Virus record (IMG/VR): IMGVR_UViG_651703075_000001
Location: 1 to 64,000 of that record
DNA length: 64,000 nt
Strand: one strand, 5' to 3'
Origin: a virus
Lineage: Duplodnaviria; Heunggongvirae; Uroviricota; Caudoviricetes
Shown here: positions 1 to 64,000 of the stretch, piece by piece
How positions within the stretch are numbered: position 1 is the stretch's first letter
Layout: every line of letters begins with the position of its first letter
Notes under the pieces: model-generated
What the model was told of the DNA's origin: nothing
Database searches by the model: none
Seen by the model: only the letters and a program-made list of their open reading frames with translations
Position numbers and translations under genes: made by a program

Positions 1-1
1 A

Positions 2-418
2 ATGGCTGAAGAAAACCAGCCGACTCCCAAAGAGGACGTGGTGAAGAGTGTTGACAAGGCCGAGCGCCGGGCACTCTTTGTCGTCCTGGCTCCGGATGAG
101 GTGGACCTTCACGGGGACATCTACTCCGCAGTCGAGGTGGAGAAGGCATGCATTCAGTTCAACCGGCACTGCATGAAAGCCAACCTGTTCCACGCCGTCG
201 AGACCGAGGCTGCCCAGATCGAGCAAAGCTTCATCAACCTGGCCGACTTCGACACCGACGATGGACGGACCATTACCAAAGGGACTTGGTGTACTTGGAT
301 GCACTTCCCGGAAGGTGATGCGCTGGCAGATGACCTGTGGGCAGGGGTGCTGGATGGATCGTTCAACGGCGTCAGTATCGGCGCCCGAGCAACTGTAGAG
401 GACCTCACCGATGAGTGA
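2..418 (+). CDS. prohead protease, XkdF-like (C-terminal part; gene starts upstream of window)
   Basis: ORF open to window edge; motifs D-x-HGD-x-YS-x-E-x-EKA, GTW, DDLW-x-V-x-DG-x-F-x-GVSIG resemble XkdF-type phage serine protease; directly precedes scaffold and capsid genes. Confidence 0.5.
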   Translation: MAEENQPTPKEDVVKSVDKAERRALFVVLAPDEVDLHGDIYSAVEVEKACIQFNRHCMKANLFHAVETEAAQIEQSFINLADFDTDDGRTITKGTWCTWMHFPEGDALADDLWAGVLDGSFNGVSIGARATVEDLTDE

Positions 419-1298
419 TCGAAAAGCCAAACGCCGGCTGACCGACATCTCTTTTGACCATGAAGGCGCTCATCTGGCGCTGGTCCATAAGGGACAAGGT
501 GGCCCTGCGAATGGGTATACGACCCTGGTAACCAAGGCACTTGACGCGGGAATCCCGCAAGACGTGCTGAAAGCCACCAAGGTCAAAGTGGAGCTGGAGT
601 TCCCGGAGTTCCTCCGGAAGTTCTTCAACATGTACTACAGCGATGCAGAGATGTTGTCTGCTGCCCTGGGGTACGGCACCACTGAAGGGAAAGATTGGCA
701 GATGGACGGAGAGTCGTACCAAGAGTACATCGAACGCCGCGTAGGTGGCATCGAGATTCTGAAGTCCCTGTACAAGAGCGAGGACCCCGTTGCCGGCTTG
801 AATAAGCTTGACGACGCGGCAATCGTCAGCATCGCGAAAGCTCGTGACCTGCTGGAACCCCATATGGCCACCGCTTCTGGGGCCGACCACACCAACAAAG
901 AGGAAAGCCCTGTGAGTCAAGAACTCATCGACAAAGCTGTACAGGCAGCCGAAGCAAAGCTGCAAGATGAACTCAAGAAGCAAGCCGACCTGCTGAAGGC
1001 TGCTACCGAACAAATCGCCGCCATGGAAGCCATCCAGAAGGCCGCTAAGGTAGAAGCTCGTAAGGCCGCTGTAGCCGGTTCCGGTGCTGACGCTGAAGCT
1101 CAGGTTGAGCTGATGAAAGCCATGGAAAGCCTGAGCGATGAAAGCTTCGCTGTCGTTCTCAAGCACATCACCAAAGCAAAAGAAGTTCCGGCTGGTCTGG
1201 ACCGTGAAGTCGGTCTGAGCGGTGCATCTGACGCTGAAAACGCTAGCCAGGTAGAGACCCTCAAGGCTCTGATGCTGGCCAAGTACACCAAGCAATAA
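411..1298 (+). CDS. capsid scaffolding protein
   Basis: 295 aa, Ala/Lys/Glu-rich predicted helical coiled-coil protein, overlaps protease stop, located before major capsid gene. Confidence 0.5.
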   Translation: MSDRKAKRRLTDISFDHEGAHLALVHKGQGGPANGYTTLVTKALDAGIPQDVLKATKVKVELEFPEFLRKFFNMYYSDAEMLSAALGYGTTEGKDWQMDGESYQEYIERRVGGIEILKSLYKSEDPVAGLNKLDDAAIVSIAKARDLLEPHMATASGADHTNKEESPVSQELIDKAVQAAEAKLQDELKKQADLLKAATEQIAAMEAIQKAAKVEARKAAVAGSGADAEAQVELMKAMESLSDESFAVVLKHITKAKEVPAGLDREVGLSGASDAENASQVETLKALMLAKYTKQ

Positions 1299-1314
1299 GG
1301 TATAGGAGCCCATC

Positions 1315-1689
1315 ATGCCCGTTATCGCTACCGACCATCAGCGCCTGAGCAACTGGCTCAAGTACGAATACGACCCGGCCTCCGGCGTAACCCGCGAAGT
1401 CATGCCGAAAACCTGGCTGGACCCGGCTGTGAAAGAGACCGGCTCGGTTCTGGACGCTGACGGCAAGCTGGTCACCAAGGCGACCGCTGCCAACGCTGCC
1501 TACATCCTGATCGATTGCGAGCACCGCGCCGCTGCTGACCAGTTTACTCAGGTCCTGCTTCTGGCACGTGGCTACGCCAAGATCGCCGACGAGGGTGTGA
1601 TCTTTGCGGACGATGTAGAAGCCGCAGACAAAGAAACCGCTTTCGCAGAACTGGCGAAGAAGAACATCTTCGCTGTACACCAGGTATAA
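1315..1689 (+). CDS. hypothetical head-module protein
   Basis: 124 aa ORF with RBS aggagcc upstream, between scaffold and capsid genes. Confidence 0.45.
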   Translation: MPVIATDHQRLSNWLKYEYDPASGVTREVMPKTWLDPAVKETGSVLDADGKLVTKATAANAAYILIDCEHRAAADQFTQVLLLARGYAKIADEGVIFADDVEAADKETAFAELAKKNIFAVHQV

Positions 1690-1699
1690 GGAAGGAACC

Positions 1700-2755
1700 A
1701 TGCGACCGATTCCCTCGCTTCAGAACAACTTCGAATACACCGACCTGACCGAGCCGATGATCCTGATCCCGAACGTGTGGGGTCTGACCCAACAGCTCGG
1801 CATCTTCGGTGTTGACCGCACCACCCAAGAGTCTGTGACTCTGGAAGAAATCACCAAGTCGTTCGGCCTGATGGAAGATATCCATCGTGGCGCTCGCCAC
1901 CAGGTTGGTCGTGACTATGATCGTCAAATGCGCACCTTCGCGGTTCCGCACTTCACCTACGACGATTACATCACCCCGCGTGACATCCAGGGCAAGCGTG
2001 CCTACGGCAAGCAAGAGCTGGAAACCCTGGACCAGGTTCGTATGCGCAAGCTGGAGCGTCTGCGTGGCACTCACGCCGCTACCATGGAGTTTGCTCGTAT
2101 GCACACCCTGGTTACCGGCAAGCCCTACACCCCCAACAACACCGTTGGTGGTGCTACCGGTTACGACTGGTACCAAGAGTTCGGTAAGACCCGTTTCGAA
2201 GTCAACTTCGAGCTGGACACCCCGACCACCAACATCCTGGAGAAGAGCGAGCTGGTTTACGCTCACATGCAGGACGAGGCCTACACTGGCGGCGTAGTTG
2301 GCGATGTTATCGCTATCTGCTCTCCGGAGTTCTTCAGCAAGCTGATCAGCCACCCGACCGTGGTTGAGGCGTACAAATACTACGCCAGCCAGCCGCAGAT
2401 TCTCCGTGAACGCCTGCGTGCCCGTGGCTTCGACGCCCGTTACCGTGAGTTCTACTTCGGCAACGTGCTGTACATCGAGTACCGTGGTGGCTTCCAAGGC
2501 CGTCCGGGTGGCGAGAAGCGCCGTTACGTTCCGGCTGGTGAAGCTGTCTTCATCCCCGGTAGCGGCACCGAAGACCTGTTCAAGACCTTCTTCGCTCCGG
2601 CGAGCAAGTTCGAACACGTCAACACCCCCGGCGAAGAAAGCTACGCGTTCGAGTACGTGGACCCGAAAGGTGAGTTCCTGGAGATTAACTCCGAGACCAA
2701 CTTCATCAACGTCCTGATGTACCCGCAACTGGTCGTGAAAGGCAAAGCGGCCTAA
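1700..2755 (+). CDS. major capsid protein
   Basis: 351 aa, RBS aaggaagga, position after scaffold, followed by strong terminator (highly expressed unit); size and order typical of XkdG-like capsid. Confidence 0.55.
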   Translation: MRPIPSLQNNFEYTDLTEPMILIPNVWGLTQQLGIFGVDRTTQESVTLEEITKSFGLMEDIHRGARHQVGRDYDRQMRTFAVPHFTYDDYITPRDIQGKRAYGKQELETLDQVRMRKLERLRGTHAATMEFARMHTLVTGKPYTPNNTVGGATGYDWYQEFGKTRFEVNFELDTPTTNILEKSELVYAHMQDEAYTGGVVGDVIAICSPEFFSKLISHPTVVEAYKYYASQPQILRERLRARGFDARYREFYFGNVLYIEYRGGFQGRPGGEKRRYVPAGEAVFIPGSGTEDLFKTFFAPASKFEHVNTPGEESYAFEYVDPKGEFLEINSETNFINVLMYPQLVVKGKAA

Positions 2756-2757
2756 GA

Positions 2758-2787
2758 AAACGGGGGCCTTCGGGCCCCCTTTTTTGG
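2758..2787 (+). terminator. rho-independent terminator (GGGGGCCTTCGGGCCCCC + T7)
   Basis: perfect GC hairpin with UUCG loop followed by TTTTTT. Confidence 0.75.
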
Positions 2788-2808
2788 TCCCGAGAAAAGG
2801 AGTAGGAT

Positions 2809-3294
2809 ATGCCCTACACAGGCGATCCGAAGAACAATGTGGTCGATCAGCTCCGCCTGATGGTGGGGGATATCTGGGACGACATTGAAATCTTGACGGA
2901 CGAAGATTACCAATATTTTATCGACATGTACAATGGCAATATCCGCAGGGCTTTCCTGGACGTTGTACGGTCAATCCTCTTCAAGCTGGCACGTTACGTC
3001 AGGGAACGGACTGGTGATATTGAGGTCTACGGAAGTGACTGGTGGAAGGCCTATAGGCAAACTCTCCAGGATATCTTGAAGGACCCGAACCTGACAACCG
3101 TGATTGCTCTGCCCTACGTTGGAGGTGTGTCAGCCAAAGACATGGCCATGAACAATGCCAACCCAGACAACGTGGCACGGAAGATTTTCATTGGATTCAA
3201 TCGTGATTTGCGGCTTTACGAGCAGCAGAACGTAGGGTACAACGACATGCCGAGAATCGGGAAGGCCCTAGATGCCCAGCCGAATCTCTGCTGA
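2809..3294 (+). CDS. hypothetical head-tail connector/neck protein
   Basis: 161 aa ORF with RBS aaaggag; position between capsid and sheath. Confidence 0.4.
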   Translation: MPYTGDPKNNVVDQLRLMVGDIWDDIEILTDEDYQYFIDMYNGNIRRAFLDVVRSILFKLARYVRERTGDIEVYGSDWWKAYRQTLQDILKDPNLTTVIALPYVGGVSAKDMAMNNANPDNVARKIFIGFNRDLRLYEQQNVGYNDMPRIGKALDAQPNLC

Positions 3295-3739
3295 CTTTCG
3301 GAAGCTAGACGCTCTGATTGCCCGGATGGAGGCCTTGGACGGTCTGACGCTGGAAGGAGGCTTCTTCCCTGAAGACCGGTACGGTCCAGAGAATGGTAAC
3401 CTCCCAGTCGCCCAGGTGGCAGCCTACAACGTTTTCGGCACGGAAACCAACCCGGAACGAGACTTCATGACTCCCAGCTTTAGTGACTGGGCCACGGTGA
3501 ACTACTACCGGAAAGCCATGAAGCAGGTGGTAGAGGCTACCATTCGAGATGGGCGGACCCAGAAGGGGCAGCTCAACAAGATGGGCCGAACCATGGTGGA
3601 GATTATCCAGGTCAACATTGACGACTTCCCAGGCCATAACAGCGCTCGCTGGGCCCAGGTGAAAGGCTTTGACGACCCCCTGACCCATACGGGCAAGATG
3701 CAGGATAGCGTCAAGTACAAGATCGTGAGGAGGAAGTGA
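3272..3739 (+). CDS. hypothetical head-tail joining protein
   Basis: 155 aa ORF overlapping upstream gene; neck module position. Confidence 0.4.
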   Translation: MPSRISADFRKLDALIARMEALDGLTLEGGFFPEDRYGPENGNLPVAQVAAYNVFGTETNPERDFMTPSFSDWATVNYYRKAMKQVVEATIRDGRTQKGQLNKMGRTMVEIIQVNIDDFPGHNSARWAQVKGFDDPLTHTGKMQDSVKYKIVRRK

Positions 3740-4110
3740 TGCTCACGCCACCCATGCTAAGCACTCACTTCGTCAAGAACGAGGTGATTCGCCGGCCCAG
3801 GAAGCGCCTGGTCCGAGGACGGCCTGTTCAAGACCCTCCGGAGATTTACATTGTCGAGGGAAGCTTCCAGCCTGTGCTGAAAAGCACGGACACGATGCAA
3901 CTCCCCGAGGGTGAACGGACCAAGAAGGCTTTGAAGGTTTATACCAGGAACCACACCACCCTGCGAGAAGCCAACGAGGCTGAGGATGGCTGGGATGCGG
4001 ACCAGTTCTGGTGGAAGGGCGAGCTGTACGAAGTCGTGAAGACCGCTTCCTACGACATGAGGGTCCTGGATCACGTCAAAGCCATGTGTGTTCGTGTGGA
4101 GGGTACCTGA
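3736..4110 (+). CDS. hypothetical neck/tail completion protein
   Basis: 124 aa, ATGA start-stop overlap with upstream gene. Confidence 0.4.
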   Translation: MMLTPPMLSTHFVKNEVIRRPRKRLVRGRPVQDPPEIYIVEGSFQPVLKSTDTMQLPEGERTKKALKVYTRNHTTLREANEAEDGWDADQFWWKGELYEVVKTASYDMRVLDHVKAMCVRVEGT

Positions 4111-4730
4111 TGGCCCTGACCATGGACGAGCTGAGGGCGAAATACCCCGGCATAGAGGACATTTACACCCAGTTGGAAGATGCCCTCTACAACGTGGCTG
4201 AGGCTGCTTTGGGGGATTTCCCTCTGGTGCTAAGCTACTGTGATAACCAACAGACCCAGACGCCTGCACTGTACATCGAGCCGATGGACATCAAATCGGT
4301 ATTCACCGAGCAGGTAGCAGGCACTCTGGAGATTGACCCAACAGACCCAGAGAGGGCTGTGCAAGAGGTCACCAAGTGGTACACCCTTAAAGCCCGTTTT
4401 ACAGGCCTGGGGAGTCCACACAACCACGCCATGGCAGCGGCAGCAGTCCAGCATTTGGAATTCTTCCTCAGCACTGAGGAGGGTTACCAGGCTTTGGAAT
4501 CCAACGGGTTTTCAAAGAATGGGGCCAATCCAATTCGTCGGATCAGGGATCAACGTCCCAATGAGCTGTACCAGCATTTCCGGTACGATGTTCATTTGTC
4601 CTACGCCATAACACGGAAAGAAGAGGTGACCTGGATCGAAGCTTTGGAGCTGGACGCGGTTTACACCAACGCCGGACGAGAGCCTGACCACGTTATCAAG
4701 AACCATATCTCACTCAACGAGGAACCCTGA
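4110..4730 (+). CDS. hypothetical tail terminator/neck protein
   Basis: 206 aa from internal ATG overlapping upstream stop (tgATG); track ORF 4011 has implausible N-extension. Confidence 0.4.
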   Translation: MALTMDELRAKYPGIEDIYTQLEDALYNVAEAALGDFPLVLSYCDNQQTQTPALYIEPMDIKSVFTEQVAGTLEIDPTDPERAVQEVTKWYTLKARFTGLGSPHNHAMAAAAVQHLEFFLSTEEGYQALESNGFSKNGANPIRRIRDQRPNELYQHFRYDVHLSYAITRKEEVTWIEALELDAVYTNAGREPDHVIKNHISLNEEP

Positions 4731-4732
4731 AG

Positions 4733-6055
4733 ATGACCCGTCTTACCGACATCATCCAGATCACCATTGATCGGCAAACGCAGCCGGTAGCCACCACTGC
4801 GTTCAACGTGCCGATGTTCCTGGCTACCCACTCCAACTTCTCCGAGCGGGCGCGGGAATATGCATCGACGGAAGCTGTCATGGCAGACTTCCCGAACAAT
4901 AGCTCCGTAATGCAGGCAGCTCGTATGGCCTTCGCACAGAACCCGCGCCCCAACCGCCTGGTTGTTGGTCGCCGCAACGTGCCAGGCGCCACTGTCTCCA
5001 TTGTAGAGGTTGCACCGCAGACCACCTACACCATGACCCTGAACGGTATTCCGGTGAGCTACCTGTCGAAACCGGAACCTGTGGATGAAGATGACGATCC
5101 GGCAGACACGGCAGTAACCATCTGCGCAGGCCTGGTAGCAGCTTTCAACGTCAGCCCGGTCGTTGGCATCACTCTGACCGACAATACCGACGGTACCATC
5201 ACCGTTCGCAGCTCCAGCACCTCCTGGTCGCTGACTACCTCGGCAAACCTGTCGAAGTCGAACATGCCGTCCACCGAGGGCTGGGGTGCCGCTATCCTGG
5301 CAGTAAGCGCTGCGAACAGCAAGTGGTACGGTGCTACCATCGAATCTCACGTCCCGGCAGATGTCCTGGAAGTGGCTGCTACCATCGAGTCGATGAGTGC
5401 GAAGAAAATCTTCGGTACCTCTACCAGCTCCGTGGCTGTGAAGAACGCCACTGCTGGCAACATCCTGGAGACCCTGAACAAGGCTGGCTACCATCGCACC
5501 TTCCTGCTCTGGAATGGTCGAGCTGACCAGGACTTCCCGGAACTGGGCTGGATGTCGAGCCAACTGCAAGAGCAGCCGGGCAGCAACACCTGGAGCTTCA
5601 AGGGCATCGCTGGAGCTACCTACGATGAGCTGGACGACCAAGAGTCGGCAAACATCCACGACCACAAAGGTAACACCTATGAGTTCGTCGGGGATGCCAA
5701 CAGCACCACGTTCGGTAGCATGGTGTCTGGCGAGTGGATCGATACCATGGTAGGCATTGACTGGTTCGAAGCCCGCCTCCGGGAGCGCCTGTGGTTCCGT
5801 CAGCGGAACAGCAAGAAAATCCCGTACACCAAGCAGGGTACCACCATCCTCGAAACGGATGTTCGAGCACAGCTCCAAGAGGGCATTCGAGTTCAACTGT
5901 TCACCGACACCCCGGCTCCCCGGGTCCGTGTACGGGACGCAAACAGCATGTCTCCGAATGATCGGGCTCGCCGGTTCTATGACGGTATCGAGTTCGAAGC
6001 TCAGCTCGCTGGTGCCATCCACATCATCGGTATCCGTGGCGTAGTCACGGCATAA
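4733..6055 (+). CDS. tail sheath-like protein (DUF3383-type)
   Basis: 440 aa, RBS, immediately followed by three tube-like paralogs; order sheath-tube-chaperone-tape measure. Confidence 0.5.
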   Translation: MTRLTDIIQITIDRQTQPVATTAFNVPMFLATHSNFSERAREYASTEAVMADFPNNSSVMQAARMAFAQNPRPNRLVVGRRNVPGATVSIVEVAPQTTYTMTLNGIPVSYLSKPEPVDEDDDPADTAVTICAGLVAAFNVSPVVGITLTDNTDGTITVRSSSTSWSLTTSANLSKSNMPSTEGWGAAILAVSAANSKWYGATIESHVPADVLEVAATIESMSAKKIFGTSTSSVAVKNATAGNILETLNKAGYHRTFLLWNGRADQDFPELGWMSSQLQEQPGSNTWSFKGIAGATYDELDDQESANIHDHKGNTYEFVGDANSTTFGSMVSGEWIDTMVGIDWFEARLRERLWFRQRNSKKIPYTKQGTTILETDVRAQLQEGIRVQLFTDTPAPRVRVRDANSMSPNDRARRFYDGIEFEAQLAGAIHIIGIRGVVTA

Positions 6056-6065
6056 GGAGTAGACA

Positions 6066-6587
6066 ATGGCAGGCCGTACTTCCACTTACGCCCCTAACCA
6101 GGTTACTATCGTAATCAACCACGCGGCTTCGGGTATCAGCCACACCCTGACCGGCTTCAGCGAAGACAGCATTGTCTCCGTTGAACGCCTGGTGGACACG
6201 TTCACTGAGTATGTTGGTGCTGATGACACTCACACCCGAGTGTTCAACGCCAACTCTGGTGCCCGGGCTACCGTAAGCCTGGCCCAGACCTCGGAGTCGA
6301 ACGATGTCCTGACCTTCCTTCACGAGTTTGACCGTGAAGCGATGTCCGCAGACGGTATGTTCGAGATGCTGATCAAGGACAACTCGGGCCGCTCCCTGTA
6401 CTTTTCGGACGAGGCGTACATTGCAGTGATCCCGCAGGGCGGTTTCAGCAACCAGATGAACACCCGTGATTGGGTCATTTCCATGACCAACACCACGTTC
6501 CAACATGGCGGCAACCAGAAGGTGAGCCCCGCTACCGCAGACACCCTGACGGCTCTTGGTGTGAACCTCGACGCCCGCTGGCTGTAA
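6066..6587 (+). CDS. tail tube protein paralog 1
   Basis: 173 aa; shares TYAP-x-V-x-I-x-I and LAQTS-x-NDVL motifs with the next two genes. Confidence 0.5.
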   Translation: MAGRTSTYAPNQVTIVINHAASGISHTLTGFSEDSIVSVERLVDTFTEYVGADDTHTRVFNANSGARATVSLAQTSESNDVLTFLHEFDREAMSADGMFEMLIKDNSGRSLYFSDEAYIAVIPQGGFSNQMNTRDWVISMTNTTFQHGGNQKVSPATADTLTALGVNLDARWL

Positions 6588-6595
6588 GCGACAAC

Positions 6596-6626
6596 CTGGC
6601 CGCCCCTCGTGGGCGGCCTTTTTTGT
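6596..6626 (+). terminator. rho-independent terminator
   Basis: GGCCGCCCCTCGTGGGCGGCC hairpin + TTTTTT. Confidence 0.7.
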
Positions 6627-6639
6627 ACCTGGAGGAAAT

Positions 6640-7143
6640 ATGAACACCTTGACTTACTCTCCAAGAGAGGTTACGATCCTGATCGCCGGAGCCCATGAAG
6701 TGACCGGATACGCGGAGGGGGAGTTCGTCACGATCCAGAAAGAGGTTCAAGCGACCCAGACTCAGCGAGCTATGGATGGATCAGTGGCCCGCCTCTACAC
6801 TAAGGATGACGGCTACCGGATGACCCTCACCTTGGCACAGTCCTCACCTACAAACGACTTCTTGGGCGCCGTTTACAACCTGGACGCAGCTACCCGCAAG
6901 GGGAAGTTCCCGCTAGTGGTGAAAGATACCCTGGGAAATACGAACTTCTTCGCAGGAACTGCCTGGATTGAGACCCCTCCGACCGTAGGGTTTGGGGGTA
7001 CTCTTCGAGAAAACGTGTGGCGATTCGCTTGCTACGACGCCACCCTCCGGATCGGTGGGAACAGCGACCTTACTGACTTCGAGAACTACCTGAGTCAGGG
7101 CGCAGCCATCCTTCCAATCCTTCGACAGTACGGACTTATCTGA
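6640..7143 (+). CDS. tail tube protein paralog 2
   Basis: 167 aa; TYSPREVTILI and LAQSSPTNDFL motifs paralogous to 6066 and 7143 genes. Confidence 0.5.
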   Translation: MNTLTYSPREVTILIAGAHEVTGYAEGEFVTIQKEVQATQTQRAMDGSVARLYTKDDGYRMTLTLAQSSPTNDFLGAVYNLDAATRKGKFPLVVKDTLGNTNFFAGTAWIETPPTVGFGGTLRENVWRFACYDATLRIGGNSDLTDFENYLSQGAAILPILRQYGLI

Positions 7144-7646
7144 TGACAAAGCGTGTGTTGACTTACGCCCCCGAGGATGTTAGACTGATAATCTCGGAGT
7201 TTGAATGCGTAGGTGTAGTCTCGGTTGAGGTTGTCTGGGACATGGAGGTCTACCGTAAAGTGGTGGGCATCCGGGGTCAGGTGACCCGAGTTCGAAACCT
7301 CAACCAGTCTGCACGTATGCGAGTAGAGCTTCTTCAGACCTCGGACACAAACGATGTCTTGTTCGACATCCTGACACAGGACCGCGTTAACCAGTCCGGC
7401 AGGCTAGACCTGGCCCTGGCTGACAACAACGGTGATACCATCATCTACACCAACAATGCCTGGATTTCAGGCCATCCCCAGACCCGTAGGAGCCTGGGGT
7501 TTGACAACCCTGTGTGGACGATTGAGATTGCCCGAGTAACGGACCGTGATCTGTCTGGTTCGAACAACCCCCTAGACTTCTTCAGCTTCGACGGGCTGAA
7601 GACGGCTGCGGGTAATGCAATCAACTCGGTCTTAGACCAATTCTAA
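7143..7646 (+). CDS. tail tube protein paralog 3
   Basis: 167 aa; TYAPEDVRLII and LLQTSDTNDVL motifs; ATGA overlap with upstream paralog. Confidence 0.5.
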   Translation: MTKRVLTYAPEDVRLIISEFECVGVVSVEVVWDMEVYRKVVGIRGQVTRVRNLNQSARMRVELLQTSDTNDVLFDILTQDRVNQSGRLDLALADNNGDTIIYTNNAWISGHPQTRRSLGFDNPVWTIEIARVTDRDLSGSNNPLDFFSFDGLKTAAGNAINSVLDQF

Positions 7647-7659
7647 AAGGAGAGCCCAA

Positions 7660-8046
7660 ATGGCACGCAAGCAACATTCCATTGAAATCAACGGTGACCG
7701 TTTCCTGATCACCTCCATGCCGGCCACCACTGGCCTGTCTCATCTGAAGATGCTCACCAAGCTTCTCGGCCCGGCTCTTGCAGAGGCAGGCGCCGGCTCG
7801 AAGGAGGGTGCAGGTTCGCTGGACATCGCCACCCTGGTCAGCAAGGTGGTTGAGCGGATCGACGAGGTTGAGGTGGAAAAGATGATCATCGGCATGATGA
7901 CCAGTGTGTCCAAGAACAACATGGAAATCAACTTCAACGAGGAGTTCTCGGCTGACTTTGGCAAGCTGTTCCAGTTGGTGACTGAGGTAGTGAAGCTGAA
8001 CTTCGGCTCGGTTTTTCAAGCACTCGGTTTCGACGGTCAACAGTAA
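7660..8046 (+). CDS. tail assembly chaperone (gpG-like)
   Basis: 128 aa ORF immediately upstream of tape measure; T5 run at 8012-8016 near its end with open -1 frame continuing to 8288. Confidence 0.45.
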   Translation: MARKQHSIEINGDRFLITSMPATTGLSHLKMLTKLLGPALAEAGAGSKEGAGSLDIATLVSKVVERIDEVEVEKMIIGMMTSVSKNNMEINFNEEFSADFGKLFQLVTEVVKLNFGSVFQALGFDGQQ

Positions 8047-8288
8047 GTGGGGAGGGGGGTGACCAGATGGTACACCCCCGCCTAAAGCGGCTCATGAAGG
8101 AGTTCCAAAAGGACTACGAGGTCTATCAGGTGTTGACGCACTCTCTGCGCCTGGCGAGCCTTCACGAGCTGCAAACGCTGTACGATACCGAGGATTTATA
8201 TGACCTCCTAGAGTACCAGGCAGCTCACGACGAAGCCGCAGACATCGCCCGAGAAATCGCCAAGCTGAGGCAACAAGATGGCAACTGA
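8016..8288 (+). CDS. -1 frame extension of tail assembly chaperone (gpGT-like); may also initiate independently at ATG 8067
   Basis: frame 0 open with no stop from 8016 through 8288, ends inside tape measure start; classic G/GT arrangement. Confidence 0.35.
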   Translation, partial: SSTRFRRSTVSGEGGDQMVHPRLKRLMKEFQKDYEVYQVLTHSLRLASLHELQTLYDTEDLYDLLEYQAAHDEAADIAREIAKLRQQDGN

Positions 8289-10614
8289 AGAGATTACAAA
8301 GCTCGTCGGGACGATCCAGTGGAGGGCGGATAACCGCCCCCTGCTGACGTTCAAGAAGAACCTGGAACAGGTCAGAGACCGCCTCAACGAAGTGGCTGGC
8401 CTGGCCAACAAGAAAGTGACGATGAGGGTTGACCTTGATGGTCGAAGCCTGGCAGCCAAGATCAAAATGGCTACCAATGCCCAGATTCGTCTCAAGAATG
8501 TGGACATCGCCCAGGACACGCTGGGAACGATGGTCAAGAAGCTCAGTGAGCGACTGGCAAACACTCCAGTCACGCTGAGCAATGTCCGTTTCAACATCAA
8601 GGATATCGCCCAACAGAAGCGATTCCTTCGCACGTTTATGCAAGGCTTGGCTCTGGAAATTCCCGTCTCGATTCGAGCGAGGAAGGCAGAGCAAGCCCTG
8701 TTGGCATGGAAGCGGCAGACTGAGCAACGCTTCACGCTTCACCTGAACGCCGACATCAGTCAATCCAAGTTCTACCGAAATGCTCGTCGGACCATCGACG
8801 CAGTGATTCAGCGGCTAGGCACTATCACTCTGCGGACGCCCAATATCAGGCTGTCGGTTGACAGGGCTCACCTCCGGCAAGAGATTGCGGATGTCCTGGC
8901 CCAGATTCGCCGAGAGGCTAGAATTAGAATCGATTTGCAAGGCCATGTCAACCAGGTAAGGGGCAGGAATGCCCATGCTGTGGGAGGTATGGCTGGTGCT
9001 GGTGCAGGGGCTGCTGTAGCCCATTGGGGACGAGGCTTTATCCCCGGCCTGGGGGGCGCGTTTGCCATCTCCCAGATGAACCAGATGGGTCAGCAAATGA
9101 TCGCCCAGCAGAACGCCATGGCTGCGGTAGGTGGTAGCCAGGAAGCTGGTCAAGCCACTATGGCACAGTTCAAGCAGATGGCCAACGAGGTCGGCTTCGA
9201 CTGGCGAGCTGTTGCACCTTCCTACACCAAGATGCTGGCCTCTGGACAGGGCGCCGGAATGGACAAAGATGTTGTTGACAGCATCTTCCGTTCCATGACA
9301 GAGTATGGTACAGTAATGGGCTTGGATACCGAGTCCATGAAAGGTTCTTTGCGCGCCGTCGAACAGATGATGAACAAAGAACAGGTGATGTCTGAGGAAC
9401 TGAAGCTTCAGTTGGGTGAACGGTTCCCGGCAGCTATGAGCCTTATGGCCCAGGCTGTTTCTGCGAAGGAAGGCAGGGAGATCAGCACCAAGGAACTTGG
9501 TGATATGATGGCGAAGGGGTTGGTCCGAACGGACGTGCTTCCCGAGTTCGCTCGTATCATTGCCGAGAAGGCCCGAGAAGGCGGTGCGTTGTCCAGGGCG
9601 CAGAACTCCACTGCTGCCCAACAGCAGCGCTTTAACAACGCCTGGTCGGACGCTGTGGGGCTGATCTACAACAACGGCATGGGCCAGGGCATGGCCAACC
9701 TGTTCAAGGAGATGGCTCGGACGCTGAATGATAACGAGGAGGCTGTAAAAGGCCTGGGTGCTGCGATGGAGTGGCTCCTTTCCCCGTTTGAGGCAGCCGC
9801 TATCTTGATTCGTCAGATGCTGCAACAACTACCCGACCTGGCCAGCAAGCTGGGACTGACATCTGGACAGTTGATGGCTTTGGCTGGAGCTATCGGCCTT
9901 GCGCTATTCCCGTTGGGGCAGATTGCCTTGGCTATTGGCGGCCTGTTCCTGGTGGTCGAGGATTTCGTCGGCTTCCTGCAAGGGAAGGATAGCGTAATTG
10001 GCGACTTCTTCAACCAACTGACGCCAGAGCAGCAAGCTGTGTGGCTGAAGATCGGTGGGGCAGTAGTCCAGACAGCAGAGGCGGTTGGTCGCCTGGCTGA
10101 AGCCATGGGAGAGCTGCTGGGAGGGTTCGCTGAGGGTGGTATGTTCTCCACTGCGCTGGACTTCTTCACGTCGAAGATTCTGGCCGTGCTGACAGTCATC
10201 ACCAAGCTGGTTCAGGCTGCTGAAGCCCTGAAGAATAAGGATTTTGGCAAGGCTGCGAAGCTTGCTGGAGACGCCGGGGCCGTAGCGCTGTCGAACAGCC
10301 CGGTAACCATGCTCCTCCGTGATGACCTCCGGCAGGACCTTGAGGCCCGAGCCCGACGTGCTCAGAATGACATGGGGCGGAACATAGATGAAGACGTTGT
10401 TCGCCGAGTCCCTGAGTACCTCAAAGCGGAGAACGGGGTGGGTGGTATGCCCAGTGTAGGGCAGATTACCCTGAACATCCCCATCCAGATTGAGAGCGCT
10501 CCTCAAATCCAGGATGAAAAGGAGTTCAGCGAGATGCTTCAAACCCGAATCATGGACAGCTTCCATGACACTCTTCGCCAGGCCATGGTGGATGCATCGG
10601 AGAACAAGAAATGA
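8278..10614 (+). CDS. tail tape measure protein
   Basis: 778 aa, helical, Ala/Gly/Met/Gln-rich with hydrophobic segment (LALAGAIGLALFPLGQIALAIGGLFLVV); follows chaperone pair. Confidence 0.75.
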   Translation: MATEEITKLVGTIQWRADNRPLLTFKKNLEQVRDRLNEVAGLANKKVTMRVDLDGRSLAAKIKMATNAQIRLKNVDIAQDTLGTMVKKLSERLANTPVTLSNVRFNIKDIAQQKRFLRTFMQGLALEIPVSIRARKAEQALLAWKRQTEQRFTLHLNADISQSKFYRNARRTIDAVIQRLGTITLRTPNIRLSVDRAHLRQEIADVLAQIRREARIRIDLQGHVNQVRGRNAHAVGGMAGAGAGAAVAHWGRGFIPGLGGAFAISQMNQMGQQMIAQQNAMAAVGGSQEAGQATMAQFKQMANEVGFDWRAVAPSYTKMLASGQGAGMDKDVVDSIFRSMTEYGTVMGLDTESMKGSLRAVEQMMNKEQVMSEELKLQLGERFPAAMSLMAQAVSAKEGREISTKELGDMMAKGLVRTDVLPEFARIIAEKAREGGALSRAQNSTAAQQQRFNNAWSDAVGLIYNNGMGQGMANLFKEMARTLNDNEEAVKGLGAAMEWLLSPFEAAAILIRQMLQQLPDLASKLGLTSGQLMALAGAIGLALFPLGQIALAIGGLFLVVEDFVGFLQGKDSVIGDFFNQLTPEQQAVWLKIGGAVVQTAEAVGRLAEAMGELLGGFAEGGMFSTALDFFTSKILAVLTVITKLVQAAEALKNKDFGKAAKLAGDAGAVALSNSPVTMLLRDDLRQDLEARARRAQNDMGRNIDEDVVRRVPEYLKAENGVGGMPSVGQITLNIPIQIESAPQIQDEKEFSEMLQTRIMDSFHDTLRQAMVDASENKK

Positions 10615-11378
10615 CGGTAGCTATTCAACGAGAGTCCGGGGATATCATCTGGTTCGATGCGATTCTGAACCTGAACATCTCCCGGGCTAACCAGGTGACT
10701 CAGCACGTGGTAGAATCGGGAGCTTCGGTTACCGACCATGTGATTGCTCAGAATCAGAAGATGACCCTTTCGGGGGTCGTCTCTGACGCTGACTTCAACC
10801 TGGACAGGCCAGTTATTACGGCTGCTGACGCACAGGCTTTCGGGATCACCCCTAAGCCTTTTGTCAATAGTACGCCAGTGACATCGGGCCCCATCATCAC
10901 CCCGGGGGCAGACACGGCCTGGACGAACTTCCTCCCGGAGACGGTCAACCAGTTCTTGGACCTGGACAGGCCCACCGTGGTGGTTCCAGCGGCTCCCAAG
11001 GAGAAGGGGGCAAACCTGATCCGAGAAGAACTGGACAGGATCACCAGGGACCGTGAGAGGATTGTCCTGCTGGACTTCGAAGGCTCTGCTGTGAGGACCA
11101 TCTTCCAGAACGTGGTGATCACCTCGATCAGCTTCAAGGAAGACCCGCAGAGCGGTGAGTCGTTGTATGTGGACCTGGCATTTGAGGTGATCAGGACAAC
11201 CACCTTCCAGACGGCAGCCATTCCTAAGAAGGTGAGCGAATCGATCAAGAACAAGGCTAGCGAGAAGCAGGCCAAGGGCAAGCAAGCCCCGAAAGATGAG
11301 AAGGTAACGGATGCAGACGGGAAGAACCCGAAAGGGGAAACCGTATTGCACAGGATGACTAACCGGGAGGTGCGATAG
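10611..11378 (+). CDS. tail/baseplate assembly protein
   Basis: 255 aa, ATGA overlap with tape measure; first gene of baseplate block. Confidence 0.45.
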   Translation: MTVAIQRESGDIIWFDAILNLNISRANQVTQHVVESGASVTDHVIAQNQKMTLSGVVSDADFNLDRPVITAADAQAFGITPKPFVNSTPVTSGPIITPGADTAWTNFLPETVNQFLDLDRPTVVVPAAPKEKGANLIREELDRITRDRERIVLLDFEGSAVRTIFQNVVITSISFKEDPQSGESLYVDLAFEVIRTTTFQTAAIPKKVSESIKNKASEKQAKGKQAPKDEKVTDADGKNPKGETVLHRMTNREVR

Positions 11379-11743
11379 TGGCTATCCGAGAGCGGGCCAG
11401 GCTGGTGGAGCTACCCACTTACCGAGACCCACAATACGCCTACCAAATGAAGCTGGGGGACCAAATTCGGTACCTCAGCTTTTCTTGGTCGGATAGGCAA
11501 CGATATTGGCACATGACCGTAGAAAACATGGACGGAGAGGTTATCATTCGGAACATGAAGTTGGTTCCGAACTACCCTCTAGGCTATGACTACGGATGGG
11601 CCAGGTACGGGCTGAACGGGTATTTTCTAGTTCTCCCCGACAACCACAAGAACGACATCTGTGAAGATATCTCTACTCTCAACGAGTTCTTCGAACTGTA
11701 CTACGTGGAGATTGAGGAATACGACGATAGCGAGGAGGTGTAA
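11378..11743 (+). CDS. hypothetical baseplate-module protein
   Basis: 121 aa, GTG/ATG overlap with upstream gene. Confidence 0.4.
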   Translation: MAIRERARLVELPTYRDPQYAYQMKLGDQIRYLSFSWSDRQRYWHMTVENMDGEVIIRNMKLVPNYPLGYDYGWARYGLNGYFLVLPDNHKNDICEDISTLNEFFELYYVEIEEYDDSEEV

Positions 11744-12625
11744 ATGGAACAGTTCGAACGGGTGTACTTGCTCACCGTTGGAGATTACCGGACAGGCAAG
11801 GGAGTCCTGATCAAGGATGTACACATGCGGTTCGACATCAGCAAGTCGGCAGACAACAAGAAGAAGTCCAACAGTGCCACGGTCGAACTGTACAACCTCT
11901 CAGCAAGCACCCGAGCAATGCTTGATACGGACTATTTGTCGGTCAAACTGGAAGTAGGGTATACGGCAGCCGGAACCCGGGTGGTACTGGAGGGCAACGT
12001 GGTTGAACGCCGGACTGCCCAGCAGGGCCCGGACATGGTGACTCAGCTCATCCTGGGTGAGGGGTACACCGACCTAAACCACATCCGGCTCAAGCAGACG
12101 ATTCCTCCGGGGCAGACTGCCAAGGATGTCATTGAAGCTGCTATGGGGCAACTGCCCGGCGTGGTACGGGGTGTTTTTTCAGGGACCAATATCAACAACC
12201 CCGTGGTGTTCGGGTACCCCATGGACGGGAGTGCAAAGGAAATCTTGAACGACATTTGCAGGGACAACAACATGGAGTGGCGGTGTGATGCAGGCGCCCT
12301 CTACGTCAACGATGTCAACGGGATTCACGACAAAAACATCAAGTCGGCCCCGGTACTGAACGAATCTACCGGACTGATCGGCATCCCCTACCGGACCTCC
12401 TCTGAAGGTAACCGGCAGAAGGGAGATAAGAGGCGGACGCAAGGTGTTCAATTCAAAGCCCTGTTGAACGCCGACTTTGCCCCTGGGCAAGTGGTTCGTA
12501 TCGAGTCAAAAGAGGTGACAGGCTGGTATCGGATCAACTCAGCCAGGTACTACGGGGGCTACGATGACCAGGAATGGTACGTTGATTGCTTCTGTGGCAT
12601 CATTATCGAGGAAGACCTCAGATGA
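11744..12625 (+). CDS. baseplate hub-like protein (Mu gp44 / XkdQ-like position)
   Basis: 293 aa, position and size in Mu/PBSX-like baseplate order. Confidence 0.4.
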   Translation: MEQFERVYLLTVGDYRTGKGVLIKDVHMRFDISKSADNKKKSNSATVELYNLSASTRAMLDTDYLSVKLEVGYTAAGTRVVLEGNVVERRTAQQGPDMVTQLILGEGYTDLNHIRLKQTIPPGQTAKDVIEAAMGQLPGVVRGVFSGTNINNPVVFGYPMDGSAKEILNDICRDNNMEWRCDAGALYVNDVNGIHDKNIKSAPVLNESTGLIGIPYRTSSEGNRQKGDKRRTQGVQFKALLNADFAPGQVVRIESKEVTGWYRINSARYYGGYDDQEWYVDCFCGIIIEEDLR

Positions 12626-13380
12626 TTGAACTAAGTTTCAGCAGCGTGGTGAACACGCTGATCGAGCAACAACTGAACAATGTGAGAACAGCTATCCCGG
12701 GAAGGGTCATCCGAGTCTACAAAGACCTTGAGACACTGATGATTGACGCTCAGCCCCTGGTTAACCGGCTCTACGATGACGGGACTTCAGAGGAGCAGCC
12801 TACCATTCTTTCTGTGCCTGTGCAAATGCCGGGAACTAGAAGGACCTTGGTCAGCTTCCCCTTGTTCCCCGGAGATGAGGTTCTACTGGTCTTCTGCGAG
12901 CGAGGCATTGATAACTTTAAAGCCGGTACCGGGAACCCCACCAAGCCCACGGGGTCTCGAACTTTCAGTGGACGTGATGCTGTGGCTATTCCTGGGGTCT
13001 TCCCCTTCGCAGTCAGCCCCAATAACCCTGCACACAGGAAGTTTCCTCACAGCACCTACGACCTGGTGGTAGCCCACAACCTGGCCACCGCAACTGAGTG
13101 CGAGGTGAGGCTGAAGGAGAATGGGAACATCGAACTCCTGACGGACCTAGACGTGAACGTCAAGGCCCGGAACATCACCTTGGAAGGGTCAGAAGGGATT
13201 ACCCTGAACACACCGGCCCTGAAAGTCCAGGCACAGAATACCACCTGGACAGGGAACATCACCCACTCTGGAAACTACACCCAGACAGGTGTATCGACAT
13301 TCAACGGCATTCCGTTCCACACCCACGTGCATGGAGGGGTTATGCCTGGCGGTGGTACTACTGCCGTCCCACAAGCGTGA
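12622..13380 (+). CDS. baseplate central spike protein (gpV-like)
   Basis: 252 aa from ATG overlapping upstream stop (ATGA); C-terminal Gly-rich GGVMPGGGTT apex-like tail. Confidence 0.45.
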   Translation: MIELSFSSVVNTLIEQQLNNVRTAIPGRVIRVYKDLETLMIDAQPLVNRLYDDGTSEEQPTILSVPVQMPGTRRTLVSFPLFPGDEVLLVFCERGIDNFKAGTGNPTKPTGSRTFSGRDAVAIPGVFPFAVSPNNPAHRKFPHSTYDLVVAHNLATATECEVRLKENGNIELLTDLDVNVKARNITLEGSEGITLNTPALKVQAQNTTWTGNITHSGNYTQTGVSTFNGIPFHTHVHGGVMPGGGTTAVPQA

Positions 13381-13386
13381 GGGATT

Positions 13387-13752
13387 ATGGACCTTCTACT
13401 GGATGAAAATAGTCACGACATCGTGTTCGTGAATGGGCAAACCCCTGTGACTCAGGGGCAAGTCCAGATTGTAGCTCAAAGGCTCAAAATCAAGCTCTGG
13501 ACGTTCCTGGGTGAGTGGTTCTTGAACCTGGACGTAGGGGTGCCCTACCGTCAAAGAATCCTCACCAAGGTGGCCCACAAGGCGACGGTGGACATCATCT
13601 TTCAACGCCTCTTGGCTGAGGACGAGGGGGTGAAGGAAATCCTGGAATACCGAAGCGAATACAACGCGCCCGCTCGGCGCTTCACCTTAGAATTCAAAGT
13701 GCGGACTTACTCCAACGAAGAAGTAGCCGTGCGACTGCCGCTGGAGGTATAA
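13387..13752 (+). CDS. baseplate wedge protein (gpW/gp25-like)
   Basis: 121 aa, size/position typical of gp25-like protein before baseplate J. Confidence 0.45.
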   Translation: MDLLLDENSHDIVFVNGQTPVTQGQVQIVAQRLKIKLWTFLGEWFLNLDVGVPYRQRILTKVAHKATVDIIFQRLLAEDEGVKEILEYRSEYNAPARRFTLEFKVRTYSNEEVAVRLPLEV

Positions 13753-15219
13753 ATGGCTGGATTGACTGACAAAGGACTGGAAATCCGGTACCTTCCTGAG
13801 GTACTGGAGCAGTACCACAACCGAGCCCAGGACATCTTCTCTGACGAAGTTGAACCTGGTGATGTAGTAGATACCAGTGAGAACTCTGCCCTGGGCCGGA
13901 TGATTGGCGTAGTAGCCCCAAGTGTGGCTGAGCTGTGGGAAGCCCTGCAAGAGGTGCATGACAGTTTCAACCCCAACGTGGCAACCGGCTACGCTCTGGA
14001 TAACGAAGTTGCTCTCTCGGGTATCATCCGATACGCTGAAGAGCCCACCAGGGCTCAAGTAGTGTTTGAGGGTAACTACAACATCGTGGTCAGCTCGGTA
14101 GGCTCTGTATCCTCCAGCGTCACCTTGAGGCAGTTCCGGGTGATTACCCCGGTATTGATGAACCTTCAACAAGCTTCAGGGGTAGCCTGGAGGGTCACGG
14201 CTGTTGAAGCTGGACACGAGTATAAGATCGGTTACTCGACGGATGGTGGCAGCAACTTTGTATATGCCACGTACACCGCGACACCCACGGACACTGCAAC
14301 GTCTATTCAGACCATGCTGGGTCAAAAGGTATCTCAGTCGTGGACCAGCTTCGAAACACAGACTGATGCCAAGAACAACTACAACTGGGCCCGTCGCAGG
14401 AATCGTCTCCAGATTGTCCACTTCGACCTGGACCCCCGCATCACCCCAATCAAGGTGGCCAAACCCGGGGTGGTAGAGGATACCCAAATGGGCCCATCGA
14501 CTCAACTTCCAGGGACGATTGACACCATCTCGGTGCCAATCCTGGGCTGGGATTCGGTGTACAACCCGACCAATGCCGTATCCGGCAGGTTCAGGGAGAC
14601 GGATGTCGAACTCCGGGAACGTTGGAGGAATTCTAAGTTCTACCAGGCCGCTGCCATCTTGGAAGCGATGCTGGATGGCATGCACCAAGTTCCTGGGGTG
14701 CGAGATGTGACCATCATTGAGAATGACACCAACAACCATGACTCGGTGCATAACGTTCCTCCCCACGCCTTCACGGTGATCACTCATGGGGGTGACGACT
14801 CTGACATCGGCAAGATGATTTGGCAGAAGAAGCCTACAGGTATCCAAGCCTTCGGGGACACGGTGGTGCAGATTGCGGACTCCCAGGGCAAGGTTCACTC
14901 CATTGGATTCCGCAGAGCCAAAGAGATTGAGGTCCAGGTCAACCTAAACATCTCTGCCATTGCAGGTCAGGTTCTTCCCGGGGATGTAAAGGAACAGGTC
15001 ACTGCTGCCATCCTGGCGTACCAAGATGGGCTGGACAAAATTGGTAAAGAGGTGGTATACTCTAGACTATACACTCCGATTAACAGCGTTCCAGGGTTCC
15101 AGGTTAACAGCTTGACCATTGGAAAGAAAGGGGGCACCCAGGCCATGGCGAACATCCCTGTAGGGTATGACGAGGTGGCTATTTTCGATGCCACCCGTAT
15201 TGCAATCACGGTGACCTGA
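13753..15219 (+). CDS. baseplate J-like protein
   Basis: 488 aa, follows gp25-like gene, precedes gpI-like and fiber genes. Confidence 0.5.
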   Translation: MAGLTDKGLEIRYLPEVLEQYHNRAQDIFSDEVEPGDVVDTSENSALGRMIGVVAPSVAELWEALQEVHDSFNPNVATGYALDNEVALSGIIRYAEEPTRAQVVFEGNYNIVVSSVGSVSSSVTLRQFRVITPVLMNLQQASGVAWRVTAVEAGHEYKIGYSTDGGSNFVYATYTATPTDTATSIQTMLGQKVSQSWTSFETQTDAKNNYNWARRRNRLQIVHFDLDPRITPIKVAKPGVVEDTQMGPSTQLPGTIDTISVPILGWDSVYNPTNAVSGRFRETDVELRERWRNSKFYQAAAILEAMLDGMHQVPGVRDVTIIENDTNNHDSVHNVPPHAFTVITHGGDDSDIGKMIWQKKPTGIQAFGDTVVQIADSQGKVHSIGFRRAKEIEVQVNLNISAIAGQVLPGDVKEQVTAAILAYQDGLDKIGKEVVYSRLYTPINSVPGFQVNSLTIGKKGGTQAMANIPVGYDEVAIFDATRIAITVT

Positions 15220-15220
15220 T

Positions 15221-15985
15221 ATGCTGGAAAAGAACCAGTTCCGGATGATTGACTTTCTGAAAGTCGCTCAAAGCCGGTACACAGAGCAATTCAAGAAGAA
15301 GCCGATCTTCGATAAGTTCGTAGAGCTGCTTCTTCAGGCTCAAATTGAACTGCAAGAGGTTATGCGCCAGGTCCAGCAAGAGCGGACCCTGGACACAGCA
15401 GTAGGGGCTCAATTGGACGTTCTGGGGGAGATTGTAGGTCTTCCCCGGAGTCTTGTCACTGCCGAGATATTCAAATTCTTCGGCTACAAAGACCGTCCTG
15501 ACAACCCAACCCCGCTACCGACCCCGGGCAACGCTGGACCTTACGGTTCCTTGAACGACCCTTCAGTCGGGGCACCTTGGTGGGGGTTGGGGCAAGCTAC
15601 TGAGATTTCCCGGGAGGCAACGGACGAAGAGTACCGCCTGATGATCAAGGCGAAGATTCTGAAGAACCGGACGCTATCTACCCCGGAGGATGTGATCGAA
15701 GCCTACAAGTTCCTGTTTGGGGCTAGCCAGATCATCATCGACGAACTGGGAAACGCCAACTGCCGTATCGGCATCGGGAAGATTCTTTCTACCGTGGAAA
15801 GAGGTTTGCTGTTCGAGCTGGGCAACGTGGCCAGCCTGTTGCCGAAGACCTTGGGTGTGAACTACACCTATTCGGAATTCTCTGCTGACCGCCCGTTTGC
15901 CACCGAAGGCTTCCAGGGAGGTTTTGGCACAGGTGACCTGAACGACCCCTCGGTAGGTGGTATTCTGTCGAACCTTCTAACGTAA
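15221..15985 (+). CDS. baseplate gpI-like protein (DUF2313-type position)
   Basis: 254 aa between baseplate J and tail fiber. Confidence 0.45.
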   Translation: MLEKNQFRMIDFLKVAQSRYTEQFKKKPIFDKFVELLLQAQIELQEVMRQVQQERTLDTAVGAQLDVLGEIVGLPRSLVTAEIFKFFGYKDRPDNPTPLPTPGNAGPYGSLNDPSVGAPWWGLGQATEISREATDEEYRLMIKAKILKNRTLSTPEDVIEAYKFLFGASQIIIDELGNANCRIGIGKILSTVERGLLFELGNVASLLPKTLGVNYTYSEFSADRPFATEGFQGGFGTGDLNDPSVGGILSNLLT

Positions 15986-15994
15986 GAGAGCAAA

Positions 15995-18016
15995 ATGGCC
16001 AATATCAACAAGATCAGTATGAACCTGATTTGGGGCGTCTCTGGTGATATCACCGCCCCAGGTCCGGAAAAGATGAACAAGGGCTGGGAGGTGGAGGTAG
16101 TCCCCCGGCAATGGTTGAACTACCTGCAAAACCGGTTGGACACCAACGTGGCCTACCTGCTCCAGAAGGGCTTGCCTGAGTGGGACAGTGAGACCGAGTA
16201 TCAGGCAAACACCTCCTATGTACAACGCAACGGTGTAGTGTACAAGGCCTCTCGGACAAATACCAACAGTGAGCCTGGCACGACTGCGGGAAACACCAAC
16301 TGGAACCGGGCTTTCCAAGAGTGGTCTCCAGCTCTGGAGTCCTTGACGGCGCTTACCCCGACTGCGTGGAGATTCCCGTTCTACAACGCTTCAGGACAAG
16401 CAACCCTGGGTGGAATCACCTCCTACACTGTAGGGCTTATGGGTCTTAGCTCCGATGTAGCCTGGCGGGCAGAGCTGAAAGCTCAAGCGAGTGCTTCCCA
16501 GCTCACGTGGCTGTCCAACCTGGCACCTGTAGCTGGAGCTATCCCGTATTTCAATACGGCTACCTCCATGGCCAACCTGGCAACGACCCCGTTTGGTCGA
16601 AACTGGATCGGCGTAGCAGATGCCGCAACGGGTAGGTCGCAGCTTCAACTCGGCAGCGCTGCTGTCATGACGGCCACGGCTATTAATCAGGCGAGCACAG
16701 TTGTTGCCAGGGATTCTACAGGAACTGCCGCCATCGGGACGGTGATTGGTAGCCTGACCGGTAATGCTTCAACTGCGACTCGACTGCAAACCGGGAGAAA
16801 CATCAACGGCGTCCTTTTTGATGGAACCCAGGATATCACTCTCCCGCCCCTGACAGCGGATTACGCAGGGATAGTGGCTCGCCTCCACATCAACGGGGCG
16901 AACATGTCAGGGACTGATAAAACAACCCAGTTGGCACTCCGAAATAAGTCCAACACGGATTGGATCAGTCTGGCTGTAATAGAAGATAACATCCTCCAGT
17001 TTGCTTTCCGAAACACTTCGAACCCCATCGTACAGGTCGGAGGAGAAGTCGTTCTCCACACAGGGAACCAGTTCTCCCTTGGACCAACCCTAAGCGATGC
17101 CCGTAGTCGTCTAGGACTTGACCGAGTGTCCCAAGGGTCGTCCGATACCGTGGTATTCGCTAGCACGTTGAATAACGGTCCGTATTTGACCGTCCAACCA
17201 ACCGCTGTTGGAGGTTTTAACGGGGGAACGCAGACTTGGATGTTCCGATTCGATGGGACTGGGACATTGACTCACGGGACGGTCCCAGTTGCAAGGGTAT
17301 CGGGGCTGGCCAACTCGGCTCAAATCCCTGCTGTAACTACCGCACAATCCAATTCTCTGGTTCAGAGGGATTCAAGCGGGAGCTTTAGTGCGGTAGGCAT
17401 CAACGCCTACGGAAGCATTATCGGGTATGGATCGAACATTTTCAGCCGCTCCTCTGGTACAGGGAATGCCCACATCGGTTTCCAGAAGTCCGATGGGAGT
17501 GAGTTGGGCCTGATTTGGGGTGCTCCGTCCAACGGGTCCATGAACTTCCGGACTCTGGGTGGATCAACAGGCATGACGCTGACAGGCCAAGATTTGACTG
17601 TAGTCGGAAGGGTCAATGCGGCTACGCTGAACGCCTCCGGGAACGCTAACGTTTCAGGCAACGTGAACGTGGGAAGTGCTACCCTCAATACGGCAGGTAA
17701 CATCACGGGTCCTGCCTACGGGGCGTACAATTCCCTGACCAACTGGGTGGATTCGGTATATGCCAAGAAGGGTGAGATTCCTAACGACATTGCCCGAGCT
17801 GGAGCAGCCTGGGACGCCGTAGGGCAGTACATCCTGGCAGGAGACCAGTCAGGCGGGTCGGGGGGCCCTGGCACCATTAGGGCAGGGAGCCAACTGAAAC
17901 CGTACTCTACCATCAGTTACACCGCAGGGGCACTTCCGGCAGCCGGGCAGTACCGTTGCATGGGAGCGTTTGCAGGGGGTGGTAACCAGATCACCCTGTG
18001 GCAACGCATTTCCTAA
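15995..18016 (+). CDS. tail fiber protein 1
   Basis: 673 aa, Gly/Ser/Thr/Asn-rich beta-type composition; N-terminus homologous to N-terminus of second fiber. Confidence 0.6.
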   Translation: MANINKISMNLIWGVSGDITAPGPEKMNKGWEVEVVPRQWLNYLQNRLDTNVAYLLQKGLPEWDSETEYQANTSYVQRNGVVYKASRTNTNSEPGTTAGNTNWNRAFQEWSPALESLTALTPTAWRFPFYNASGQATLGGITSYTVGLMGLSSDVAWRAELKAQASASQLTWLSNLAPVAGAIPYFNTATSMANLATTPFGRNWIGVADAATGRSQLQLGSAAVMTATAINQASTVVARDSTGTAAIGTVIGSLTGNASTATRLQTGRNINGVLFDGTQDITLPPLTADYAGIVARLHINGANMSGTDKTTQLALRNKSNTDWISLAVIEDNILQFAFRNTSNPIVQVGGEVVLHTGNQFSLGPTLSDARSRLGLDRVSQGSSDTVVFASTLNNGPYLTVQPTAVGGFNGGTQTWMFRFDGTGTLTHGTVPVARVSGLANSAQIPAVTTAQSNSLVQRDSSGSFSAVGINAYGSIIGYGSNIFSRSSGTGNAHIGFQKSDGSELGLIWGAPSNGSMNFRTLGGSTGMTLTGQDLTVVGRVNAATLNASGNANVSGNVNVGSATLNTAGNITGPAYGAYNSLTNWVDSVYAKKGEIPNDIARAGAAWDAVGQYILAGDQSGGSGGPGTIRAGSQLKPYSTISYTAGALPAAGQYRCMGAFAGGGNQITLWQRIS

Positions 18017-18019
18017 CCA

Positions 18020-18046
18020 ACAAGGGGCTTCGGCCCCTTACTTCTA
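18020..18046 (+). terminator. hairpin terminator/attenuator (AAGGGGCTTCGGCCCCTT)
   Basis: UUCG-loop GC hairpin directly after fiber 1 stop, weak T tract. Confidence 0.4.
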
Positions 18047-18060
18047 CCTGGAAGGTGAGG

Positions 18061-18438
18061 ATGAAATTCAGAAACGTTGTAAAGTATAAGATGGGGTATG
18101 AGTGTGAGATTAAACACCCGGAATGGGGGTGGTCACCGTACTTCGCCTGCGACTACGACGAGAATGCGAAAAAGATTTATGACGCCATTGTGTCTGCCAT
18201 TGAGGCGGGTGACATCCCAGTCCCGGAAGATGTGTCTGACCGGGATTTGGTCATTGATGCCCGTAACTGGAGAGATAATGAACTACGAGATGCAGATCGT
18301 CAAGTAGAAATGGCCATAGACGATGAAGATGCGGTCAAAGAGAAGGCCTGGCGAAAGTATCGCTCAGCTCTGAGAAAGTGGCCTGAAAAGGCGGGATTCC
18401 CTTCCGCAAAGAGCCGCCCGCGCCGCCCCAAGAATTGA
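18061..18438 (+). CDS. tail fiber assembly protein (Tfa-like)
   Basis: 125 aa from ATG with RBS aaggtgagg; C-terminal W-x-x-YR-x-ALR-x-x-P-x-x-x-GFP motif typical of Tfa chaperones. Confidence 0.5.
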   Translation: MKFRNVVKYKMGYECEIKHPEWGWSPYFACDYDENAKKIYDAIVSAIEAGDIPVPEDVSDRDLVIDARNWRDNELRDADRQVEMAIDDEDAVKEKAWRKYRSALRKWPEKAGFPSAKSRPRRPKN

Positions 18439-18447
18439 GGAAAGATT

Positions 18448-19940
18448 ATGCCGCTTCCAAAACCTGACGACCTGTCCGTGATCTGGGCATCTATTGGGCA
18501 GGCGACCAAGCCTGCTCCAAACAAGATCATGACAGGTTGGACCAACGAAATCCCTCCCTACCAGTGGCACAACTGGTATTTCCAGAGGGTAGATAAGGCC
18601 CTGGCTCACATTAACCAGCAAGGCATCGCCATGTGGGATGCTGCCACCACTTACGAAGGGGGCACCAGCCGGCCAAAGGGTCAGACGGAATGGTGTACAA
18701 GGCCAAACGGTCCAGCCGAGGTGTTGACCCAGTATCTCCGGCAAGCAACCTGGACTGGGAACCCGCATTCGAGAGGTACGGTGAGGCTGCGAAAGTAAAT
18801 TCTCAGCTTCAATCCTTGAAAAAGGATTATGAAACACTGGCCAATATCAGCAACATTGCCATGGCCAGGCAAAACCTCTCGGTATATTCCAAAGCCGAGA
18901 CGGATGTCCGATATGCCTTCAAGGCTGGGGCAGCCGGGCAGGTGTTTGCTGTAGCCCCTGCCACCGCAGGGAGCCATGCAGTACCAAGGGATCAGTTGCC
19001 ATCCTTGTACCCCCGAGCAGGCGCGGCGCCGGGTATTATCGCCCTGGCAAGCCAAGCGGAAGGATACGCAGGCACCGTTGAGAACAAGGCGATTGCACCG
19101 AGTGTCCTGAAAGCACTCACCCTGTATAAGAGCCAGAATCTGGCGGACCTCCCGGATAAGCAGCTTGCCCGGGCGAACCTGGGCCTGGCCAGCTCTGCTG
19201 TGTTGCCGGAAAACACCTGGTTGAAAACTGCTAGCAACCTGGCTGATGTCCCCAACAAAGCCGCAGCCCGTGCCAACTTGGGGATCACGTCTTCAGCGCT
19301 CCTCCCCGAGAGCACCTGGTTGAAAACTGCTAGCAACCTGGCTGATGTTCCTAACAAGCCCGCAGCACGGGCTAACCTGGAGATCACAGACACTGCTACG
19401 CTGCCGGTTGGCGACGTGATGCGTAAGAGTCAGAACCTGGCAGGGTTGACCAACGTTCCTCAAGCCCGTGCCAACTTGGGTTTGGGGACTATGGCAACTG
19501 CCAACTCGGGAGACTTCCTAACCTCGGCGAACAACCTTGGAGATGTCAGGGATGCACAAGCAGCCCGGAACAACCTGGGCTTGAAAGGATGTGCTACTCT
19601 GGACGCTCTGGGTCTACCGAACGGAGCAACTGGCCTAGACTTCCAATCGGAACAATCCTCCAGCGCATCCGGCTGGGCAGCTCTTCCGAACGGGTTGATC
19701 CTTCAGTGGGGTCAAGGCCCTGCACTGTACGATGATCGGTCTACGATTGTCCGGCTGCCACGCCAGGCTCGAATCCTGAACGTGAGCGTAACTGTGATGG
19801 GCACTTTCAACGCCTCTATCGGGCCTGGCGCCTACATGACGGACCAGTGGAGTAATACTCAGTTCCGTGTATCGTGCAACTGGGGCAACTGGGCGTATCC
19901 GTTCTGCTGGTTCGCTATCACCACCATCTACGGGATGTAG
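18448..19940 (+). pseudogene. tail fiber protein 2, reading frame interrupted at G5 run 18658-18662 (sequencing error, frameshift mutation, or recoding)
   Basis: N-terminal 70 aa in frame 1 and remaining 426 aa in frame 0 both align with fiber 1 N-terminus (IWxxxG..P.P.K...GW, then GxVYKAxR); contains NL-x-D-x-x-x-x-x-x-AR-x-NLGL fiber repeats and a 102-nt tandem duplication. Confidence 0.5.
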
Positions 19941-19941
19941 T

Positions 19942-20505
19942 ATGATCACCGACAGAGAGTATCAGCAAGCTGCTGAGATGTTGGGGGTAGATGTCCCAGC
20001 GATCAAGGCAGTGACCAAGGTGGAGGCCCCGGTAGGGGGCTTCCAGCCTACAGGAGAGCCAACGATCCTCTACGAGCGTCACCAGATGTACCGACAGCTC
20101 CAGGCCAAAGGGCTCCCAACGGAAGGTCATCCCCCAGACCTGGTAAATAAGGTAGCTGGTGGGTATGGAAAATACAGCGAGCAACACGCTAAACTGGCCC
20201 GCGCCGTAAAGATCGACAGGGACAGCGCCCTGGAGTCCTGCTCCTGGGGGATGTTCCAGATCATGGGCTACCACTGGAAGCTGATGGGGTACCCTACCCT
20301 TCAAGCTTTCGTAAACGCCATGTACGCCAGCGAAGGAGCCCAGATGGACGCCTTCTGCCGGTTCATCAAGGCACAACCCACCACGCATGCTGCCTTGAAA
20401 GCCCACGATTGGGCCAAGTTTGCCAGACTGTACAACGGTCCAGGCTACGCCAAGAACAAGTATGACGTGAAATTGGAGAAAGCATATGCTGAAGCTAGTG
20501 GCTGA
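19942..20505 (+). CDS. endolysin, N-acetylmuramidase family (DUF3380/PF11860-like)
   Basis: 187 aa; motifs GGFQPTGEP, ILYERH, WGMFQIMGYHW, EGAQMDAF, YNGPGYAKNKYD match phage muramidase endolysins. Confidence 0.65.
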   Translation: MITDREYQQAAEMLGVDVPAIKAVTKVEAPVGGFQPTGEPTILYERHQMYRQLQAKGLPTEGHPPDLVNKVAGGYGKYSEQHAKLARAVKIDRDSALESCSWGMFQIMGYHWKLMGYPTLQAFVNAMYASEGAQMDAFCRFIKAQPTTHAALKAHDWAKFARLYNGPGYAKNKYDVKLEKAYAEASG

Positions 20506-20752
20506 AAAGGCCAAGCTGCACCGTAGCAGTACAGTGGTGCTGAGCATCTTCCTCTTCATCCTCTCGATGCTGATCATCTTCGAGCCGCTGATCCCAGGGC
20601 TTGCAGGTGTTCTCGGTCCCGACCTATACCCCAAGGTCGTGGCAGGCGTCTCCATGCTGATTGCAGCAGGCCGGTACATCGTCCAAACCTCCCTCCGGGG
20701 CATGGTAGTTCAAGTATCGGATGAGATTCCCAAGGAGGAAGAGGAAAAATGA
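20486..20752 (+). CDS. holin (class II-like, two TMDs)
   Basis: 88 aa, two hydrophobic segments (VVLSIFLFILSMLIIF; VVAGVSMLIAAG), charged C-tail EEEEK, overlaps endolysin end. Confidence 0.45.
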   Translation: MLKLVAEKAKLHRSSTVVLSIFLFILSMLIIFEPLIPGLAGVLGPDLYPKVVAGVSMLIAAGRYIVQTSLRGMVVQVSDEIPKEEEEK

Positions 20753-21166
20753 AACTGATGACTGCCATGCGGATAGCGTTGGTAGTCCCTCGTTCTGGGG
20801 CTCTCCTGGCTTCTCCGGGAGAGTCATCAGAAAATCGACAGGCTGGAGCAGAGCCTGGCTTCTCTGGAGGCCAGCTACGCAGAAGCATCGGCATCGTACC
20901 GATCCTTCCGAAAGCAATGTCTGTCCGTGTTCTCAATGAACGAGGAACTGGTGATTCAAAACAAGACCCTGGAGGCCTCTGTGGGCTCCGTGGTACAACG
21001 TTTGGATCGGACCCCTACACTGACCCTACCCGAGGTGAAAGATGCGCCTACGAGCGTTCCTGGGCATGTGGCTGCTGAGCGTCTCTCTCCTGGGACTATG
21101 GAGTTGCTCAACGAAGCCTTCTGTGCCGCAGCCCCCGCAGGTCATCCTGCCTGTGCTCCCAAATGA
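20749..21166 (+). pseudogene. i-spanin (Rz)-like gene needing +1 frame change near 20786-20800
   Basis: frame 1 start MKLMTAMRIALVVP (20749) and frame 2 continuation SLVLGLSWLL + coiled coil IDRLEQSLASLEASYAEA... to stop 21166 together give TMD + periplasmic coiled coil; frame 2 has no start codon of its own. Confidence 0.35.
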
Positions 21167-21614
21167 GTGGACAACCCCCTGCGTAATCTTCCCGGTGGAA
21201 GAGGACACGGTAAAGGCCTTGGCCAAGGGGTACGTCCTGAACACTGGTGCAGCAGGTTGCGCCAACAACAAACTCCACTTCATCCAGCAGGGTACAAAGA
21301 CCTGGAGGCCCAGTATGGCAGCCGCACGCAGTAACAACGAAGACTCCCAGTGGAAGTATGTACTGGACCTGGCAGCAAAGTTCCTCCTACCCCTGCTGAT
21401 GGCATGGGCCACCTGGCAACAGACGCAGATTGGTAAGGTAGAGGATAGGCTGTATGCCCTCCAAGCTGTTGCTGTGACCGAGCAAAAACTGGTTGCCACG
21501 GAAAGCCGTATCCTGAACTACCTGGATGTTCGGCTAGGGGACCTGGACAAGAAGATGGAGGTCAATCAGAAATACTCCGAAATGATCATCCAGATGATGA
21601 AGCAGGAGCGGTAA
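21042..21614 (+). CDS. lipoprotein, o-spanin-like N-terminus fused to coiled-coil C-terminal region
   Basis: signal peptide + LGLWSC lipobox-like site, Pro-rich SVPQPPQVILPVLP, start embedded in Rz-like ORF (Rz1-like arrangement); 190 aa is long for o-spanin. Confidence 0.45.
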   Translation: MRLRAFLGMWLLSVSLLGLWSCSTKPSVPQPPQVILPVLPNEWTTPCVIFPVEEDTVKALAKGYVLNTGAAGCANNKLHFIQQGTKTWRPSMAAARSNNEDSQWKYVLDLAAKFLLPLLMAWATWQQTQIGKVEDRLYALQAVAVTEQKLVATESRILNYLDVRLGDLDKKMEVNQKYSEMIIQMMKQER

Positions 21615-21629
21615 ACGAGAGGTGTCCTC

Positions 21630-21917
21630 ATGACGAAGGCCCACGAAATCACCGTCCTGGGGATGCTCTTCGCTACACTGCTGACTCTGGTGGTCGGTTT
21701 GGGAGTTCTGGTCTACTACGCTCAACGAGTGACCAGCACCGAGTACCAGTTCGACATCATCCGGAAGGAGTACCGGCTCAGCCTGGAAGAGATGCGGCGA
21801 GACTTCGATATCCGAACAAACAGACTGCAAGAGCAAATCAATGCCATGCAGTATACCACGTCTAAGCAGATGCGGCTGCTTCAAGAAGAGCAGGACAACC
21901 TCAAGCGGAAAAGATGA
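21630..21917 (+). CDS. membrane coiled-coil protein (i-spanin-like / lysis-associated)
   Basis: 95 aa, N-terminal TMD ITVLGMLFATLLTLVVGLGVLVYY followed by charged coiled coil; last gene before terminator. Confidence 0.45.
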   Translation: MTKAHEITVLGMLFATLLTLVVGLGVLVYYAQRVTSTEYQFDIIRKEYRLSLEEMRRDFDIRTNRLQEQINAMQYTTSKQMRLLQEEQDNLKRKR

Positions 21918-21950
21918 GCCCCACTGGCCACAAGCTGGTGGGGCTTTTTC
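21917..21950 (+). terminator. rho-independent terminator
   Basis: GCCCCACTGGCCACAAGCTGGTGGGGC hairpin + TTTTT. Confidence 0.7.
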
Positions 21951-21968
21951 ACGCCCGGAGAAAAGTAG

Positions 21969-21997
21969 TTGACATCCCCCACAACACCCTATACAGT
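21969..21997 (+). promoter_or_regulatory. sigma70-like promoter TTGACA-N17-TACAGTGGCC
   Basis: same extended consensus as early promoter family; sits right after terminator and before 22026 gene. Confidence 0.55.
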
Positions 21998-22025
21998 GGC
22001 CGCATCAACAACTTGAGGAGGTTCC

Positions 22026-22445
22026 ATGGATAAGGTTTCCATCGACGCAACATTTGACATTGAATCGGTGATCACCGAGCCGGATGGGATAGTATACTCG
22101 GACTACCACAAAGGAACTCCCTTAGGAGTAACCGCCACTCTCCGTGTGAACATGCCCAAACGGGACTCCCGCAGGGTGTGGAAGACTCTCTTGGCCATGG
22201 ATTTCTCGGCCCTGGAGCAGCGTGTATTGGCAGCCATGCTGACTTCTGGAGGGTTGGTTATGCTTCTAGAGGATGGTAAGCTGTACGATCAGAACGGCGC
22301 CCAGATAGAGCACCCCCGTGATAAGCTCGTGGTGATCTTCGATGAGTGGGACAAGCTTTCCAAAAATCAGCGCCACCTTCGCGCCAAGAAGCACCGTACA
22401 GCCCCCAAGAACCCTCAACTGCGAAAGAATCACTGGAACCGTTGA
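22026..22445 (+). CDS. hypothetical protein
   Basis: 139 aa, RBS gaggagg. Confidence 0.5.
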   Translation: MDKVSIDATFDIESVITEPDGIVYSDYHKGTPLGVTATLRVNMPKRDSRRVWKTLLAMDFSALEQRVLAAMLTSGGLVMLLEDGKLYDQNGAQIEHPRDKLVVIFDEWDKLSKNQRHLRAKKHRTAPKNPQLRKNHWNR

Positions 22446-22468
22446 CACAGGAATATAAAGGAGGAACA

Positions 22469-22678
22469 ATGAAGAACAGTACAGCAGCCCTCGGACTGGC
22501 ATGTGCGCTGGCAACAATGCTCACCCTGCCATCCCCGTACCCTGCTACGCTGAACAGCCGGTGGGAGGTTGAAGTCCCGGCCCAGGAGGAATCGACCGAC
22601 AAGAAGAAGGCCAAGAAAAAGAAACTGAAGGCCCTTCAAGCTGAAGCTGTTAAGTCGCGTAAGGGAGGTAAGAAGTGA
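22469..22678 (+). CDS. small secreted basic protein
   Basis: 69 aa from ATG with RBS aaggagga; N-terminal signal-like LGLACALATMLTL; Lys-rich tail. Confidence 0.45.
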   Translation: MKNSTAALGLACALATMLTLPSPYPATLNSRWEVEVPAQEESTDKKKAKKKKLKALQAEAVKSRKGGKK

Positions 22679-23052
22679 CTAAACCGCTCGATCCGCCTCC
22701 GACAGTGGAGTATGTTCGAACGACTCGGAAGGACCCTCCACCGCCTCCTCCAGGCCCTGCTGTGAGGTGGGTGAAAGAAGGGACGACTTTGGATGAACTA
22801 GCGAGGGATTTGAAATTGCAACATATGAAAGCATGGTTTGTCGTGGTTTTAGCAGTTATCCTGGCACTCACCATGATGTTTTCCTTCCTGGGCATGATGC
22901 AGCGCTTGGAAGAGAACCAAGTGAAGCTCGAATCTGAGCGGGTGCAAGCCGTGAAAGAGGCAATCACCAAATGCGAGGCGGGAGCTGGAGTGTTGGAAGT
23001 GACTCTGAAAGGAGACCGGCTGACTTCCTACACTTGCAAGTTCTCGAAGTAG
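22675..23052 (+). CDS. membrane protein
   Basis: 125 aa, central TMD WFVVVLAVILALTMMFSFLGMM, ATGA overlap upstream. Confidence 0.45.
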   Translation: MTKPLDPPPTVEYVRTTRKDPPPPPPGPAVRWVKEGTTLDELARDLKLQHMKAWFVVVLAVILALTMMFSFLGMMQRLEENQVKLESERVQAVKEAITKCEAGAGVLEVTLKGDRLTSYTCKFSK

Positions 23053-23057
23053 CTGTT

Positions 23058-23279
23058 ATGATTCCAGACCTCAAGGAGGCTTACCAGAAAGCCTCCAAGA
23101 GGACTAAGCTGTTGATACTGGCTGCCCTGGTTAGCCAAGCAGCGATAGCCCTCTACGAACAAGATAGAAGGTCTTTAAAAGACCCCCACCTGTCCAGGAT
23201 GTGTTTCGTACAACAAGGGGTTTTTGAAGTTACCCGAACAGGCCCTATCACCCGAATCTATTGCAAGAAAGGAGAGTAA
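23058..23279 (+). CDS. hypothetical protein
   Basis: 73 aa from internal ATG of track ORF 22971. Confidence 0.35.
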   Translation: MIPDLKEAYQKASKRTKLLILAALVSQAAIALYEQDRRSLKDPHLSRMCFVQQGVFEVTRTGPITRIYCKKGE

Positions 23280-23281
23280 AG

Positions 23282-23482
23282 ATGGTAATTTTCACTAAAG
23301 AACGGAACAACTTGGCCAACAGTGAGACGATCGCTATCAACGCCAAACACGTCACTGCTCTGGAAATCCCCGCGTCGAAGGAGGAAATCCGGGTAGGCCT
23401 CACAAGCGGGGTTATTATCCTGGACTTCCTCACCGCCCAGGATGCCAAACAAGCCTTCGAAACTCTGACTTTCGCCTGCTAA
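23282..23482 (+). CDS. hypothetical protein
   Basis: 66 aa, strong RBS aaaggagag. Confidence 0.45.
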   Translation: MVIFTKERNNLANSETIAINAKHVTALEIPASKEEIRVGLTSGVIILDFLTAQDAKQAFETLTFAC

Positions 23483-23492
23483 GGAGGTACCA

Positions 23493-23759
23493 ATGGAACT
23501 CGACATCCGCCAACCCAACCCTCCCTTCGATACCATCCGGATTGCGGATATCAGCGACGATATGAGCAATGTGTGCCTGATCACGTGCAAAGAGGCCCCT
23601 CCCGGAGCTGTGCGCTTGGTGTACCCGGACGAAGGCCAGGCTACATTTGGAATGCCAGGAGATATCGTGCAACAAGAGCTTCTGGTGGAGGACAAGATGC
23701 ACGCCAACTTCCTTATCATGGCGCTGGAGAAGGCTATCGAGTTGGGGTGGCTGAAATGA
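23493..23759 (+). CDS. hypothetical protein
   Basis: 88 aa, RBS aaggaggtacc. Confidence 0.5.
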   Translation: MELDIRQPNPPFDTIRIADISDDMSNVCLITCKEAPPGAVRLVYPDEGQATFGMPGDIVQQELLVEDKMHANFLIMALEKAIELGWLK

Positions 23760-24124
23760 TGGGACTGCCGATCTACCTGAGCGTTAGCGTCTACCACTTG
23801 GCAGGCCTTATCGCAGTCGCCTGCCTGGTCTACTGGGGTATCATCAAGATGACCCGGAGCGAGGTTGAACGAGGAAACATGACCAAGCCGCAAGCGTCCT
23901 GGTGGCGTAAGTGGTACCCCGTGTGGGCTATCGTCTGCATCTCGGTCTCGTGCCTGGGCTTCGGCTACAAGGTGGAAGAGATTCGCCCGGTGGGCACGTT
24001 CCAATCCCATCCCACAACTGTTGACACAGGGGAGAAGAAGGAGTATCGTGCATACCGTGAAAAGGCAGAAGAGCGGTTCAACAAGACCCTCGAAGCCATC
24101 GAAACGAAAAACAACCTGAAGTAA
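23756..24124 (+). CDS. membrane protein, two TMDs (possible partner of SPFH protein)
   Basis: 122 aa from ATG overlapping upstream stop; TMDs LSVSVYHLAGLIAVACLVYWGII and VWAIVCISVSCLGFG; directly upstream of SPFH gene. Confidence 0.45.
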   Translation: MMGLPIYLSVSVYHLAGLIAVACLVYWGIIKMTRSEVERGNMTKPQASWWRKWYPVWAIVCISVSCLGFGYKVEEIRPVGTFQSHPTTVDTGEKKEYRAYREKAEERFNKTLEAIETKNNLK

Positions 24125-24133
24125 GGAGGAAAG

Positions 24134-24985
24134 ATGTTCAAGAACCTGATGCGTGGCGTCGCCATTGTCCTGGCCCTGGCCCTGGTTGCAGGCTGCTCTG
24201 ATGTGGTACCGCCTGCCATGAAAGGCAAGCACCTCAGCGGTAGTGGCTACAGCACCAACGTCCTCGAACCTGGCCGTCACTGGCGCGCCCCGTGGACTCG
24301 TATCGTGATGCTGGATGTCTCCACCCAGACCGTCGCCGAGCCCCTGAAAGTGAAGATGGCCGACAATCTGGACCTGACGTTCGTGGTACGCTTCCGTACT
24401 CGAATCGCAGGCACCGAGCGAACCATCAATGCCATGTTCAACGATATCCGGGTGGAGAATGACCGAGTAACTCTCCAGCAGGTGTATGGTGTCTACGGTA
24501 AGGATGTGGTACAACGTGTCAGCCGCTCGGTCCTGGGCAAGTACCGCACCCAGGATGTGGCAGCCAACTTCGACAAGATCAACCAAGCCCTACACTCCCA
24601 ACTGGTAGCAGCAATGGAGGGTAGCCCTTTGGAGGTGAGCAACATCACCCTGGCTGACCTGCAATACCCGGAAGTGATTACGAAGGCTATCGAAGCTCAG
24701 AACGAGCGAGAGCTGGCTATCAAGACCGCCGAGAACGAACAGGCTATCGAGATGGTCAAGCGTGAGAACGCCCTGAAACTGGCCGAGGCGGATCGTGAAA
24801 TCGAACTGACCAAAGCACGTACTCTGGCTGACCAGAACGAAATCACGAACCGTGGCCTGTCGGAGCGGCTGCTCCAGTACAAGGCGCTGGAAGTCCAGAT
24901 GGAAATGACCAAGAATTCCTCTGCGGTGTTCGTACCCTACGAGGCTCTGACCAGCCCCGGCTTCCAGAACCGCGTCTACAAGTGA
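24134..24985 (+). CDS. SPFH/band-7 (stomatin/prohibitin/HflK-C-like) domain lipoprotein
   Basis: 283 aa; signal peptide + LVAGC lipobox; L-x-PG-x-H-x-x-x-P...V-x-VD-x-x-x-Q core and C-terminal Ala/Glu-rich coiled coil AIEAQNERELAIKTAENEQAIEMVKRENALKLAEADREIELTKA typical of SPFH proteins. Confidence 0.6.
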   Translation: MFKNLMRGVAIVLALALVAGCSDVVPPAMKGKHLSGSGYSTNVLEPGRHWRAPWTRIVMLDVSTQTVAEPLKVKMADNLDLTFVVRFRTRIAGTERTINAMFNDIRVENDRVTLQQVYGVYGKDVVQRVSRSVLGKYRTQDVAANFDKINQALHSQLVAAMEGSPLEVSNITLADLQYPEVITKAIEAQNERELAIKTAENEQAIEMVKRENALKLAEADREIELTKARTLADQNEITNRGLSERLLQYKALEVQMEMTKNSSAVFVPYEALTSPGFQNRVYK

Positions 24986-24989
24986 CCAA

Positions 24990-25021
24990 CAGGGGCCAGC
25001 CAGGCTGGCCCCATTTCTTTT
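24990..25021 (+). terminator. rho-independent terminator
   Basis: GGGGCCAGCCAGGCTGGCCCC hairpin + ATTTCTTTT. Confidence 0.65.
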
Positions 25022-25033
25022 GAAGGAGGATGC

Positions 25034-25354
25034 ATGGAACATAAAGCGTTGGAAGGTGTTAAACACAGAACGTGGGAAGTGGTGGATAGCGAGTTTGACG
25101 GAGTTTACATCCGAGAAGCCCTCCCTAAAGTGAGGGGTGGATACCTGATCGAGTACGTGATTGCCTCTGATGTTAAGGAAGAGCATGTTGCTACCCTGTG
25201 TGCTGCCCGGGAGCTGAAAGCGGAGCTGGAGCGCCTGTGCCGGATGAGTGAGTCCAGCTTTATCCTCTTGGGCTGGGAAGAAAAGGACATTGAAAGCGTC
25301 CTCGCTCCCGCAAAAGCAGCCCTGGCCTTGGCCAACAAAAACTGGGAGAAGTGA
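25034..25354 (+). CDS. hypothetical protein
   Basis: 106 aa, RBS gaaggagga. Confidence 0.5.
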   Translation: MEHKALEGVKHRTWEVVDSEFDGVYIREALPKVRGGYLIEYVIASDVKEEHVATLCAARELKAELERLCRMSESSFILLGWEEKDIESVLAPAKAALALANKNWEK

Positions 25355-25355
25355 G

Positions 25356-25727
25356 ATGGACGTGATGGACGACGATTTTGAGTTCCCTGATATCCTGCCG
25401 GAGTGGGCTGAAGAGTTTCATCCCTCGGAAGGAAAGCACCAGATAGGGGCGCAGTTGGCGACTAAGGATGGACGAGTAACTGGGAATGGGGTGATATTCT
25501 GTGCTGTGCCGTGGAAATTCTACCCTAAGCTTGACCTGTTCCTTGTGGTGACGGATGCAGGAAACGTTCTCAAGTTGACCGAGTACGAGTTGAACAGCCT
25601 CTTCCACTGGCCACAATATATTGCCGACCTCAACCAACCGACTCCGGCTGAGGTGATGTATACGGTAAAGACAGGACCAATTGGGGACCTTATTCAAGAC
25701 TTCAAGGAGGAAAACGGACATGCGTAA
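25356..25727 (+). CDS. hypothetical protein
   Basis: 123 aa from ATG with RBS gggaga just after upstream stop. Confidence 0.45.
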   Translation: MDVMDDDFEFPDILPEWAEEFHPSEGKHQIGAQLATKDGRVTGNGVIFCAVPWKFYPKLDLFLVVTDAGNVLKLTEYELNSLFHWPQYIADLNQPTPAEVMYTVKTGPIGDLIQDFKEENGHA

Positions 25728-26940
25728 ACTATCTTCAATTCGTCAAGTGTCAGGTATCGAACCCATCGAGGGTGCAGACCGGATCGAGAAGGCCTTCTTC
25801 GGGGGCTGGACCACCATCGTTCCAAAAGGTGTGCTGTCCCCCGGCGACCTGGCAGTCTACTTCGAGATTGACAGCCTGCTGCCTGTGGCAGACCCAGCAT
25901 TCTCTCACCTCACCAAGAACCTGGTGAAGGTTACCCGGAAGAAAGAGTCCTGTTCCCTGGGGATGGGTTGCGAGGTGGTGGGAGCCTGTTATGCCTCGTC
26001 GCAAGGTTGCCCTAGTGAGTGCGGTGGCGAAGAGGAGGTGGTATACTCTCGCCTGCGGACTATGAAAATGCGAGGTGTAACCTCCCAGGGTTTGGCCCTT
26101 CCTCTACGAGCCTTCCCAGGCCGCCTGGCACAGTTGGAAGCTGGCATCCTTCGCCGGCTACAGAAAGCACCCGTGCAAGAGGTGTTGGACGACCTGAATG
26201 AGAAGATGCCGCTGGATGAAATGCTCGGCGTGCTGAAGTACGAGAAACCTGAAGAGGTGGAGGCAGGGAATAGTAATGTCTCCCGCGTCAGCACGTTCCC
26301 CTCATACATCCCGAAGACGGACCAGGAAAGGGTCCAGAACATCCCGCTGGAGAAGGTCATTGCAGATGGACCATATCAGGTAACCATCAAGATGGATGGC
26401 TCCAGTTGCACCGTATGGGTGAATGAAGAGGGTGTGGGCATGGCCAGCCGAAATCAAACACTCGTGGAGCCCACCTGGACGAATTTCCCCAGCTTCGAGG
26501 ATTGCAATCACTTTGGGCAGGCCGTCCTGGACCAGGACATCCCGCGCAAGTTGGCAGAGTTCTATGAACTCAGCAAACAGCCGTTCGCAATTCAAGGCGA
26601 GGTGTGTGGCCCGGCTATTCAGGGCAACAAGGAGAAACTGGAGAAACCTACCTTCTTCTTGTTCAGTGTCTTCAACATCAAGGAGGGTGCCTACGAGTCC
26701 CCAGAGTATTGCAGGATGCTGGCGGAAACTCTCGATATTAAGCATGTGCCTGTGCTCTCGACTCAGCATGTGTTTGAAGATGTCACTTATGCCGACATCC
26801 TTGCCATGGCTGAAGGTAAGAGCTATAATCCTGCCACCAACAGGGAAGGCCTTGTTTTCACAGCGGTAGACAAGAACCGCTACGGTCACTACCCCCATTT
26901 CAAAGCTATCAGCCAATCTTGGCTGGCGAAACACGAGTAA
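25720..26940 (+). CDS. ATP-dependent RNA ligase (Rnl5/DraRnl-like: N-terminal OB-like region + nucleotidyltransferase)
   Basis: 406 aa, RBS aaggagga; motif I TIKMDGSS (KxDG), motif IV EGLVF, motif V HFKAIS; Cys-rich insert CSLGMGCEVVGACYASSQGCPSECGG. Confidence 0.55.
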   Translation: MRKLSSIRQVSGIEPIEGADRIEKAFFGGWTTIVPKGVLSPGDLAVYFEIDSLLPVADPAFSHLTKNLVKVTRKKESCSLGMGCEVVGACYASSQGCPSECGGEEEVVYSRLRTMKMRGVTSQGLALPLRAFPGRLAQLEAGILRRLQKAPVQEVLDDLNEKMPLDEMLGVLKYEKPEEVEAGNSNVSRVSTFPSYIPKTDQERVQNIPLEKVIADGPYQVTIKMDGSSCTVWVNEEGVGMASRNQTLVEPTWTNFPSFEDCNHFGQAVLDQDIPRKLAEFYELSKQPFAIQGEVCGPAIQGNKEKLEKPTFFLFSVFNIKEGAYESPEYCRMLAETLDIKHVPVLSTQHVFEDVTYADILAMAEGKSYNPATNREGLVFTAVDKNRYGHYPHFKAISQSWLAKHE

Positions 26941-26949
26941 GGAGAGTCC

Positions 26950-27135
26950 ATGCAGTCGCAGTTCCAAAACATCCTGAAATCCCTGGAAATCGCTCGTCAG
27001 ATTCGGGATGACGAAGAGTTCGCCCGGCTGGTTGAGCTGGGCATGGTTCAGGCGGACATCATGAATGAGTCGTTCTACTGGGTTGACATGCAGGGCCGTT
27101 TCAGGCAGTATACTCCTCACGGCTTCGAACACTGA
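26950..27135 (+). CDS. hypothetical protein
   Basis: 61 aa, RBS aaggagag. Confidence 0.4.
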   Translation: MQSQFQNILKSLEIARQIRDDEEFARLVELGMVQADIMNESFYWVDMQGRFRQYTPHGFEH

Positions 27136-27175
27136 TCAACATGGCCCGGCTAGTCCGGGCCTTACAGGAGGAAAC

Positions 27176-27571
27176 ATGAGCGAAATCAACTTTTATCCCG
27201 TATCTGCTGAGAATATTTACCCCGGCCTGACCCAGGCGGCAAAGATCGTCCTGCTGATGGTTCTGCCTGAGCTTCGAGGAATCATCTGCCCAGACACAGG
27301 TGAACGTCTGCGGGAGGGCTTGGGAATGCATGGTATCCTGGAGTGCGTATGGGAAAGCCGCCACAAGGTTCATGCCATGGACCAGTGGGCCAACTTCATG
27401 CAAGGGTACAAGTCCGAAATGCCGGGCTCCAGCGACATGTATGACCAAATTCAACGAGTGTTGCCTTCCCGGAACATGCTGAAACAAATGATCTTACCGT
27501 ACCTGGAGGCTTGCAAACGTCAAACCCGCGAAGAGCGTATCGCACAGGAGAAGTACCATGAGCAAATTTGA
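27176..27571 (+). CDS. hypothetical protein
   Basis: 131 aa from ATG with RBS caggagga. Confidence 0.45.
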   Translation: MSEINFYPVSAENIYPGLTQAAKIVLLMVLPELRGIICPDTGERLREGLGMHGILECVWESRHKVHAMDQWANFMQGYKSEMPGSSDMYDQIQRVLPSRNMLKQMILPYLEACKRQTREERIAQEKYHEQI

Positions 27572-28094
27572 AACTCTTGACCTGGTGTGCATTCATCCGG
27601 ACCCGGAAGTGTCTGGGAGCAAGGGAACTCTATTCGGAGACTTCCGGGAAAAAGGCGCCATAGGCATCGTGTTCTACGTCCCCCATGGGATAAGCACAAC
27701 GGGCAACGTGAAGGCCCTTGGGAATGAAAAAGGATACGGGGTCGTCTGGCATGTGGAAGGGCGCCTACGCGTTATGTACGGAGTGCCAGAAACTGACCTG
27801 GTACGCTACAAAGGCCTTCGCCAGGAAGATGAGTTCCCGTGGGCTGAACTACCTCTTCCTGGGGAGGTCATCTACTTCCGAGAGGAGGGGTACGTGAACG
27901 GGGTAGGCGGTACTGCAAAGAAAGCCCCGTATGACACCATTTCAACTGGAGCCGTGTATGGCTACTCCTCAGACCTGAAGCTTCTGCTGGTATCGGTACT
28001 CCCGCACGGAGATGAGGAGGAGGTTCCGGTAGAGAACGTGGTGGGCCTGAAGCTGGGGATCACAGACCGTATGATAGAGGAGGGCTACCTCTAA
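27558..28094 (+). CDS. hypothetical protein
   Basis: 178 aa, overlaps upstream gene end. Confidence 0.45.
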   Translation: MSKFETLDLVCIHPDPEVSGSKGTLFGDFREKGAIGIVFYVPHGISTTGNVKALGNEKGYGVVWHVEGRLRVMYGVPETDLVRYKGLRQEDEFPWAELPLPGEVIYFREEGYVNGVGGTAKKAPYDTISTGAVYGYSSDLKLLLVSVLPHGDEEEVPVENVVGLKLGITDRMIEEGYL

Positions 28095-28360
28095 TGGCAA
28101 AGCTGAAGCTAGATGGGAACATCCTCACCGTGATGGAACTGACGGCAGGTCAGGCCGTCAAGAAGGTGAAGCAACGCATTCGGATGGATGTTGACTTTAC
28201 CCAGGTAACTGTGGTACAGTCTGGTCCTGGAGTATTCCAAGTCTCTTACCCTCTGAACAAGGGTGAGCGTGGAAGCTACAAGCACCTCTATGACAAGCAG
28301 GAGAAGGAGCGTAAGGCGAACAACCCGCCTCCCGAGCCACCACCCCTCCTGCTGGCGTAA
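28094..28360 (+). CDS. hypothetical protein
   Basis: 88 aa, TAATG overlap. Confidence 0.45.
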   Translation: MAKLKLDGNILTVMELTAGQAVKKVKQRIRMDVDFTQVTVVQSGPGVFQVSYPLNKGERGSYKHLYDKQEKERKANNPPPEPPPLLLA

Positions 28361-28363
28361 CCC

Positions 28364-28390
28364 TCAGGGCCCTCCGTGGGCCCTTTTTAT
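28364..28390 (+). terminator. rho-independent terminator (GGGCCCTCCGTGGGCCC + TTTTT)
   Basis: GC hairpin plus T tract. Confidence 0.7.
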
Positions 28391-28407
28391 TGCAGAAGGA
28401 GTAGGAA

Positions 28408-30360
28408 GTGCTGATTGGGAAGTTCGCCTGTGTCCTGCCAGGATGTGATAGCAGCGACGCTATGGCGGTCTACGAGGACGAGCCGGGGGTCTTCGGTGGA
28501 CGCTGTTTCAGTTGTGATCGGATGGTTTCGAACAACACCCTGGCAAGGTCTCCCCTGGGGGAAGAGTTGGGAGCAGTGATCATCAAAGGTGATCGACGTG
28601 CCCAGGCCCAGAGGAGGAAAGAGGAGAAAGAAGTGAGAGAGATTCAACGCAAGCCCGTCATCACTGCCGAAGACCGGGAGAAAATCCAAGGCAACGGCGG
28701 GGCTGACACGACCCTGTTCCGGGGCATAGCCCGGCAGACCAACGAGAAGTACGGGTGTATCACACACTACGCAGACAACGAGCCTGTGGTGCGATATTAT
28801 CCGATCCATGACCACGGTGAGCTGGTAGGATACAAGGTTCGTCAGGTTCCCAAGTCCTTCTATGCCATCGGTCGGAACGACAAACACTGCGAGCTTTATG
28901 GTCAACACCTGTTCCCTGCCGGAGGCAAATACCTCCTCATTGTAGGCGGAGAGGAGGATGCTCATGCAGCTTACCAGATGCTCCGAGTTGATCAGCTCCA
29001 GCGCTGGAAGAAGAAGAACCCTTACGCGGACATCGCAGATGCACCGTTGCCGTATCCAGTCGTAAGTCCGACTGTGGGTGAAACCTCGGCAGCCAGCCAG
29101 TTGGCTGCCAACTATGAGTACATCAACTCTTTCGACGAAATCATCCTCATGTTCGACGCGGATGAGAAGGGAGAGCAGGGTGCTCAGGCGGCGCTGGAAG
29201 TGCTGCCCATGGGGAAGGTACGGATTGCCAACCTCCCAGGGAAGGACCCCAACAAGATGTTGGAGGACAAGCAGGCCAAGGCGTTCATCAATGCCTTCTT
29301 CGACGCCCGCAAGGCATCCCCAGCAGGCATTGTGGGGTCGGGGCAGATTCGAGAGGCTATGCTGAACAAGGCAATGGCGCCTAAGCTGCCTCTGCCTTCG
29401 TTCCTGTACGAGCTGTCCAGGAAAACCGCTGGAGGGTTCCCGCTGAACTCCATCGTCAACCTGATCGCCGGTTCTGGCATCGGTAAGACCACCTGGGTCA
29501 ACGAATTGGTGTACCATTGGATTTTCAACAGTCCGTACAAGATGGGCATCGTTACCCTGGAGGCCGACATCGCAGAGTACGGGGGCTACCTGCTGTCCCG
29601 GCACCTGGGCCAGAAGCTGGCCTTGATTGAGGACCCTCAGGAGTACCTGGCAACAATCGAATCTGACAGGGTAGAGCAGGCGAGTAACGAGCTGTTCCTC
29701 AATGCCGACGGGTCTGACCGGTTCCTGCTGGTGGATGATCGGGGGGACCACGATGCGATCAAGCAGAAGATTGAGCAGATGATCATTTCGGGGGGCATCC
29801 AGGTGATCGTCCTTGACCCAATGTCAGACCTGATTGACGGGATGGACACAGGTGAACAGGCGTTGTTCATGAAGTGGCAGAAGCAGATGGTGAAGGCTTA
29901 CGACGTAATCTTCATCAACGTCAACCACACCCGTAAGGGCAAGGACAACAAGACTGCTGCAAGCCGGGGCGCTGAGCTGAGCGAGGAAGACATCATTGGC
30001 TCCTCGACCATCTACAAGTCGGGCAACATCAACATCACCCTGGTGCGCAACAAGCACGCGGAGGACGATTTGGAACGGAACACCACCCTGGTGACCCTTA
30101 CCAAATGCCGCCACACAGGGTACACCGGACCAGCGGGTAGGGTCCTGTACAACATCAAGACACACACTTTGATTTCCCTGACGGACTTCCTCAACCAGCA
30201 GGTGGAGGAGTACAACCAGGAACACGGAGAGTCTGAAGGGTTAGAGCAATACCCTGAAGCAGAGTGTGTCGAGCAAGTTCATTCGCCGGAAGATGTGGCT
30301 CCCGTCTACCCTCAGTTGGACGGCCCACCGCCGACCGGGGACGATGATATTCCGTTCTGA
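28408..30360 (+). CDS. bifunctional DNA primase-helicase (T7 gp4-like)
   Basis: 650 aa; N-terminal Zn ribbon C-x2-C...C-x2-C, TOPRIM-like acidic core, Walker A GSGIGKTTW, DnaB-family helicase region; C-terminus ends DDDIPF. Confidence 0.8.
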   Translation: MLIGKFACVLPGCDSSDAMAVYEDEPGVFGGRCFSCDRMVSNNTLARSPLGEELGAVIIKGDRRAQAQRRKEEKEVREIQRKPVITAEDREKIQGNGGADTTLFRGIARQTNEKYGCITHYADNEPVVRYYPIHDHGELVGYKVRQVPKSFYAIGRNDKHCELYGQHLFPAGGKYLLIVGGEEDAHAAYQMLRVDQLQRWKKKNPYADIADAPLPYPVVSPTVGETSAASQLAANYEYINSFDEIILMFDADEKGEQGAQAALEVLPMGKVRIANLPGKDPNKMLEDKQAKAFINAFFDARKASPAGIVGSGQIREAMLNKAMAPKLPLPSFLYELSRKTAGGFPLNSIVNLIAGSGIGKTTWVNELVYHWIFNSPYKMGIVTLEADIAEYGGYLLSRHLGQKLALIEDPQEYLATIESDRVEQASNELFLNADGSDRFLLVDDRGDHDAIKQKIEQMIISGGIQVIVLDPMSDLIDGMDTGEQALFMKWQKQMVKAYDVIFINVNHTRKGKDNKTAASRGAELSEEDIIGSSTIYKSGNINITLVRNKHAEDDLERNTTLVTLTKCRHTGYTGPAGRVLYNIKTHTLISLTDFLNQQVEEYNQEHGESEGLEQYPEAECVEQVHSPEDVAPVYPQLDGPPPTGDDDIPF

Positions 30361-30380
30361 CGGATGAAAGGAGGAGTAAC

Positions 30381-33038
30381 GTGGAAGAGGTACAGAAACG
30401 CCGGGTAGTATTCGATATCGAGGCTACCGGGCTGATCGGGGAGGGGACGGTGGATTACACCGCCTCACCCTGGCGCCTGAAAGAGGATTTCAAGCTACAC
30501 TGTGCTGTAGCTCGGGACATTGACACCGACGAGGTGTTCAAGTGGGGTCCTGACGAGGTGATGGACTTCGCCAAATGGCTGGGTGAAGAGTGCTCGGTCG
30601 TAATTGGCCACAACATTATCAACTACGACTTGCTGGCTCTGAAGCTGACATGCGGGCTGGAGTACACCATCGGGTGGGGAGAGACCAAGGACACCATCAA
30701 CGGTAACCCCGTCAAGATCGTGGACACCCTGGTAATCTCCAAAGCCCTTAACCCTGACCGTCGCCCTGGCCACGGCATTGGGGCTTGGGGTGACAAGCTG
30801 GGCCTGGCCAAGATCGATTGGCGTGCGAAGGCTGTCGAACTGGGATTGATTACCGAGAACGCCCCTCGTGGTGCAGAGTTCAAGACGTATCACCCGGAGA
30901 TGCTGGAGTACAACGTCCGAGACGTGGATGTCAACCTGCTGGTCTACAAAGCTCTGATGGCAGAGTGGGGTGCATGGAACTGGGCTCCGGCAGTCCAGAC
31001 CGAAAGCTACGTGGCTTGGGTGGTGACCCGTCAAAGTCACAGGGGGTTCTTCTTCGACGAGCGCCTGGCCCAGGCCAACGTCCGGGAGCTGGATCAACTG
31101 ATGGAGGAGTGTCGTGCCATTGTTGAACCGATCCTTCCCCCGAAGAAGCCGACCAAGACGGAAGCTGCCAAGTATTGCTTCCCGAAGACCCAGGAGAAGA
31201 AGATCAAGGGCGGTCTGGGACTCTCCAGCAACATGGAGAAGTTCCTGGAGAAGATGGGCGGTAAGCACCTTCCACGTTCGGGGCCGGATGCTCCCAACTA
31301 CGTGGAAATCAACGGCAGGACGTATGGCCTACCGTTCGATCATACGGTAAGCTTGCTTACCGAGGTGCCTGCCAAGATCAGCGATACAACCCACATCAAG
31401 GGTTGGCTGGTGGACATGGGATGGGACCCGACTTCGTGGAAGGAGCGTGATCTTTCGTCGGATCAGAAGACGAAGGCCCAGCTACCTTTCGAGAAGTTCG
31501 AAAAGGTGGTTACCTCGTACATCGAGCAAACCTATGCAAGCCCGTTCAAGAAGTACCGCCTGGAGCACCTGAAAGAGAAGCTGCGTGCTAAGTGGTCCCT
31601 GGCCTTCATGATGGACAACCCAGATATCGTTCTGGAGTACATCCTGGAGCGAGGCAATGATCGTCAGTTGAAGGTGTGGACCAACCCGGAGTTCACCGTA
31701 GGTCAGGACAAGGACCTCTGTCCCGCCCTGGAACGAATCTCCGAGAAGTTCCCTCACGTTCGGCACGTGACCAACTACCTGACGTATCGCCATCGGCGGA
31801 ACTCGATCCTAGGTGGTGGGTATGACCCGGACGACCTGGACGAAGACGGCATGCCTGTCAAGGGGTACATGGCCTACCAGCGTGAAGATGGTCGGATTGC
31901 AACTCCGGCAGACAGTTGTGGTGCTGGTACCAGCCGGTTCAAACACAAGCAGGTGGCCAACATTCCTCGTGTGACCTCGCTGTACGGGGTACCGATGCGA
32001 AACCTGTTCGGCGTGGACACCAACAAGTGTTGGCAGATTGGCTACGACTTTGACTCCCTGGAAGCGAAGATCGAAGCCCACTACTGCCTGAGCACGGCAA
32101 TGCGTCTCAGCCCTGCTGCGGCACAGAAGCTCAAGATCAAGTTTGGGTCCAACTTCGCCAAGTACCGGGAAGCGTGCATCCAGGCAGCGCAAGAGTATGC
32201 GGTAGCGCTTGTGGCTGAGAAGCCCAACGATATTCACACGGTGACGGCGGCGAAGATTTCCACCATCATCGGAGGAGACTTCAGTCGTACCAATGCCAAG
32301 TCGGTCAAGTATGGCTGCTCCTACGGGGCTCAGGTGGCACGTGTAGCGAAGATCGTCGGCTGCTCTATGCAGGAGGCCCAGGCCATCTTCGACGCCTTCT
32401 GGGAGGCTGCTAGCCCCCTTGCGCTGCTGAAGACGGTTCTCACCGACTTCTGGAAGGAGAAGGGGAACAAGAAGTTCATCGTTGGGATCGATGGCCGCCA
32501 GATTCCTACCCGTTCGGAGCATGCTCTGGTCAACAGCCTGTTCCAATCGGCAGGTGTTATCTGCGCCAAGGTGGCGATGATCATGCACGACCAGAAGCTG
32601 ATGGCTGAAGGTCTGCTGGTAGACTTCTGGAAGGACGACTGGAAGAACAAGTCGTACTGCCAGCAGCTCATTGCTTACCACGATGAGAGCCAGTTGGAAG
32701 TGACCAAGGATTTGGTCAAGTTCAAGATGTTCTCCAAGGAAGCCTTGGGCTGGCAAGAGATGCAGCACGAGGACCCAGAGGAGCAGAAGAAGCTTCAGAA
32801 GAAGGAAGACGCTCGATGCAAGGCCCTGGTCCAGAAGTGGAAGGACGAGATGGAAGAGTCCTCGGGTCAAATCTGGAGCGACATCGGAGAGTCCCCGAAG
32901 GGTGGTTGGTTCGTAGGCTACAGTCGAGCAGGGGAGACGGCTATCGAGGCTGTCAAAGCTGCTGGTGAACACTTCAAGCTGCGAGTAGACCTGTCCGCAG
33001 GGTACATGTTGGGAACTACGTGGGGCACCTGCCACTAA
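30381..33038 (+). CDS. DNA polymerase, family A (T7 gp5-like) with 3'-5' exonuclease domain
   Basis: 885 aa; Exo I VVFDIEATG, Exo II/III motifs, pol motif A DYDSLEAKI, motif B KxxxxxxxYG (KSVKYGCSYG), motif C YHDESQ. Confidence 0.85.
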   Translation: MEEVQKRRVVFDIEATGLIGEGTVDYTASPWRLKEDFKLHCAVARDIDTDEVFKWGPDEVMDFAKWLGEECSVVIGHNIINYDLLALKLTCGLEYTIGWGETKDTINGNPVKIVDTLVISKALNPDRRPGHGIGAWGDKLGLAKIDWRAKAVELGLITENAPRGAEFKTYHPEMLEYNVRDVDVNLLVYKALMAEWGAWNWAPAVQTESYVAWVVTRQSHRGFFFDERLAQANVRELDQLMEECRAIVEPILPPKKPTKTEAAKYCFPKTQEKKIKGGLGLSSNMEKFLEKMGGKHLPRSGPDAPNYVEINGRTYGLPFDHTVSLLTEVPAKISDTTHIKGWLVDMGWDPTSWKERDLSSDQKTKAQLPFEKFEKVVTSYIEQTYASPFKKYRLEHLKEKLRAKWSLAFMMDNPDIVLEYILERGNDRQLKVWTNPEFTVGQDKDLCPALERISEKFPHVRHVTNYLTYRHRRNSILGGGYDPDDLDEDGMPVKGYMAYQREDGRIATPADSCGAGTSRFKHKQVANIPRVTSLYGVPMRNLFGVDTNKCWQIGYDFDSLEAKIEAHYCLSTAMRLSPAAAQKLKIKFGSNFAKYREACIQAAQEYAVALVAEKPNDIHTVTAAKISTIIGGDFSRTNAKSVKYGCSYGAQVARVAKIVGCSMQEAQAIFDAFWEAASPLALLKTVLTDFWKEKGNKKFIVGIDGRQIPTRSEHALVNSLFQSAGVICAKVAMIMHDQKLMAEGLLVDFWKDDWKNKSYCQQLIAYHDESQLEVTKDLVKFKMFSKEALGWQEMQHEDPEEQKKLQKKEDARCKALVQKWKDEMEESSGQIWSDIGESPKGGWFVGYSRAGETAIEAVKAAGEHFKLRVDLSAGYMLGTTWGTCH

Positions 33039-33054
33039 GGTGCCTGGAGGAAAT

Positions 33055-33261
33055 ATGAGCAAGAAAGGTAATACCGAACCGACAGGGATGGCGATCCTGG
33101 ATTACGTGAACATGCGTCACCAGGAATTGGAAGACTTCCTCCTCTACTGGGTAGAGAACCATGCCAAGGGGAAGAACTTTCCTTTGGAGATGCCCAACGA
33201 TGCGGAGTGGTTTGAGCATGAGCTGGCCTACCTGACGGTGGAAGGTATCCGAGAGGCTTGA
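33055..33261 (+). CDS. hypothetical protein
   Basis: 68 aa from ATG with RBS ctggagga. Confidence 0.4.
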   Translation: MSKKGNTEPTGMAILDYVNMRHQELEDFLLYWVENHAKGKNFPLEMPNDAEWFEHELAYLTVEGIREA

Positions 33262-33286
33262 CATTGCCTCTGGATTGTGCTTCAAT
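33258..33286 (+). promoter_or_regulatory. promoter-like element TTGACA-N17-TTCAATAG
   Basis: one of two copies of identical architecture in the 33.26-33.4 kb intergenic region. Confidence 0.4.
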
Positions 33287-33354
33287 AGGCTCCTCGCTGC
33301 AACAATGCGCGGGGAGCTAGCAACCTGAAGTATGTGAGTTTTTGATAAAAGTCC

Positions 33355-33383
33355 TTGACTTTCAATAGCTTATATGCTTCAAT
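33355..33383 (+). promoter_or_regulatory. promoter-like element TTGACT-N17-TTCAATAG
   Basis: second copy; the TTCAATAG octamer occurs three times within 100 nt. Confidence 0.4.
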
Positions 33384-33407
33384 AGCGTTCCAAATGAGGA
33401 GGACATC

Positions 33408-33593
33408 ATGTCTATTCAAGTAGAGGAGACCACCGAATATGTGGTCTGCAACAAGTACAACCTGACCAGCCGGTCCTACGCCTTCAGCCTCCGGGAAGAC
33501 GCCCGGAAGATGAAAGCTCAACTGGGTGGCAAGCAGCTAGGGTGGATCATCGAGCGAATTACTCGCAAGATTGTCACCGAAGAAGTTCGCTAA
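33408..33593 (+). CDS. hypothetical protein
   Basis: 61 aa, strong RBS tgaggagga. Confidence 0.45.
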   Translation: MSIQVEETTEYVVCNKYNLTSRSYAFSLREDARKMKAQLGGKQLGWIIERITRKIVTEEVR

Positions 33594-33660
33594 CAAGCGA
33601 CAAACCCCCCGATTAGGGGCAACTACCGCCCGATAGGGTAATTGATAGGAGAAGTAAAAC

Positions 33661-34554
33661 ATGGCACTGCGTCCCAAAAGCACTGGCAACACCGGCACCC
33701 CGCGTGAGTTCGTCAACCTCCCCGAGCCGACCCCGGGCAACCACGAAGCCCGCGTCTCGCTGATCGTCTACCTGGGCGAGCAAAACCGGGAAGACTTCGT
33801 TGATGATAACGGTGAGAGCAAAGCTCAGAAGCCTGTGGATCAGGTGGCAGTATTCGCCGACCTGGTGGAAGAAGTAGTGGACTACGGTGGTGACATCGGT
33901 GAGCAACAGTACCGCCTGATGCTGAACAAGTCCTTCCGTGGTGAAGTGAGTGGTATCACCCTCCAGGCGACCCCGCCGCGTGACGGCGAAGGCCGTATCG
34001 TAGAAGGTGGCATCTGGACCTACCACCCGAACAGCCCGCTGACCAAGCTGGCGAAAGCAATGCAACCGGGTGCAGCAACCGCGATCCTGGACGGTACCGA
34101 CCTGGATATCGAGCCGCTGCTCAACCAGCCGTTCATGTGCACTGTGAACGTCAAGAAGACCCCGGCGAAGAACGACAAGAAGGACAAAGACGGCAACCCG
34201 CTCGTCTACACCAACGTCAGCTTCGGTGGCGCGACCCAGGTACCGGCCAAGATGATGCGTGCAGGTGTAGCTGAGCTGCGTCAGAAGCCGCTCCTGATCG
34301 ACTTCGACAACGTGACTATCGAGACCGCCCGCCTGCTCCGTCGCGATGTGATCCGCAAGATTCAGCAGGCTAACAACCTGGCTGGCACCCGCATGGAAGC
34401 CGTTCTCCGTGAACTGGCCAAGGAACGCGGCGACAAGGCACCGGAAGCCAAAGAAGCTCCCGCACCGCGCCCCGTAGCAACCCAGCAGAGCGCTCCCCCG
34501 GCTCAGGGTCCTGCTTCGGACGTGGACAGCTTCGACGACGATATTCCGTTCTAA
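33661..34554 (+). CDS. ssDNA-binding protein candidate (gp2.5-like role) with bacterial SSB-type C-terminal tail DDDIPF
   Basis: 297 aa, RBS gataggag; acidic/Pro-rich linker then terminal DVDSFDDDIPF identical to E. coli SSB tip; located in replication module. Confidence 0.5.
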   Translation: MALRPKSTGNTGTPREFVNLPEPTPGNHEARVSLIVYLGEQNREDFVDDNGESKAQKPVDQVAVFADLVEEVVDYGGDIGEQQYRLMLNKSFRGEVSGITLQATPPRDGEGRIVEGGIWTYHPNSPLTKLAKAMQPGAATAILDGTDLDIEPLLNQPFMCTVNVKKTPAKNDKKDKDGNPLVYTNVSFGGATQVPAKMMRAGVAELRQKPLLIDFDNVTIETARLLRRDVIRKIQQANNLAGTRMEAVLRELAKERGDKAPEAKEAPAPRPVATQQSAPPAQGPASDVDSFDDDIPF

Positions 34555-34561
34555 GACGGAA

Positions 34562-34592
34562 CCCTCAGGGCCCTTCGGGGCCCTTTCTTTTA
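34562..34592 (+). terminator. rho-independent terminator (GGGCCCTTCGGGGCCC + TTTCTTTT)
   Basis: UUCG-loop GC hairpin + T tract. Confidence 0.7.
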
Positions 34593-34606
34593 CTCCAAAG
34601 GAGGAG

Positions 34607-34807
34607 ATGAGAATGGAAGATTACGTGGTGATCAAGTGCCGCGTTAACACTGGTTTCGCAGGCGGTGTTCATGAAGATGAAGAGCACATGCCACGAGACG
34701 AGTGGGAAGAGATGTCAGAGAAAGAGAGGGAGCGGTTCCTGGAGGGGTTCGCCCAGGACATGGTAAGCAACTACATTGATGCCCACGCTTGGGTGGAGGA
34801 AGAGTAA
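34607..34807 (+). CDS. hypothetical acidic protein
   Basis: 66 aa, RBS aaaggaggag. Confidence 0.45.
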   Translation: MRMEDYVVIKCRVNTGFAGGVHEDEEHMPRDEWEEMSEKERERFLEGFAQDMVSNYIDAHAWVEEE

Positions 34808-35083
34808 ATGGCACAGAGCAACACCCTGGTCCTGAATGACATGCACAACGTCTACGTCCTGCGACTGCCGAGCGTCTACTTTGGCAAGGACATCCCGGAA
34901 ACCATGAAAGAGGACTTCAAGCACTGGAAAGGGCAGCTCCATGCCATTGCCCAGGGCACCCAGAATTCGCTGATGCTTCCCAGCACCACTGATCCGGAGT
35001 CCCGCCAACCCTTGTTCGACTTCCAAATCCTGCCACGGAAGACTGAACAGGCTGCCCCAAGCACCATCACTATTCAAAACTGA
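34808..35083 (+). CDS. hypothetical protein
   Basis: 91 aa, TAAATG overlap. Confidence 0.45.
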   Translation: MAQSNTLVLNDMHNVYVLRLPSVYFGKDIPETMKEDFKHWKGQLHAIAQGTQNSLMLPSTTDPESRQPLFDFQILPRKTEQAAPSTITIQN

Positions 35084-35094
35084 AGGAGAGAGAA

Positions 35095-35361
35095 ATGGAA
35101 AACTACAACGACGAGCGTGAAGGTCAAATGACCGAGAAGGAACTGTTCGACCGCCTGGTGACTCTGCACCGTGAAAAGCTGACCAACGCAGACGACCGTT
35201 CGCAGCTCAAGAAGGATGCCAAGGAGCACGGCCTGGACAAGGACCGTATCAAGCTGATCGACAAGGCAGCAGCCCACGACGCGAAGCGCGACTTCGAGGA
35301 GAAAGACTATGAATTCTCCCAGCTTCGTCAGGTTTACGAGGAACTTTCGGAGGACGCATAA
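35095..35361 (+). CDS. hypothetical charged helical protein
   Basis: 88 aa, RBS gaaggagag. Confidence 0.45.
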   Translation: MENYNDEREGQMTEKELFDRLVTLHREKLTNADDRSQLKKDAKEHGLDKDRIKLIDKAAAHDAKRDFEEKDYEFSQLRQVYEELSEDA

Positions 35362-36449
35362 TGTCCCAACCGGCAGATACAATTGCCGTAATCGACGGTG
35401 ACGAGTGGGCCTTTAAGGCCTGCTCTGCCGCAGAGGGGCGTGCTATCATAGCGAAGCACATCCCCAGCGGTAGGGAGAAGGAATTCAACCATCGCACGGA
35501 ATTCCGAGACTTCCTGAAGACCCAGCACGGTGGGAAGTTCACTGAGGATCAGTTCGAAATTCGGGATGTCCAGTACCCTGAACCCATCGAGAACGTCCTG
35601 TTCACCCTCAAGCAGATGATTGCCGGGGTGTGTGCTGAGGTGAATGCCACGGGCTACCAGGTTCTGATTTCGGGCCCGGACAACTTCCGACTCGATATCG
35701 ACCTTCCCAAGCGCTACCGTACCCCTCCAAACAAGCGAGCGCCGAACGGCACTGAGAAGGCGGGACGCTACAAAGAGTCCCGAGGGGATTCCCTCCGTCC
35801 GGTACACCTGAGCGACGCCAAGAAGTACCTGATCAAAAAGCACGGGGCACTGACCACTTATCGCTGTGAGGCCGACGATGCTCTGGCAACCCGAGGGTAC
35901 GCCGGGCGTATTGCCGAGCTGAAGGGTGCTGCTCAGTGGATCATCCCCTGCACACAGGACAAGGATGCGATGGGTGTGGAGAGTCGTCTCTACAACCCCA
36001 ACAAGCCTGGCCTGGGCATCATGGATAACAGGGGGTTTGGCCAGCTCGTCGAGATGGGTAAGGATATCAAGGGGCATGGTCGGATGTGGCTGTACTTCCA
36101 GATTCTCCTGGGCGACAGTACGGACAACTACAACCCTCGTGACATTCTGGAGTGGGCCACCTACCAGGCCGGAGGAACTCCTAAACCCTTCGGAGAGAAG
36201 AAGGTCTACTCTATCCTGAAGGACTGCCAGGACGACCGGGATGCCTGGAAGGCAATGTACGATCAATACAAGCTCTGGTATCCGGAGGAAGTGGAGTACG
36301 TGAGCTGGACCGACGAGGTTATGCGAAAGGACGCCATTGACATCATGCAGATGTACGTGGACTGCGCCCACATGCAGCGTTGGGAAAACGACCGAATCAA
36401 TGTCCGGCAGACGCTGGAGAAAATGGGAGTGATAGAATGCAGCAAGTAA
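35361..36449 (+). CDS. 5'-3' exonuclease / flap endonuclease (T7 gp6-like, PIN-FEN fold)
   Basis: 362 aa; N-terminal IAVIDGDEWAFKA resembles FEN motif; CEADDALATRG acidic motif; overlaps upstream stop. Confidence 0.6.
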   Translation: MSQPADTIAVIDGDEWAFKACSAAEGRAIIAKHIPSGREKEFNHRTEFRDFLKTQHGGKFTEDQFEIRDVQYPEPIENVLFTLKQMIAGVCAEVNATGYQVLISGPDNFRLDIDLPKRYRTPPNKRAPNGTEKAGRYKESRGDSLRPVHLSDAKKYLIKKHGALTTYRCEADDALATRGYAGRIAELKGAAQWIIPCTQDKDAMGVESRLYNPNKPGLGIMDNRGFGQLVEMGKDIKGHGRMWLYFQILLGDSTDNYNPRDILEWATYQAGGTPKPFGEKKVYSILKDCQDDRDAWKAMYDQYKLWYPEEVEYVSWTDEVMRKDAIDIMQMYVDCAHMQRWENDRINVRQTLEKMGVIECSK

Positions 36450-36598
36450 GTCTTACAGATTGGCTGGAAGAGTTGGACCTGGTTCTCGAAAGTCGCGGCC
36501 TGCCGTCAGCCCATGCGTACTTCCTGGAAGGCCTGTACGGGGACTACTACGACCAAGGCCTGACTCCCGAGGAGGCAGTCGAAGAGGAGTTCGGCTGA
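36437..36598 (+). CDS. hypothetical small protein
   Basis: 53 aa from ATG with RBS gggagtga; overlaps exonuclease end by 13 nt. Confidence 0.35.
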   Translation: MQQVSLTDWLEELDLVLESRGLPSAHAYFLEGLYGDYYDQGLTPEEAVEEEFG

Positions 36599-36771
36599 TG
36601 GAGACGGTCACCGAGAAAGGCAAGTTGTGGGGGTGGTTCCCCCACCTGTACTTCGTTCGGGCGGGTGTCATCTGTGTGATCCAACTAGGACCCCTGAAGC
36701 TGTCCAAGGTGGGGGCTATCTACGGCATGGGCCTGTTCAACCGGCTGTTGTTCCAGTGGGGTGGGAGATGA
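36598..36771 (+). CDS. hypothetical small hydrophobic protein
   Basis: 57 aa, ATGA overlap, hydrophobic core LYFVRAGVICVIQLGPL. Confidence 0.35.
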   Translation: METVTEKGKLWGWFPHLYFVRAGVICVIQLGPLKLSKVGAIYGMGLFNRLLFQWGGR

Positions 36772-37331
36772 GTGTTCGTCGCCGACCCTGGGAAGAGCTT
36801 CCAGAGGTTTGGAAGACTGAGGCTTCATTCCTGTCCTGGCTGCGAGGAGGTATCCGTCGCGCCATGTGGATGAGGCACCCGGTCAAGCTGGAGTTCATCA
36901 AGAACAACTCTGTGGAGATGGTGAACACCAACCCACGAAGCATGAAGCGGTTCCCAACCGTAAAAGGCGCTCAGTGCTCCAAATGTGGGGAGGTGAAGCG
37001 TGCAGCGGACATGGAAGTCGATCACCGGACAGGGGAGTTCAGCCTTCGATCTATTGAGGACCTACAAAGGTTCATCGAAGGAGTGGTGCTGGTAGGTATG
37101 GACGACCTGGCATGGCTTTGTAAGCCGTGCCATGAAATCAAGACTCACATGGAGCGGCAAGGTTTCCATACCTGGGGAGAAGCCCGAGCTGACAAGGAAG
37201 CCATCGCCATTGGCAAGAAAGGCGTGAGTGTTGTCAAGGCATGGCTGAAAGAGCGAGGGGTAGAGCCTGGCACCACAACAGCTAAGCGTCGGGATCAAAT
37301 CTTCGCTATCCTGAAGGAGGAGTACAAGTGA
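36768..37331 (+). CDS. HNH endonuclease
   Basis: 187 aa; C-x2-C (CSKCG) ... EVDHRTGEF ... C-x2-CH (CKPCHEIKTH) HNH-type metal-binding motif. Confidence 0.55.
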   Translation: MSVRRRPWEELPEVWKTEASFLSWLRGGIRRAMWMRHPVKLEFIKNNSVEMVNTNPRSMKRFPTVKGAQCSKCGEVKRAADMEVDHRTGEFSLRSIEDLQRFIEGVVLVGMDDLAWLCKPCHEIKTHMERQGFHTWGEARADKEAIAIGKKGVSVVKAWLKERGVEPGTTTAKRRDQIFAILKEEYK

Positions 37332-37543
37332 CCCAACGATGCATGTTCCGGCAGGATGATTCCTGCCACTGGTACCTGGTCCCGGAAGCAGAGTGCAGGC
37401 GGTTCGATGAGCTGTGTGCCCTGATCACCGGAGAATTAGAGCCGGACTCGGAAGAGTGGTTTGACGCCATCTGCGAGTTCGACAACAGCTATGGCCACCT
37501 ACGTTGTGGTCACCCGTCCAATTACGTCATCACGGCGCACTAA
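37328..37543 (+). CDS. hypothetical protein
   Basis: 71 aa, GTGA overlap. Confidence 0.4.
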   Translation: MTQRCMFRQDDSCHWYLVPEAECRRFDELCALITGELEPDSEEWFDAICEFDNSYGHLRCGHPSNYVITAH

Positions 37544-37552
37544 GGAGATTTC

Positions 37553-38470
37553 ATGAAACCGTGGCACAATACCGCTCTAGAACTGGCAGCAGCCGGGAAG
37601 TCCTGGCGTCAGATTGCCGTGGAGCTGGGCATGGCCAAGTCCACTGTGAGCGACTTCCTACGAACTCAGAAGATCAACGAGAACAAGCCGATGCCCAAAG
37701 TGCTGATCCTCGACATCGAGACGGCTCCGGCTATCGGCTATTACTGGAGCCGCTGGAAGACTACGGTGGGCCAGAACCAGGTGTTGCAAGAGGGTTATTT
37801 GCTCACCTTCTCGGCCAAGTGGCTGGGCAGCGATGATATCCTGGAGTGCAAGCTTCCGGATTTCGACCTCTACAACACCGAGCCGAAGAATGACCGAGAG
37901 CTTCTCAAGGTCCTGGCAGGCCTGCTGGACGAGGCAGATTTCGTGGTGGCGCACAATGGCCGCAAGTTCGACCTGCCGACGATCAATGCTCACCTGGTGA
38001 AGCACGACATCTTGCCTCCCAGCCCGTACAAGATCATCGACACGTGCGACATTGCCAAGAAGGTGTTCAAATTCCCGAGCAACTCCCTGAAGTCCCTGGC
38101 GATTTTCCTGAAGTGTCAGCACGATAAGCTTGATACTGGCGGTTTCGAGCTGTGGGCGAGAGTCATGGATGGAGACCCCGAGGCTTGGGACCACATGATG
38201 GAGTACAACGTCTTCGACGTGATTGTCCTGGAGGAGGTTTACTTGAAGCTGCGTGCGTGGTATAATACCCACCCGTCGCTCTCTGCGTTGATCCCTCAGA
38301 AGGTCACTCCCCATTGCCCTGTGTGCTGCTCGGACGACTTGCGTCCAACGGGCAAACTGTACTACACCGCAGTGTCGGCCTTCGAGGTTCTCCGCTGCCA
38401 TAGTTGTGGGAAGCACTCCCGCACTCGTCAGAATGTCTTGGACCGGGAACACCTGGTAGTCGGCATCTGA
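37553..38470 (+). CDS. DEDD-family 3'-5' exonuclease (DnaQ/RNase T-like) with N-terminal HTH and C-terminal Zn ribbon
   Basis: 305 aa; HTH-like WRQIAVELGMAKSTVSDFLRTQ; Exo I ILDIETAP, Exo II VAHNGRKFDLP, Exo III YNVFDVIVLEEVY; C-terminal CPVCC...CHSCG. Confidence 0.55.
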   Translation: MKPWHNTALELAAAGKSWRQIAVELGMAKSTVSDFLRTQKINENKPMPKVLILDIETAPAIGYYWSRWKTTVGQNQVLQEGYLLTFSAKWLGSDDILECKLPDFDLYNTEPKNDRELLKVLAGLLDEADFVVAHNGRKFDLPTINAHLVKHDILPPSPYKIIDTCDIAKKVFKFPSNSLKSLAIFLKCQHDKLDTGGFELWARVMDGDPEAWDHMMEYNVFDVIVLEEVYLKLRAWYNTHPSLSALIPQKVTPHCPVCCSDDLRPTGKLYYTAVSAFEVLRCHSCGKHSRTRQNVLDREHLVVGI

Positions 38471-38473
38471 CTC

Positions 38474-38502
38474 AAAGCCCACCTTCGGGTGGGCTCTTTC
38501 AT
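38474..38502 (+). terminator. rho-independent terminator (AGCCCACCTTCGGGTGGGCT + CTTTCAT)
   Basis: GC hairpin with TTCG loop. Confidence 0.6.
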
Positions 38503-38523
38503 ATCTACAAGGAGAATTCACGC

Positions 38524-38748
38524 ATGATCATGAGCGATCTGCTCGACGCCCCAGAGAAGCCCGAAACCACCGAGATGGAAGTGTCCATCGATCAGGAGCT
38601 GGGGGCTGACCTGCTGATGTGGTTGGAAAAGAACTACCCCGACACCCCGATGATCACTGTGTATGTCACTCTGCTGGCTGCCACGCAGATGATTGCCGAA
38701 ACTATGAAGGTGGCCTCCACCTCCCTGGACGAAGGAGTCAAGCTGTGA
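38524..38748 (+). CDS. hypothetical protein
   Basis: 74 aa from ATG with RBS aaggagaa. Confidence 0.45.
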   Translation: MIMSDLLDAPEKPETTEMEVSIDQELGADLLMWLEKNYPDTPMITVYVTLLAATQMIAETMKVASTSLDEGVKL

Positions 38749-39158
38749 AACTGGGACCCTCTGTAATGATCACTGCCAGCGAGTATGTCGCTTCCAAAGA
38801 AGCGGCAGAGATGTTCAAAACTATAGGAAGCCCGCCTGGATGGGTAAACCCTGTAGCCCCTACCGAAGAGGAGGGGGAACACACGGGAGGTTCTTCCAGC
38901 TACTACCAGGTAGAGGTCCGAAACCCCACCTCTGGCGGGGAGCCCTACATAGGGGAGTGCAACGATTTTATCGAAGCACTGGGCATGACCTTCGCCGAAG
39001 CGAACGTGTTCAAGGCAATCTGGCGAAAAGCAGCCGAGCGCACCTTGGGTAAGAAAAAGAAGGGCAACAACGCTGTCTATGACGCCGAGAAGATGGTATT
39101 CTTCTCTCAGCGGGAGCTGATTCAGACCCGTGCCAAAGAAGAAACGAAGAAGGAGTAA
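38745..39158 (+). CDS. hypothetical protein
   Basis: 137 aa from GTG overlapping upstream stop (GTGA) with RBS aaggag; alternative ATG at 38766. Confidence 0.45.
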   Translation: MKLGPSVMITASEYVASKEAAEMFKTIGSPPGWVNPVAPTEEEGEHTGGSSSYYQVEVRNPTSGGEPYIGECNDFIEALGMTFAEANVFKAIWRKAAERTLGKKKKGNNAVYDAEKMVFFSQRELIQTRAKEETKKE

Positions 39159-39161
39159 CCA

Positions 39162-40061
39162 ATGAAAGCGAGCGTGATCGCCAAAAGCATTTCCTACCCA
39201 GGTACATCACAGTTCCCGGTAACAATCACCACCTTCGAGCTGGAGTATCCCCGGTTCATCCACGCCGAGCTGATGACGCACCACGCTCTCTTCAAGAACT
39301 GTGCCTCCAGCCGGGCTATCCCAACCAAGAAGCTCATTGAGCAGGTGCGGAATAACCCAGCTATGCCAGTCCATTGGGGTGCTAACCAGGCCGGCATGCA
39401 AGCTCACAAGGAGCTGTCGAAGCCTCTTCAGGTGGCAGCCAAGTATCTCTGGATCAAAGCTGCCAAGGCCGCCGCTGGGATGGCCCTGGCCATGCACAAG
39501 GTTGGACTGCACAAGCAGATTGTCAACCGGGTGCTTGAGCCTTTCCAGATGATGAAGACGGTAGTGACCGCTACCGAGTGGGAGAACTTCTACTGGCTCC
39601 GTGATCACGAAGACGCCCAGCCGGAGTTCCAGCACCTGGCTCGAATGATGAAGGAGGCCACTGCCGGGGTGGCCCCTGAATTACTGGTCCCTGGTCAATG
39701 GCACGTTCCCTATGTGAAAACAGAGTTCATCCCGGGCATGGGCCGGCAATACTTCGATGAGAACGGGGAGATCATCTCTGTAGAGCAAGCGTTGAAGCTT
39801 TCTGCAAGCTGCTGTGCTCAGACCAGCTACCGGGCCACTGACAAGAGCCAGGACAAGGCTGAAGTGGTCTTCGGCAAGCTGATCAATAGCGAGCCAGTTC
39901 ACGCCAGTCCTACCGAGCACCAGGCCACCCCCATGCATATAGCAGGTGGCTGGGAGAAGGGTGTGACTCACCAGGACCGTGATGGTTGTTACTGGTCCTC
40001 CGGCCTGCGAGGTTGGATTCAGCATCGTCAACTAATTCCGAACAATTGCAAGAAGGGGTAA
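39162..40061 (+). CDS. ThyX-like (flavin-dependent thymidylate synthase fold) protein with divergent active-site motif
   Basis: 299 aa; ELMTHHALFKNCASSRA in place of canonical RHR-x7-S-x-RY, and FYWLRDHEDAQPEFQ resembling the ThyX LR-x-x-x-HAQ-x-EIR motif. Confidence 0.4.
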   Translation: MKASVIAKSISYPGTSQFPVTITTFELEYPRFIHAELMTHHALFKNCASSRAIPTKKLIEQVRNNPAMPVHWGANQAGMQAHKELSKPLQVAAKYLWIKAAKAAAGMALAMHKVGLHKQIVNRVLEPFQMMKTVVTATEWENFYWLRDHEDAQPEFQHLARMMKEATAGVAPELLVPGQWHVPYVKTEFIPGMGRQYFDENGEIISVEQALKLSASCCAQTSYRATDKSQDKAEVVFGKLINSEPVHASPTEHQATPMHIAGGWEKGVTHQDRDGCYWSSGLRGWIQHRQLIPNNCKKG

Positions 40062-40064
40062 ACT

Positions 40065-40439
40065 GTGAGTCAAGGTAAGGTCGAGTTTTCGCTGTCCGTG
40101 TCGGACCTGCGACTGGTAACTGGTTTCAAAGAGGCGTTCGCTGCTTACCAGGCAGGTAACCCCAAGGTCTTGGCAGCCCTGCTGTACCGCAACGGCATGG
40201 ACACCACACAACCCTACGAAGTGGTTCACCGGGAACACCGGAACCTCCGTGGGCAACATATCTCCGGCGAACGTTTCGAAGGCTATGAGCGACTGGACGA
40301 GAGCTGGATCAAGAAGGGGGCACCGAGCGAGGAGGCAATCATCGCCTCTGCCAAGGACGGTAGCCTCCGTGACGAGCTGATCCACATGGGTCGGCGACTA
40401 AACCCTGCACAGGCTATGGTGGATTTCCTGAATGAGTGA
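40065..40439 (+). CDS. hypothetical protein
   Basis: 124 aa, GTG start per ORF track, overlaps NrdA start. Confidence 0.4.
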   Translation: MSQGKVEFSLSVSDLRLVTGFKEAFAAYQAGNPKVLAALLYRNGMDTTQPYEVVHREHRNLRGQHISGERFEGYERLDESWIKKGAPSEEAIIASAKDGSLRDELIHMGRRLNPAQAMVDFLNE

Positions 40440-42288
40440 GAGTGTTCAGCCGTATAACGGCATTCTGATTGATTATTCCCTGGACCGGACGATCCCGGAA
40501 CAAGGATTGGCGATGCTCACCTCGGACGGCTTCTACAAGAAGGAACACGAGACATCGCCTCAACAAACGCTGTCACGAGCAGCGGTGAGCTATTGCTTCG
40601 GTGACTACGATTTTGCTCAGCGGATGTATGGTTATTTCAGCCGGCAGTGGGCAGTGCCTGCAAGCCCGGTACAAACCAACGCCCTGGACATCGAGTGGCC
40701 CAATTTCACCGAAGAGCAGTTTGACGAAGCAGGGGACTGGCTTCAAGAAAACATCGATACCACCGGGATGCCCATCAGTTGCTTCCTATCGATGATCGCG
40801 GACAGCCGTAAAGGCCTCACAACGGCCTCTGGTGAAGCGAAAGAGTTGAGCATGGCTGGTGGTGGGGTAGGCGTCTACGCAGGCATCAGGGCCCCGGATG
40901 AGCTGTCTACGGGCGTCATTGAGCACGCTGGGGACTACGATGTCATGTGCCGGGCTTACCGTCAGACCCGTACTCGTCGTGGCAGCATGGCCATGTACTT
41001 GGACGTGGCTCACCCCGAGTTCCCTGTGTTCCTCCAAATGCGGAACCCGGTAGGCGGTGACCCGAAGCTGAAGCGCTTCAACCTGAACAACGGTGCTAAC
41101 ATCCCGGACGCCTTCATGGAGGCGGTCATCAAGGGTGAGGATTGGGAGTTCGTTGATCCCAAACACGGTAAGACTGGACGTAAGGTTCCGGCACGTGAGC
41201 TATGGGAAGAGATGCTTCAGGTTCGTAAGGACACGGGCGAGCCGTTCATGTTGTTCGTGGACACGGTGAACCGTAACCTACCGGAATGCATCACTCATCC
41301 GCTGTACCGGGTACGACAGAGCAACCTGTGCTCCGAAATCACCCTGTACACCAGCTTCAAGCGTACTGCGGTGTGCTGCCTGTCGAGTGTTAACCTGGGC
41401 ACCTACGATGAGTGGAAGGACGACCCCCTGTTTATCGCAGACATGGTTCGGTTCCTGGACAACGTGCTGGAGTTCTTCATCCGCCTGGCACCTCCGAGCA
41501 TGCACCGGGCCGTACACTCCGCCTCCAAGGAGCGTGCAATCGGCTTGGGAACCATGGGCTTCCATACTCTGCTACAACAGCGTATGATCCCGTTCGAATC
41601 TGGTGGCATGGGTGGCATGCAGCAGCTCAACTACCAGGTTTACAAGCAAATCAAGGAGCAGGCCGTACAGGCCAGCTTGGAGCTGGGACGCTCCCGTGGG
41701 GAGGCTCCGGACTGCCAGGGAAGCGGGCGTCGGAATAGCCATTTGCTGGCGATTGCTCCGAATGCCAACAGCTCCAGCCTGGTCAACGTATCTCCGTCCA
41801 CTGAACCCTGGGCAGGCAACTGCTTCAACGCTCAAGGCCGGGCGGGGAGCTTCCTGATCAAAAACGAATACCTCCGGCGAGAGCTGGAAAAAGTCGGCCT
41901 GGACACCAAGGAAACCTGGCGTTCGATCAACGATGCTGAAGGTTCTTGCCAGCACATCGAAGGTTTGAGCGACGAGGTGAAAGCGGTGTTCAAGACGATC
42001 CGGGAGATTAGCCCAATGTGGTTGATTGAGGCAGCAGCAGGGCGTCAACCCTTCATCTGCCAGTCTCAGTCGGTCAACTTGTACGTTCACCCGGACATCA
42101 CGCTGCAAGAGATGTCGGACATCCACATCTATGCGTGGCACAAGGGGCTGAAGAGCCTCTACTACTGCCGCTCCAAGGCGGCGAAGAGCATGAAGGTTGG
42201 TACCGGGGGCGCTGAGCCTCTGAATGCCCTCCCAGTGCGATACACAATCTCCCTGGACGAGGACACTTGCCTGTCCTGCCAAGGGTAA
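40432..42288 (+). CDS. nrdA: ribonucleotide reductase large (catalytic) subunit
   Basis: 618 aa; catalytic SNLCSEITL motif; C-terminal redox Cys pair CLSCQG. Confidence 0.7.
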   Translation: MSESVQPYNGILIDYSLDRTIPEQGLAMLTSDGFYKKEHETSPQQTLSRAAVSYCFGDYDFAQRMYGYFSRQWAVPASPVQTNALDIEWPNFTEEQFDEAGDWLQENIDTTGMPISCFLSMIADSRKGLTTASGEAKELSMAGGGVGVYAGIRAPDELSTGVIEHAGDYDVMCRAYRQTRTRRGSMAMYLDVAHPEFPVFLQMRNPVGGDPKLKRFNLNNGANIPDAFMEAVIKGEDWEFVDPKHGKTGRKVPARELWEEMLQVRKDTGEPFMLFVDTVNRNLPECITHPLYRVRQSNLCSEITLYTSFKRTAVCCLSSVNLGTYDEWKDDPLFIADMVRFLDNVLEFFIRLAPPSMHRAVHSASKERAIGLGTMGFHTLLQQRMIPFESGGMGGMQQLNYQVYKQIKEQAVQASLELGRSRGEAPDCQGSGRRNSHLLAIAPNANSSSLVNVSPSTEPWAGNCFNAQGRAGSFLIKNEYLRRELEKVGLDTKETWRSINDAEGSCQHIEGLSDEVKAVFKTIREISPMWLIEAAAGRQPFICQSQSVNLYVHPDITLQEMSDIHIYAWHKGLKSLYYCRSKAAKSMKVGTGGAEPLNALPVRYTISLDEDTCLSCQG

Positions 42289-42297
42289 GGAGCACAC

Positions 42298-42663
42298 ATG
42301 GCGTTAACCGTGGAAAACTGTCTGGCGTTGCAGTACAAGTACGTCAACTTCAGTTATCCGATCACGATGAACGAAGACATGATGTTCGTGGTGCCAATTC
42401 CACCATACAACACCTACTTCCTCATCGACGCAATGGACCATTCCTCCACTCACGGAGGTTCCCAACTCAAGCTGCTGATTGCGGGCTGGTTCCTGTTCCC
42501 GCCCACCGCCAGCTATGAGTGGAACATCATGGGCGTTGCGGAGGCTGAAAAAAACGAGCTGTTCATCCCCCATGAGGTGGAAGAGGCAGACATCATCCTC
42601 AACCCGATGCAACCCCCGCCAGAAGGCCAGATGTGGCCGCATGAAATCTGGACTGGGCAGTAA
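42298..42663 (+). CDS. hypothetical protein
   Basis: 121 aa, RBS aaggagcacac, between RNR subunit genes. Confidence 0.45.
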   Translation: MALTVENCLALQYKYVNFSYPITMNEDMMFVVPIPPYNTYFLIDAMDHSSTHGGSQLKLLIAGWFLFPPTASYEWNIMGVAEAEKNELFIPHEVEEADIILNPMQPPPEGQMWPHEIWTGQ

Positions 42664-42667
42664 AACA

Positions 42668-42692
42668 GAGGGGCCTTCGGGCCCCTTCTTTG
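42668..42692 (+). terminator. hairpin terminator (GGGGCCTTCGGGCCCC + TTCTTT)
   Basis: UUCG-loop GC hairpin shared with other terminators here. Confidence 0.55.
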
Positions 42693-42704
42693 AAAGGAGA
42701 GATT

Positions 42705-43724
42705 GTGAGCGTATTTGTTGAAAGCACCAGTTACCGTCCCTTTGTTTACCCTTGGGCAGTCGAGGCAGCTCGGGTCCATGCCATCGATATGCATTGGGAT
42801 GTTCACCAGGCAGACCTGACAGACGACAAGCAGCAGTATTTCAGCACCTCAGGGCTCGGGACCAACCAGGTTCCCCACGAGAACCACAAGTGGCTGCTGG
42901 ACAAAACCCTGTCCATGTTCACCGAGATGGACCGGACAGTCGGCGAGGGCTACACCAAGCTCCTCCCGTACATCAAGAACAATGAGATTCGAAACTGGCT
43001 CATTACTGCCGCCTCCCGTGAGGTGGTTCACCAGCGAGCTTATGCCCTGGCAGCCGAGGAGTTCGGGTTCACCGATGGCGATTGGAAAGCTTTTGCCTCC
43101 TACAAGGAGATGCGAGACAAACTGGAGGTGATGGGAGAGAATCGGATAGACGCAAGCTGGTCCGAGCCCCTCCAGGCCGCTTGCATCCTGGCCCAACTTC
43201 TGACCGGCGAAGGTGTAGGCCTGTTCGGTGCGTTCACTGTGCTGCTGAACATGAAGCGTTGCGGCAAGCTGATCGGGTTCAACGACATCAACCAGTGGAG
43301 CCTGGCGGATGAGACCGACCACGTGGAGAAGAATATCCGCGTCCTGAAAGCCATGCGTAAGGACCTTACCCCGGAAGAGAATGCGATCCTGGACCAGGAA
43401 ATCCGATACCTGATCGAAGACTATCGGGAAGCCGAGGTCAAGTATCTGGTCCTGGCTTTCGAGAAGGGCCCTCAGCATGACCTGACCTTCGAGCAGACTG
43501 TCGAGTACATCGACTACCTGTGCCGCCTGAGGCTCTTCGAATGCGAGCTTCTCAAGGAGCACCAGGTGGGTGAGAACCCGTTGCCCTGGATGGAATGGAT
43601 GATCAACGCCGCCCGACACGACAACTTCTTCGAGAAGAAGGTGACGGACTATAGCCACTCCAAGCTGAGCGGTGATGTGGATTACTCCAAGTACAATTTC
43701 ATGTTGACTAGCCGAGCTGGTTGA
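42705..43724 (+). CDS. nrdB: ribonucleotide reductase small subunit-like (ferritin-like di-iron)
   Basis: 339 aa from GTG with RBS aaaggagag; E-x-x-H motifs (SREVVHQRAY, ADETDHV). Confidence 0.55.
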   Translation: MSVFVESTSYRPFVYPWAVEAARVHAIDMHWDVHQADLTDDKQQYFSTSGLGTNQVPHENHKWLLDKTLSMFTEMDRTVGEGYTKLLPYIKNNEIRNWLITAASREVVHQRAYALAAEEFGFTDGDWKAFASYKEMRDKLEVMGENRIDASWSEPLQAACILAQLLTGEGVGLFGAFTVLLNMKRCGKLIGFNDINQWSLADETDHVEKNIRVLKAMRKDLTPEENAILDQEIRYLIEDYREAEVKYLVLAFEKGPQHDLTFEQTVEYIDYLCRLRLFECELLKEHQVGENPLPWMEWMINAARHDNFFEKKVTDYSHSKLSGDVDYSKYNFMLTSRAG

Positions 43725-43731
43725 CCTATCA

Positions 43732-43769
43732 TAGCCCCCATGAGCTGAAGAGCCGTGGGGGCTTTTTCG
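43732..43769 (+). terminator. rho-independent terminator
   Basis: AGCCCCCATGAGCTGAAGAGCCGTGGGGGCT hairpin + TTTTT. Confidence 0.7.
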
Positions 43770-43784
43770 TACCTGGAGGATTTT

Positions 43785-44267
43785 ATGGCATCTCTTTTCA
43801 TTCTTCGAATCGAAACCGTGTGTGGCAAGGGTATGTATGCCGACGCACTGAGCAGCAAGGTGCAATCCAAGACCCTGGAGGGCCTGGGATACCCTCGGTG
43901 GCAGGCTACTGGCCTCTATATCGATCTTTGCATGTGCTTAGACAAGGAGAAGGAACTTCATCCAGTCCCCGAGGAAGACATCCCCGGGTGGGAAGACCTT
44001 GCCAAGAATGAAAAAGAGATGCTCACTTACTATTTCGGCTTCAGTTCCTGGGAGCAAGCACGAGAGTGGGTAGGCTTGCGTGCTTTCAACGAGATGGGTA
44101 TGCTAGGGGCCAACCTTTGCATTTACGAAATGAAAGAGGAAGATGTCCTGCTGGGAGGGAAACAGGCCGCCTTCAAAATGGGCAACGCTCTCCGGGTATT
44201 GAAGATGCCCATTAACAAGGACATGCAAGATTTGATATGGGAGGAGATTGAAGGGTATGACGACTAA
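43785..44267 (+). CDS. hypothetical protein
   Basis: 160 aa from ATG with RBS ctggagga. Confidence 0.45.
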   Translation: MASLFILRIETVCGKGMYADALSSKVQSKTLEGLGYPRWQATGLYIDLCMCLDKEKELHPVPEEDIPGWEDLAKNEKEMLTYYFGFSSWEQAREWVGLRAFNEMGMLGANLCIYEMKEEDVLLGGKQAAFKMGNALRVLKMPINKDMQDLIWEEIEGYDD

Positions 44268-44520
44268 GCTGCTACGTTTCCAGGCAGAGAGCCCTAAAGG
44301 GGAGAAGATCACATTTTCCTTGAACTGGTGGACAGACGGGAGTACAATCTGGTATCGTATCCAGGCGGATCGGGGAGCTTCCCGGGCTTACACCGACATC
44401 CCTTGCCAGCAGGAGGCCATGAAGGACCTCATGGAGGCTCGGGAGGTGTGGATCAGGGAAGGGTTCCTAGACAAGTTCACCTCATTTACAACGAAAGGAG
44501 GAGTTGGATTCCATGAGTAA
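44257..44520 (+). CDS. hypothetical protein
   Basis: 87 aa. Confidence 0.4.
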   Translation: MTTKLLRFQAESPKGEKITFSLNWWTDGSTIWYRIQADRGASRAYTDIPCQQEAMKDLMEAREVWIREGFLDKFTSFTTKGGVGFHE

Positions 44521-44743
44521 AGAAATCGAAGCGTTTGACGTGGCAGGCCGCCGACTGCATGTGGGCGACCAGGTGGCTATCGCCAGCACCGCAGGGAAGG
44601 CTACTGAGATGGTAGTCACCACTGTGGAAGCTGTCCGGGCGAAGACGGTAATCCTGAAACATCCGACTGCCTGGGGTGCTCAAACCTCTCGGCGTCACTC
44701 GGCTGTGTGCAAGATTCCCGAAATGAATGGAAAGGAGGTGTAA
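44513..44743 (+). CDS. hypothetical protein
   Basis: 76 aa, RBS aaaggaggag. Confidence 0.4.
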   Translation: MSKEIEAFDVAGRRLHVGDQVAIASTAGKATEMVVTTVEAVRAKTVILKHPTAWGAQTSRRHSAVCKIPEMNGKEV

Positions 44744-44744
44744 A

Positions 44745-44978
44745 GTGAACAAGACTATTCGTGCTCAGCTCAACAACCACTACGACCGGCAGGGGCTGAC
44801 GGGCAATCATCGCCGTCTGGCGATGAAGGCTGACCTCCGGCTGGTCAGGGAGCGAACTGACCAGGACATGGCGGAGTGGTTGCAGACGGAAGAAGGCATG
44901 TTCGTGGGTTTGAAGAGCGCCTTTGTGTGGAGTAACACCCCGGAAGGCCATGACTTCTGGCTGGATAAGAACGGCTAA
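44745..44978 (+). CDS. hypothetical protein
   Basis: 77 aa from GTG with RBS aaaggaggtg. Confidence 0.4.
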   Translation: MNKTIRAQLNNHYDRQGLTGNHRRLAMKADLRLVRERTDQDMAEWLQTEEGMFVGLKSAFVWSNTPEGHDFWLDKNG

Positions 44979-44983
44979 AGCTG

Positions 44984-45012
44984 TTGACATTGCTTACAGG
45001 GGCAGGCATACT
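44984..45012 (+). promoter_or_regulatory. sigma70-like promoter TTGACA-N17-CATACT
   Basis: canonical -35 and 17-nt spacer, upstream of 45039 gene. Confidence 0.5.
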
Positions 45013-45038
45013 GTCCCTATTTCAACCGGGAGGTAAAG

Positions 45039-45593
45039 ATGAACGATCAAAACTACGATTTTCATGCAGAGGGGAAATTCCCCGCCCATTGCGACGAACG
45101 GGCTGAACGCTTCTTCTCTCTGGTTTTCGTAGGGAAGAGCGTCAAGGGTGCGGATAAGTACGGCTACACCTACAGTTGGAACTCCCGCCACGCCGACCTT
45201 CAACCTACTTCCACCCTTCAACAGCGCGGGGCCCACTCCTGCTCCTTCTGTGGTCGTGCTGCTCTACCTGTCCAGAACAGAGGGGATCGATTTGCAGGGT
45301 ACGACTACTCCGTCGAGGGGTACACCTGCATCTGCTCCGGCGCCATGGACGAGCTTGACTGGATTGTTCAGGCCCAGAGGATGAAGAAACGTCACCAGGA
45401 GGAAGTGGAAGAGATGTTGCTTCAACGTCCGGTACCTCCAAAAGATGTCCGCCAGGAGCTGACAAAAAATCGTCTGATGAGGTTGCTTTCTGACGTGGAG
45501 AATAGTAACCTTGTCTCCGCAATGAGGCTCCTGGAGATAACCTCCAACCGCCCCTCAGTATGGAACGAAAGCTATGAACACTTGGGCAGCTAA
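45039..45593 (+). CDS. hypothetical protein (Cys-containing)
   Basis: 184 aa, RBS gggaggtaaag. Confidence 0.5.
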   Translation: MNDQNYDFHAEGKFPAHCDERAERFFSLVFVGKSVKGADKYGYTYSWNSRHADLQPTSTLQQRGAHSCSFCGRAALPVQNRGDRFAGYDYSVEGYTCICSGAMDELDWIVQAQRMKKRHQEEVEEMLLQRPVPPKDVRQELTKNRLMRLLSDVENSNLVSAMRLLEITSNRPSVWNESYEHLGS

Positions 45594-45606
45594 ACGCCAG
45601 GAAGAG

Positions 45607-45747
45607 ATGGTAGCCTGCGGGTACTCTTTCAAAAAGCACGAAGATGGGTATTGGGAGTGCCGGGACGAAGAGGGCACCCTCATCGAGACTCACCGCCAAC
45701 TGGGCAAACTGATTTCACTGATGGCCAGCTCCCTGGGCATCGATTAG
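45607..45747 (+). CDS. hypothetical small protein
   Basis: 46 aa, fills the gap between genes, RBS aggaag. Confidence 0.3.
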   Translation: MVACGYSFKKHEDGYWECRDEEGTLIETHRQLGKLISLMASSLGID

Positions 45748-45756
45748 GAGGATTCC

Positions 45757-46077
45757 ATGCAAGACCTGTATAGCCAACACCGTGCCGCTGTCAAGAAACT
45801 CCTCCAAGAGGGGCGAAAGCTGAAGGCGACCTACGTCATGACCCTCTACATGGAGGGTTCCAGCCCGAAGGATGAAGACCCTATGGTAGCCCACCTCACG
45901 TTGGGTAAAACCTATGATGTTATCACAGACGGCCTGTACAAGGATGGTTCCTTCTACGTGGTGGACGATGAGGGCTGGGATCACCTGTTTACCCTGGATA
46001 TCCTGCCCGAAGAAGATGGATGCCCACGGTTCGATGTGTTCGATCACTTTGTGTTTAATGTGGAGGGTCCTCTCTGA
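45757..46077 (+). CDS. hypothetical protein
   Basis: 106 aa, RBS ttaggagga. Confidence 0.5.
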   Translation: MQDLYSQHRAAVKKLLQEGRKLKATYVMTLYMEGSSPKDEDPMVAHLTLGKTYDVITDGLYKDGSFYVVDDEGWDHLFTLDILPEEDGCPRFDVFDHFVFNVEGPL

Positions 46078-46244
46078 TGTACGAGATTCAGTTGATCAAC
46101 GACTGCAACGGTTGCACTGCTACTCTACAGGTTGCCGATGAAGAGGCAGCTCTGGATTTGATGGAGGAGATGGAGTATGCCTGGACCCGCTATGGCAGTG
46201 ATTGGATGCCGTCTTGGTTAGGGTTTAATCCGAAACTCTCTTGA
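46077..46244 (+). CDS. hypothetical small acidic protein
   Basis: 55 aa, TGATG overlap, stop overlaps the -35 of next promoter. Confidence 0.35.
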   Translation: MYEIQLINDCNGCTATLQVADEEAALDLMEEMEYAWTRYGSDWMPSWLGFNPKLS

Positions 46245-46269
46245 CAACACCGGAGGGCTCTTATACACT
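46241..46269 (+). promoter_or_regulatory. sigma70-like promoter TTGACA-N17-TACACT
   Basis: consensus -35, 17-nt spacer, upstream of 46297 gene. Confidence 0.5.
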
Positions 46270-46296
46270 GAGCCCTCAACCACCTTTGGAGGATTT

Positions 46297-46794
46297 ATGA
46301 ACACTGCTCAAACCATCGCAGACATCCTGATTCACCTCGCTGACCGTCTGTACACTCAGAAGGGTCGATGCCTCATCGACGGGCGCTGCAACTATGTAGA
46401 TGGCCAGGGAAATCACTGTGCTGTTGGGCACCTCCTAAGCTCCCAGTCGTGGGAGTTCGCTTCCAAGTGCCACGGCGGCGTGCCATCCCTGGAGAACGAC
46501 TGGGCGCGGCGTAAAGATGGAAGTGTGGAGACTCTCTATGACGAGAAGTTCTTCATCGCAGACATCGGTGTTCGCCGCCGTCTGTTGGACTCTTTGCAGT
46601 TCTACCATGATGAGCCGTCTATGTACTGGACAGTGGCTAAAAGCCCGTCATTCTCAAAGGTAAGCCTCCTGTTGTCTATGGTGGATTTCCTGAACACTCA
46701 AGGCCTGGACTTTGTTGAGCGCCCCCAATCTAGTGTTAAGGGTTTCTGGTCGGAAGCTAAAGGAATTCTTCGCAATCGGGGGTACCACGTATGA
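46297..46794 (+). CDS. hypothetical protein
   Basis: 165 aa, RBS tttggagga. Confidence 0.5.
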   Translation: MNTAQTIADILIHLADRLYTQKGRCLIDGRCNYVDGQGNHCAVGHLLSSQSWEFASKCHGGVPSLENDWARRKDGSVETLYDEKFFIADIGVRRRLLDSLQFYHDEPSMYWTVAKSPSFSKVSLLLSMVDFLNTQGLDFVERPQSSVKGFWSEAKGILRNRGYHV

Positions 46795-47270
46795 ACAAGG
46801 CTCTCCTTCTGAAAGACCAGTTGGCAGCAGCCCTACGATGTGAAGACCATACCCTGCAAGGTGTTGTCAGTTCTATCGTGTTCGGCCCTACCCAGGGGCT
46901 TGATCATAACGGTATTGCGATCCGTGGGCCGGGGCTTCTAAGTGATCACCGGGAACTGGTACAGCGAGCCGACAGGGTATGGATGAACATCGCCTACCGT
47001 CGAGAAGGTTTGCTAGTCAACATGAATGGCTTTACCCGGTCTGTGGTAGATGTGTTTATTCTCAAAGACAGGTATCACGGGCTGACAGGGTTGAGGTCCG
47101 TGGGTGTGGGTGAGGGATGGGCAAATGCCCTGGCCATCGACTGTGCCCTGCTGAAGAAGCAGTTCGAAGTTATTGTCGAAATCCCTTACCAGTACGAGGG
47201 GTGGGCAACCGACCTGGTACGGGCAGGTGAGATTCCTGAAGGTGTGACCATCATGTCCTCGGGGGTGTAG
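46791..47270 (+). CDS. hypothetical protein
   Basis: 159 aa, ATGA overlap. Confidence 0.5.
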   Translation: MNKALLLKDQLAAALRCEDHTLQGVVSSIVFGPTQGLDHNGIAIRGPGLLSDHRELVQRADRVWMNIAYRREGLLVNMNGFTRSVVDVFILKDRYHGLTGLRSVGVGEGWANALAIDCALLKKQFEVIVEIPYQYEGWATDLVRAGEIPEGVTIMSSGV

Positions 47271-47345
47271 ATATTTGAGGGGCTGGGGATATTTGCTCTA
47301 GATATTTGGGTGGCCCCCTATTTCGAGCTAGATATTTGAAGGGGC
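47268..47345 (+). repeat. direct repeats CTAGATATTTG(A/G)(A/G)GGG x3 (plus partial GATATTTG copy), ~30-nt period
   Basis: copies at ~47268, 47298, 47328 in intergenic DNA. Confidence 0.7.
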
Positions 47346-47440
47346 CTCCCAGCCTCGCTATCACATTTTAAGCCGGCCCCTGACTCACGGCCTAGGTTAG
47401 GGGAGAAATCGTCTCCTAGGCCCATCAGAGGAGCTTACAA

Positions 47441-47653
47441 GTGCATATCAACATCACGCTTACAGTCGGTCCTGAGATTCGTTGTAAGAAGTGCGACTCC
47501 CCCACCCCTGCCCGGGATATCGTAGAAGGCCTCTGCCCTTCCTGCCGGACACTCAAGGCCTGGGAGGCGCTTGGGCAGGCTGCTCAAGAGCTGTGGGCTT
47601 CCACTTTCAAGAGCGTCAAGATCGATTCCGTTCGGCTTGAGCAAGGTACCTGA
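47441..47653 (+). CDS. small Zn-ribbon protein (candidate DNA-binding regulator)
   Basis: 70 aa from GTG with RBS gaggag; CKKC...CPSC; flanked on both sides by direct-repeat arrays. Confidence 0.4.
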   Translation: MHINITLTVGPEIRCKKCDSPTPARDIVEGLCPSCRTLKAWEALGQAAQELWASTFKSVKIDSVRLEQGT

Positions 47654-47730
47654 CAGATTTTCACAGCCGGGCGTAAGGTACTCGACAGATTTTCACCGAG
47701 CGCCCAAGGTACTCGACAGATTTTTACAGA
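47644..47730 (+). repeat. direct repeats AAGGTACYYGACAGATTTT(T)YACMG x3, 31-nt period
   Basis: three 24-nt copies starting at ~47644, 47675, 47706. Confidence 0.75.
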
Positions 47731-47790
47731 GACAGGTATCAAAAGAACTGTCAAGTTTCCCTCCCCAGGCGGCCCGACCCCTCGGCCTCT

Positions 47791-47830
47791 TGTAGCACGT
47801 CAACTCCCCGCTGTAGCACGTCACTTCCCC
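47791..47830 (+). repeat. direct repeat TGTAGCACGTCA(A/C)(C/T)TCCCC x2
   Basis: two 19-nt copies 21 nt apart in the same non-coding region. Confidence 0.65.
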
Positions 47831-48098
47831 GGTAAGTAGCTCCCTATCTATCCCTCCCTCACCGAAACTACCTTTCACATGCAATCTCCATGCCAACCTT
47901 GAAAAGCGCGCAGGGGCGGTGTTTGTCTCCGGCGCCCGGCCCCTCCGGCCTGCTTTCCCGCATGCCTCCAGAATGCCAGGATGAGCCTGGAGTGTCAAGC
48001 CTTGTGCCAGGATTTTTCATCGCCGACCTGGCATGTTCCTTGCTACGCTTGCGCGTTCCTCTACCTGGCGTTGCCAGAGCAATTTCTTAAAAAGGGGG

Positions 48099-48126
48099 TT
48101 GACTTCTAACCGTGCCACCGTAGAAT
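48099..48126 (+). promoter_or_regulatory. early promoter TTGACT-N16-TAGAATGACC
   Basis: member of the TAGAATGGCC promoter family with conserved CAAGCAAGGCAAAC leader. Confidence 0.55.
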
Positions 48127-48165
48127 GACCCTCAAGCAAGGCAAACAACCTGTAGGAAGGTAACC

Positions 48166-48435
48166 ATGCAAAAAGCTCTCTGCAATCAACGTGACCTGTA
48201 CGCTGCCTATAACCGTGGTGAGTATGACCGCGTGGCCGTAGACCTGAATCGGTACTTCCCCATTGAGCGGGATAATCAGTGGGAAGATGGAGATGCGAAC
48301 CTGCGTCGTCGCACCTATCTGGTGAAGCACTCGAAGGGCGTGGCCAGGTGGCACACTCTCTATCGTAATGGTCAGGTTCACGGCGTCGGCGTTATCTTCG
48401 ACGTAAAGCCGGACGAACCCTTCCGAACTGCCTGA
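48166..48435 (+). CDS. hypothetical protein
   Basis: 89 aa, RBS ggaaggtaacc. Confidence 0.45.
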   Translation: MQKALCNQRDLYAAYNRGEYDRVAVDLNRYFPIERDNQWEDGDANLRRRTYLVKHSKGVARWHTLYRNGQVHGVGVIFDVKPDEPFRTA

Positions 48436-48446
48436 GGAGAGACAAG

Positions 48447-48680
48447 ATGCCTGTCAAAATAGGGGATATAGTAGCCATCCGGGGCGACCTTCGGAAAAAG
48501 CTCGACGGAACGTGTCAGTACCTGCCCGAACAGTTGGTAGGTGGTAAGTTCCTCAAGCATGCCGGCACGGGAGAAATATGGACTGGCCGAGTGAGTAAGA
48601 TACGAGGTGATATGGCCAAGGTGGGAGGTGCATGGCGCGGGATCGAATTCTATGTTCCGGTTGACGAAATAAACGCTTGA
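48447..48680 (+). CDS. hypothetical protein
   Basis: 77 aa, RBS tgaggagag. Confidence 0.45.
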   Translation: MPVKIGDIVAIRGDLRKKLDGTCQYLPEQLVGGKFLKHAGTGEIWTGRVSKIRGDMAKVGGAWRGIEFYVPVDEINA

Positions 48681-48706
48681 CAACCTGATGCACTAGCAGC
48701 ACAATA
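48677..48706 (+). promoter_or_regulatory. promoter TTGACA-N17-CACAAT
   Basis: -35 overlaps stop of upstream gene. Confidence 0.45.
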
Positions 48707-48738
48707 GCACCCACAAACCCCGACAGAGGTAACACACG

Positions 48739-48942
48739 ATGCAAATTCATTTCTCCTCCCGTACCGCAGCCCGTGCTTTCGTGAAGGGCTCTTCCGTTCC
48801 TCGCCAGGTAACCGATAACGGCGCGGAAGCTTCCCGCCGCTGGGGAGTCAAGCTGAATATCTCCCCCAGCGTCCGAGTGCTGGGCTGCGAATACCTCGCC
48901 TTTGGCAAGGCTGGCAATGCGGTGCCTGTATACGTCAAGTAA
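48739..48942 (+). CDS. hypothetical protein
   Basis: 67 aa. Confidence 0.4.
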   Translation: MQIHFSSRTAARAFVKGSSVPRQVTDNGAEASRRWGVKLNISPSVRVLGCEYLAFGKAGNAVPVYVK

Positions 48943-49017
48943 CAGCAGAGTGCTTTTAGGGCTGCCCCTGGACGCCGGGGGCAGCTTGCCTAAATCCACT
49001 CCGTAGGAGATAACACG

Positions 49018-49566
49018 ATGAACACTGTTCAAAAAACCGTCCTGGCTTTCGTTCTGACCACTCCCCTGTCCCTGGCTGCTGGCGCCATGATCGGCAAGGC
49101 CGTTGCCCTCCCTCCCGCACTGAAAGCTCAAGCTGTCAGCCTGGAGATGGCGCATGCCAAGGACCTGGCAGACAATTACGTTCCCAAAATGAACATCATC
49201 CATACCGCTACAGGTGCTATCGAGCTGGGCCAGGTGTACGGGGACCGCCTGGCGGGCGAGGTTAAAATGATCGTTAAGGGCAAAGTGCTGGCCAGTACGC
49301 ACATTAACGGTCGCAGCGTTCAGCAAGCCCTGGAGGAGGCAGCAGGTGGCACTATCGAAGATCGCGTGCTGAATAAGGATGTCACTTTCCGAATCACCAT
49401 GGATCGCCTGTACCAGTCCGAAAACTTCCCGCAGTTCACAGTAGTGATGCTGAACTCCTCTGTCTATGGCAAAGACGGTGACAGCCTAACCGCACTGGCT
49501 GCCCGCCTGGAAAAACAGCGCCTGGCCACGGTGAAGTTGTTCGAAGAAACCCGAATCCTGAAATAA
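49018..49566 (+). CDS. secreted/periplasmic protein
   Basis: 182 aa; N-terminal signal peptide KTVLAFVLTTPLSLAAGAMIG. Confidence 0.5.
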   Translation: MNTVQKTVLAFVLTTPLSLAAGAMIGKAVALPPALKAQAVSLEMAHAKDLADNYVPKMNIIHTATGAIELGQVYGDRLAGEVKMIVKGKVLASTHINGRSVQQALEEAAGGTIEDRVLNKDVTFRITMDRLYQSENFPQFTVVMLNSSVYGKDGDSLTALAARLEKQRLATVKLFEETRILK

Positions 49567-49570
49567 AGTG

Positions 49571-49598
49571 TTGACACGGCATCTCGTGTCTGTAGAAT
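49571..49598 (+). promoter_or_regulatory. early promoter TTGACA-N16-TAGAATAGGC
   Basis: family consensus. Confidence 0.55.
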
Positions 49599-49646
49599 AG
49601 GCATCACAGAGGGGGACGGTCCCCCTCCTCCTAAAAGGATATCAGC

Positions 49647-50045
49647 ATGACCACTCTCGACCCTAAAGAACTGGCACGTCAAGGCATGATCAAGGAAGCT
49701 GTTCAAGCTTTCAAAGATATGGGCGTAGATTCTCCCTGGAATGCCGAGAATGTGGCAACATTCCGAAACTACGATGTCACCCTGGGCGAGGTGGACTTGT
49801 CCGAAGAGGAGTTCGTGGAAGAGTTGGATTCCATCCACGAAGGGGTTAAGATAGCCAACATCTCTTTCTCTGCCGGCCAAGTGCTGCTAAAAATGGACCC
49901 CATAGCTTTCCGTTGCGCATGCGGGGAGTATGAGTCTCAATTGACCGAGGAGTTGGAGGAGGCGCTGCGAGTCGAAGACGACGATTGTATCGAATTCTTC
50001 ATCGACCCCATCGATTGGGAAGCGGTTGAAGAAGAGGAAGAATAA
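49647..50045 (+). CDS. highly acidic protein (candidate DNA mimic / anti-restriction-like)
   Basis: 132 aa, Asp/Glu-rich throughout, C-terminal EEEEE. Confidence 0.45.
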   Translation: MTTLDPKELARQGMIKEAVQAFKDMGVDSPWNAENVATFRNYDVTLGEVDLSEEEFVEELDSIHEGVKIANISFSAGQVLLKMDPIAFRCACGEYESQLTEELEEALRVEDDDCIEFFIDPIDWEAVEEEEE

Positions 50046-50048
50046 GGG

Positions 50049-50077
50049 TTGACAAGGGGCCAGGAAACTCATAAACT
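50049..50077 (+). promoter_or_regulatory. promoter TTGACA-N17-TAAACT
   Basis: consensus -35, 17-nt spacer. Confidence 0.45.
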
Positions 50078-50111
50078 GGCCCCAACACCAACGCACTGAG
50101 GGTAACACAAC

Positions 50112-50501
50112 ATGGTCAAGTTCGAAGAGATTGCACAACGTTTCAAGAATTCCCAACGCCGCTGGGACAAGCCAGGCGTCATGGCTGCCATGCAAGAGGC
50201 TGTCAATAACGCTCCCGTCAAGGTAGTGGTAGAGTCCACCAGCAAGGCGCTCAAGCCCGACACCCCTACCGTTCGGATCATCGTCCGGGAGTGGATCAAA
50301 GCTCGGCTCGGCGAGGAGTTCACAGTGTACGATATCATCCCCTACGTCCACCACCTGGCCACCCCTAGTGATGTGAACAACGCCCTCAAGCACTGGAAAC
50401 TGCAAGGCGTGCAAATCCCGACCATTCGCCAGCAGCAGAGGGAAGCGGGGAAAGCTGGCCGCCCGATCAATGTGTATCGTTGCGATGAGTTCGCAGCCTA
50501 A
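50112..50501 (+). CDS. hypothetical protein
   Basis: 129 aa, RBS gagggtaacac. Confidence 0.5.
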   Translation: MVKFEEIAQRFKNSQRRWDKPGVMAAMQEAVNNAPVKVVVESTSKALKPDTPTVRIIVREWIKARLGEEFTVYDIIPYVHHLATPSDVNNALKHWKLQGVQIPTIRQQQREAGKAGRPINVYRCDEFAA

Positions 50502-50525
50502 CCTTTCACTCTGAGGAGATATATC

Positions 50526-50639
50526 ATGCGTACTGACAAATCCGGCGCCCGTTCCGAACGTAAAGAAGCCATCAAGGCGAGCCGTGAGCTTCGCAACCTG
50601 CGAAAGAACAAGCGTAACCAGTGGGTCAGCAAGGACTAA
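50526..50639 (+). CDS. hypothetical small basic protein
   Basis: 37 aa, Arg/Lys-rich, RBS tgaggagat. Confidence 0.3.
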   Translation: MRTDKSGARSERKEAIKASRELRNLRKNKRNQWVSKD

Positions 50640-50663
50640 CCTGGCGCCTGGGGCGCCTTCCCT

Positions 50664-50690
50664 AAACCCTGGACATTCTCCAGGGTTTAC
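50664..50690 (+). terminator. hairpin (AAACCCTGGA-CATTC-TCCAGGGTTT)
   Basis: 10-bp perfect stem; weak T tract. Confidence 0.3.
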
Positions 50691-50739
50691 GAAAGATGCT
50701 CTAGATGTTACCCTGCAACCCCACATTTGAGGTTTAATC

Positions 50740-50874
50740 ATGGTCATTGAATGTCATCCTGGACCCGTAGAGTATTGCTTTTCCCTGGCGCTGTGCCTGG
50801 CTAAGGCGGGGGTTAAAGTGAAACTGTTCCGAACCGGTAAAGAGTGGGGAGTGATTCCGTGCCGAGACGTTTAA
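50740..50874 (+). CDS. hypothetical small protein
   Basis: 44 aa, RBS tgagg. Confidence 0.25.
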   Translation: MVIECHPGPVEYCFSLALCLAKAGVKVKLFRTGKEWGVIPCRDV

Positions 50875-51251
50875 GAGCCATTCCGACCTGGGTATCTGGG
50901 GGAGATGAAGAAGACACCCCGCGCAAGCCTGTCCTTTCCGTGATAGACCGGGCTTGCCCTATTCAGCGGAAGTTAAATGCCCTGGACCGAGATTGCGAGG
51001 AGTTACGGCGCAAGCAAGACACCCTAGAGCCTGCCACTTTTGACCAACTGGCCAATAGCCTGGAAGAGCGCCGGCAAGCCTTGTGGAAGGCCTTCGAATC
51101 CAAGTATGGCGCAGAGCCTGAGGGGGACAGCCACGACACTATCAAGGCTTTGGCCGATGCCAGTATCCAGCCTGCGCAACATGTGGACATCGGGGCACTG
51201 CTGTTGCTAGGACTGGTGGCGTTACTCTTCGCCGCGTGGCTGTTCAAATAA
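50859..51251 (+). CDS. tail-anchored membrane protein
   Basis: 130 aa from GTG; C-terminal TMD IGALLLLGLVALLFAAWLF. Confidence 0.4.
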   Translation: MPRRLRAIPTWVSGGDEEDTPRKPVLSVIDRACPIQRKLNALDRDCEELRRKQDTLEPATFDQLANSLEERRQALWKAFESKYGAEPEGDSHDTIKALADASIQPAQHVDIGALLLLGLVALLFAAWLFK

Positions 51252-51266
51252 AAGATCAAAAAGGGC

Positions 51267-51295
51267 TTGACGTGCGCAACGGGTGGCCCTAGTAT
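51267..51295 (+). promoter_or_regulatory. promoter TTGACG-N17-TAGTAT
   Basis: good -10, 17-nt spacer. Confidence 0.5.
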
Positions 51296-51339
51296 CTCTC
51301 TCAGAAACACAACCCCTTACTTACAAGGTAGATCGAAAC

Positions 51340-51603
51340 ATGAACACCAATGCAAACCCCGCGCAAACCCTTACTCCCGCCGACGCTTTGGAAGCGGTGG
51401 AACTTCTGATGATCCTGGGAATCGAGGCGTACCAGTCCGGTGCATGGTTGAATGAAAGTGATTCAACTGTTCAGGTTACTGACAGCGCTATTGCGTTGTG
51501 GAGCAGCACTCTTAACCGCTACAAGCTGCTGGACCTGGCACGGACGTTTGCTGAAGAAGCCAGCTTGTTAGAACTTCAAATCAAAGCCCGGGAGGTTTGC
51601 TAA
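51340..51603 (+). CDS. hypothetical protein
   Basis: 87 aa from ATG with RBS aaggtag; track ORF start lies inside promoter. Confidence 0.45.
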   Translation: MNTNANPAQTLTPADALEAVELLMILGIEAYQSGAWLNESDSTVQVTDSAIALWSSTLNRYKLLDLARTFAEEASLLELQIKAREVC

Positions 51604-51839
51604 TGATCAGTCTCGTTCTCACTCTCTGCACTGCCCTGGCATGTGATGATTATGTGATCGCGCAAGACAGCGATGCTGACATCATCAATCACACCCTGTA
51701 CGTTGAATCTGAAGAGTTAGGCGATGCCTGGGTGGCCCCTAACGCCAACGACCGCATTGGCCGCTACCTGGCACGGTTCAACATCTCCACTCCCCCGGCT
51801 ATGGTAGTGGACTACGACTACACTGTGGAGGGTAACTGA
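51603..51839 (+). CDS. small secreted/lipoprotein-like protein
   Basis: 78 aa, RBS ggagg, N-terminal ISLVLTLCTALAC signal with Cys. Confidence 0.45.
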   Translation: MISLVLTLCTALACDDYVIAQDSDADIINHTLYVESEELGDAWVAPNANDRIGRYLARFNISTPPAMVVDYDYTVEGN

Positions 51840-51840
51840 A

Positions 51841-52119
51841 ATGCATTGGAACATTCTCGACGATGTACGCGCCAGCCTGGCAATGGTTTTCCTGTTCGAA
51901 GCGGTCCATGATGTGGCTGCCTGGACCCTGCTAGGCCATAAGCATGGCTTTGCCATTGAAGACGTGGCCGCCCTGTCCGCCGAGTTCTACCTACCTCTGA
52001 CGGAAGTATTCCAAGCCCTGGAGGAAGCATCTGGCGATGTGGAAGAGGTAAGGGAAACCCTGCAACAGGCCGCCGCAAGTCGATTAGTCGATGACTCCCT
52101 GGACTACTACAGTCGCTAA
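51841..52119 (+). CDS. hypothetical acidic protein
   Basis: 92 aa, RBS ggagggtaac. Confidence 0.45.
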   Translation: MHWNILDDVRASLAMVFLFEAVHDVAAWTLLGHKHGFAIEDVAALSAEFYLPLTEVFQALEEASGDVEEVRETLQQAAASRLVDDSLDYYSR

Positions 52120-52122
52120 CAC

Positions 52123-52151
52123 CAGCCCCGCTCATGCGGGGCTTTTGTTTG
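52123..52151 (+). terminator. rho-independent terminator (AGCCCCGCTCATGCGGGGCT + TTTGTTT)
   Basis: GC hairpin + T tract. Confidence 0.7.
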
Positions 52152-52165
52152 CCTGAAATAAAGTG

Positions 52166-52193
52166 TTGACACTATAGGCCCTTCCTGTAGAAT
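52166..52193 (+). promoter_or_regulatory. early promoter TTGACA-N16-TAGAATGGCC
   Basis: family consensus. Confidence 0.6.
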
Positions 52194-52242
52194 GGCCGCC
52201 ATACACAAGGAAAATGTTCCACAACATCCTCTGGAGATAATC

Positions 52243-52479
52243 ATGCGTTCGATCAAATCCCTCGCACGAGAAGCCTACAAAAACCGCTATGCGTTTGCAC
52301 GTGTAACCGTTGCCCGTGATGGAAATATGCTCGGGCATTGGGCTGAGGAGGGTTTTGACCCGGTGAAGCTGGGGAACATCCACGATTGTTCCACCACGGT
52401 GAATCCGAGAAAGACTGGCGTTTGCTTCCGAAACCGTGACTTTCTGGTATTCACTTTCGGGATGGAGGTCCTTAAATAA
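52243..52479 (+). CDS. hypothetical protein
   Basis: 78 aa from ATG with RBS ctggag; track ORF start is inside promoter -10. Confidence 0.45.
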   Translation: MRSIKSLAREAYKNRYAFARVTVARDGNMLGHWAEEGFDPVKLGNIHDCSTTVNPRKTGVCFRNRDFLVFTFGMEVLK

Positions 52480-52557
52480 CCGCTCGCAAATCTCCTTTAC
52501 CAGCCCGGCTGTGCCGGGCTTCACAGTAAAACCGCAGGCAGAGCAGAATCCCGGGGC

Positions 52558-52585
52558 TTGACACCAGCGATAGCCCCGGTAGAAT
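52558..52585 (+). promoter_or_regulatory. early promoter TTGACA-N16-TAGAATAGCC
   Basis: family consensus with CATCAAGCAAGACAAAC leader. Confidence 0.6.
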
Positions 52586-52623
52586 AGCCATCAAGCAAGA
52601 CAAACTCACCTGGAGAAAGCAAA

Positions 52624-53115
52624 ATGACTGGTAGCAACCCTAACATCGACCCGAACACTGTGGCCCTGTTCACTGAGATACGTTTCTACATGGCGCGCGC
52701 CTTCTTTGCCCATGCATTCGCAGATCAAGCTGAAGACGCCGGACAGCCCTTGCAAGGGGAGATTCTCGACCAATTGCCGCAGGGTTGGAGCGCGGATTGG
52801 GCACCCTTCCATGCGGCGGACACTCTTATTGCACAACTGGTCACAGGCGTGAAGGCTGGGTACCGTTCTGAAAAAGTTCAGAAAGCCACCCCTGTAGAGA
52901 TCATCGGTGCCCTGTTCAAGGCTTGCAAGAGTCGTCATGGTGGGCGCGCCTATGACCGTGAAGCGACCGCCGAGAACTTCGGGCATTACCTGGCAATGGG
53001 CGCCATGGGAACGGGGGTAGGTATGGAGTGCTTCGGCCCGGACGTGGCAAAGTATTTCGAAGGGCTGCCCTATGTAGAGTTCGGCTCGCACAGCCTGAGC
53101 AAAGATTATTTCTGA
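52624..53115 (+). CDS. hypothetical protein
   Basis: 163 aa, RBS ctggagaaag. Confidence 0.5.
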   Translation: MTGSNPNIDPNTVALFTEIRFYMARAFFAHAFADQAEDAGQPLQGEILDQLPQGWSADWAPFHAADTLIAQLVTGVKAGYRSEKVQKATPVEIIGALFKACKSRHGGRAYDREATAENFGHYLAMGAMGTGVGMECFGPDVAKYFEGLPYVEFGSHSLSKDYF

Positions 53116-53125
53116 GGAGAACACT

Positions 53126-53485
53126 GTGGCAACTCACAAGGCAATTCGTGACATCCTGTCTGCTGCAACCGCCCTGGCATTTGCCGAGGTTGAACGCCTG
53201 GCGCGGGAAGTGTTCCGGGAAGACCCCAACTGTATGAATTTCTGCATGTCTATGGGTAGTGCATCCTTCTATCGGGAGTGGATCGATTGTAACGATCCGG
53301 ACGGGGATTGGCCCATGAACGAGTACCTGAGAGCCGAGGAAGTTTATGAAATGTCAGGCAGCCAGGCCGCCAAACACCTCGACAGCCTCCTGACAGAGTT
53401 CGGGGAGGCGCTTCGTCTAACTGGCCACCCTCTGAAGTTGACCCGGATGACTGAAGACAGTATCCTTCGACAAACGGACTGGTAA
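53126..53485 (+). CDS. hypothetical protein
   Basis: 119 aa, RBS tgaggagaac. Confidence 0.45.
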   Translation: MATHKAIRDILSAATALAFAEVERLAREVFREDPNCMNFCMSMGSASFYREWIDCNDPDGDWPMNEYLRAEEVYEMSGSQAAKHLDSLLTEFGEALRLTGHPLKLTRMTEDSILRQTDW

Positions 53486-53510
53486 CCACCTACATCGGGA
53501 GTCTCCCTCA

Positions 53511-53978
53511 ATGAAGCAAGTGTCCCCCAAATTCATCATTCACGATTCGCACCTCTACCGTGCTGCCATCCTGCCCAAGGTGGAAAAGGACTCTTTGGGC
53601 AACTGGTACACTGCCCGATATGTCTGGACTAAGGCAGGGATTCCTCTTGCCAGGTTGATCGCGGGAGAAGATCAAAACCCCCTGGAAAGCTTCCTGCTGG
53701 CAGAGGGCGCTGTTATGGACCTTGGCCAGGCCGAGGAGACGACTGTGGAGCCTGCTACTCCCTGGATTGTCTTTGTAGGTGATGATCCGGTAGCAGCCTG
53801 CACTACCAACGCCAGGGCGCATCTCCACATCGCGGAGCAATGGCTAAACGGAAACTCTACCGCCAAGGTGATGCATTGGGATGAAGTCAATCCGGATGTG
53901 CTGGCGCCTATCCTGCGTAAACTGGCTAATCGCGGCATCTACCTGGCGACGGACGGTCAGAACATCGTGACCGTATAA
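53511..53978 (+). CDS. hypothetical protein
   Basis: 155 aa. Confidence 0.45.
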   Translation: MKQVSPKFIIHDSHLYRAAILPKVEKDSLGNWYTARYVWTKAGIPLARLIAGEDQNPLESFLLAEGAVMDLGQAEETTVEPATPWIVFVGDDPVAACTTNARAHLHIAEQWLNGNSTAKVMHWDEVNPDVLAPILRKLANRGIYLATDGQNIVTV

Positions 53979-53980
53979 AG

Positions 53981-54009
53981 TTGACAAGACCCTTTTGGGT
54001 TTGTAAGAT
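53981..54009 (+). promoter_or_regulatory. promoter TTGACA-N17-TAAGAT
   Basis: consensus -35, 17-nt spacer. Confidence 0.5.
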
Positions 54010-54061
54010 GCGTGTCAAAGGGAAGGCATAAAGCCTTCCCGCTTCAGGAAGGTGAACAGGA

Positions 54062-54307
54062 ATGAACATCATTGACCGGACCCAAGGCCACGAGAGTCCC
54101 AATCACTGCTATATCGTCACTGGCAGCATTGGGCCGGAGTTCGAACCCCTTCTTTTCACGTCTAAGAGTCTTGCTGTTCAATACGCCAAGCAAATCATCA
54201 AGCACGGAAAAGCGCACGACGTTTTCCCACCCTTTACGCCTGTTATCGAGACCCGCCACAAGGTGGATATGCACCGGTTCACCGTCCACGACAAAATCCC
54301 TGAATAA
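54062..54307 (+). CDS. hypothetical protein
   Basis: 81 aa, RBS ggaaggtgaac. Confidence 0.45.
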   Translation: MNIIDRTQGHESPNHCYIVTGSIGPEFEPLLFTSKSLAVQYAKQIIKHGKAHDVFPPFTPVIETRHKVDMHRFTVHDKIPE

Positions 54308-54311
54308 AAGC

Positions 54312-54339
54312 TTGACTTCCCTCCCGCTTCCCGTAGAAT
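54312..54339 (+). promoter_or_regulatory. early promoter TTGACT-N16-TAGAATAGGC
   Basis: family consensus. Confidence 0.55.
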
Positions 54340-54373
54340 AGGCTTCAAAGGGCAAGGGCCCTCTTTCATAAAG

Positions 54374-54916
54374 GTGACACAAATGAAAAATATCGAACTG
54401 AACATCGGCGGCAAAGACTTCACTTTCAAGGTGGAGGTGGTGAGAGATGATGAGCATGGGGCGCCTTGGGAAGAGCAAGATGGGCATGGCCCTGTGAGCG
54501 ATTGGACCTGTCGAGATAAGCGCCCTGGCGAGTTAGTCTTGAACAGTGACGGAGCCAGGAAGCGTTTCTATGACTTCTCCGAGGCCTGCCGGATTGCCCT
54601 CCGTGATGGTTGGGATTCTTATCCTCACAACCTCTTTGGCGAGCAATCCAAACGCCAGCAAGCTGCAAAGGCCGCCCGTGCCGACTTCGAAAATCTTCGT
54701 GCATGGTGCCAGGATGAATGGTATTGGGTCGGCGTTATTGTCACCCTGCTGGACGAAGAGGGGAATAAAACGGACATCATCGACTCTTTGTGGGGAATGG
54801 CCAGTAACGACGAAGACGGCATATCCCATGAGGCTGGAATCCTCGCCGATGACCTGGCAAGAGGCTATGGCGTCCGCTGGGGCGAGACAGCAAAAACTAC
54901 TTACGAATTCTTCTAA
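54374..54916 (+). CDS. hypothetical protein
   Basis: 180 aa, RBS aaaggtgacac. Confidence 0.5.
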   Translation: MTQMKNIELNIGGKDFTFKVEVVRDDEHGAPWEEQDGHGPVSDWTCRDKRPGELVLNSDGARKRFYDFSEACRIALRDGWDSYPHNLFGEQSKRQQAAKAARADFENLRAWCQDEWYWVGVIVTLLDEEGNKTDIIDSLWGMASNDEDGISHEAGILADDLARGYGVRWGETAKTTYEFF

Positions 54917-54922
54917 AATCGC

Positions 54923-54950
54923 TTGACAGCTTAGGCCATTCGAGTAGAAT
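54923..54950 (+). promoter_or_regulatory. early promoter TTGACA-N16-TAGAATGGCC
   Basis: family consensus with CAAGCAAGACAAAC leader. Confidence 0.6.
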
Positions 54951-54999
54951 GGCCCCAAGCAAGACAAACCACCAACAGGCAAACCCAAGGAACTAAATC

Positions 55000-55506
55000 A
55001 TGACTACTGAAAACCTTACCTCTCAAGAGATCGAAACTTCTGTTGACGAATTCCTGAAGTCAATCGACGTTACCCTGGCCACCGTGCATCGCGGCGAGCG
55101 CAAGGAGGGGGATTGGGTGCATGACCTGTGGAGTGTAAGCTTCATCCATGAGCATGGCGTTCTCGATACTGAATTCCGCACTGGCATCGGGCACCGCAAA
55201 GCCACGATTCCCATGCCTGTTGACATCCGCCGTCTGGCTCCGAACATCCTGGCACGGGTGGAGTGGGAAAAACGTCACATCAAGCCTGTAGCTCCTAAGG
55301 CCGCCTGTATCCTGTCCAGTTTGGTTCGAGATTGTGATGTCGGTGGTTCCACCTTCGAGGAGTTCTGCGGCGACTTCGGTTATGACAAAGATAGCCGGAA
55401 AGCCCTGGACACTTACATGGCATGTCAAGAGATTACATCCAAGCTTCGCCGATTCTTCTCTCAGGAAGAGGTCGAAACCATCCGTAGTCTGGTAGAGCAT
55501 TACTGA
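55000..55506 (+). CDS. hypothetical protein
   Basis: 168 aa, RBS caaggaac. Confidence 0.5.
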   Translation: MTTENLTSQEIETSVDEFLKSIDVTLATVHRGERKEGDWVHDLWSVSFIHEHGVLDTEFRTGIGHRKATIPMPVDIRRLAPNILARVEWEKRHIKPVAPKAACILSSLVRDCDVGGSTFEEFCGDFGYDKDSRKALDTYMACQEITSKLRRFFSQEEVETIRSLVEHY

Positions 55507-55628
55507 TGCTTCGCGTGTGCTACAAGTGTCTACATGTTGGGTATCCTGTTAGAACCCTAAGCCGGAAAACCAAGGTCTGGTACCTAGGCTGCCCCCTCTG
55601 CCGTTCTGGAGTCTTCTTTTCCTGAACC

Positions 55629-55657
55629 CAAGCCCCCAATCCGGGGGCTTTCTTTTT
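55629..55657 (+). terminator. rho-independent terminator (AGCCCCCAATCCGGGGGCT + TTCTTTTTT)
   Basis: GC hairpin + long T tract. Confidence 0.75.
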
Positions 55658-55668
55658 TCCTAAAGGGC

Positions 55669-55696
55669 TTGACCTGGCCCCCTCTTCCTGTAGAAT
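55669..55696 (+). promoter_or_regulatory. early promoter TTGACC-N16-TAGAATGCGC
   Basis: family consensus. Confidence 0.55.
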
Positions 55697-55716
55697 GCGC
55701 ATCAAAGGGAAGCACA

Positions 55717-55956
55717 ATGCTCCCCAGGCATGAGACAAGACCCATGAGCCAGATCAAGATTCAAGAGTACATTATCGCAGAGGTCAAGGTTAACCATTGT
55801 GCCCACCTGCGCAAGGGCCAGACCATCCAAGCCCGCGATGCTAGTAGCAGTGAAAAGTGGATTGCATTCATGGTGGAACGTGGGTATAGTGCCTCTGAAG
55901 CCGCTATCCTGTTCAAAGATGCACATGATGTGGCAATGCTCGAACTGGCAGCCTAA
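55717..55956 (+). CDS. hypothetical protein
   Basis: 79 aa from ATG with RBS aaggga (alt ATG 55744). Confidence 0.4.
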   Translation: MLPRHETRPMSQIKIQEYIIAEVKVNHCAHLRKGQTIQARDASSSEKWIAFMVERGYSASEAAILFKDAHDVAMLELAA

Positions 55957-55981
55957 CACTCGACCTTAATAGGAGTTACCA

Positions 55982-56371
55982 ATGTCTAATGTGACCGTTT
56001 GGACCGAAGAATTTGAAAAAGCGGCAGCGGCTGAGGGCTGGCTTATCTCTAGTACGTTCTCTGAATCAAGCCCCTACGAAGTGCAGGCGATAGATAACCC
56101 GGAAGCCTACAGCATGGATAAGGGGGTCCCCTGCCCTCCTCGTTTGTCGGGTGACCGTGCCGCATGGGCGTTGTTCCTCTCTGGCAAAGAACCCCATCAC
56201 AGTGCGGCCCGCAGCTTCATATCCCAGCACTCCCCTGTAGAATGGAGGCTGATACTGGAAAGCGTCTGCAAAGACTGTCAAGGGCTGGGCCGGGGAGGCC
56301 CTAACACCACGGACGGAGGGGAGCACGACGATTGCTGTTCCTGCTCTGGCACAGGTAGCTCCATTCTCTGA
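55982..56371 (+). CDS. hypothetical protein with DnaJ-type zinc-finger repeats (CxxCxGxG)
   Basis: 129 aa; CKDCQGLG and CCSCSGTG motifs near C-terminus. Confidence 0.45.
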   Translation: MSNVTVWTEEFEKAAAAEGWLISSTFSESSPYEVQAIDNPEAYSMDKGVPCPPRLSGDRAAWALFLSGKEPHHSAARSFISQHSPVEWRLILESVCKDCQGLGRGGPNTTDGGEHDDCCSCSGTGSSIL

Positions 56372-56378
56372 AAAACAT

Positions 56379-56408
56379 CTTGACGGGGGTCCCTGGCTTC
56401 GGCATAAT
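56379..56408 (+). promoter_or_regulatory. promoter TTGACG-N18-CATAATGACC
   Basis: family-like -10 and CAAGCAAACAAAC leader; spacer contains inverted repeat GGGGGTC/GACCCCC. Confidence 0.5.
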
Positions 56409-56443
56409 GACCCCCGTCAAGCAAACAAACCCCGGAGATTCCC

Positions 56444-56959
56444 ATGAACACCTTCGCATACGCCCACTACGTCGCCCGCATGGACAAGGCCTCGGGTTCG
56501 AGCCTTCCCTACTCCACCCTGTTCCGCATTGCCCTTCGTAACGCCTACCGCAAGCCTGGCGTCCGCCAATATGATTACACTGCCCTCGCCGAGGATGTCA
56601 AAGGCCTCGAACTGGCCCAAAAGCGCACCCGTGCTGAAAAGGCTGTCGTGATGGCTGCGGTAATGCGAGGGATTCGCATGGGCTTCACCGTGAGCGTGAA
56701 AGACGGCAGCGATGGCGAATGGGTGGTTCGTCAGTCTACCGATGTCAAGGAAATTTCCGACAGCCTGCAATCCACCTGTGACGATGTTATCCGATTCCGC
56801 AAAGGGTCTGGCCCTGAGAACGTTGTCGGCTCCCTGTGGGCAATCTACGGCAACAGCGCTGGCGAAGTGATCGCGGATTGGTCGGACAATGACACCATGG
56901 CTATGGTGATGGCTCCCGCAGAACGCAAGATGGAAAAATACGCTGAGATGGGGATTTAA
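56444..56959 (+). CDS. hypothetical protein
   Basis: 171 aa, RBS ccggag. Confidence 0.5.
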   Translation: MNTFAYAHYVARMDKASGSSLPYSTLFRIALRNAYRKPGVRQYDYTALAEDVKGLELAQKRTRAEKAVVMAAVMRGIRMGFTVSVKDGSDGEWVVRQSTDVKEISDSLQSTCDDVIRFRKGSGPENVVGSLWAIYGNSAGEVIADWSDNDTMAMVMAPAERKMEKYAEMGI

Positions 56960-57028
56960 TGCTTTACGGGGCCCGGCAAGGGCCCCATAATGCACCCATG
57001 CCAAACAACAGCCCTGGAGGGCAATACA

Positions 57029-57211
57029 ATGAAAACTGGATACCTGAAGAAGGACAGTCAAGAACGTTTCAACCTGAAACGGGCGTGGACAGTGAATGCA
57101 TGGCGCATCGTGGACGCCCTGGGCCGCGACATGGTTCAGCCCTGGGCAAACACAAAGACCGAGGCGCGCCAGACCGCAAAAGCTCTTGGCATCAAGCTTA
57201 TCGAGGTATAA
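57029..57211 (+). CDS. hypothetical small protein
   Basis: 60 aa from ATG with RBS ctggaggg. Confidence 0.4.
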   Translation: MKTGYLKKDSQERFNLKRAWTVNAWRIVDALGRDMVQPWANTKTEARQTAKALGIKLIEV

Positions 57212-57255
57212 TCCTCCAGCGGTAATCGCCAAGGGACGCCAAACAGGAGAAGAAA

Positions 57256-57543
57256 ATGAAGAGCAAGTATGGAAAAAACATCGCTGCGGAATATAACCTT
57301 TCCTGCCGAGTTCGCCGGATTACTTTTGAAAGCGCCCGGCGCCACCCTGACAGTCGCATTGTGAAGCTCGCAGCATCCTACGCCTGTGCTGCCTATGGCC
57401 GTCCTTACAAGGACTGTATCGGTGCCTACAAGGCCGCCAAGCGGCGAGAGAAGGCAATGCGAAACCCCGCCACATGGAAGCTCAACCGGGAAGCTAAGCG
57501 GGCCGTGCAGTGGCTACAAGCTGCCATGAACAAACGCAAATAA
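57256..57543 (+). CDS. hypothetical basic protein
   Basis: 95 aa, RBS caggagaag, Lys/Arg-rich. Confidence 0.45.
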   Translation: MKSKYGKNIAAEYNLSCRVRRITFESARRHPDSRIVKLAASYACAAYGRPYKDCIGAYKAAKRREKAMRNPATWKLNREAKRAVQWLQAAMNKRK

Positions 57544-57548
57544 AGTTG

Positions 57549-57576
57549 TTGACAGCTTAGGCCATTCCTGTAGAAT
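57549..57576 (+). promoter_or_regulatory. early promoter TTGACA-N16-TAGAATGGCC
   Basis: near-identical to 54923 promoter including AGCTTAGGCCATTC spacer. Confidence 0.6.
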
Positions 57577-57626
57577 GGCCATCAAGCAAAGGGAATCACC
57601 CTGAGCAACTGAATAGGTAAAAGACG

Positions 57627-57821
57627 ATGCAAGCAACCTACCAAGCCCTGAAAACTCTGCGCGATGCTTGTGAAGCTGTCAAGGATGAAAAAGGCACCAT
57701 CAACGGAAACAAATTGAATGCACTGCGTAACAAGGCTGTCAAGGAAATGCAAGCTGGTGGTGAAACCTACTCTGACGCCATTAGCATGGCTCACGACTTG
57801 ATTAAGAAGTATCGCAAGTAA
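57627..57821 (+). CDS. hypothetical protein
   Basis: 64 aa, RBS ggtaaaag. Confidence 0.45.
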   Translation: MQATYQALKTLRDACEAVKDEKGTINGNKLNALRNKAVKEMQAGGETYSDAISMAHDLIKKYRK

Positions 57822-57871
57822 CCGTAACCCCGGTTCGCCGGGTCATCACAGAGCATGACCGAGGAGACAAC

Positions 57872-58009
57872 ATGAATAACTCGCCTGTAGTTGTATGTCT
57901 TAAGTGCGGAGCCGTAAATGGCGGACAGAGCAAGCACAATGTTGTAGTAGCTCTGGGTAAGAAGTGGTGCGGACACTGTGGGTCTAATCTCGCAACCCTT
58001 CGTCGCTAA
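57872..58009 (+). CDS. small Zn-ribbon protein
   Basis: 45 aa, RBS gaggag, CLKC...CGHC; preceded by conserved hairpin leader. Confidence 0.3.
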   Translation: MNNSPVVVCLKCGAVNGGQSKHNVVVALGKKWCGHCGSNLATLRR

Positions 58010-58053
58010 CCCAGCCCAGCCCCGGTTCCCCGGGGCATCACCGAGGAAAGATC

Positions 58054-58215
58054 ATGAACGCCACCCTGGCACGTCTTCAGAACGAACGCTGTGCAACTCT
58101 TCGATTGATGCTGCTCCCGGAGCATCGTGGGTACAAGTTCACTGGCCACCCCTGGGCCGAGCGAATTCGCAATCTCCACGATGAAGCCCGGTGCATCCGC
58201 AGCCATCACAACTAA
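58054..58215 (+). CDS. hypothetical small protein
   Basis: 53 aa, RBS gaggaaag; preceded by second copy of the conserved hairpin leader. Confidence 0.3.
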   Translation: MNATLARLQNERCATLRLMLLPEHRGYKFTGHPWAERIRNLHDEARCIRSHHN

Positions 58216-58223
58216 CCCCCTTC

Positions 58224-58250
58224 CCAGCCCGGCACAGCCGGGCTTTCTCT
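58224..58250 (+). terminator. rho-independent terminator (AGCCCGGCACAGCCGGGCT + TTCTCT)
   Basis: GC hairpin + pyrimidine tract. Confidence 0.55.
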
Positions 58251-58263
58251 CATAGGAGGAACC

Positions 58264-58482
58264 ATGAAAGTTCAGATCGGTCAGCATACCCTGGAAGTCG
58301 TAGCTCCCGCCCATAATGTCCCCAAGAGCGACGGGTGTTGCAGTGTGCTTTTGAACGGGACACTTCTCTACGTTGGTTTCAACCCTCGTGACGCTTGGGG
58401 GCTGTTCGAAGACCTGGAGAAAGCCCTACTCAGCGTCGAAGCTCAGTCGGTAGAGTCTGAGGAGGCCTTGCATGACTGGTAA
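58264..58482 (+). CDS. hypothetical protein
   Basis: 72 aa, strong RBS taggagga. Confidence 0.5.
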   Translation: MKVQIGQHTLEVVAPAHNVPKSDGCCSVLLNGTLLYVGFNPRDAWGLFEDLEKALLSVEAQSVESEEALHDW

Positions 58483-58696
58483 CGCCCTGGGGCATTCTCC
58501 ATTCATCCCCTATGCCTCAGTGCCAGGACCTATGTTTGAATTCGAGTGGTTCGACGTAGGGAATGCCGTCATAGAGCTAGAGCCAGGATGGCTAGTAGGG
58601 GTAGGGTTTGGAGTGGATAGCTTGTTTGTACTCACCTGGGTTGAAGGGGAACCATTCGCCGAGCGGCGACCCTGGACCCCTAACCTCAGGTCATAG
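58472..58696 (+). CDS. hypothetical protein
   Basis: 74 aa, ATGA overlap. Confidence 0.4.
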   Translation: MTGNALGHSPFIPYASVPGPMFEFEWFDVGNAVIELEPGWLVGVGFGVDSLFVLTWVEGEPFAERRPWTPNLRS

Positions 58697-59976
58697 ATTC
58701 TCTGCCAGGTGGTCACAAGTTTCTATTCGGTCGCCATAATAATGACCCTGGGGAGGGTCCTACGGACCGTCACGATAACAGGGGAATTATGGCCATGTTA
58801 ACAGGGCCTATAGGCTTCGTAGAAGCCAGTTTAGCTTAGGCAGTACCCTAGTATAGGAAAGGCCTTGAAAAGGCCGTATGCGCGCCCCCAGGGGGCCTAT
58901 CGGGGAGGGAGTGGGCAAGTGCCCCCTCCCCGTGTCTAAGCCTTATCAACTGGACTCTTCGAGTCCATTCCAACAGGCTTCTACGAAGCCATATAATCAC
59001 CAGTCATAATACCAATCATGCGCAGAGCATCCGGGTAGGATGATCAAGCCATTGGTCTCTCCTCTCTGTCAAGAATTCTGTAACAATCACTAGGTCACGT
59101 CGTGACCCATTGTGTAACAGTCGGCAGACTGTCATTCGGGCAGGGGCATTTGCCCCCTTCCTGCCCTCCTAAACTAGCTGGCTTCGACGAAGCCTTCCCA
59201 TGCCACCAACCCAATTATGTAACAGCCTGGCCATGGTCATGGCCCATTGTGTAACGGCATTGCATGCCAGGATCACCAGACAGCCCCAGCCAGTCCAATT
59301 GTGTAACCATTCCCCATCCCAGCAGCAGAATATCCCCAGCCAGGAAGCCCATGACCCTCCCCATTGCATCCTAGGTGCTCAGCCCCTGGAATACGTCGAT
59401 TGTGTAACCCATGACCACCCATGCCCTAGTAGGCCTCTTCGAGGCGAGCTAATGCCGGCGTCTCTCTACCCTCACGGGAAGAGTTCCCCCTTTATTATGG
59501 CGACCGAATAGAGAATGCCCGGTTCATGCGGCCTGTAGGCCATTACAATGGCCAGCCCGGGTAAGGATTGCATTACACAATAGGCTTACCCTCACCCCTG
59601 AATTGACAGGCCTCGAAGAGGCTAGCCAGGCTCAGACAGACAGCTTGAGTTACACAATTCCCCCTCACATATTGCCCCACTCCCCATGCCACACCCCTGA
59701 CATTCAACCCCACGCCCCAGCCTCAGCAGATACATTTGCTTCGACGAAGCCTGGATATTTCCAGATCATGACGGCGCCTCATGGCCACCCTCGGGTCTTG
59801 TTAAATACCCCGGCTGCCTATCTGGAATTTCAGAATCATGATGCCCCTCCCCAGTCACACCCCCAGGCCCGTTCCCCAGGATTCCCCCAGATATATTTCC
59901 CAGGCTGGTGCCCAGGAAGGGTGCCCCCATGTACCCCTGAAATTTTGGCGGGGGTGGGTTTCTGAATTGAAAAATG
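58697..59976. repeat. 1.3 kb non-coding hub with dispersed ATTGTGTAAC repeats (both orientations) and GGCTTCG-N-CGAAGCC / GGTCACG-N-CGTGACC palindromes
   Basis: no ORF with RBS on either strand; at least 5 forward and 2 reverse copies of (A)ATTGTGTAAC; several 7-bp-arm palindromes. Confidence 0.6.
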
Positions 59977-60006
59977 TTGACAGGCCCCTGCCGGGGCTTC
60001 ACAATG
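59977..60006 (+). promoter_or_regulatory. promoter TTGACA-N17-CACAATGGCC driving the paralog array
   Basis: family-type extended -10 (AATGGCC); track ORF 59974 ATG lies inside it. Confidence 0.55.
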
Positions 60007-60039
60007 GCCCCATATTCGCTGCCAGAGAGGAGGCACCCC

Positions 60040-60471
60040 ATGGTTTTGTTTATGTATGATGTTGACCCCGGCTCCCTGCCTGTAGGCTGCTACGGGGCTT
60101 TCCTGAAGACTCCCCACGCCATCCGTGTTGCCCTGTGTGAGCTGGCTAGCTGGGCTAAGGAAGGATGTCCCCAGCATCCCGTGTTTGAAAGACAGAAACG
60201 AATCTGCAACAACGTGGGGAAGTACCTTCTTACCCATGGCAACTACACTCACCTGGCGATGGTGAACTGGAAGCTGGAATACCTTATGTCCTGGGCTGGG
60301 TTTTCCAGAGGGCACCCCCTTCCCTTCGAGCTAGGGGGTAAGCGGGATGAGAAGGGAGAGTATTACGAGAACCCCAACAGGTTGCATTTCCTGGACATGG
60401 TGGTTATGATGTCCAAGATGTATTACAACGATGAGATGAAGCGTTTGGAAGGAGGGAAGAATGATGTGTGA
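60040..60471 (+). CDS. paralog-family protein 1 (W..G.P / R.C.N / AG / YPFE / Y.NP.R..F family)
   Basis: 143 aa from ATG with RBS gagaggagg; motifs SWAKEGCP, RICNN, LPFELGG, YYENPNRLHFL. Confidence 0.5.
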   Translation: MVLFMYDVDPGSLPVGCYGAFLKTPHAIRVALCELASWAKEGCPQHPVFERQKRICNNVGKYLLTHGNYTHLAMVNWKLEYLMSWAGFSRGHPLPFELGGKRDEKGEYYENPNRLHFLDMVVMMSKMYYNDEMKRLEGGKNDV

Positions 60472-60802
60472 GAATGTGCGTTTTGTACTGGCTGTGAAGC
60501 TCCTCCACCCAAAGGTGAAGGCAGGGTTGGCCAGGATGGTCAAGTGGTACAAGGAAGGTATGCCTGGTGACCGCACCTTTTCCAAGTACACCCGGCTATG
60601 CTCCAACATCTTTCTTGAGACAGGTGTTGCGTATGCCCTGGTTGATCTGTTCACAGCTTACGGGCTGTCCTTCACCTCCTCGTACCCCTTCGAGGGTGGT
60701 CAGCGGATAGAGGTCCCTGAGGACATCTACAAGAACCCTCTCCGGGTCAAGTTCCTGCTGGATGTTGGTGCTGTGTTGAAGGAGGAAGGATATGATTGCT
60801 GA
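60461..60802 (+). CDS. paralog-family protein 2
   Basis: 113 aa; WYKEGMP, RLCSN, YPFEGG, IYKNPLRVKFL. Confidence 0.5.
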   Translation: MMCENVRFVLAVKLLHPKVKAGLARMVKWYKEGMPGDRTFSKYTRLCSNIFLETGVAYALVDLFTAYGLSFTSSYPFEGGQRIEVPEDIYKNPLRVKFLLDVGAVLKEEGYDC

Positions 60803-61166
60803 TCTGACATATGCTGAACGTGTTGCTGATTTGAAGTGGGCCTGGGACAGGACTGATAAGGGTCTCCAGGAGGTGCTGAGGGAGTTCGTAGCCTGGTACA
60901 CGGACGGGTGCAGGAATAGTGACCGATTCACCCGCTACTGGCGTATCTGCACCAACGTGAATAACCACTGGGATAGTGGGCCCTATGATGACTTCGAAAT
61001 GGGCAACCTGTTCATCGCTGCCGGGTACCACTACGTCTGCTTCCCGTTTGAGCAAGGGGAGCGCCTGGATACCTCGGACAACATCTACGATAACCCTCAC
61101 CGCAGGGAGTTCCTGGACCTGCTCCATGAGGTGATCCAGCAGGAGGCCCAGAATGAAGCTGTCTAA
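60792..61166 (+). CDS. paralog-family protein 3
   Basis: 124 aa; WYTDGC, RICTN, AAGY, FPFEQG, IYDNPHRREFL. Confidence 0.5.
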   Translation: MIADLTYAERVADLKWAWDRTDKGLQEVLREFVAWYTDGCRNSDRFTRYWRICTNVNNHWDSGPYDDFEMGNLFIAAGYHYVCFPFEQGERLDTSDNIYDNPHRREFLDLLHEVIQQEAQNEAV

Positions 61167-61515
61167 GCAGTTCGTTGCCACCCTGATGGGTGTGCCCATG
61201 CCTGTGAAAGAAGCCCTCTTCGAGCTTGGCAAGTGGAAGCAGGAGGGGTTTCCTGATGGCCATAAGGTGTTCAAGAAGACGTACCGGCTGTGCGATAACC
61301 TGGTAGGTTTCCTGGAGTATCGGTCTCTGGACCAATCCCTCCTTGCACCATGGTGGTCCTACACGTCAGCGTTGTTCCTGGCTGCGGGGTACCCGGGAGG
61401 GTCGTATCCCTTTGAGAATGGAGAATACCTTGACTGGGCGGATGAGCTGTACGATAATCCGAAGCGTCTGAAATTCATCGACATGTGTTGGGAGGTTTTG
61501 AATGGAAATGGGTGA
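61153..61515 (+). CDS. paralog-family protein 4
   Basis: 120 aa; WKQEGFP, RLCDN, AAGY, YPFENG, LYDNPKRLKFI. Confidence 0.5.
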   Translation: MKLSKQFVATLMGVPMPVKEALFELGKWKQEGFPDGHKVFKKTYRLCDNLVGFLEYRSLDQSLLAPWWSYTSALFLAAGYPGGSYPFENGEYLDWADELYDNPKRLKFIDMCWEVLNGNG

Positions 61516-61843
61516 TTATGTGTGGAAAGAGCTTGCACCAGAAGTGAAAGAGGGGCTGTTGGCCCTGGTGAAATGGAAGGATGAAGGCTTCTCCGAGCAT
61601 CCTTGCTTTGACCGAAGGGTCCGTCTGTGTAAGAATTTGGCCTCTTTCTTGGAGGCTAAAGGTATGCGTCGGGTAGAATCTATGGTACTGGTAATCAACT
61701 CCATGTCAGGTTTATTTCTCGCTGAAGGTTTTAAAAAAGGGGCGTACCCTTTCGAGAAGGGGAAGGGAGACCTTCAGCCCATGATCTACACTAACCCCCA
61801 TCGTCTCGAATTCATTGAAACTTGCAGGAGGAAACTGGCATGA
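61502..61843 (+). CDS. paralog-family protein 5
   Basis: 113 aa; WKDEGF, RLCKN, AEGF, YPFEKG, IYTNPHRLEFI. Confidence 0.5.
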   Translation: MEMGDYVWKELAPEVKEGLLALVKWKDEGFSEHPCFDRRVRLCKNLASFLEAKGMRRVESMVLVINSMSGLFLAEGFKKGAYPFEKGKGDLQPMIYTNPHRLEFIETCRRKLA

Positions 61844-62742
61844 CCCTAGACCTAAACAGAGCACCTGCTTCGGCTACCCACTACTCCGTTCGGACGGACT
61901 CTCCCTTTACAACCTTCTGGAGAAAGGAAGGTGATCTGTTTACCCGTATATGGGTAGCTGATGCAGAGGGTTTACGTCTCCCAGAAGGGCGTACTCCCAC
62001 CCCTTACGAGAAAGATGTTGCGAGTGTTTATGCCAAGCCCTTACCATCCCCTCCTCAGGGTGTAGTGGATAATCCTGTCGTGGCTTCATACCGGGAAGCG
62101 TTCAGCCCCGCCCCTCAGGTTGAGTCGGGAGAAACCCGGGCACGTGGGAAAGTGGACTATAGCAGTCTGGACAGCTACATATGGAGCCAGGCCCCCCTTC
62201 AGGCCAACTTCTTCTCCCTGGGGCTGAACGGGGAGTTGAACTGCTGGCTGCGCGTTGAAGAAGACAAGATCGTAACGGTTTGGACGGAGCAGGGTACGGT
62301 GTATAACTATCGATCATCCGACCGACAACCTTCGGTACCTGGTCCGAGATTCCCCCGCCCCCAGAAGAAGGAAGAGGCCTCCCCTCAAGAGTGGGACGGT
62401 GAAGGACTCCCTCCTGTCGGCTGCACCGTCCAACTGGTGGACATCTCTTCTCCTGTGAGCCCGCCTTTCGATGAGTGGTTGCTTGGGGACTACCTGGAGG
62501 TGATCGCCCACAAGGAGGTTTGTGGAACCGTTCGTCCTGTCGTGTGGAATGACAGGAAGCAGACGGGATCGTCCATCCTTCCAAGGCTGATTAGCCCTGT
62601 GTCCCAAGAGACTCTGGCTGCCGAGAAGGAACGCCAGCAAGGTATCCAGGAAATGGTCTCTTTGGTGAGCAGCATGGACCTTGCCCGTGCCCTGGAAGTG
62701 CTGTATGATGCAGGCTATCGTAAACAGGAGGACACCGAATGA
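61840..62742 (+). CDS. hypothetical protein (Pro-rich, not family member) embedded in paralog array
   Basis: 300 aa from ATG overlapping upstream stop with RBS ggagga; lacks YPFE/NP-R motifs. Confidence 0.45.
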   Translation: MTLDLNRAPASATHYSVRTDSPFTTFWRKEGDLFTRIWVADAEGLRLPEGRTPTPYEKDVASVYAKPLPSPPQGVVDNPVVASYREAFSPAPQVESGETRARGKVDYSSLDSYIWSQAPLQANFFSLGLNGELNCWLRVEEDKIVTVWTEQGTVYNYRSSDRQPSVPGPRFPRPQKKEEASPQEWDGEGLPPVGCTVQLVDISSPVSPPFDEWLLGDYLEVIAHKEVCGTVRPVVWNDRKQTGSSILPRLISPVSQETLAAEKERQQGIQEMVSLVSSMDLARALEVLYDAGYRKQEDTE

Positions 62743-63092
62743 ACACCCATGAACGACTGCTACGTGCTGTGCAAGCTCTGCCTCGGGACCTGATCCCGTC
62801 CCTGCATGACCTGGTGGCCTGGTACCACTCAGGCTGCCCGGATGGGTCCCCGTTTAACACCTCCCGTAGGATATGCGGGAACGTATACCGACACCTCATC
62901 TGCAAAAGAGGGGTGAGTCCTGAAAGGGCCTGTGATCTGGAGGACTGCCTGTACTCTCTTTACGAGGCCTTCCTGGATGTTGACCTCAGCGACGAGGGGT
63001 TCCCATTCGACGACGAAGCGACAATCTACAAGAACCACTACGACAACCCGCTCCGCATGGCCTTCCTCAAGTGTCTGTCGGAGGTGCTGTGA
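62739..63092 (+). CDS. paralog-family protein 6
   Basis: 117 aa; WYHSGCP, RICGN, FPFDDE, YDNPLRMAFL. Confidence 0.5.
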   Translation: MNTHERLLRAVQALPRDLIPSLHDLVAWYHSGCPDGSPFNTSRRICGNVYRHLICKRGVSPERACDLEDCLYSLYEAFLDVDLSDEGFPFDDEATIYKNHYDNPLRMAFLKCLSEVL

Positions 63093-63772
63093 TGCGACTC
63101 AAGAGGATTGAACATATAAACTTCGAGAAGTTCTCCTGGCAGACTCAGGTTGCCTTGAAGGAGCTGGCTCGTTGGGTGTTTAAGGACATGGGTCCGTGGA
63201 CTGAGGGTAAGACCCATCCAGCCTTCTACCGGGGGTATCGTGTCTGCACCAACCTCCGCTTGTGGGAGTTGCATTACGGGTGGGGGGATAAGCATGGTCG
63301 GACGATCCAGACAGAGTTATCCGAAGAGTTCGTTCGTGTTGGCCTGGACAGGGACCTCCCCTTCGAAGGCCGTCTCTCGGATGACGGGATATTCGTTCTG
63401 GACGAAGATGCTGTCGAAGAACTCTACGACAACCCCCTTCGTCAGCGGTTCCTCCGACTAGCCCTGGAGAAGCTTTCAGCGCCCAAGGTGGAGGTCAGTG
63501 AGATGGTGGAAGACGCGCTCACAGCCGTGGCCCGCTGGGCTATTTTGAAGGAGTCCTTCTCCTGCTTCGAACCTCGGTTCCGAATCTGCTGGAACGTGGA
63601 GAACTACCTTACCTGGTTAGGGAAGAGCGAGGTAGAGGTCGCCAAAGCTTATCAGGAGTTGTCCAAAGTCTTCGGCGTCATGTACCCCTTTGAAAGTGAG
63701 GAAGGGTTTGACACAGAGGAAGAGATTTGGAAGAATGATCGCCGACTCTCTTTCCTGGCTCAATTTATCTGA
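63092..63772 (+). CDS. paralog-family protein 7 (tandem double domain)
   Basis: 226 aa from ATG overlapping upstream stop; domain 1 RVCTN...LPFEGR...LYDNPLRQRFL; domain 2 RICWN...YPFESEEG...IWKNDRRLSFL. Confidence 0.5.
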   Translation: MRLKRIEHINFEKFSWQTQVALKELARWVFKDMGPWTEGKTHPAFYRGYRVCTNLRLWELHYGWGDKHGRTIQTELSEEFVRVGLDRDLPFEGRLSDDGIFVLDEDAVEELYDNPLRQRFLRLALEKLSAPKVEVSEMVEDALTAVARWAILKESFSCFEPRFRICWNVENYLTWLGKSEVEVAKAYQELSKVFGVMYPFESEEGFDTEEEIWKNDRRLSFLAQFI

Positions 63773-63781
63773 GGAGGTGAT

Positions 63782-64000
63782 ATGCGTGATGTGACCTGCT
63801 TTACTCAAAAGGAAGCCCACCTCTACGGTGGACGGTTGGGGATTCAAGACCTCCAATTGTACCTCCAAGGTCAAGGGATGAGCGCTGACGAGGCATCCCG
63901 TAAGGTTCGATTCCTCGTCTCCAGCTCTGGTGTGTCCTTGCACCACTCCACGGTTCGAGCCATTGCAGGCTACTGCTGGAGTGCGGGGTTCACTTTCGTG
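63782..64000 (+). CDS. hypothetical protein (3' end beyond window)
   Basis: open frame from ATG with RBS gaggaggtg to window edge. Confidence 0.35.
   Translation, partial: MRDVTCFTQKEAHLYGGRLGIQDLQLYLQGQGMSADEASRKVRFLVSSSGVSLHHSTVRAIAGYCWSAGFTFV

What the first reader, a model, noticed from the sequence alone, without database searches (positions are those of the whole stretch)
60040..63772. Tandem array of seven genes / eight domains of a diverged small-protein family at the head of the early region
Seven adjacent genes with overlapping stop/start codons carry eight copies of a ~115-aa domain, and the last gene holds two copies. The domain has a conserved skeleton: W-x2-(E/D)-G-x-P ... F-x-R-x-(Y/W)-R-(I/L/V)-C-x-N ... 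(A/E)-(A/E)-G-(Y/F) ... (Y/F/L)-P-F-(E/D)-x-(G/E) ... (I/L/Y)-(Y/W)-x-N-(P/D)-x-R-x-x-F-(L/I). Identity between copies is low, so the duplications are old and diverged rather than recent. The array lies directly downstream of the 1.3 kb non-coding hub and one strong promoter, where first-expressed host-takeover or anti-defense genes usually sit. I recognise no catalytic motif and cannot name the family from memory. A tandem-expanded, fast-diverging small protein family in this position is a strong candidate for a new host-interaction or anti-defense module.
Basis: seen in the sequence. Interest (0 to 1): 0.8.

Follow-up and report, generated by a model that had tools for sequence, protein, structure and literature searches.

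The report
Tandem N4 gp3-like early gene array
Right after the physical left end of Pseudomonas phage KPP10 sit seven genes carrying eight old, diverged copies of a small helical domain that also occurs (often also in multiple copies) in hundreds of other virulent phages, including coliphage N4 gp3, and whose function nobody has determined.

Summary
The window is Pseudomonas phage KPP10 (Nankokuvirus). In detail: gp107-gp111, gp113 and gp114 (60040-63772) carry eight copies of one ~100-aa domain. A profile built only from unrelated phages picks exactly these 7 ORFs out of 647 (E 2e-22 to 8e-9). Two corrections apply. The array is interrupted by an unrelated 300-aa gene, gp112. The 'non-coding hub' upstream contains the 771-bp terminal repeat, so these are the first genes on the physical genome.

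The copies are old and under purifying selection (dN/dS 0.14-0.48), not fast-evolving. In PAK_P3 RNA-seq only the promoter-proximal copies are early-biased.

Function is untested. My best inference is a non-catalytic helical scaffold that binds host targets at infection onset. Whether it serves takeover or anti-defence cannot be decided here.

The parts
59047..59810 (.). Approximate position of the 771-bp direct terminal repeat (physical genome ends) of Nankokuviruses, inside the 'non-coding hub' 58697-60039
   Evidence: Ab03 nucleotide 1 aligns to window 59047 and Ab03's last nucleotide to window 59802. Ab03's repeat_region is annotated at 1-771 and 85476-86246. The DTR is described in PMC4482731. 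PAK_P3 gp113 in this stretch is unexpressed and is called the predicted terminus.
59977..60005 (+). Sigma70-type promoter P1, TTGACA-17-CACAAT, 34 nt upstream of the gp107 ATG
   Evidence: Consensus scan gives 10/12 matches and the sequence was read directly. It is identical in PAK_P3. PAK_P3 gp114 is highly expressed at 3.5 min.
60040..60471 (+). gp107, family copy 1 (143 aa)
   Evidence: PHROG 2176 E 2.7e-55. Outside-only HMM E 1.5e-13. Ribosome-binding site gagaggagg upstream.
60461..60802 (+). gp108, family copy 2 (113 aa)
   Evidence: PHROG 2176 E 1.5e-34. Outside-only HMM E 8e-9. 11-nt overlap with gp107.
60792..61166 (+). gp109, family copy 3 (124 aa)
   Evidence: PHROG 2176 E 3.1e-46. 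Outside-only HMM E 3e-11.
61153..61515 (+). gp110, family copy 4 (120 aa); modelled protein
   Evidence: PHROG 2176 E 2.5e-46. AF2 model has pLDDT 90.9, pTM 0.85 and six helices. Outside-only HMM E 6e-15.
61430..61458 (+). Promoter-like site P2 (TTGACT-17-GATAAT) inside the gp110 coding sequence, 44 nt before the gp111 ATG
   Evidence: Consensus scan. Conserved in PAK_P3. PAK_P3 early read density rises 13-fold from gp117 to gp118. Function as a promoter is inferred, not shown.
61502..61843 (+). gp111, family copy 5 (113 aa)
   Evidence: PHROG 2176 E 4.6e-40. Outside-only HMM E 3.5e-17. 43% identical to gp110.
61840..62742 (+). gp112, unrelated 300-aa gene embedded in the array; paralog of gp122 (KPP10 67169-67708)
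   Evidence: No hit to the family HMM. PHROG 3483 E 4e-63. BLASTP against gp122 E 1e-9. No Pfam or PDB match.
62739..63092 (+). gp113, family copy 6 (117 aa)
   Evidence: PHROG 2176 E 2.7e-34. Outside-only HMM E 1e-11.
63092..63499 (+). gp114 N-terminal domain, family copy 7
   Evidence: Two HMM stretches in one ORF. This domain is deleted in phage Ab03.
63500..63772 (+). gp114 C-terminal domain, family copy 8
   Evidence: Second HMM stretch, i-E 3.8e-9 with the outside-only HMM. The two-domain AF2 model has pLDDT 80.3 and pTM 0.79.
63708..63736 (+). Promoter-like site P3 (TTGACA-17-AAGAAT, TG-extended) inside the gp114 coding sequence, 46 nt before the gp115 ATG
   Evidence: Consensus scan. 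Conserved in PAK_P3. PAK_P3 early read density rises 5.5-fold from gp121 to gp122. Inferred.

Best explanation
What it is (shown): a Nankokuvirus-specific tandem expansion of the 'N4 gp3-like' domain, giving eight copies in seven translationally coupled genes. This domain is a ~100-residue, all-helical protein module found almost only in virulent phages of Proteobacteria. It is catalogued as PHROG 2176/2510/6418 and pVOG 7392 and has no assigned function. The array is the first gene cluster after the left terminal repeat of the linear genome. It is read by host RNA polymerase from a consensus-like sigma70 promoter, and probably also from two internal promoters.

How it most likely works (inferred): the residues conserved across the family look structural. 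W, F, C and the P-F motif would act as loop anchors and core residues, and N-P-x-R as a helix cap. Surfaces and net charge differ widely between copies. I therefore read the domain as a non-catalytic scaffold that binds macromolecular partners.

The copies are made from the first minutes of infection. I infer that each paralog binds a different host protein or complex, or a different variant of one, to disable or redirect it. The two-domain gp114 and the 2-3-domain relatives elsewhere suggest the unit works as a dimer or pseudo-dimer.

Within this reading I put roughly equal weight on two targets: conserved host machinery (takeover) and host immunity (anti-defence). The data here cannot separate them.
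For: Identity and significance:
- family statistics; all seven proteins fall in PHROG 2176.

Breadth of the family:
- 541 cluster representatives at E <= 1e-3.
- 273 and 191 phage records by tblastn with two distant members.
- The seven VOG7392 genes of Phapecoctavirus anhysbys are exactly the family HMM hits.
- N4 gp3 scores 67.8 bits.

Restriction to phages:
- One plasmid hit.
- One hit in 185,579 genomes, and that hit is 100% identical to an IMG/VR contig.

Position at the leading end where genome ends are defined:
- KPP10/Ab03 at 1.05 kb.
- N4 at 1.2 kb.
- Rhizobium, Ralstonia and Burkholderia Autographiviridae at 0.4-4.4 kb.
- N4-like phages at 1.9-3.4 kb, between the gp1/gp2 genes and RNAPII.

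Expression:
- The PAK_P3 orthologs are transcribed at both 3.5 and 13 min, with the promoter-proximal copies among the early-biased genes.

Recurrent amplification:
- 4 tandem copies in a T4-like Yersinia phage, 3 in PTXU04, 3 domains in RHEph08, 4+1 in a 42-kb metagenomic phage, and 3-domain and 2-domain proteins in BcepSaruman.

Scaffold reading:
- High-confidence all-alpha model.
- No enzyme family or solved structure matches by sequence or fold.
- pI of the eight copies ranges from 4.6 to 8.8.
- Only W, C, P and R are invariant across 57 diverse members.

Pseudo-dimer:
- pTM 0.79 for the two-domain gp114.
- In Ab03 two domains became fused by recombination and the phage is viable.
Against: - No experiment on any member was found in the searchable literature. 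Function is therefore pure inference from position, expression and shape.
- An invariant Cys, Arg and near-invariant Asn sit in or next to two long conserved loops. This could equally mark a ligand-binding or catalytic pocket. I could not inspect coordinates to see whether they are buried.
- The array is fixed in all 41 Nankokuvirus records and is under purifying selection. This is unlike the presence/absence turnover typical of anti-defence accessory genes.
- The sister genus Pakpunavirus infects the same host without the family, at least in the 45-93 kb half of PAK_P4 that holds its early region. The family is therefore not required for this infection strategy.
- The PAK_P3 authors did not class this region as 'early'.
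Confidence: 0.45

Rival explanations
1. Specifically an anti-defence array. Each paralog would neutralise a different bacterial immune system or allelic variant. It would be expressed first because the DNA must be protected as it enters, by analogy with T7 Ocr at the leading end, and with multigene families at the genome termini of large eukaryotic DNA viruses (both from general knowledge).
For: - These are the first genes after the terminal repeat, behind a strong host promoter.
- Family members lie at the leading end in N4-like and T7-like phages.
- Paralog diversification and copy-number change occur, shown by the Ab03 fusion/deletion.
- gp108, gp110 and gp111 have mosaic alleles.
- KPP10-like phages have a narrow, strain-specific host range (PMC4482731).
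Against: - dN/dS is well below 1.
- The array is present with the same gene order in all 41 genus members rather than being an accessory locus.
- There is no similarity to any solved anti-defence protein or to any PADLOC entry.
- The copies are not uniformly acidic, so they are not an Ocr/ArdA-type DNA mimic.
- The family spans hosts with very different defence repertoires, which favours a conserved target.
Confidence: 0.2
2. A phage-directed function. The proteins would act on the phage's own DNA or on its transcription/replication programme rather than on host targets. Examples are end protection, recruitment of host RNA polymerase to middle/late promoters, or nucleoid-like organisation.
For: - Nankokuviruses depend on host RNA polymerase throughout and encode no recognised sigma factor or regulator (PMC5563952).
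- Expression continues late.
- The array lies next to the repeat-rich terminal region.
Against: - The models contain almost no beta structure (none in gp110, one short two-strand hairpin in a low-confidence loop of gp114) and no recognisable wing.
- Median pI of the family is 6.3, and several KPP10 copies are acidic, which is atypical for DNA binders.
- Phages with entirely different transcription strategies carry the same domain (N4 with a virion RNAP, T7-like phages, T4-like phages).
Confidence: 0.15
3. A small ligand-binding or catalytic domain, for example a sponge for a signalling nucleotide or a thiol-dependent modifier. All copies would share one conserved pocket formed by the two conserved loops and the N-terminus of the last helix.
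For: - The most conserved residues cluster in two long loops and a helix start: W28, F40, C47/N49, P86-F87-(E/N)88, N102-P-x-R105.
- One Cys and one Arg are invariant across 57 diverse members.
- Oligomeric or tandem architecture is common among phage sponge proteins (general knowledge).
Against: - No sequence or fold similarity to any enzyme or to known sponges with solved structures.
- The frequent His three residues after the G-C-P motif, and the first Cys, are lost in several KPP10 copies, so there is no conserved dyad or metal site.
- N-P-x-R and P-F are typical helix-cap and loop-anchor motifs.
- Eight diverged copies of one activity in one phage would be redundant.
Confidence: 0.1
4. 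The similarity between the ORFs is a chance or compositional effect, and the ORFs are not a real family.
For: None found.
Against: - The outside-only HMM finds exactly these ORFs among 647.
- Every gene has a Shine-Dalgarno sequence.
- The orthologs are transcribed in PAK_P3 and are under purifying selection.
Confidence: 0

Closest known systems
Coliphage N4 gp3 (YP_950481, NC_008720 1214-1528) and 'N4 gp3-like' proteins of Schitoviridae
   Same: Same domain family: 67.8 bits against the family HMM and 20.4 bits against an HMM built from the eight KPP10 copies alone. It is also a ~100-aa single domain, the third gene from the left genome end, and lies in the early operon.
   Different: N4 and most N4-like phages carry one copy, whereas KPP10 has eight. 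N4 gp3 is transcribed by the injected virion RNA polymerase, whereas the KPP10 array uses a host sigma70 promoter. N4 gp3 has N-Q-S-R instead of N-P-x-R. Its function is equally unknown: the N4 review covers gp1, gp2, gp15 and gp16 and says nothing about gp3.
PHROG 2176 / 2510 / 6418 / 27059 and pVOG VOG7392 (catalogued phage protein families of unknown function)
   Same: All seven KPP10 proteins hit PHROG 2176 at E 1e-34 to 1e-55 and hit PHROG 2510 weakly. Distant relatives hit 2510, 2176 and 6418 together. The seven VOG7392 genes of Phapecoctavirus anhysbys are exactly the family HMM hits.
   Different: These are clustering labels without function, structure or literature. The link between the PHROGs, the N4 gp3 membership and the recurrent tandem amplification were worked out here.
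Small early 'monkey-wrench' / host-takeover proteins of virulent phages (e.g. T4 early ORFs, T7 class I genes such as Ocr and gp2, the SPO1 host-takeover module)
   Same: Small size, position at the leading end behind host-type promoters, early transcription and lack of enzymatic motifs. The PAK_P3 authors propose this role for their early ORFans in general.
Kleisin / winged-helix domains (MukF, Wadjet JetA)

Membership tests
N4 gp3-like domain family (PHROG 2176/2510/6418, pVOG 7392) | Significant profile match over the whole ~100-aa domain | tested here: met
   PHROG 2176 E 1e-34 to 1e-55 for all seven proteins. An HMM built without any Nankokuvirus sequence gives E 2e-22 to 8e-9 for all eight domains and no other ORF in the window.
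N4 gp3-like domain family (PHROG 2176/2510/6418, pVOG 7392) | Conserved skeleton W ... F ... (G/R)-(L/I)-C-x-N ... P-F-(N/E) ... N-P-x-R-(L)-x-(W/F)-(I/L) | tested here: met
   W28, C47, P86 and R105 are invariant, and F40, F87 and N102 are at least 90% conserved, in 57 sequences that include all eight KPP10 copies.
N4 gp3-like domain family (PHROG 2176/2510/6418, pVOG 7392) | Compact all-helical fold of about six helices | tested here: met
   AF2 model of gp110 has pLDDT 90.9 and pTM 0.85, with helices at 5-13, 16-30, 46-56, 61-77, 96-101 and 103-116. BFVD Foldseek returns only family members, TM up to 0.86. This is a prediction, not a solved structure.
N4 gp3-like domain family (PHROG 2176/2510/6418, pVOG 7392) | Location among the first genes behind the leading genome end, in the early transcription direction | tested here: met
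   The array starts 1.05 kb from the left end in Ab03 coordinates. Comparable positions are seen in N4, N4-like phages and Autographiviridae.
DNA-mimic anti-restriction proteins (Ocr / ArdA type) | Strongly acidic protein with a surface charge pattern mimicking DNA | tested here: not met
   pI of the eight copies is 4.6-8.8, four of them at or above 6.1. The family median is 6.3.
DNA-mimic anti-restriction proteins (Ocr / ArdA type) | Sequence or fold similarity to Ocr or ArdA | tested here: not met
Known anti-defence proteins in general (Acr, Acb, Tad, Gad and others) | Demonstrated inhibition of a defence system | not testable with these tools
   This needs plating or biochemical assays. No homolog with such data was found in the literature searches.
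Any Pfam / NCBIfam / PADLOC family | Score above the curated threshold | tested here: not met
   No hit approaches a gathering threshold for the eight window proteins, for ten distant relatives, or for all 57 alignment members.

The most novel reading that the evidence does not exclude
The N4 gp3-like domain is a previously unrecognised, structurally new phage effector scaffold, and its tandem arrays act as 'counter-defence islands'. Each paralog (or heterodimer of paralogs) would neutralise a different host immune system or host-range barrier. The array would be placed at the leading genome end so that it acts before the rest of the DNA enters. This would be a bacteriophage analogue of the terminal multigene families of poxviruses and asfarviruses.
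Probability: 0.2. Interest if true: 0.8.

Novelty: new member of a known kind. Interest (0 to 1): 0.5.

Why it matters
**Scale of the family.** The domain has 541 cluster representatives at 50% identity and occurs in at least six unrelated groups of virulent phages of Proteobacteria. These include therapeutic Pseudomonas phages (KPP10, the PAK_P3 group) and the model coliphage N4. It has no Pfam model, no solved structure and no known function.

**Distinguishing features.** The family sits at the leading genome end, and it has been amplified in tandem again and again. Few ORFan families share both features.

**Experimental tractability.** N4 gp3 gives a tractable entry point in E. coli K-12. 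The eight KPP10 and PAK_P3 paralogs form a natural specificity series.

**Payoff.** Identifying the target or targets would explain an early step common to many phages. If the target is immunity or host range, it would also bear on choosing and engineering therapeutic phages.

**If the function is mundane.** The result is still a clean family definition that links several PHROGs and a pVOG.

Tried and rejected
- **Word-indexed homolog searches.** Searches with the paralog alignment and with the 57-sequence alignment found only close relatives (9 and 15 proteins). The exhaustive HMMER search was needed to see the family.
- **Library scans.** Pfam, NCBIfam and PADLOC scans of window proteins, of distant relatives and of all alignment members gave nothing above noise.
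- **PDB by sequence profile.** Nothing below E = 1.
- **AFDB50 Foldseek.** The library was unavailable.
- **Hand-made degenerate DNA pattern** (P-F-N ... N-P-K-R-L-A-W-I). It found nothing in either genome or viral contigs. It was too strict to be informative.
- **The search for related loci with broad alignments.** A narrower alignment worked.
- **Literature.** No paper names PHROG 2176/2510, VOG7392 or N4 gp3 function, or PAK_P3 gp114-gp121 individually. Two searches were badly designed and returned irrelevant plant and animal gene-family papers. Supplements of the ONT-cappable-seq paper, which hold the PAK_P3 transcription start and termination sites, are not held.
- **Positive selection.** Rejected on dN/dS.
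- **DNA mimicry.** Rejected on pI.

Full report
**Provenance.** The window is identical to Pseudomonas phage KPP10 (AB472900.2 / NC_015272.2, genus Nankokuvirus), with the same coordinates. Forty-one related phage records cover the region at 90-100% nucleotide identity. Every gene under it is annotated 'hypothetical protein'.

**The observation.** The + strand holds eight tightly packed genes between 60040 and 63772:
- gp107 60040-60471
- gp108 60461-60802
- gp109 60792-61166
- gp110 61153-61515
- gp111 61502-61843
- gp112 61840-62742
- gp113 62739-63092
- gp114 63092-63772

Successive genes overlap by 1-14 nt. Each ATG is preceded by a GGAGG-type Shine-Dalgarno sequence lying inside the previous gene.

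Seven of the eight proteins are related. gp114 contains two copies, so there are eight domains. All-against-all BLASTP gives 26-43% identity, with E-values down to 6e-18 at a database size of 1e8 residues.

The strongest test is independent of these sequences. I built an HMM only from 49 family members of other phages and ran it against all 647 six-frame ORFs of at least 50 aa in the window. It finds exactly these seven ORFs and eight domains (E 2e-22 to 8e-9) and nothing else, even at E <= 10. The rest of the KPP10 genome (64-88 kb) has no further copy.

The one factual error in the finding is adjacency. gp112, a 300-aa protein, sits between the fifth and sixth family genes. It is unrelated to the family (PHROG 3483) and is instead a paralog of gp122, 4.4 kb downstream.

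**Where the array sits.** Essoh et al. showed that KPP10-like phages have linear genomes bounded by a 771-bp direct terminal repeat, and that the deposited KPP10 sequence starts elsewhere (PMC4482731).

Aligning phage Ab03, whose record starts at the true end, puts nucleotide 1 at window 59047. Its last nucleotide maps to window 59802, so the repeat spans roughly 59047-59810. The '1.3-kb non-coding hub' is therefore the junction of the two physical genome ends.

In PAK_P3 the small ORF annotated there (gp113) is untranscribed and was called the predicted terminus.

The array is thus the first gene cluster on the DNA molecule, 1.05 kb from the left end. A consensus-like promoter, TTGACA-17-CACAAT, lies at 59977-60005 and is identical in PAK_P3.

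**Expression.** This is taken from the closest studied relative. The PAK_P3 orthologs are gp114-gp118, gp120 and gp121, and PAK_P3 gp119 corresponds to KPP10 gp112. Chevallereau et al. define the PAK_P3 early region as gp74-gp112, which lies on the other side of the terminus.

Their differential-expression table gives these late-versus-early log2 fold changes:

| PAK_P3 gene | log2 FC (late/early) | Significant |
|---|---|---|
| gp114 | -1.5 | yes |
| gp115 | -0.7 | no |
| gp116 | +0.7 | no |
| gp117 | +1.4 | yes |
| gp118 | -1.2 | yes |
| gp119 | +1.7 | yes |
| gp120 | -0.1 | no |
| gp121 | +1.3 | yes |

Converting one replicate's counts to reads per nucleotide gives the early profile 64, 34, 9, 5, then 65, 5, 15, 7, then 37 for gp114 to gp122. 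The late profile is flat at 12-23.

The early jumps coincide with two further sigma70-like sites inside coding sequence. Both are conserved in PAK_P3:
- 61430-61458, before gp111
- 63708-63736, before gp115

So the array is transcribed from the first minutes and throughout infection, with the promoter-proximal genes early-biased. Calling it the 'head of the early region' is only partly right.

**The family.** All seven proteins fall in PHROG 2176 (E 1e-34 to 1e-55, 'unknown function') with weaker matches to PHROG 2510. No Pfam, NCBIfam or PADLOC model matches.

An exhaustive HMMER search of 1.84 billion cluster representatives with the eight-copy profile returns 541 proteins at E <= 1e-3. Most are ~100-aa single domains, and some have two or three domains. 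Those relatives hit PHROGs 2510, 2176, 6418 and 27059 together and again no Pfam family.

tblastn with two distant members finds 273 and 191 phage records. They include:
- Phapecoctavirus and rV5-like coliphages
- phiEco32-like and N4-like phages
- Autographiviridae of Rhizobium, Ralstonia and Burkholderia
- a T4-like Yersinia phage
- Achromobacter, Erwinia, Klebsiella and Acinetobacter phages

Coliphage N4 gp3 is a clear member, at 67.8 bits.

In Phapecoctavirus anhysbys the seven genes annotated pVOG VOG7392 are precisely the seven HMM hits.

The family is essentially confined to phages. There is one plasmid hit. In 185,579 species-representative genomes there is one confirmed hit, and it is 100% identical to an IMG/VR viral contig. 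The much smaller viral collection gave seven hits.

Across 57 diverse members only W28, C47, P86 and R105 are invariant. F40, F87 and N102 are nearly so.

**Tandem amplification is recurrent.** Family-HMM scans of fetched loci and protein data show:

| Phage or contig | Copies |
|---|---|
| Yersinia phage JC221 (T4-like) | 4 adjacent genes |
| Coliphage PTXU04 | 3 adjacent genes |
| Rhizobium phage RHEph08 | 1 single-domain gene plus 1 two-domain gene, at the left end |
| 42-kb metagenomic phage | 4 adjacent genes plus 1 more |
| An IMG/VR contig | 2 adjacent genes |
| Burkholderia jumbo phage BcepSaruman | a three-domain and a two-domain protein |

In a neighbour-joining tree the eight KPP10 domains form one clade (66/100 bootstraps). 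The PTXU04 copies also cluster (79/100). Copies in other phages are interspersed. The KPP10 array is therefore a lineage-specific, old expansion.

The sister genus Pakpunavirus (PAK_P4, 45-93 kb, which includes its early region) has no copy.

**Evolutionary regime.** Each KPP10 paralog has its own ortholog in PAK_P3. Nei-Gojobori dN/dS values are 0.14-0.48, with 0.92 for gp113 based on a handful of changes.

gp108, gp110 and gp111 are only 80, 73 and 65% identical between the two phages, while their neighbours are 90-98% identical. Their dS is raised as well (0.3-0.7). This fits the patches of about 20% SNPs with low dN/dS in the first 22 kb that Essoh et al. attribute to horizontal exchange.

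The copies are therefore old, constrained and occasionally swapped. They are not fast-evolving.

Copy number does change. In Ab03, recombination at the shared Y-D-N-P-L-R codons of gp113 and of the first gp114 domain deleted window 63056-63416. This created a viable 215-aa fusion of the gp113 domain with the second gp114 domain. It shows one domain is dispensable, and it shows how multi-domain members arise.

**Structure.** AlphaFold2 on gp110 with the 57-sequence alignment gives a confident six-helix domain (pLDDT 90.9, pTM 0.85). Two long non-helical stretches, at 31-45 and 78-95, carry or flank most conserved residues.

No solved structure is related by sequence either. The fold has no recognisable characterised relative, with the caveat that these are predictions and that AFDB50 could not be searched.

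**Mechanism.** Everything in this paragraph group is inference. The evidence is:
- a phage-restricted small helical domain
- first on the genome in phages with three different early-transcription strategies (host RNAP in KPP10, virion RNAP in N4, the T7-like scheme in Autographiviridae)
- transcribed from the first minutes
- no catalytic signature
- conserved residues of the kind that anchor loops and cap helices
- surface charge that ranges from pI 4.6 to 8.8 among the eight copies

The most economical reading is a binding scaffold directed at host macromolecules, with paralogs specialised for different partners and a dimer-like working unit.

I give this umbrella explanation 0.45. It is split about evenly between takeover of conserved machinery and anti-defence.
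- Takeover is favoured by fixation of the array across the genus, purifying selection, and the family's spread over many host genera.
- Anti-defence is favoured by the leading-end position, paralog diversification, allele exchange, and the narrow strain range of these phages.

Rivals are a phage-directed role in transcription, replication or DNA ends (0.15) and a ligand-binding or catalytic pocket built from the conserved loops with the invariant Cys and Arg (0.10). I could not examine coordinates to judge burial of those residues.

**Comparison with the known, and novelty.** The closest named relative is N4 gp3, itself without a function. The N4 transcription review discusses gp1, gp2, gp15 and gp16 only.

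The family exists as unlabelled clusters in PHROGs and pVOGs. I found no paper that names these clusters or discusses the Nankokuvirus paralog array.

In kind it belongs with the small early proteins of virulent phages, so I rate it a new member of a known kind. Three things stand out: the breadth of the family, the repeated tandem amplification, and the absence of any structural relative.

Interest is moderate (0.5). It is a well-defined and experimentally tractable lead rather than a surprise.

Noticed in passing
window 61840-62742 (gp112) and KPP10 67169-67708 (gp122; L001 11170-11709): The 300-aa gene embedded in the array is a paralog of gp122 (BLASTP E 1e-9). They share an N-terminal 'AP-x-(S/G)-ATH' motif, W-D-G-(E/Q)-G-L-P-P-V-G, and a C-terminal D-A-G-Y-R-K. 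gp112 appears to carry the N-terminal motif twice. It falls in PHROG 3483 and has no Pfam or PDB match.
   Followed up: partly
window 61430-61458 and 63708-63736: Two sigma70-like promoters lie inside coding sequence. Their -35 and -10 hexamers are formed by the codons of the family's own conserved C-terminal motif: (L/F)-D ... (Y/W)-(D/K)-N. Both are conserved in PAK_P3 and coincide with 13-fold and 5.5-fold jumps in early RNA-seq read density at the next gene. The conserved protein motif may double as a promoter for the downstream gene.
   Followed up: partly
window 58697-60039: The non-coding stretch holds the ~771-bp direct terminal repeat (about 59047-59810) and is dense in repeats. ATTGTGTAAC occurs about seven times in both orientations. 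The palindrome GGCTTCGACGAAGCC and variants occur four times. A perfect 21-nt inverted repeat (TCTATTCGGTCGCCATAATAA) lies at 58722-58742 / 59492-59512. The roles of these repeats (packaging, replication origin, end recognition) were not examined.
   Followed up: partly
window 63056-63416; L014 (phage Ab03) 3756-4403: Phage Ab03 lacks this 361-bp segment. Recombination at the shared Y-D-N-P-L-R codons fused the gp113 domain to the second gp114 domain, giving a 215-aa protein. This removes one family copy and shows copy-number change by unequal recombination between paralogs.
   Followed up: yes
window 60461-60802, 61153-61843 versus L002 (PAK_P3) 3800-5185: gp108, gp110 and gp111 are 80, 73 and 65% identical to their PAK_P3 orthologs, with dS 0.3-0.7. 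Flanking genes are 90-98% identical with dS of about 0.18 or less. This is a mosaic patch of older alleles inside the array.
   Followed up: yes
L005 (Escherichia phage anhysbys) 10247-23465: Seven dispersed paralogs of the same domain lie in a 13-kb block of small hypothetical genes. All are labelled pVOG VOG7392, and one pair is adjacent. This is an independent large expansion of the family in Phapecoctavirus.
   Followed up: partly
L017 (MAG JAIUNU010000013.1, 135.8-kb contig) versus L021 (IMG/VR UViG, 38 kb): The only family hit in 185,579 bacterial and archaeal genomes is 100% identical over 12.3 kb to a viral contig from another metagenome. It is either a prophage in a Proteobacteria MAG or a mis-binned or chimeric contig. 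If it is a prophage, the family is not strictly limited to virulent phages.
   Followed up: no
KPP10 84008-86824 (L012 12009-14825; outside the window): The record annotates 'terminase large subunit' twice (84008-84826 and 85406-86824), with a 'head fiber protein' ORF between them. This suggests a split or interrupted terminase gene, or a misannotation.
   Followed up: no
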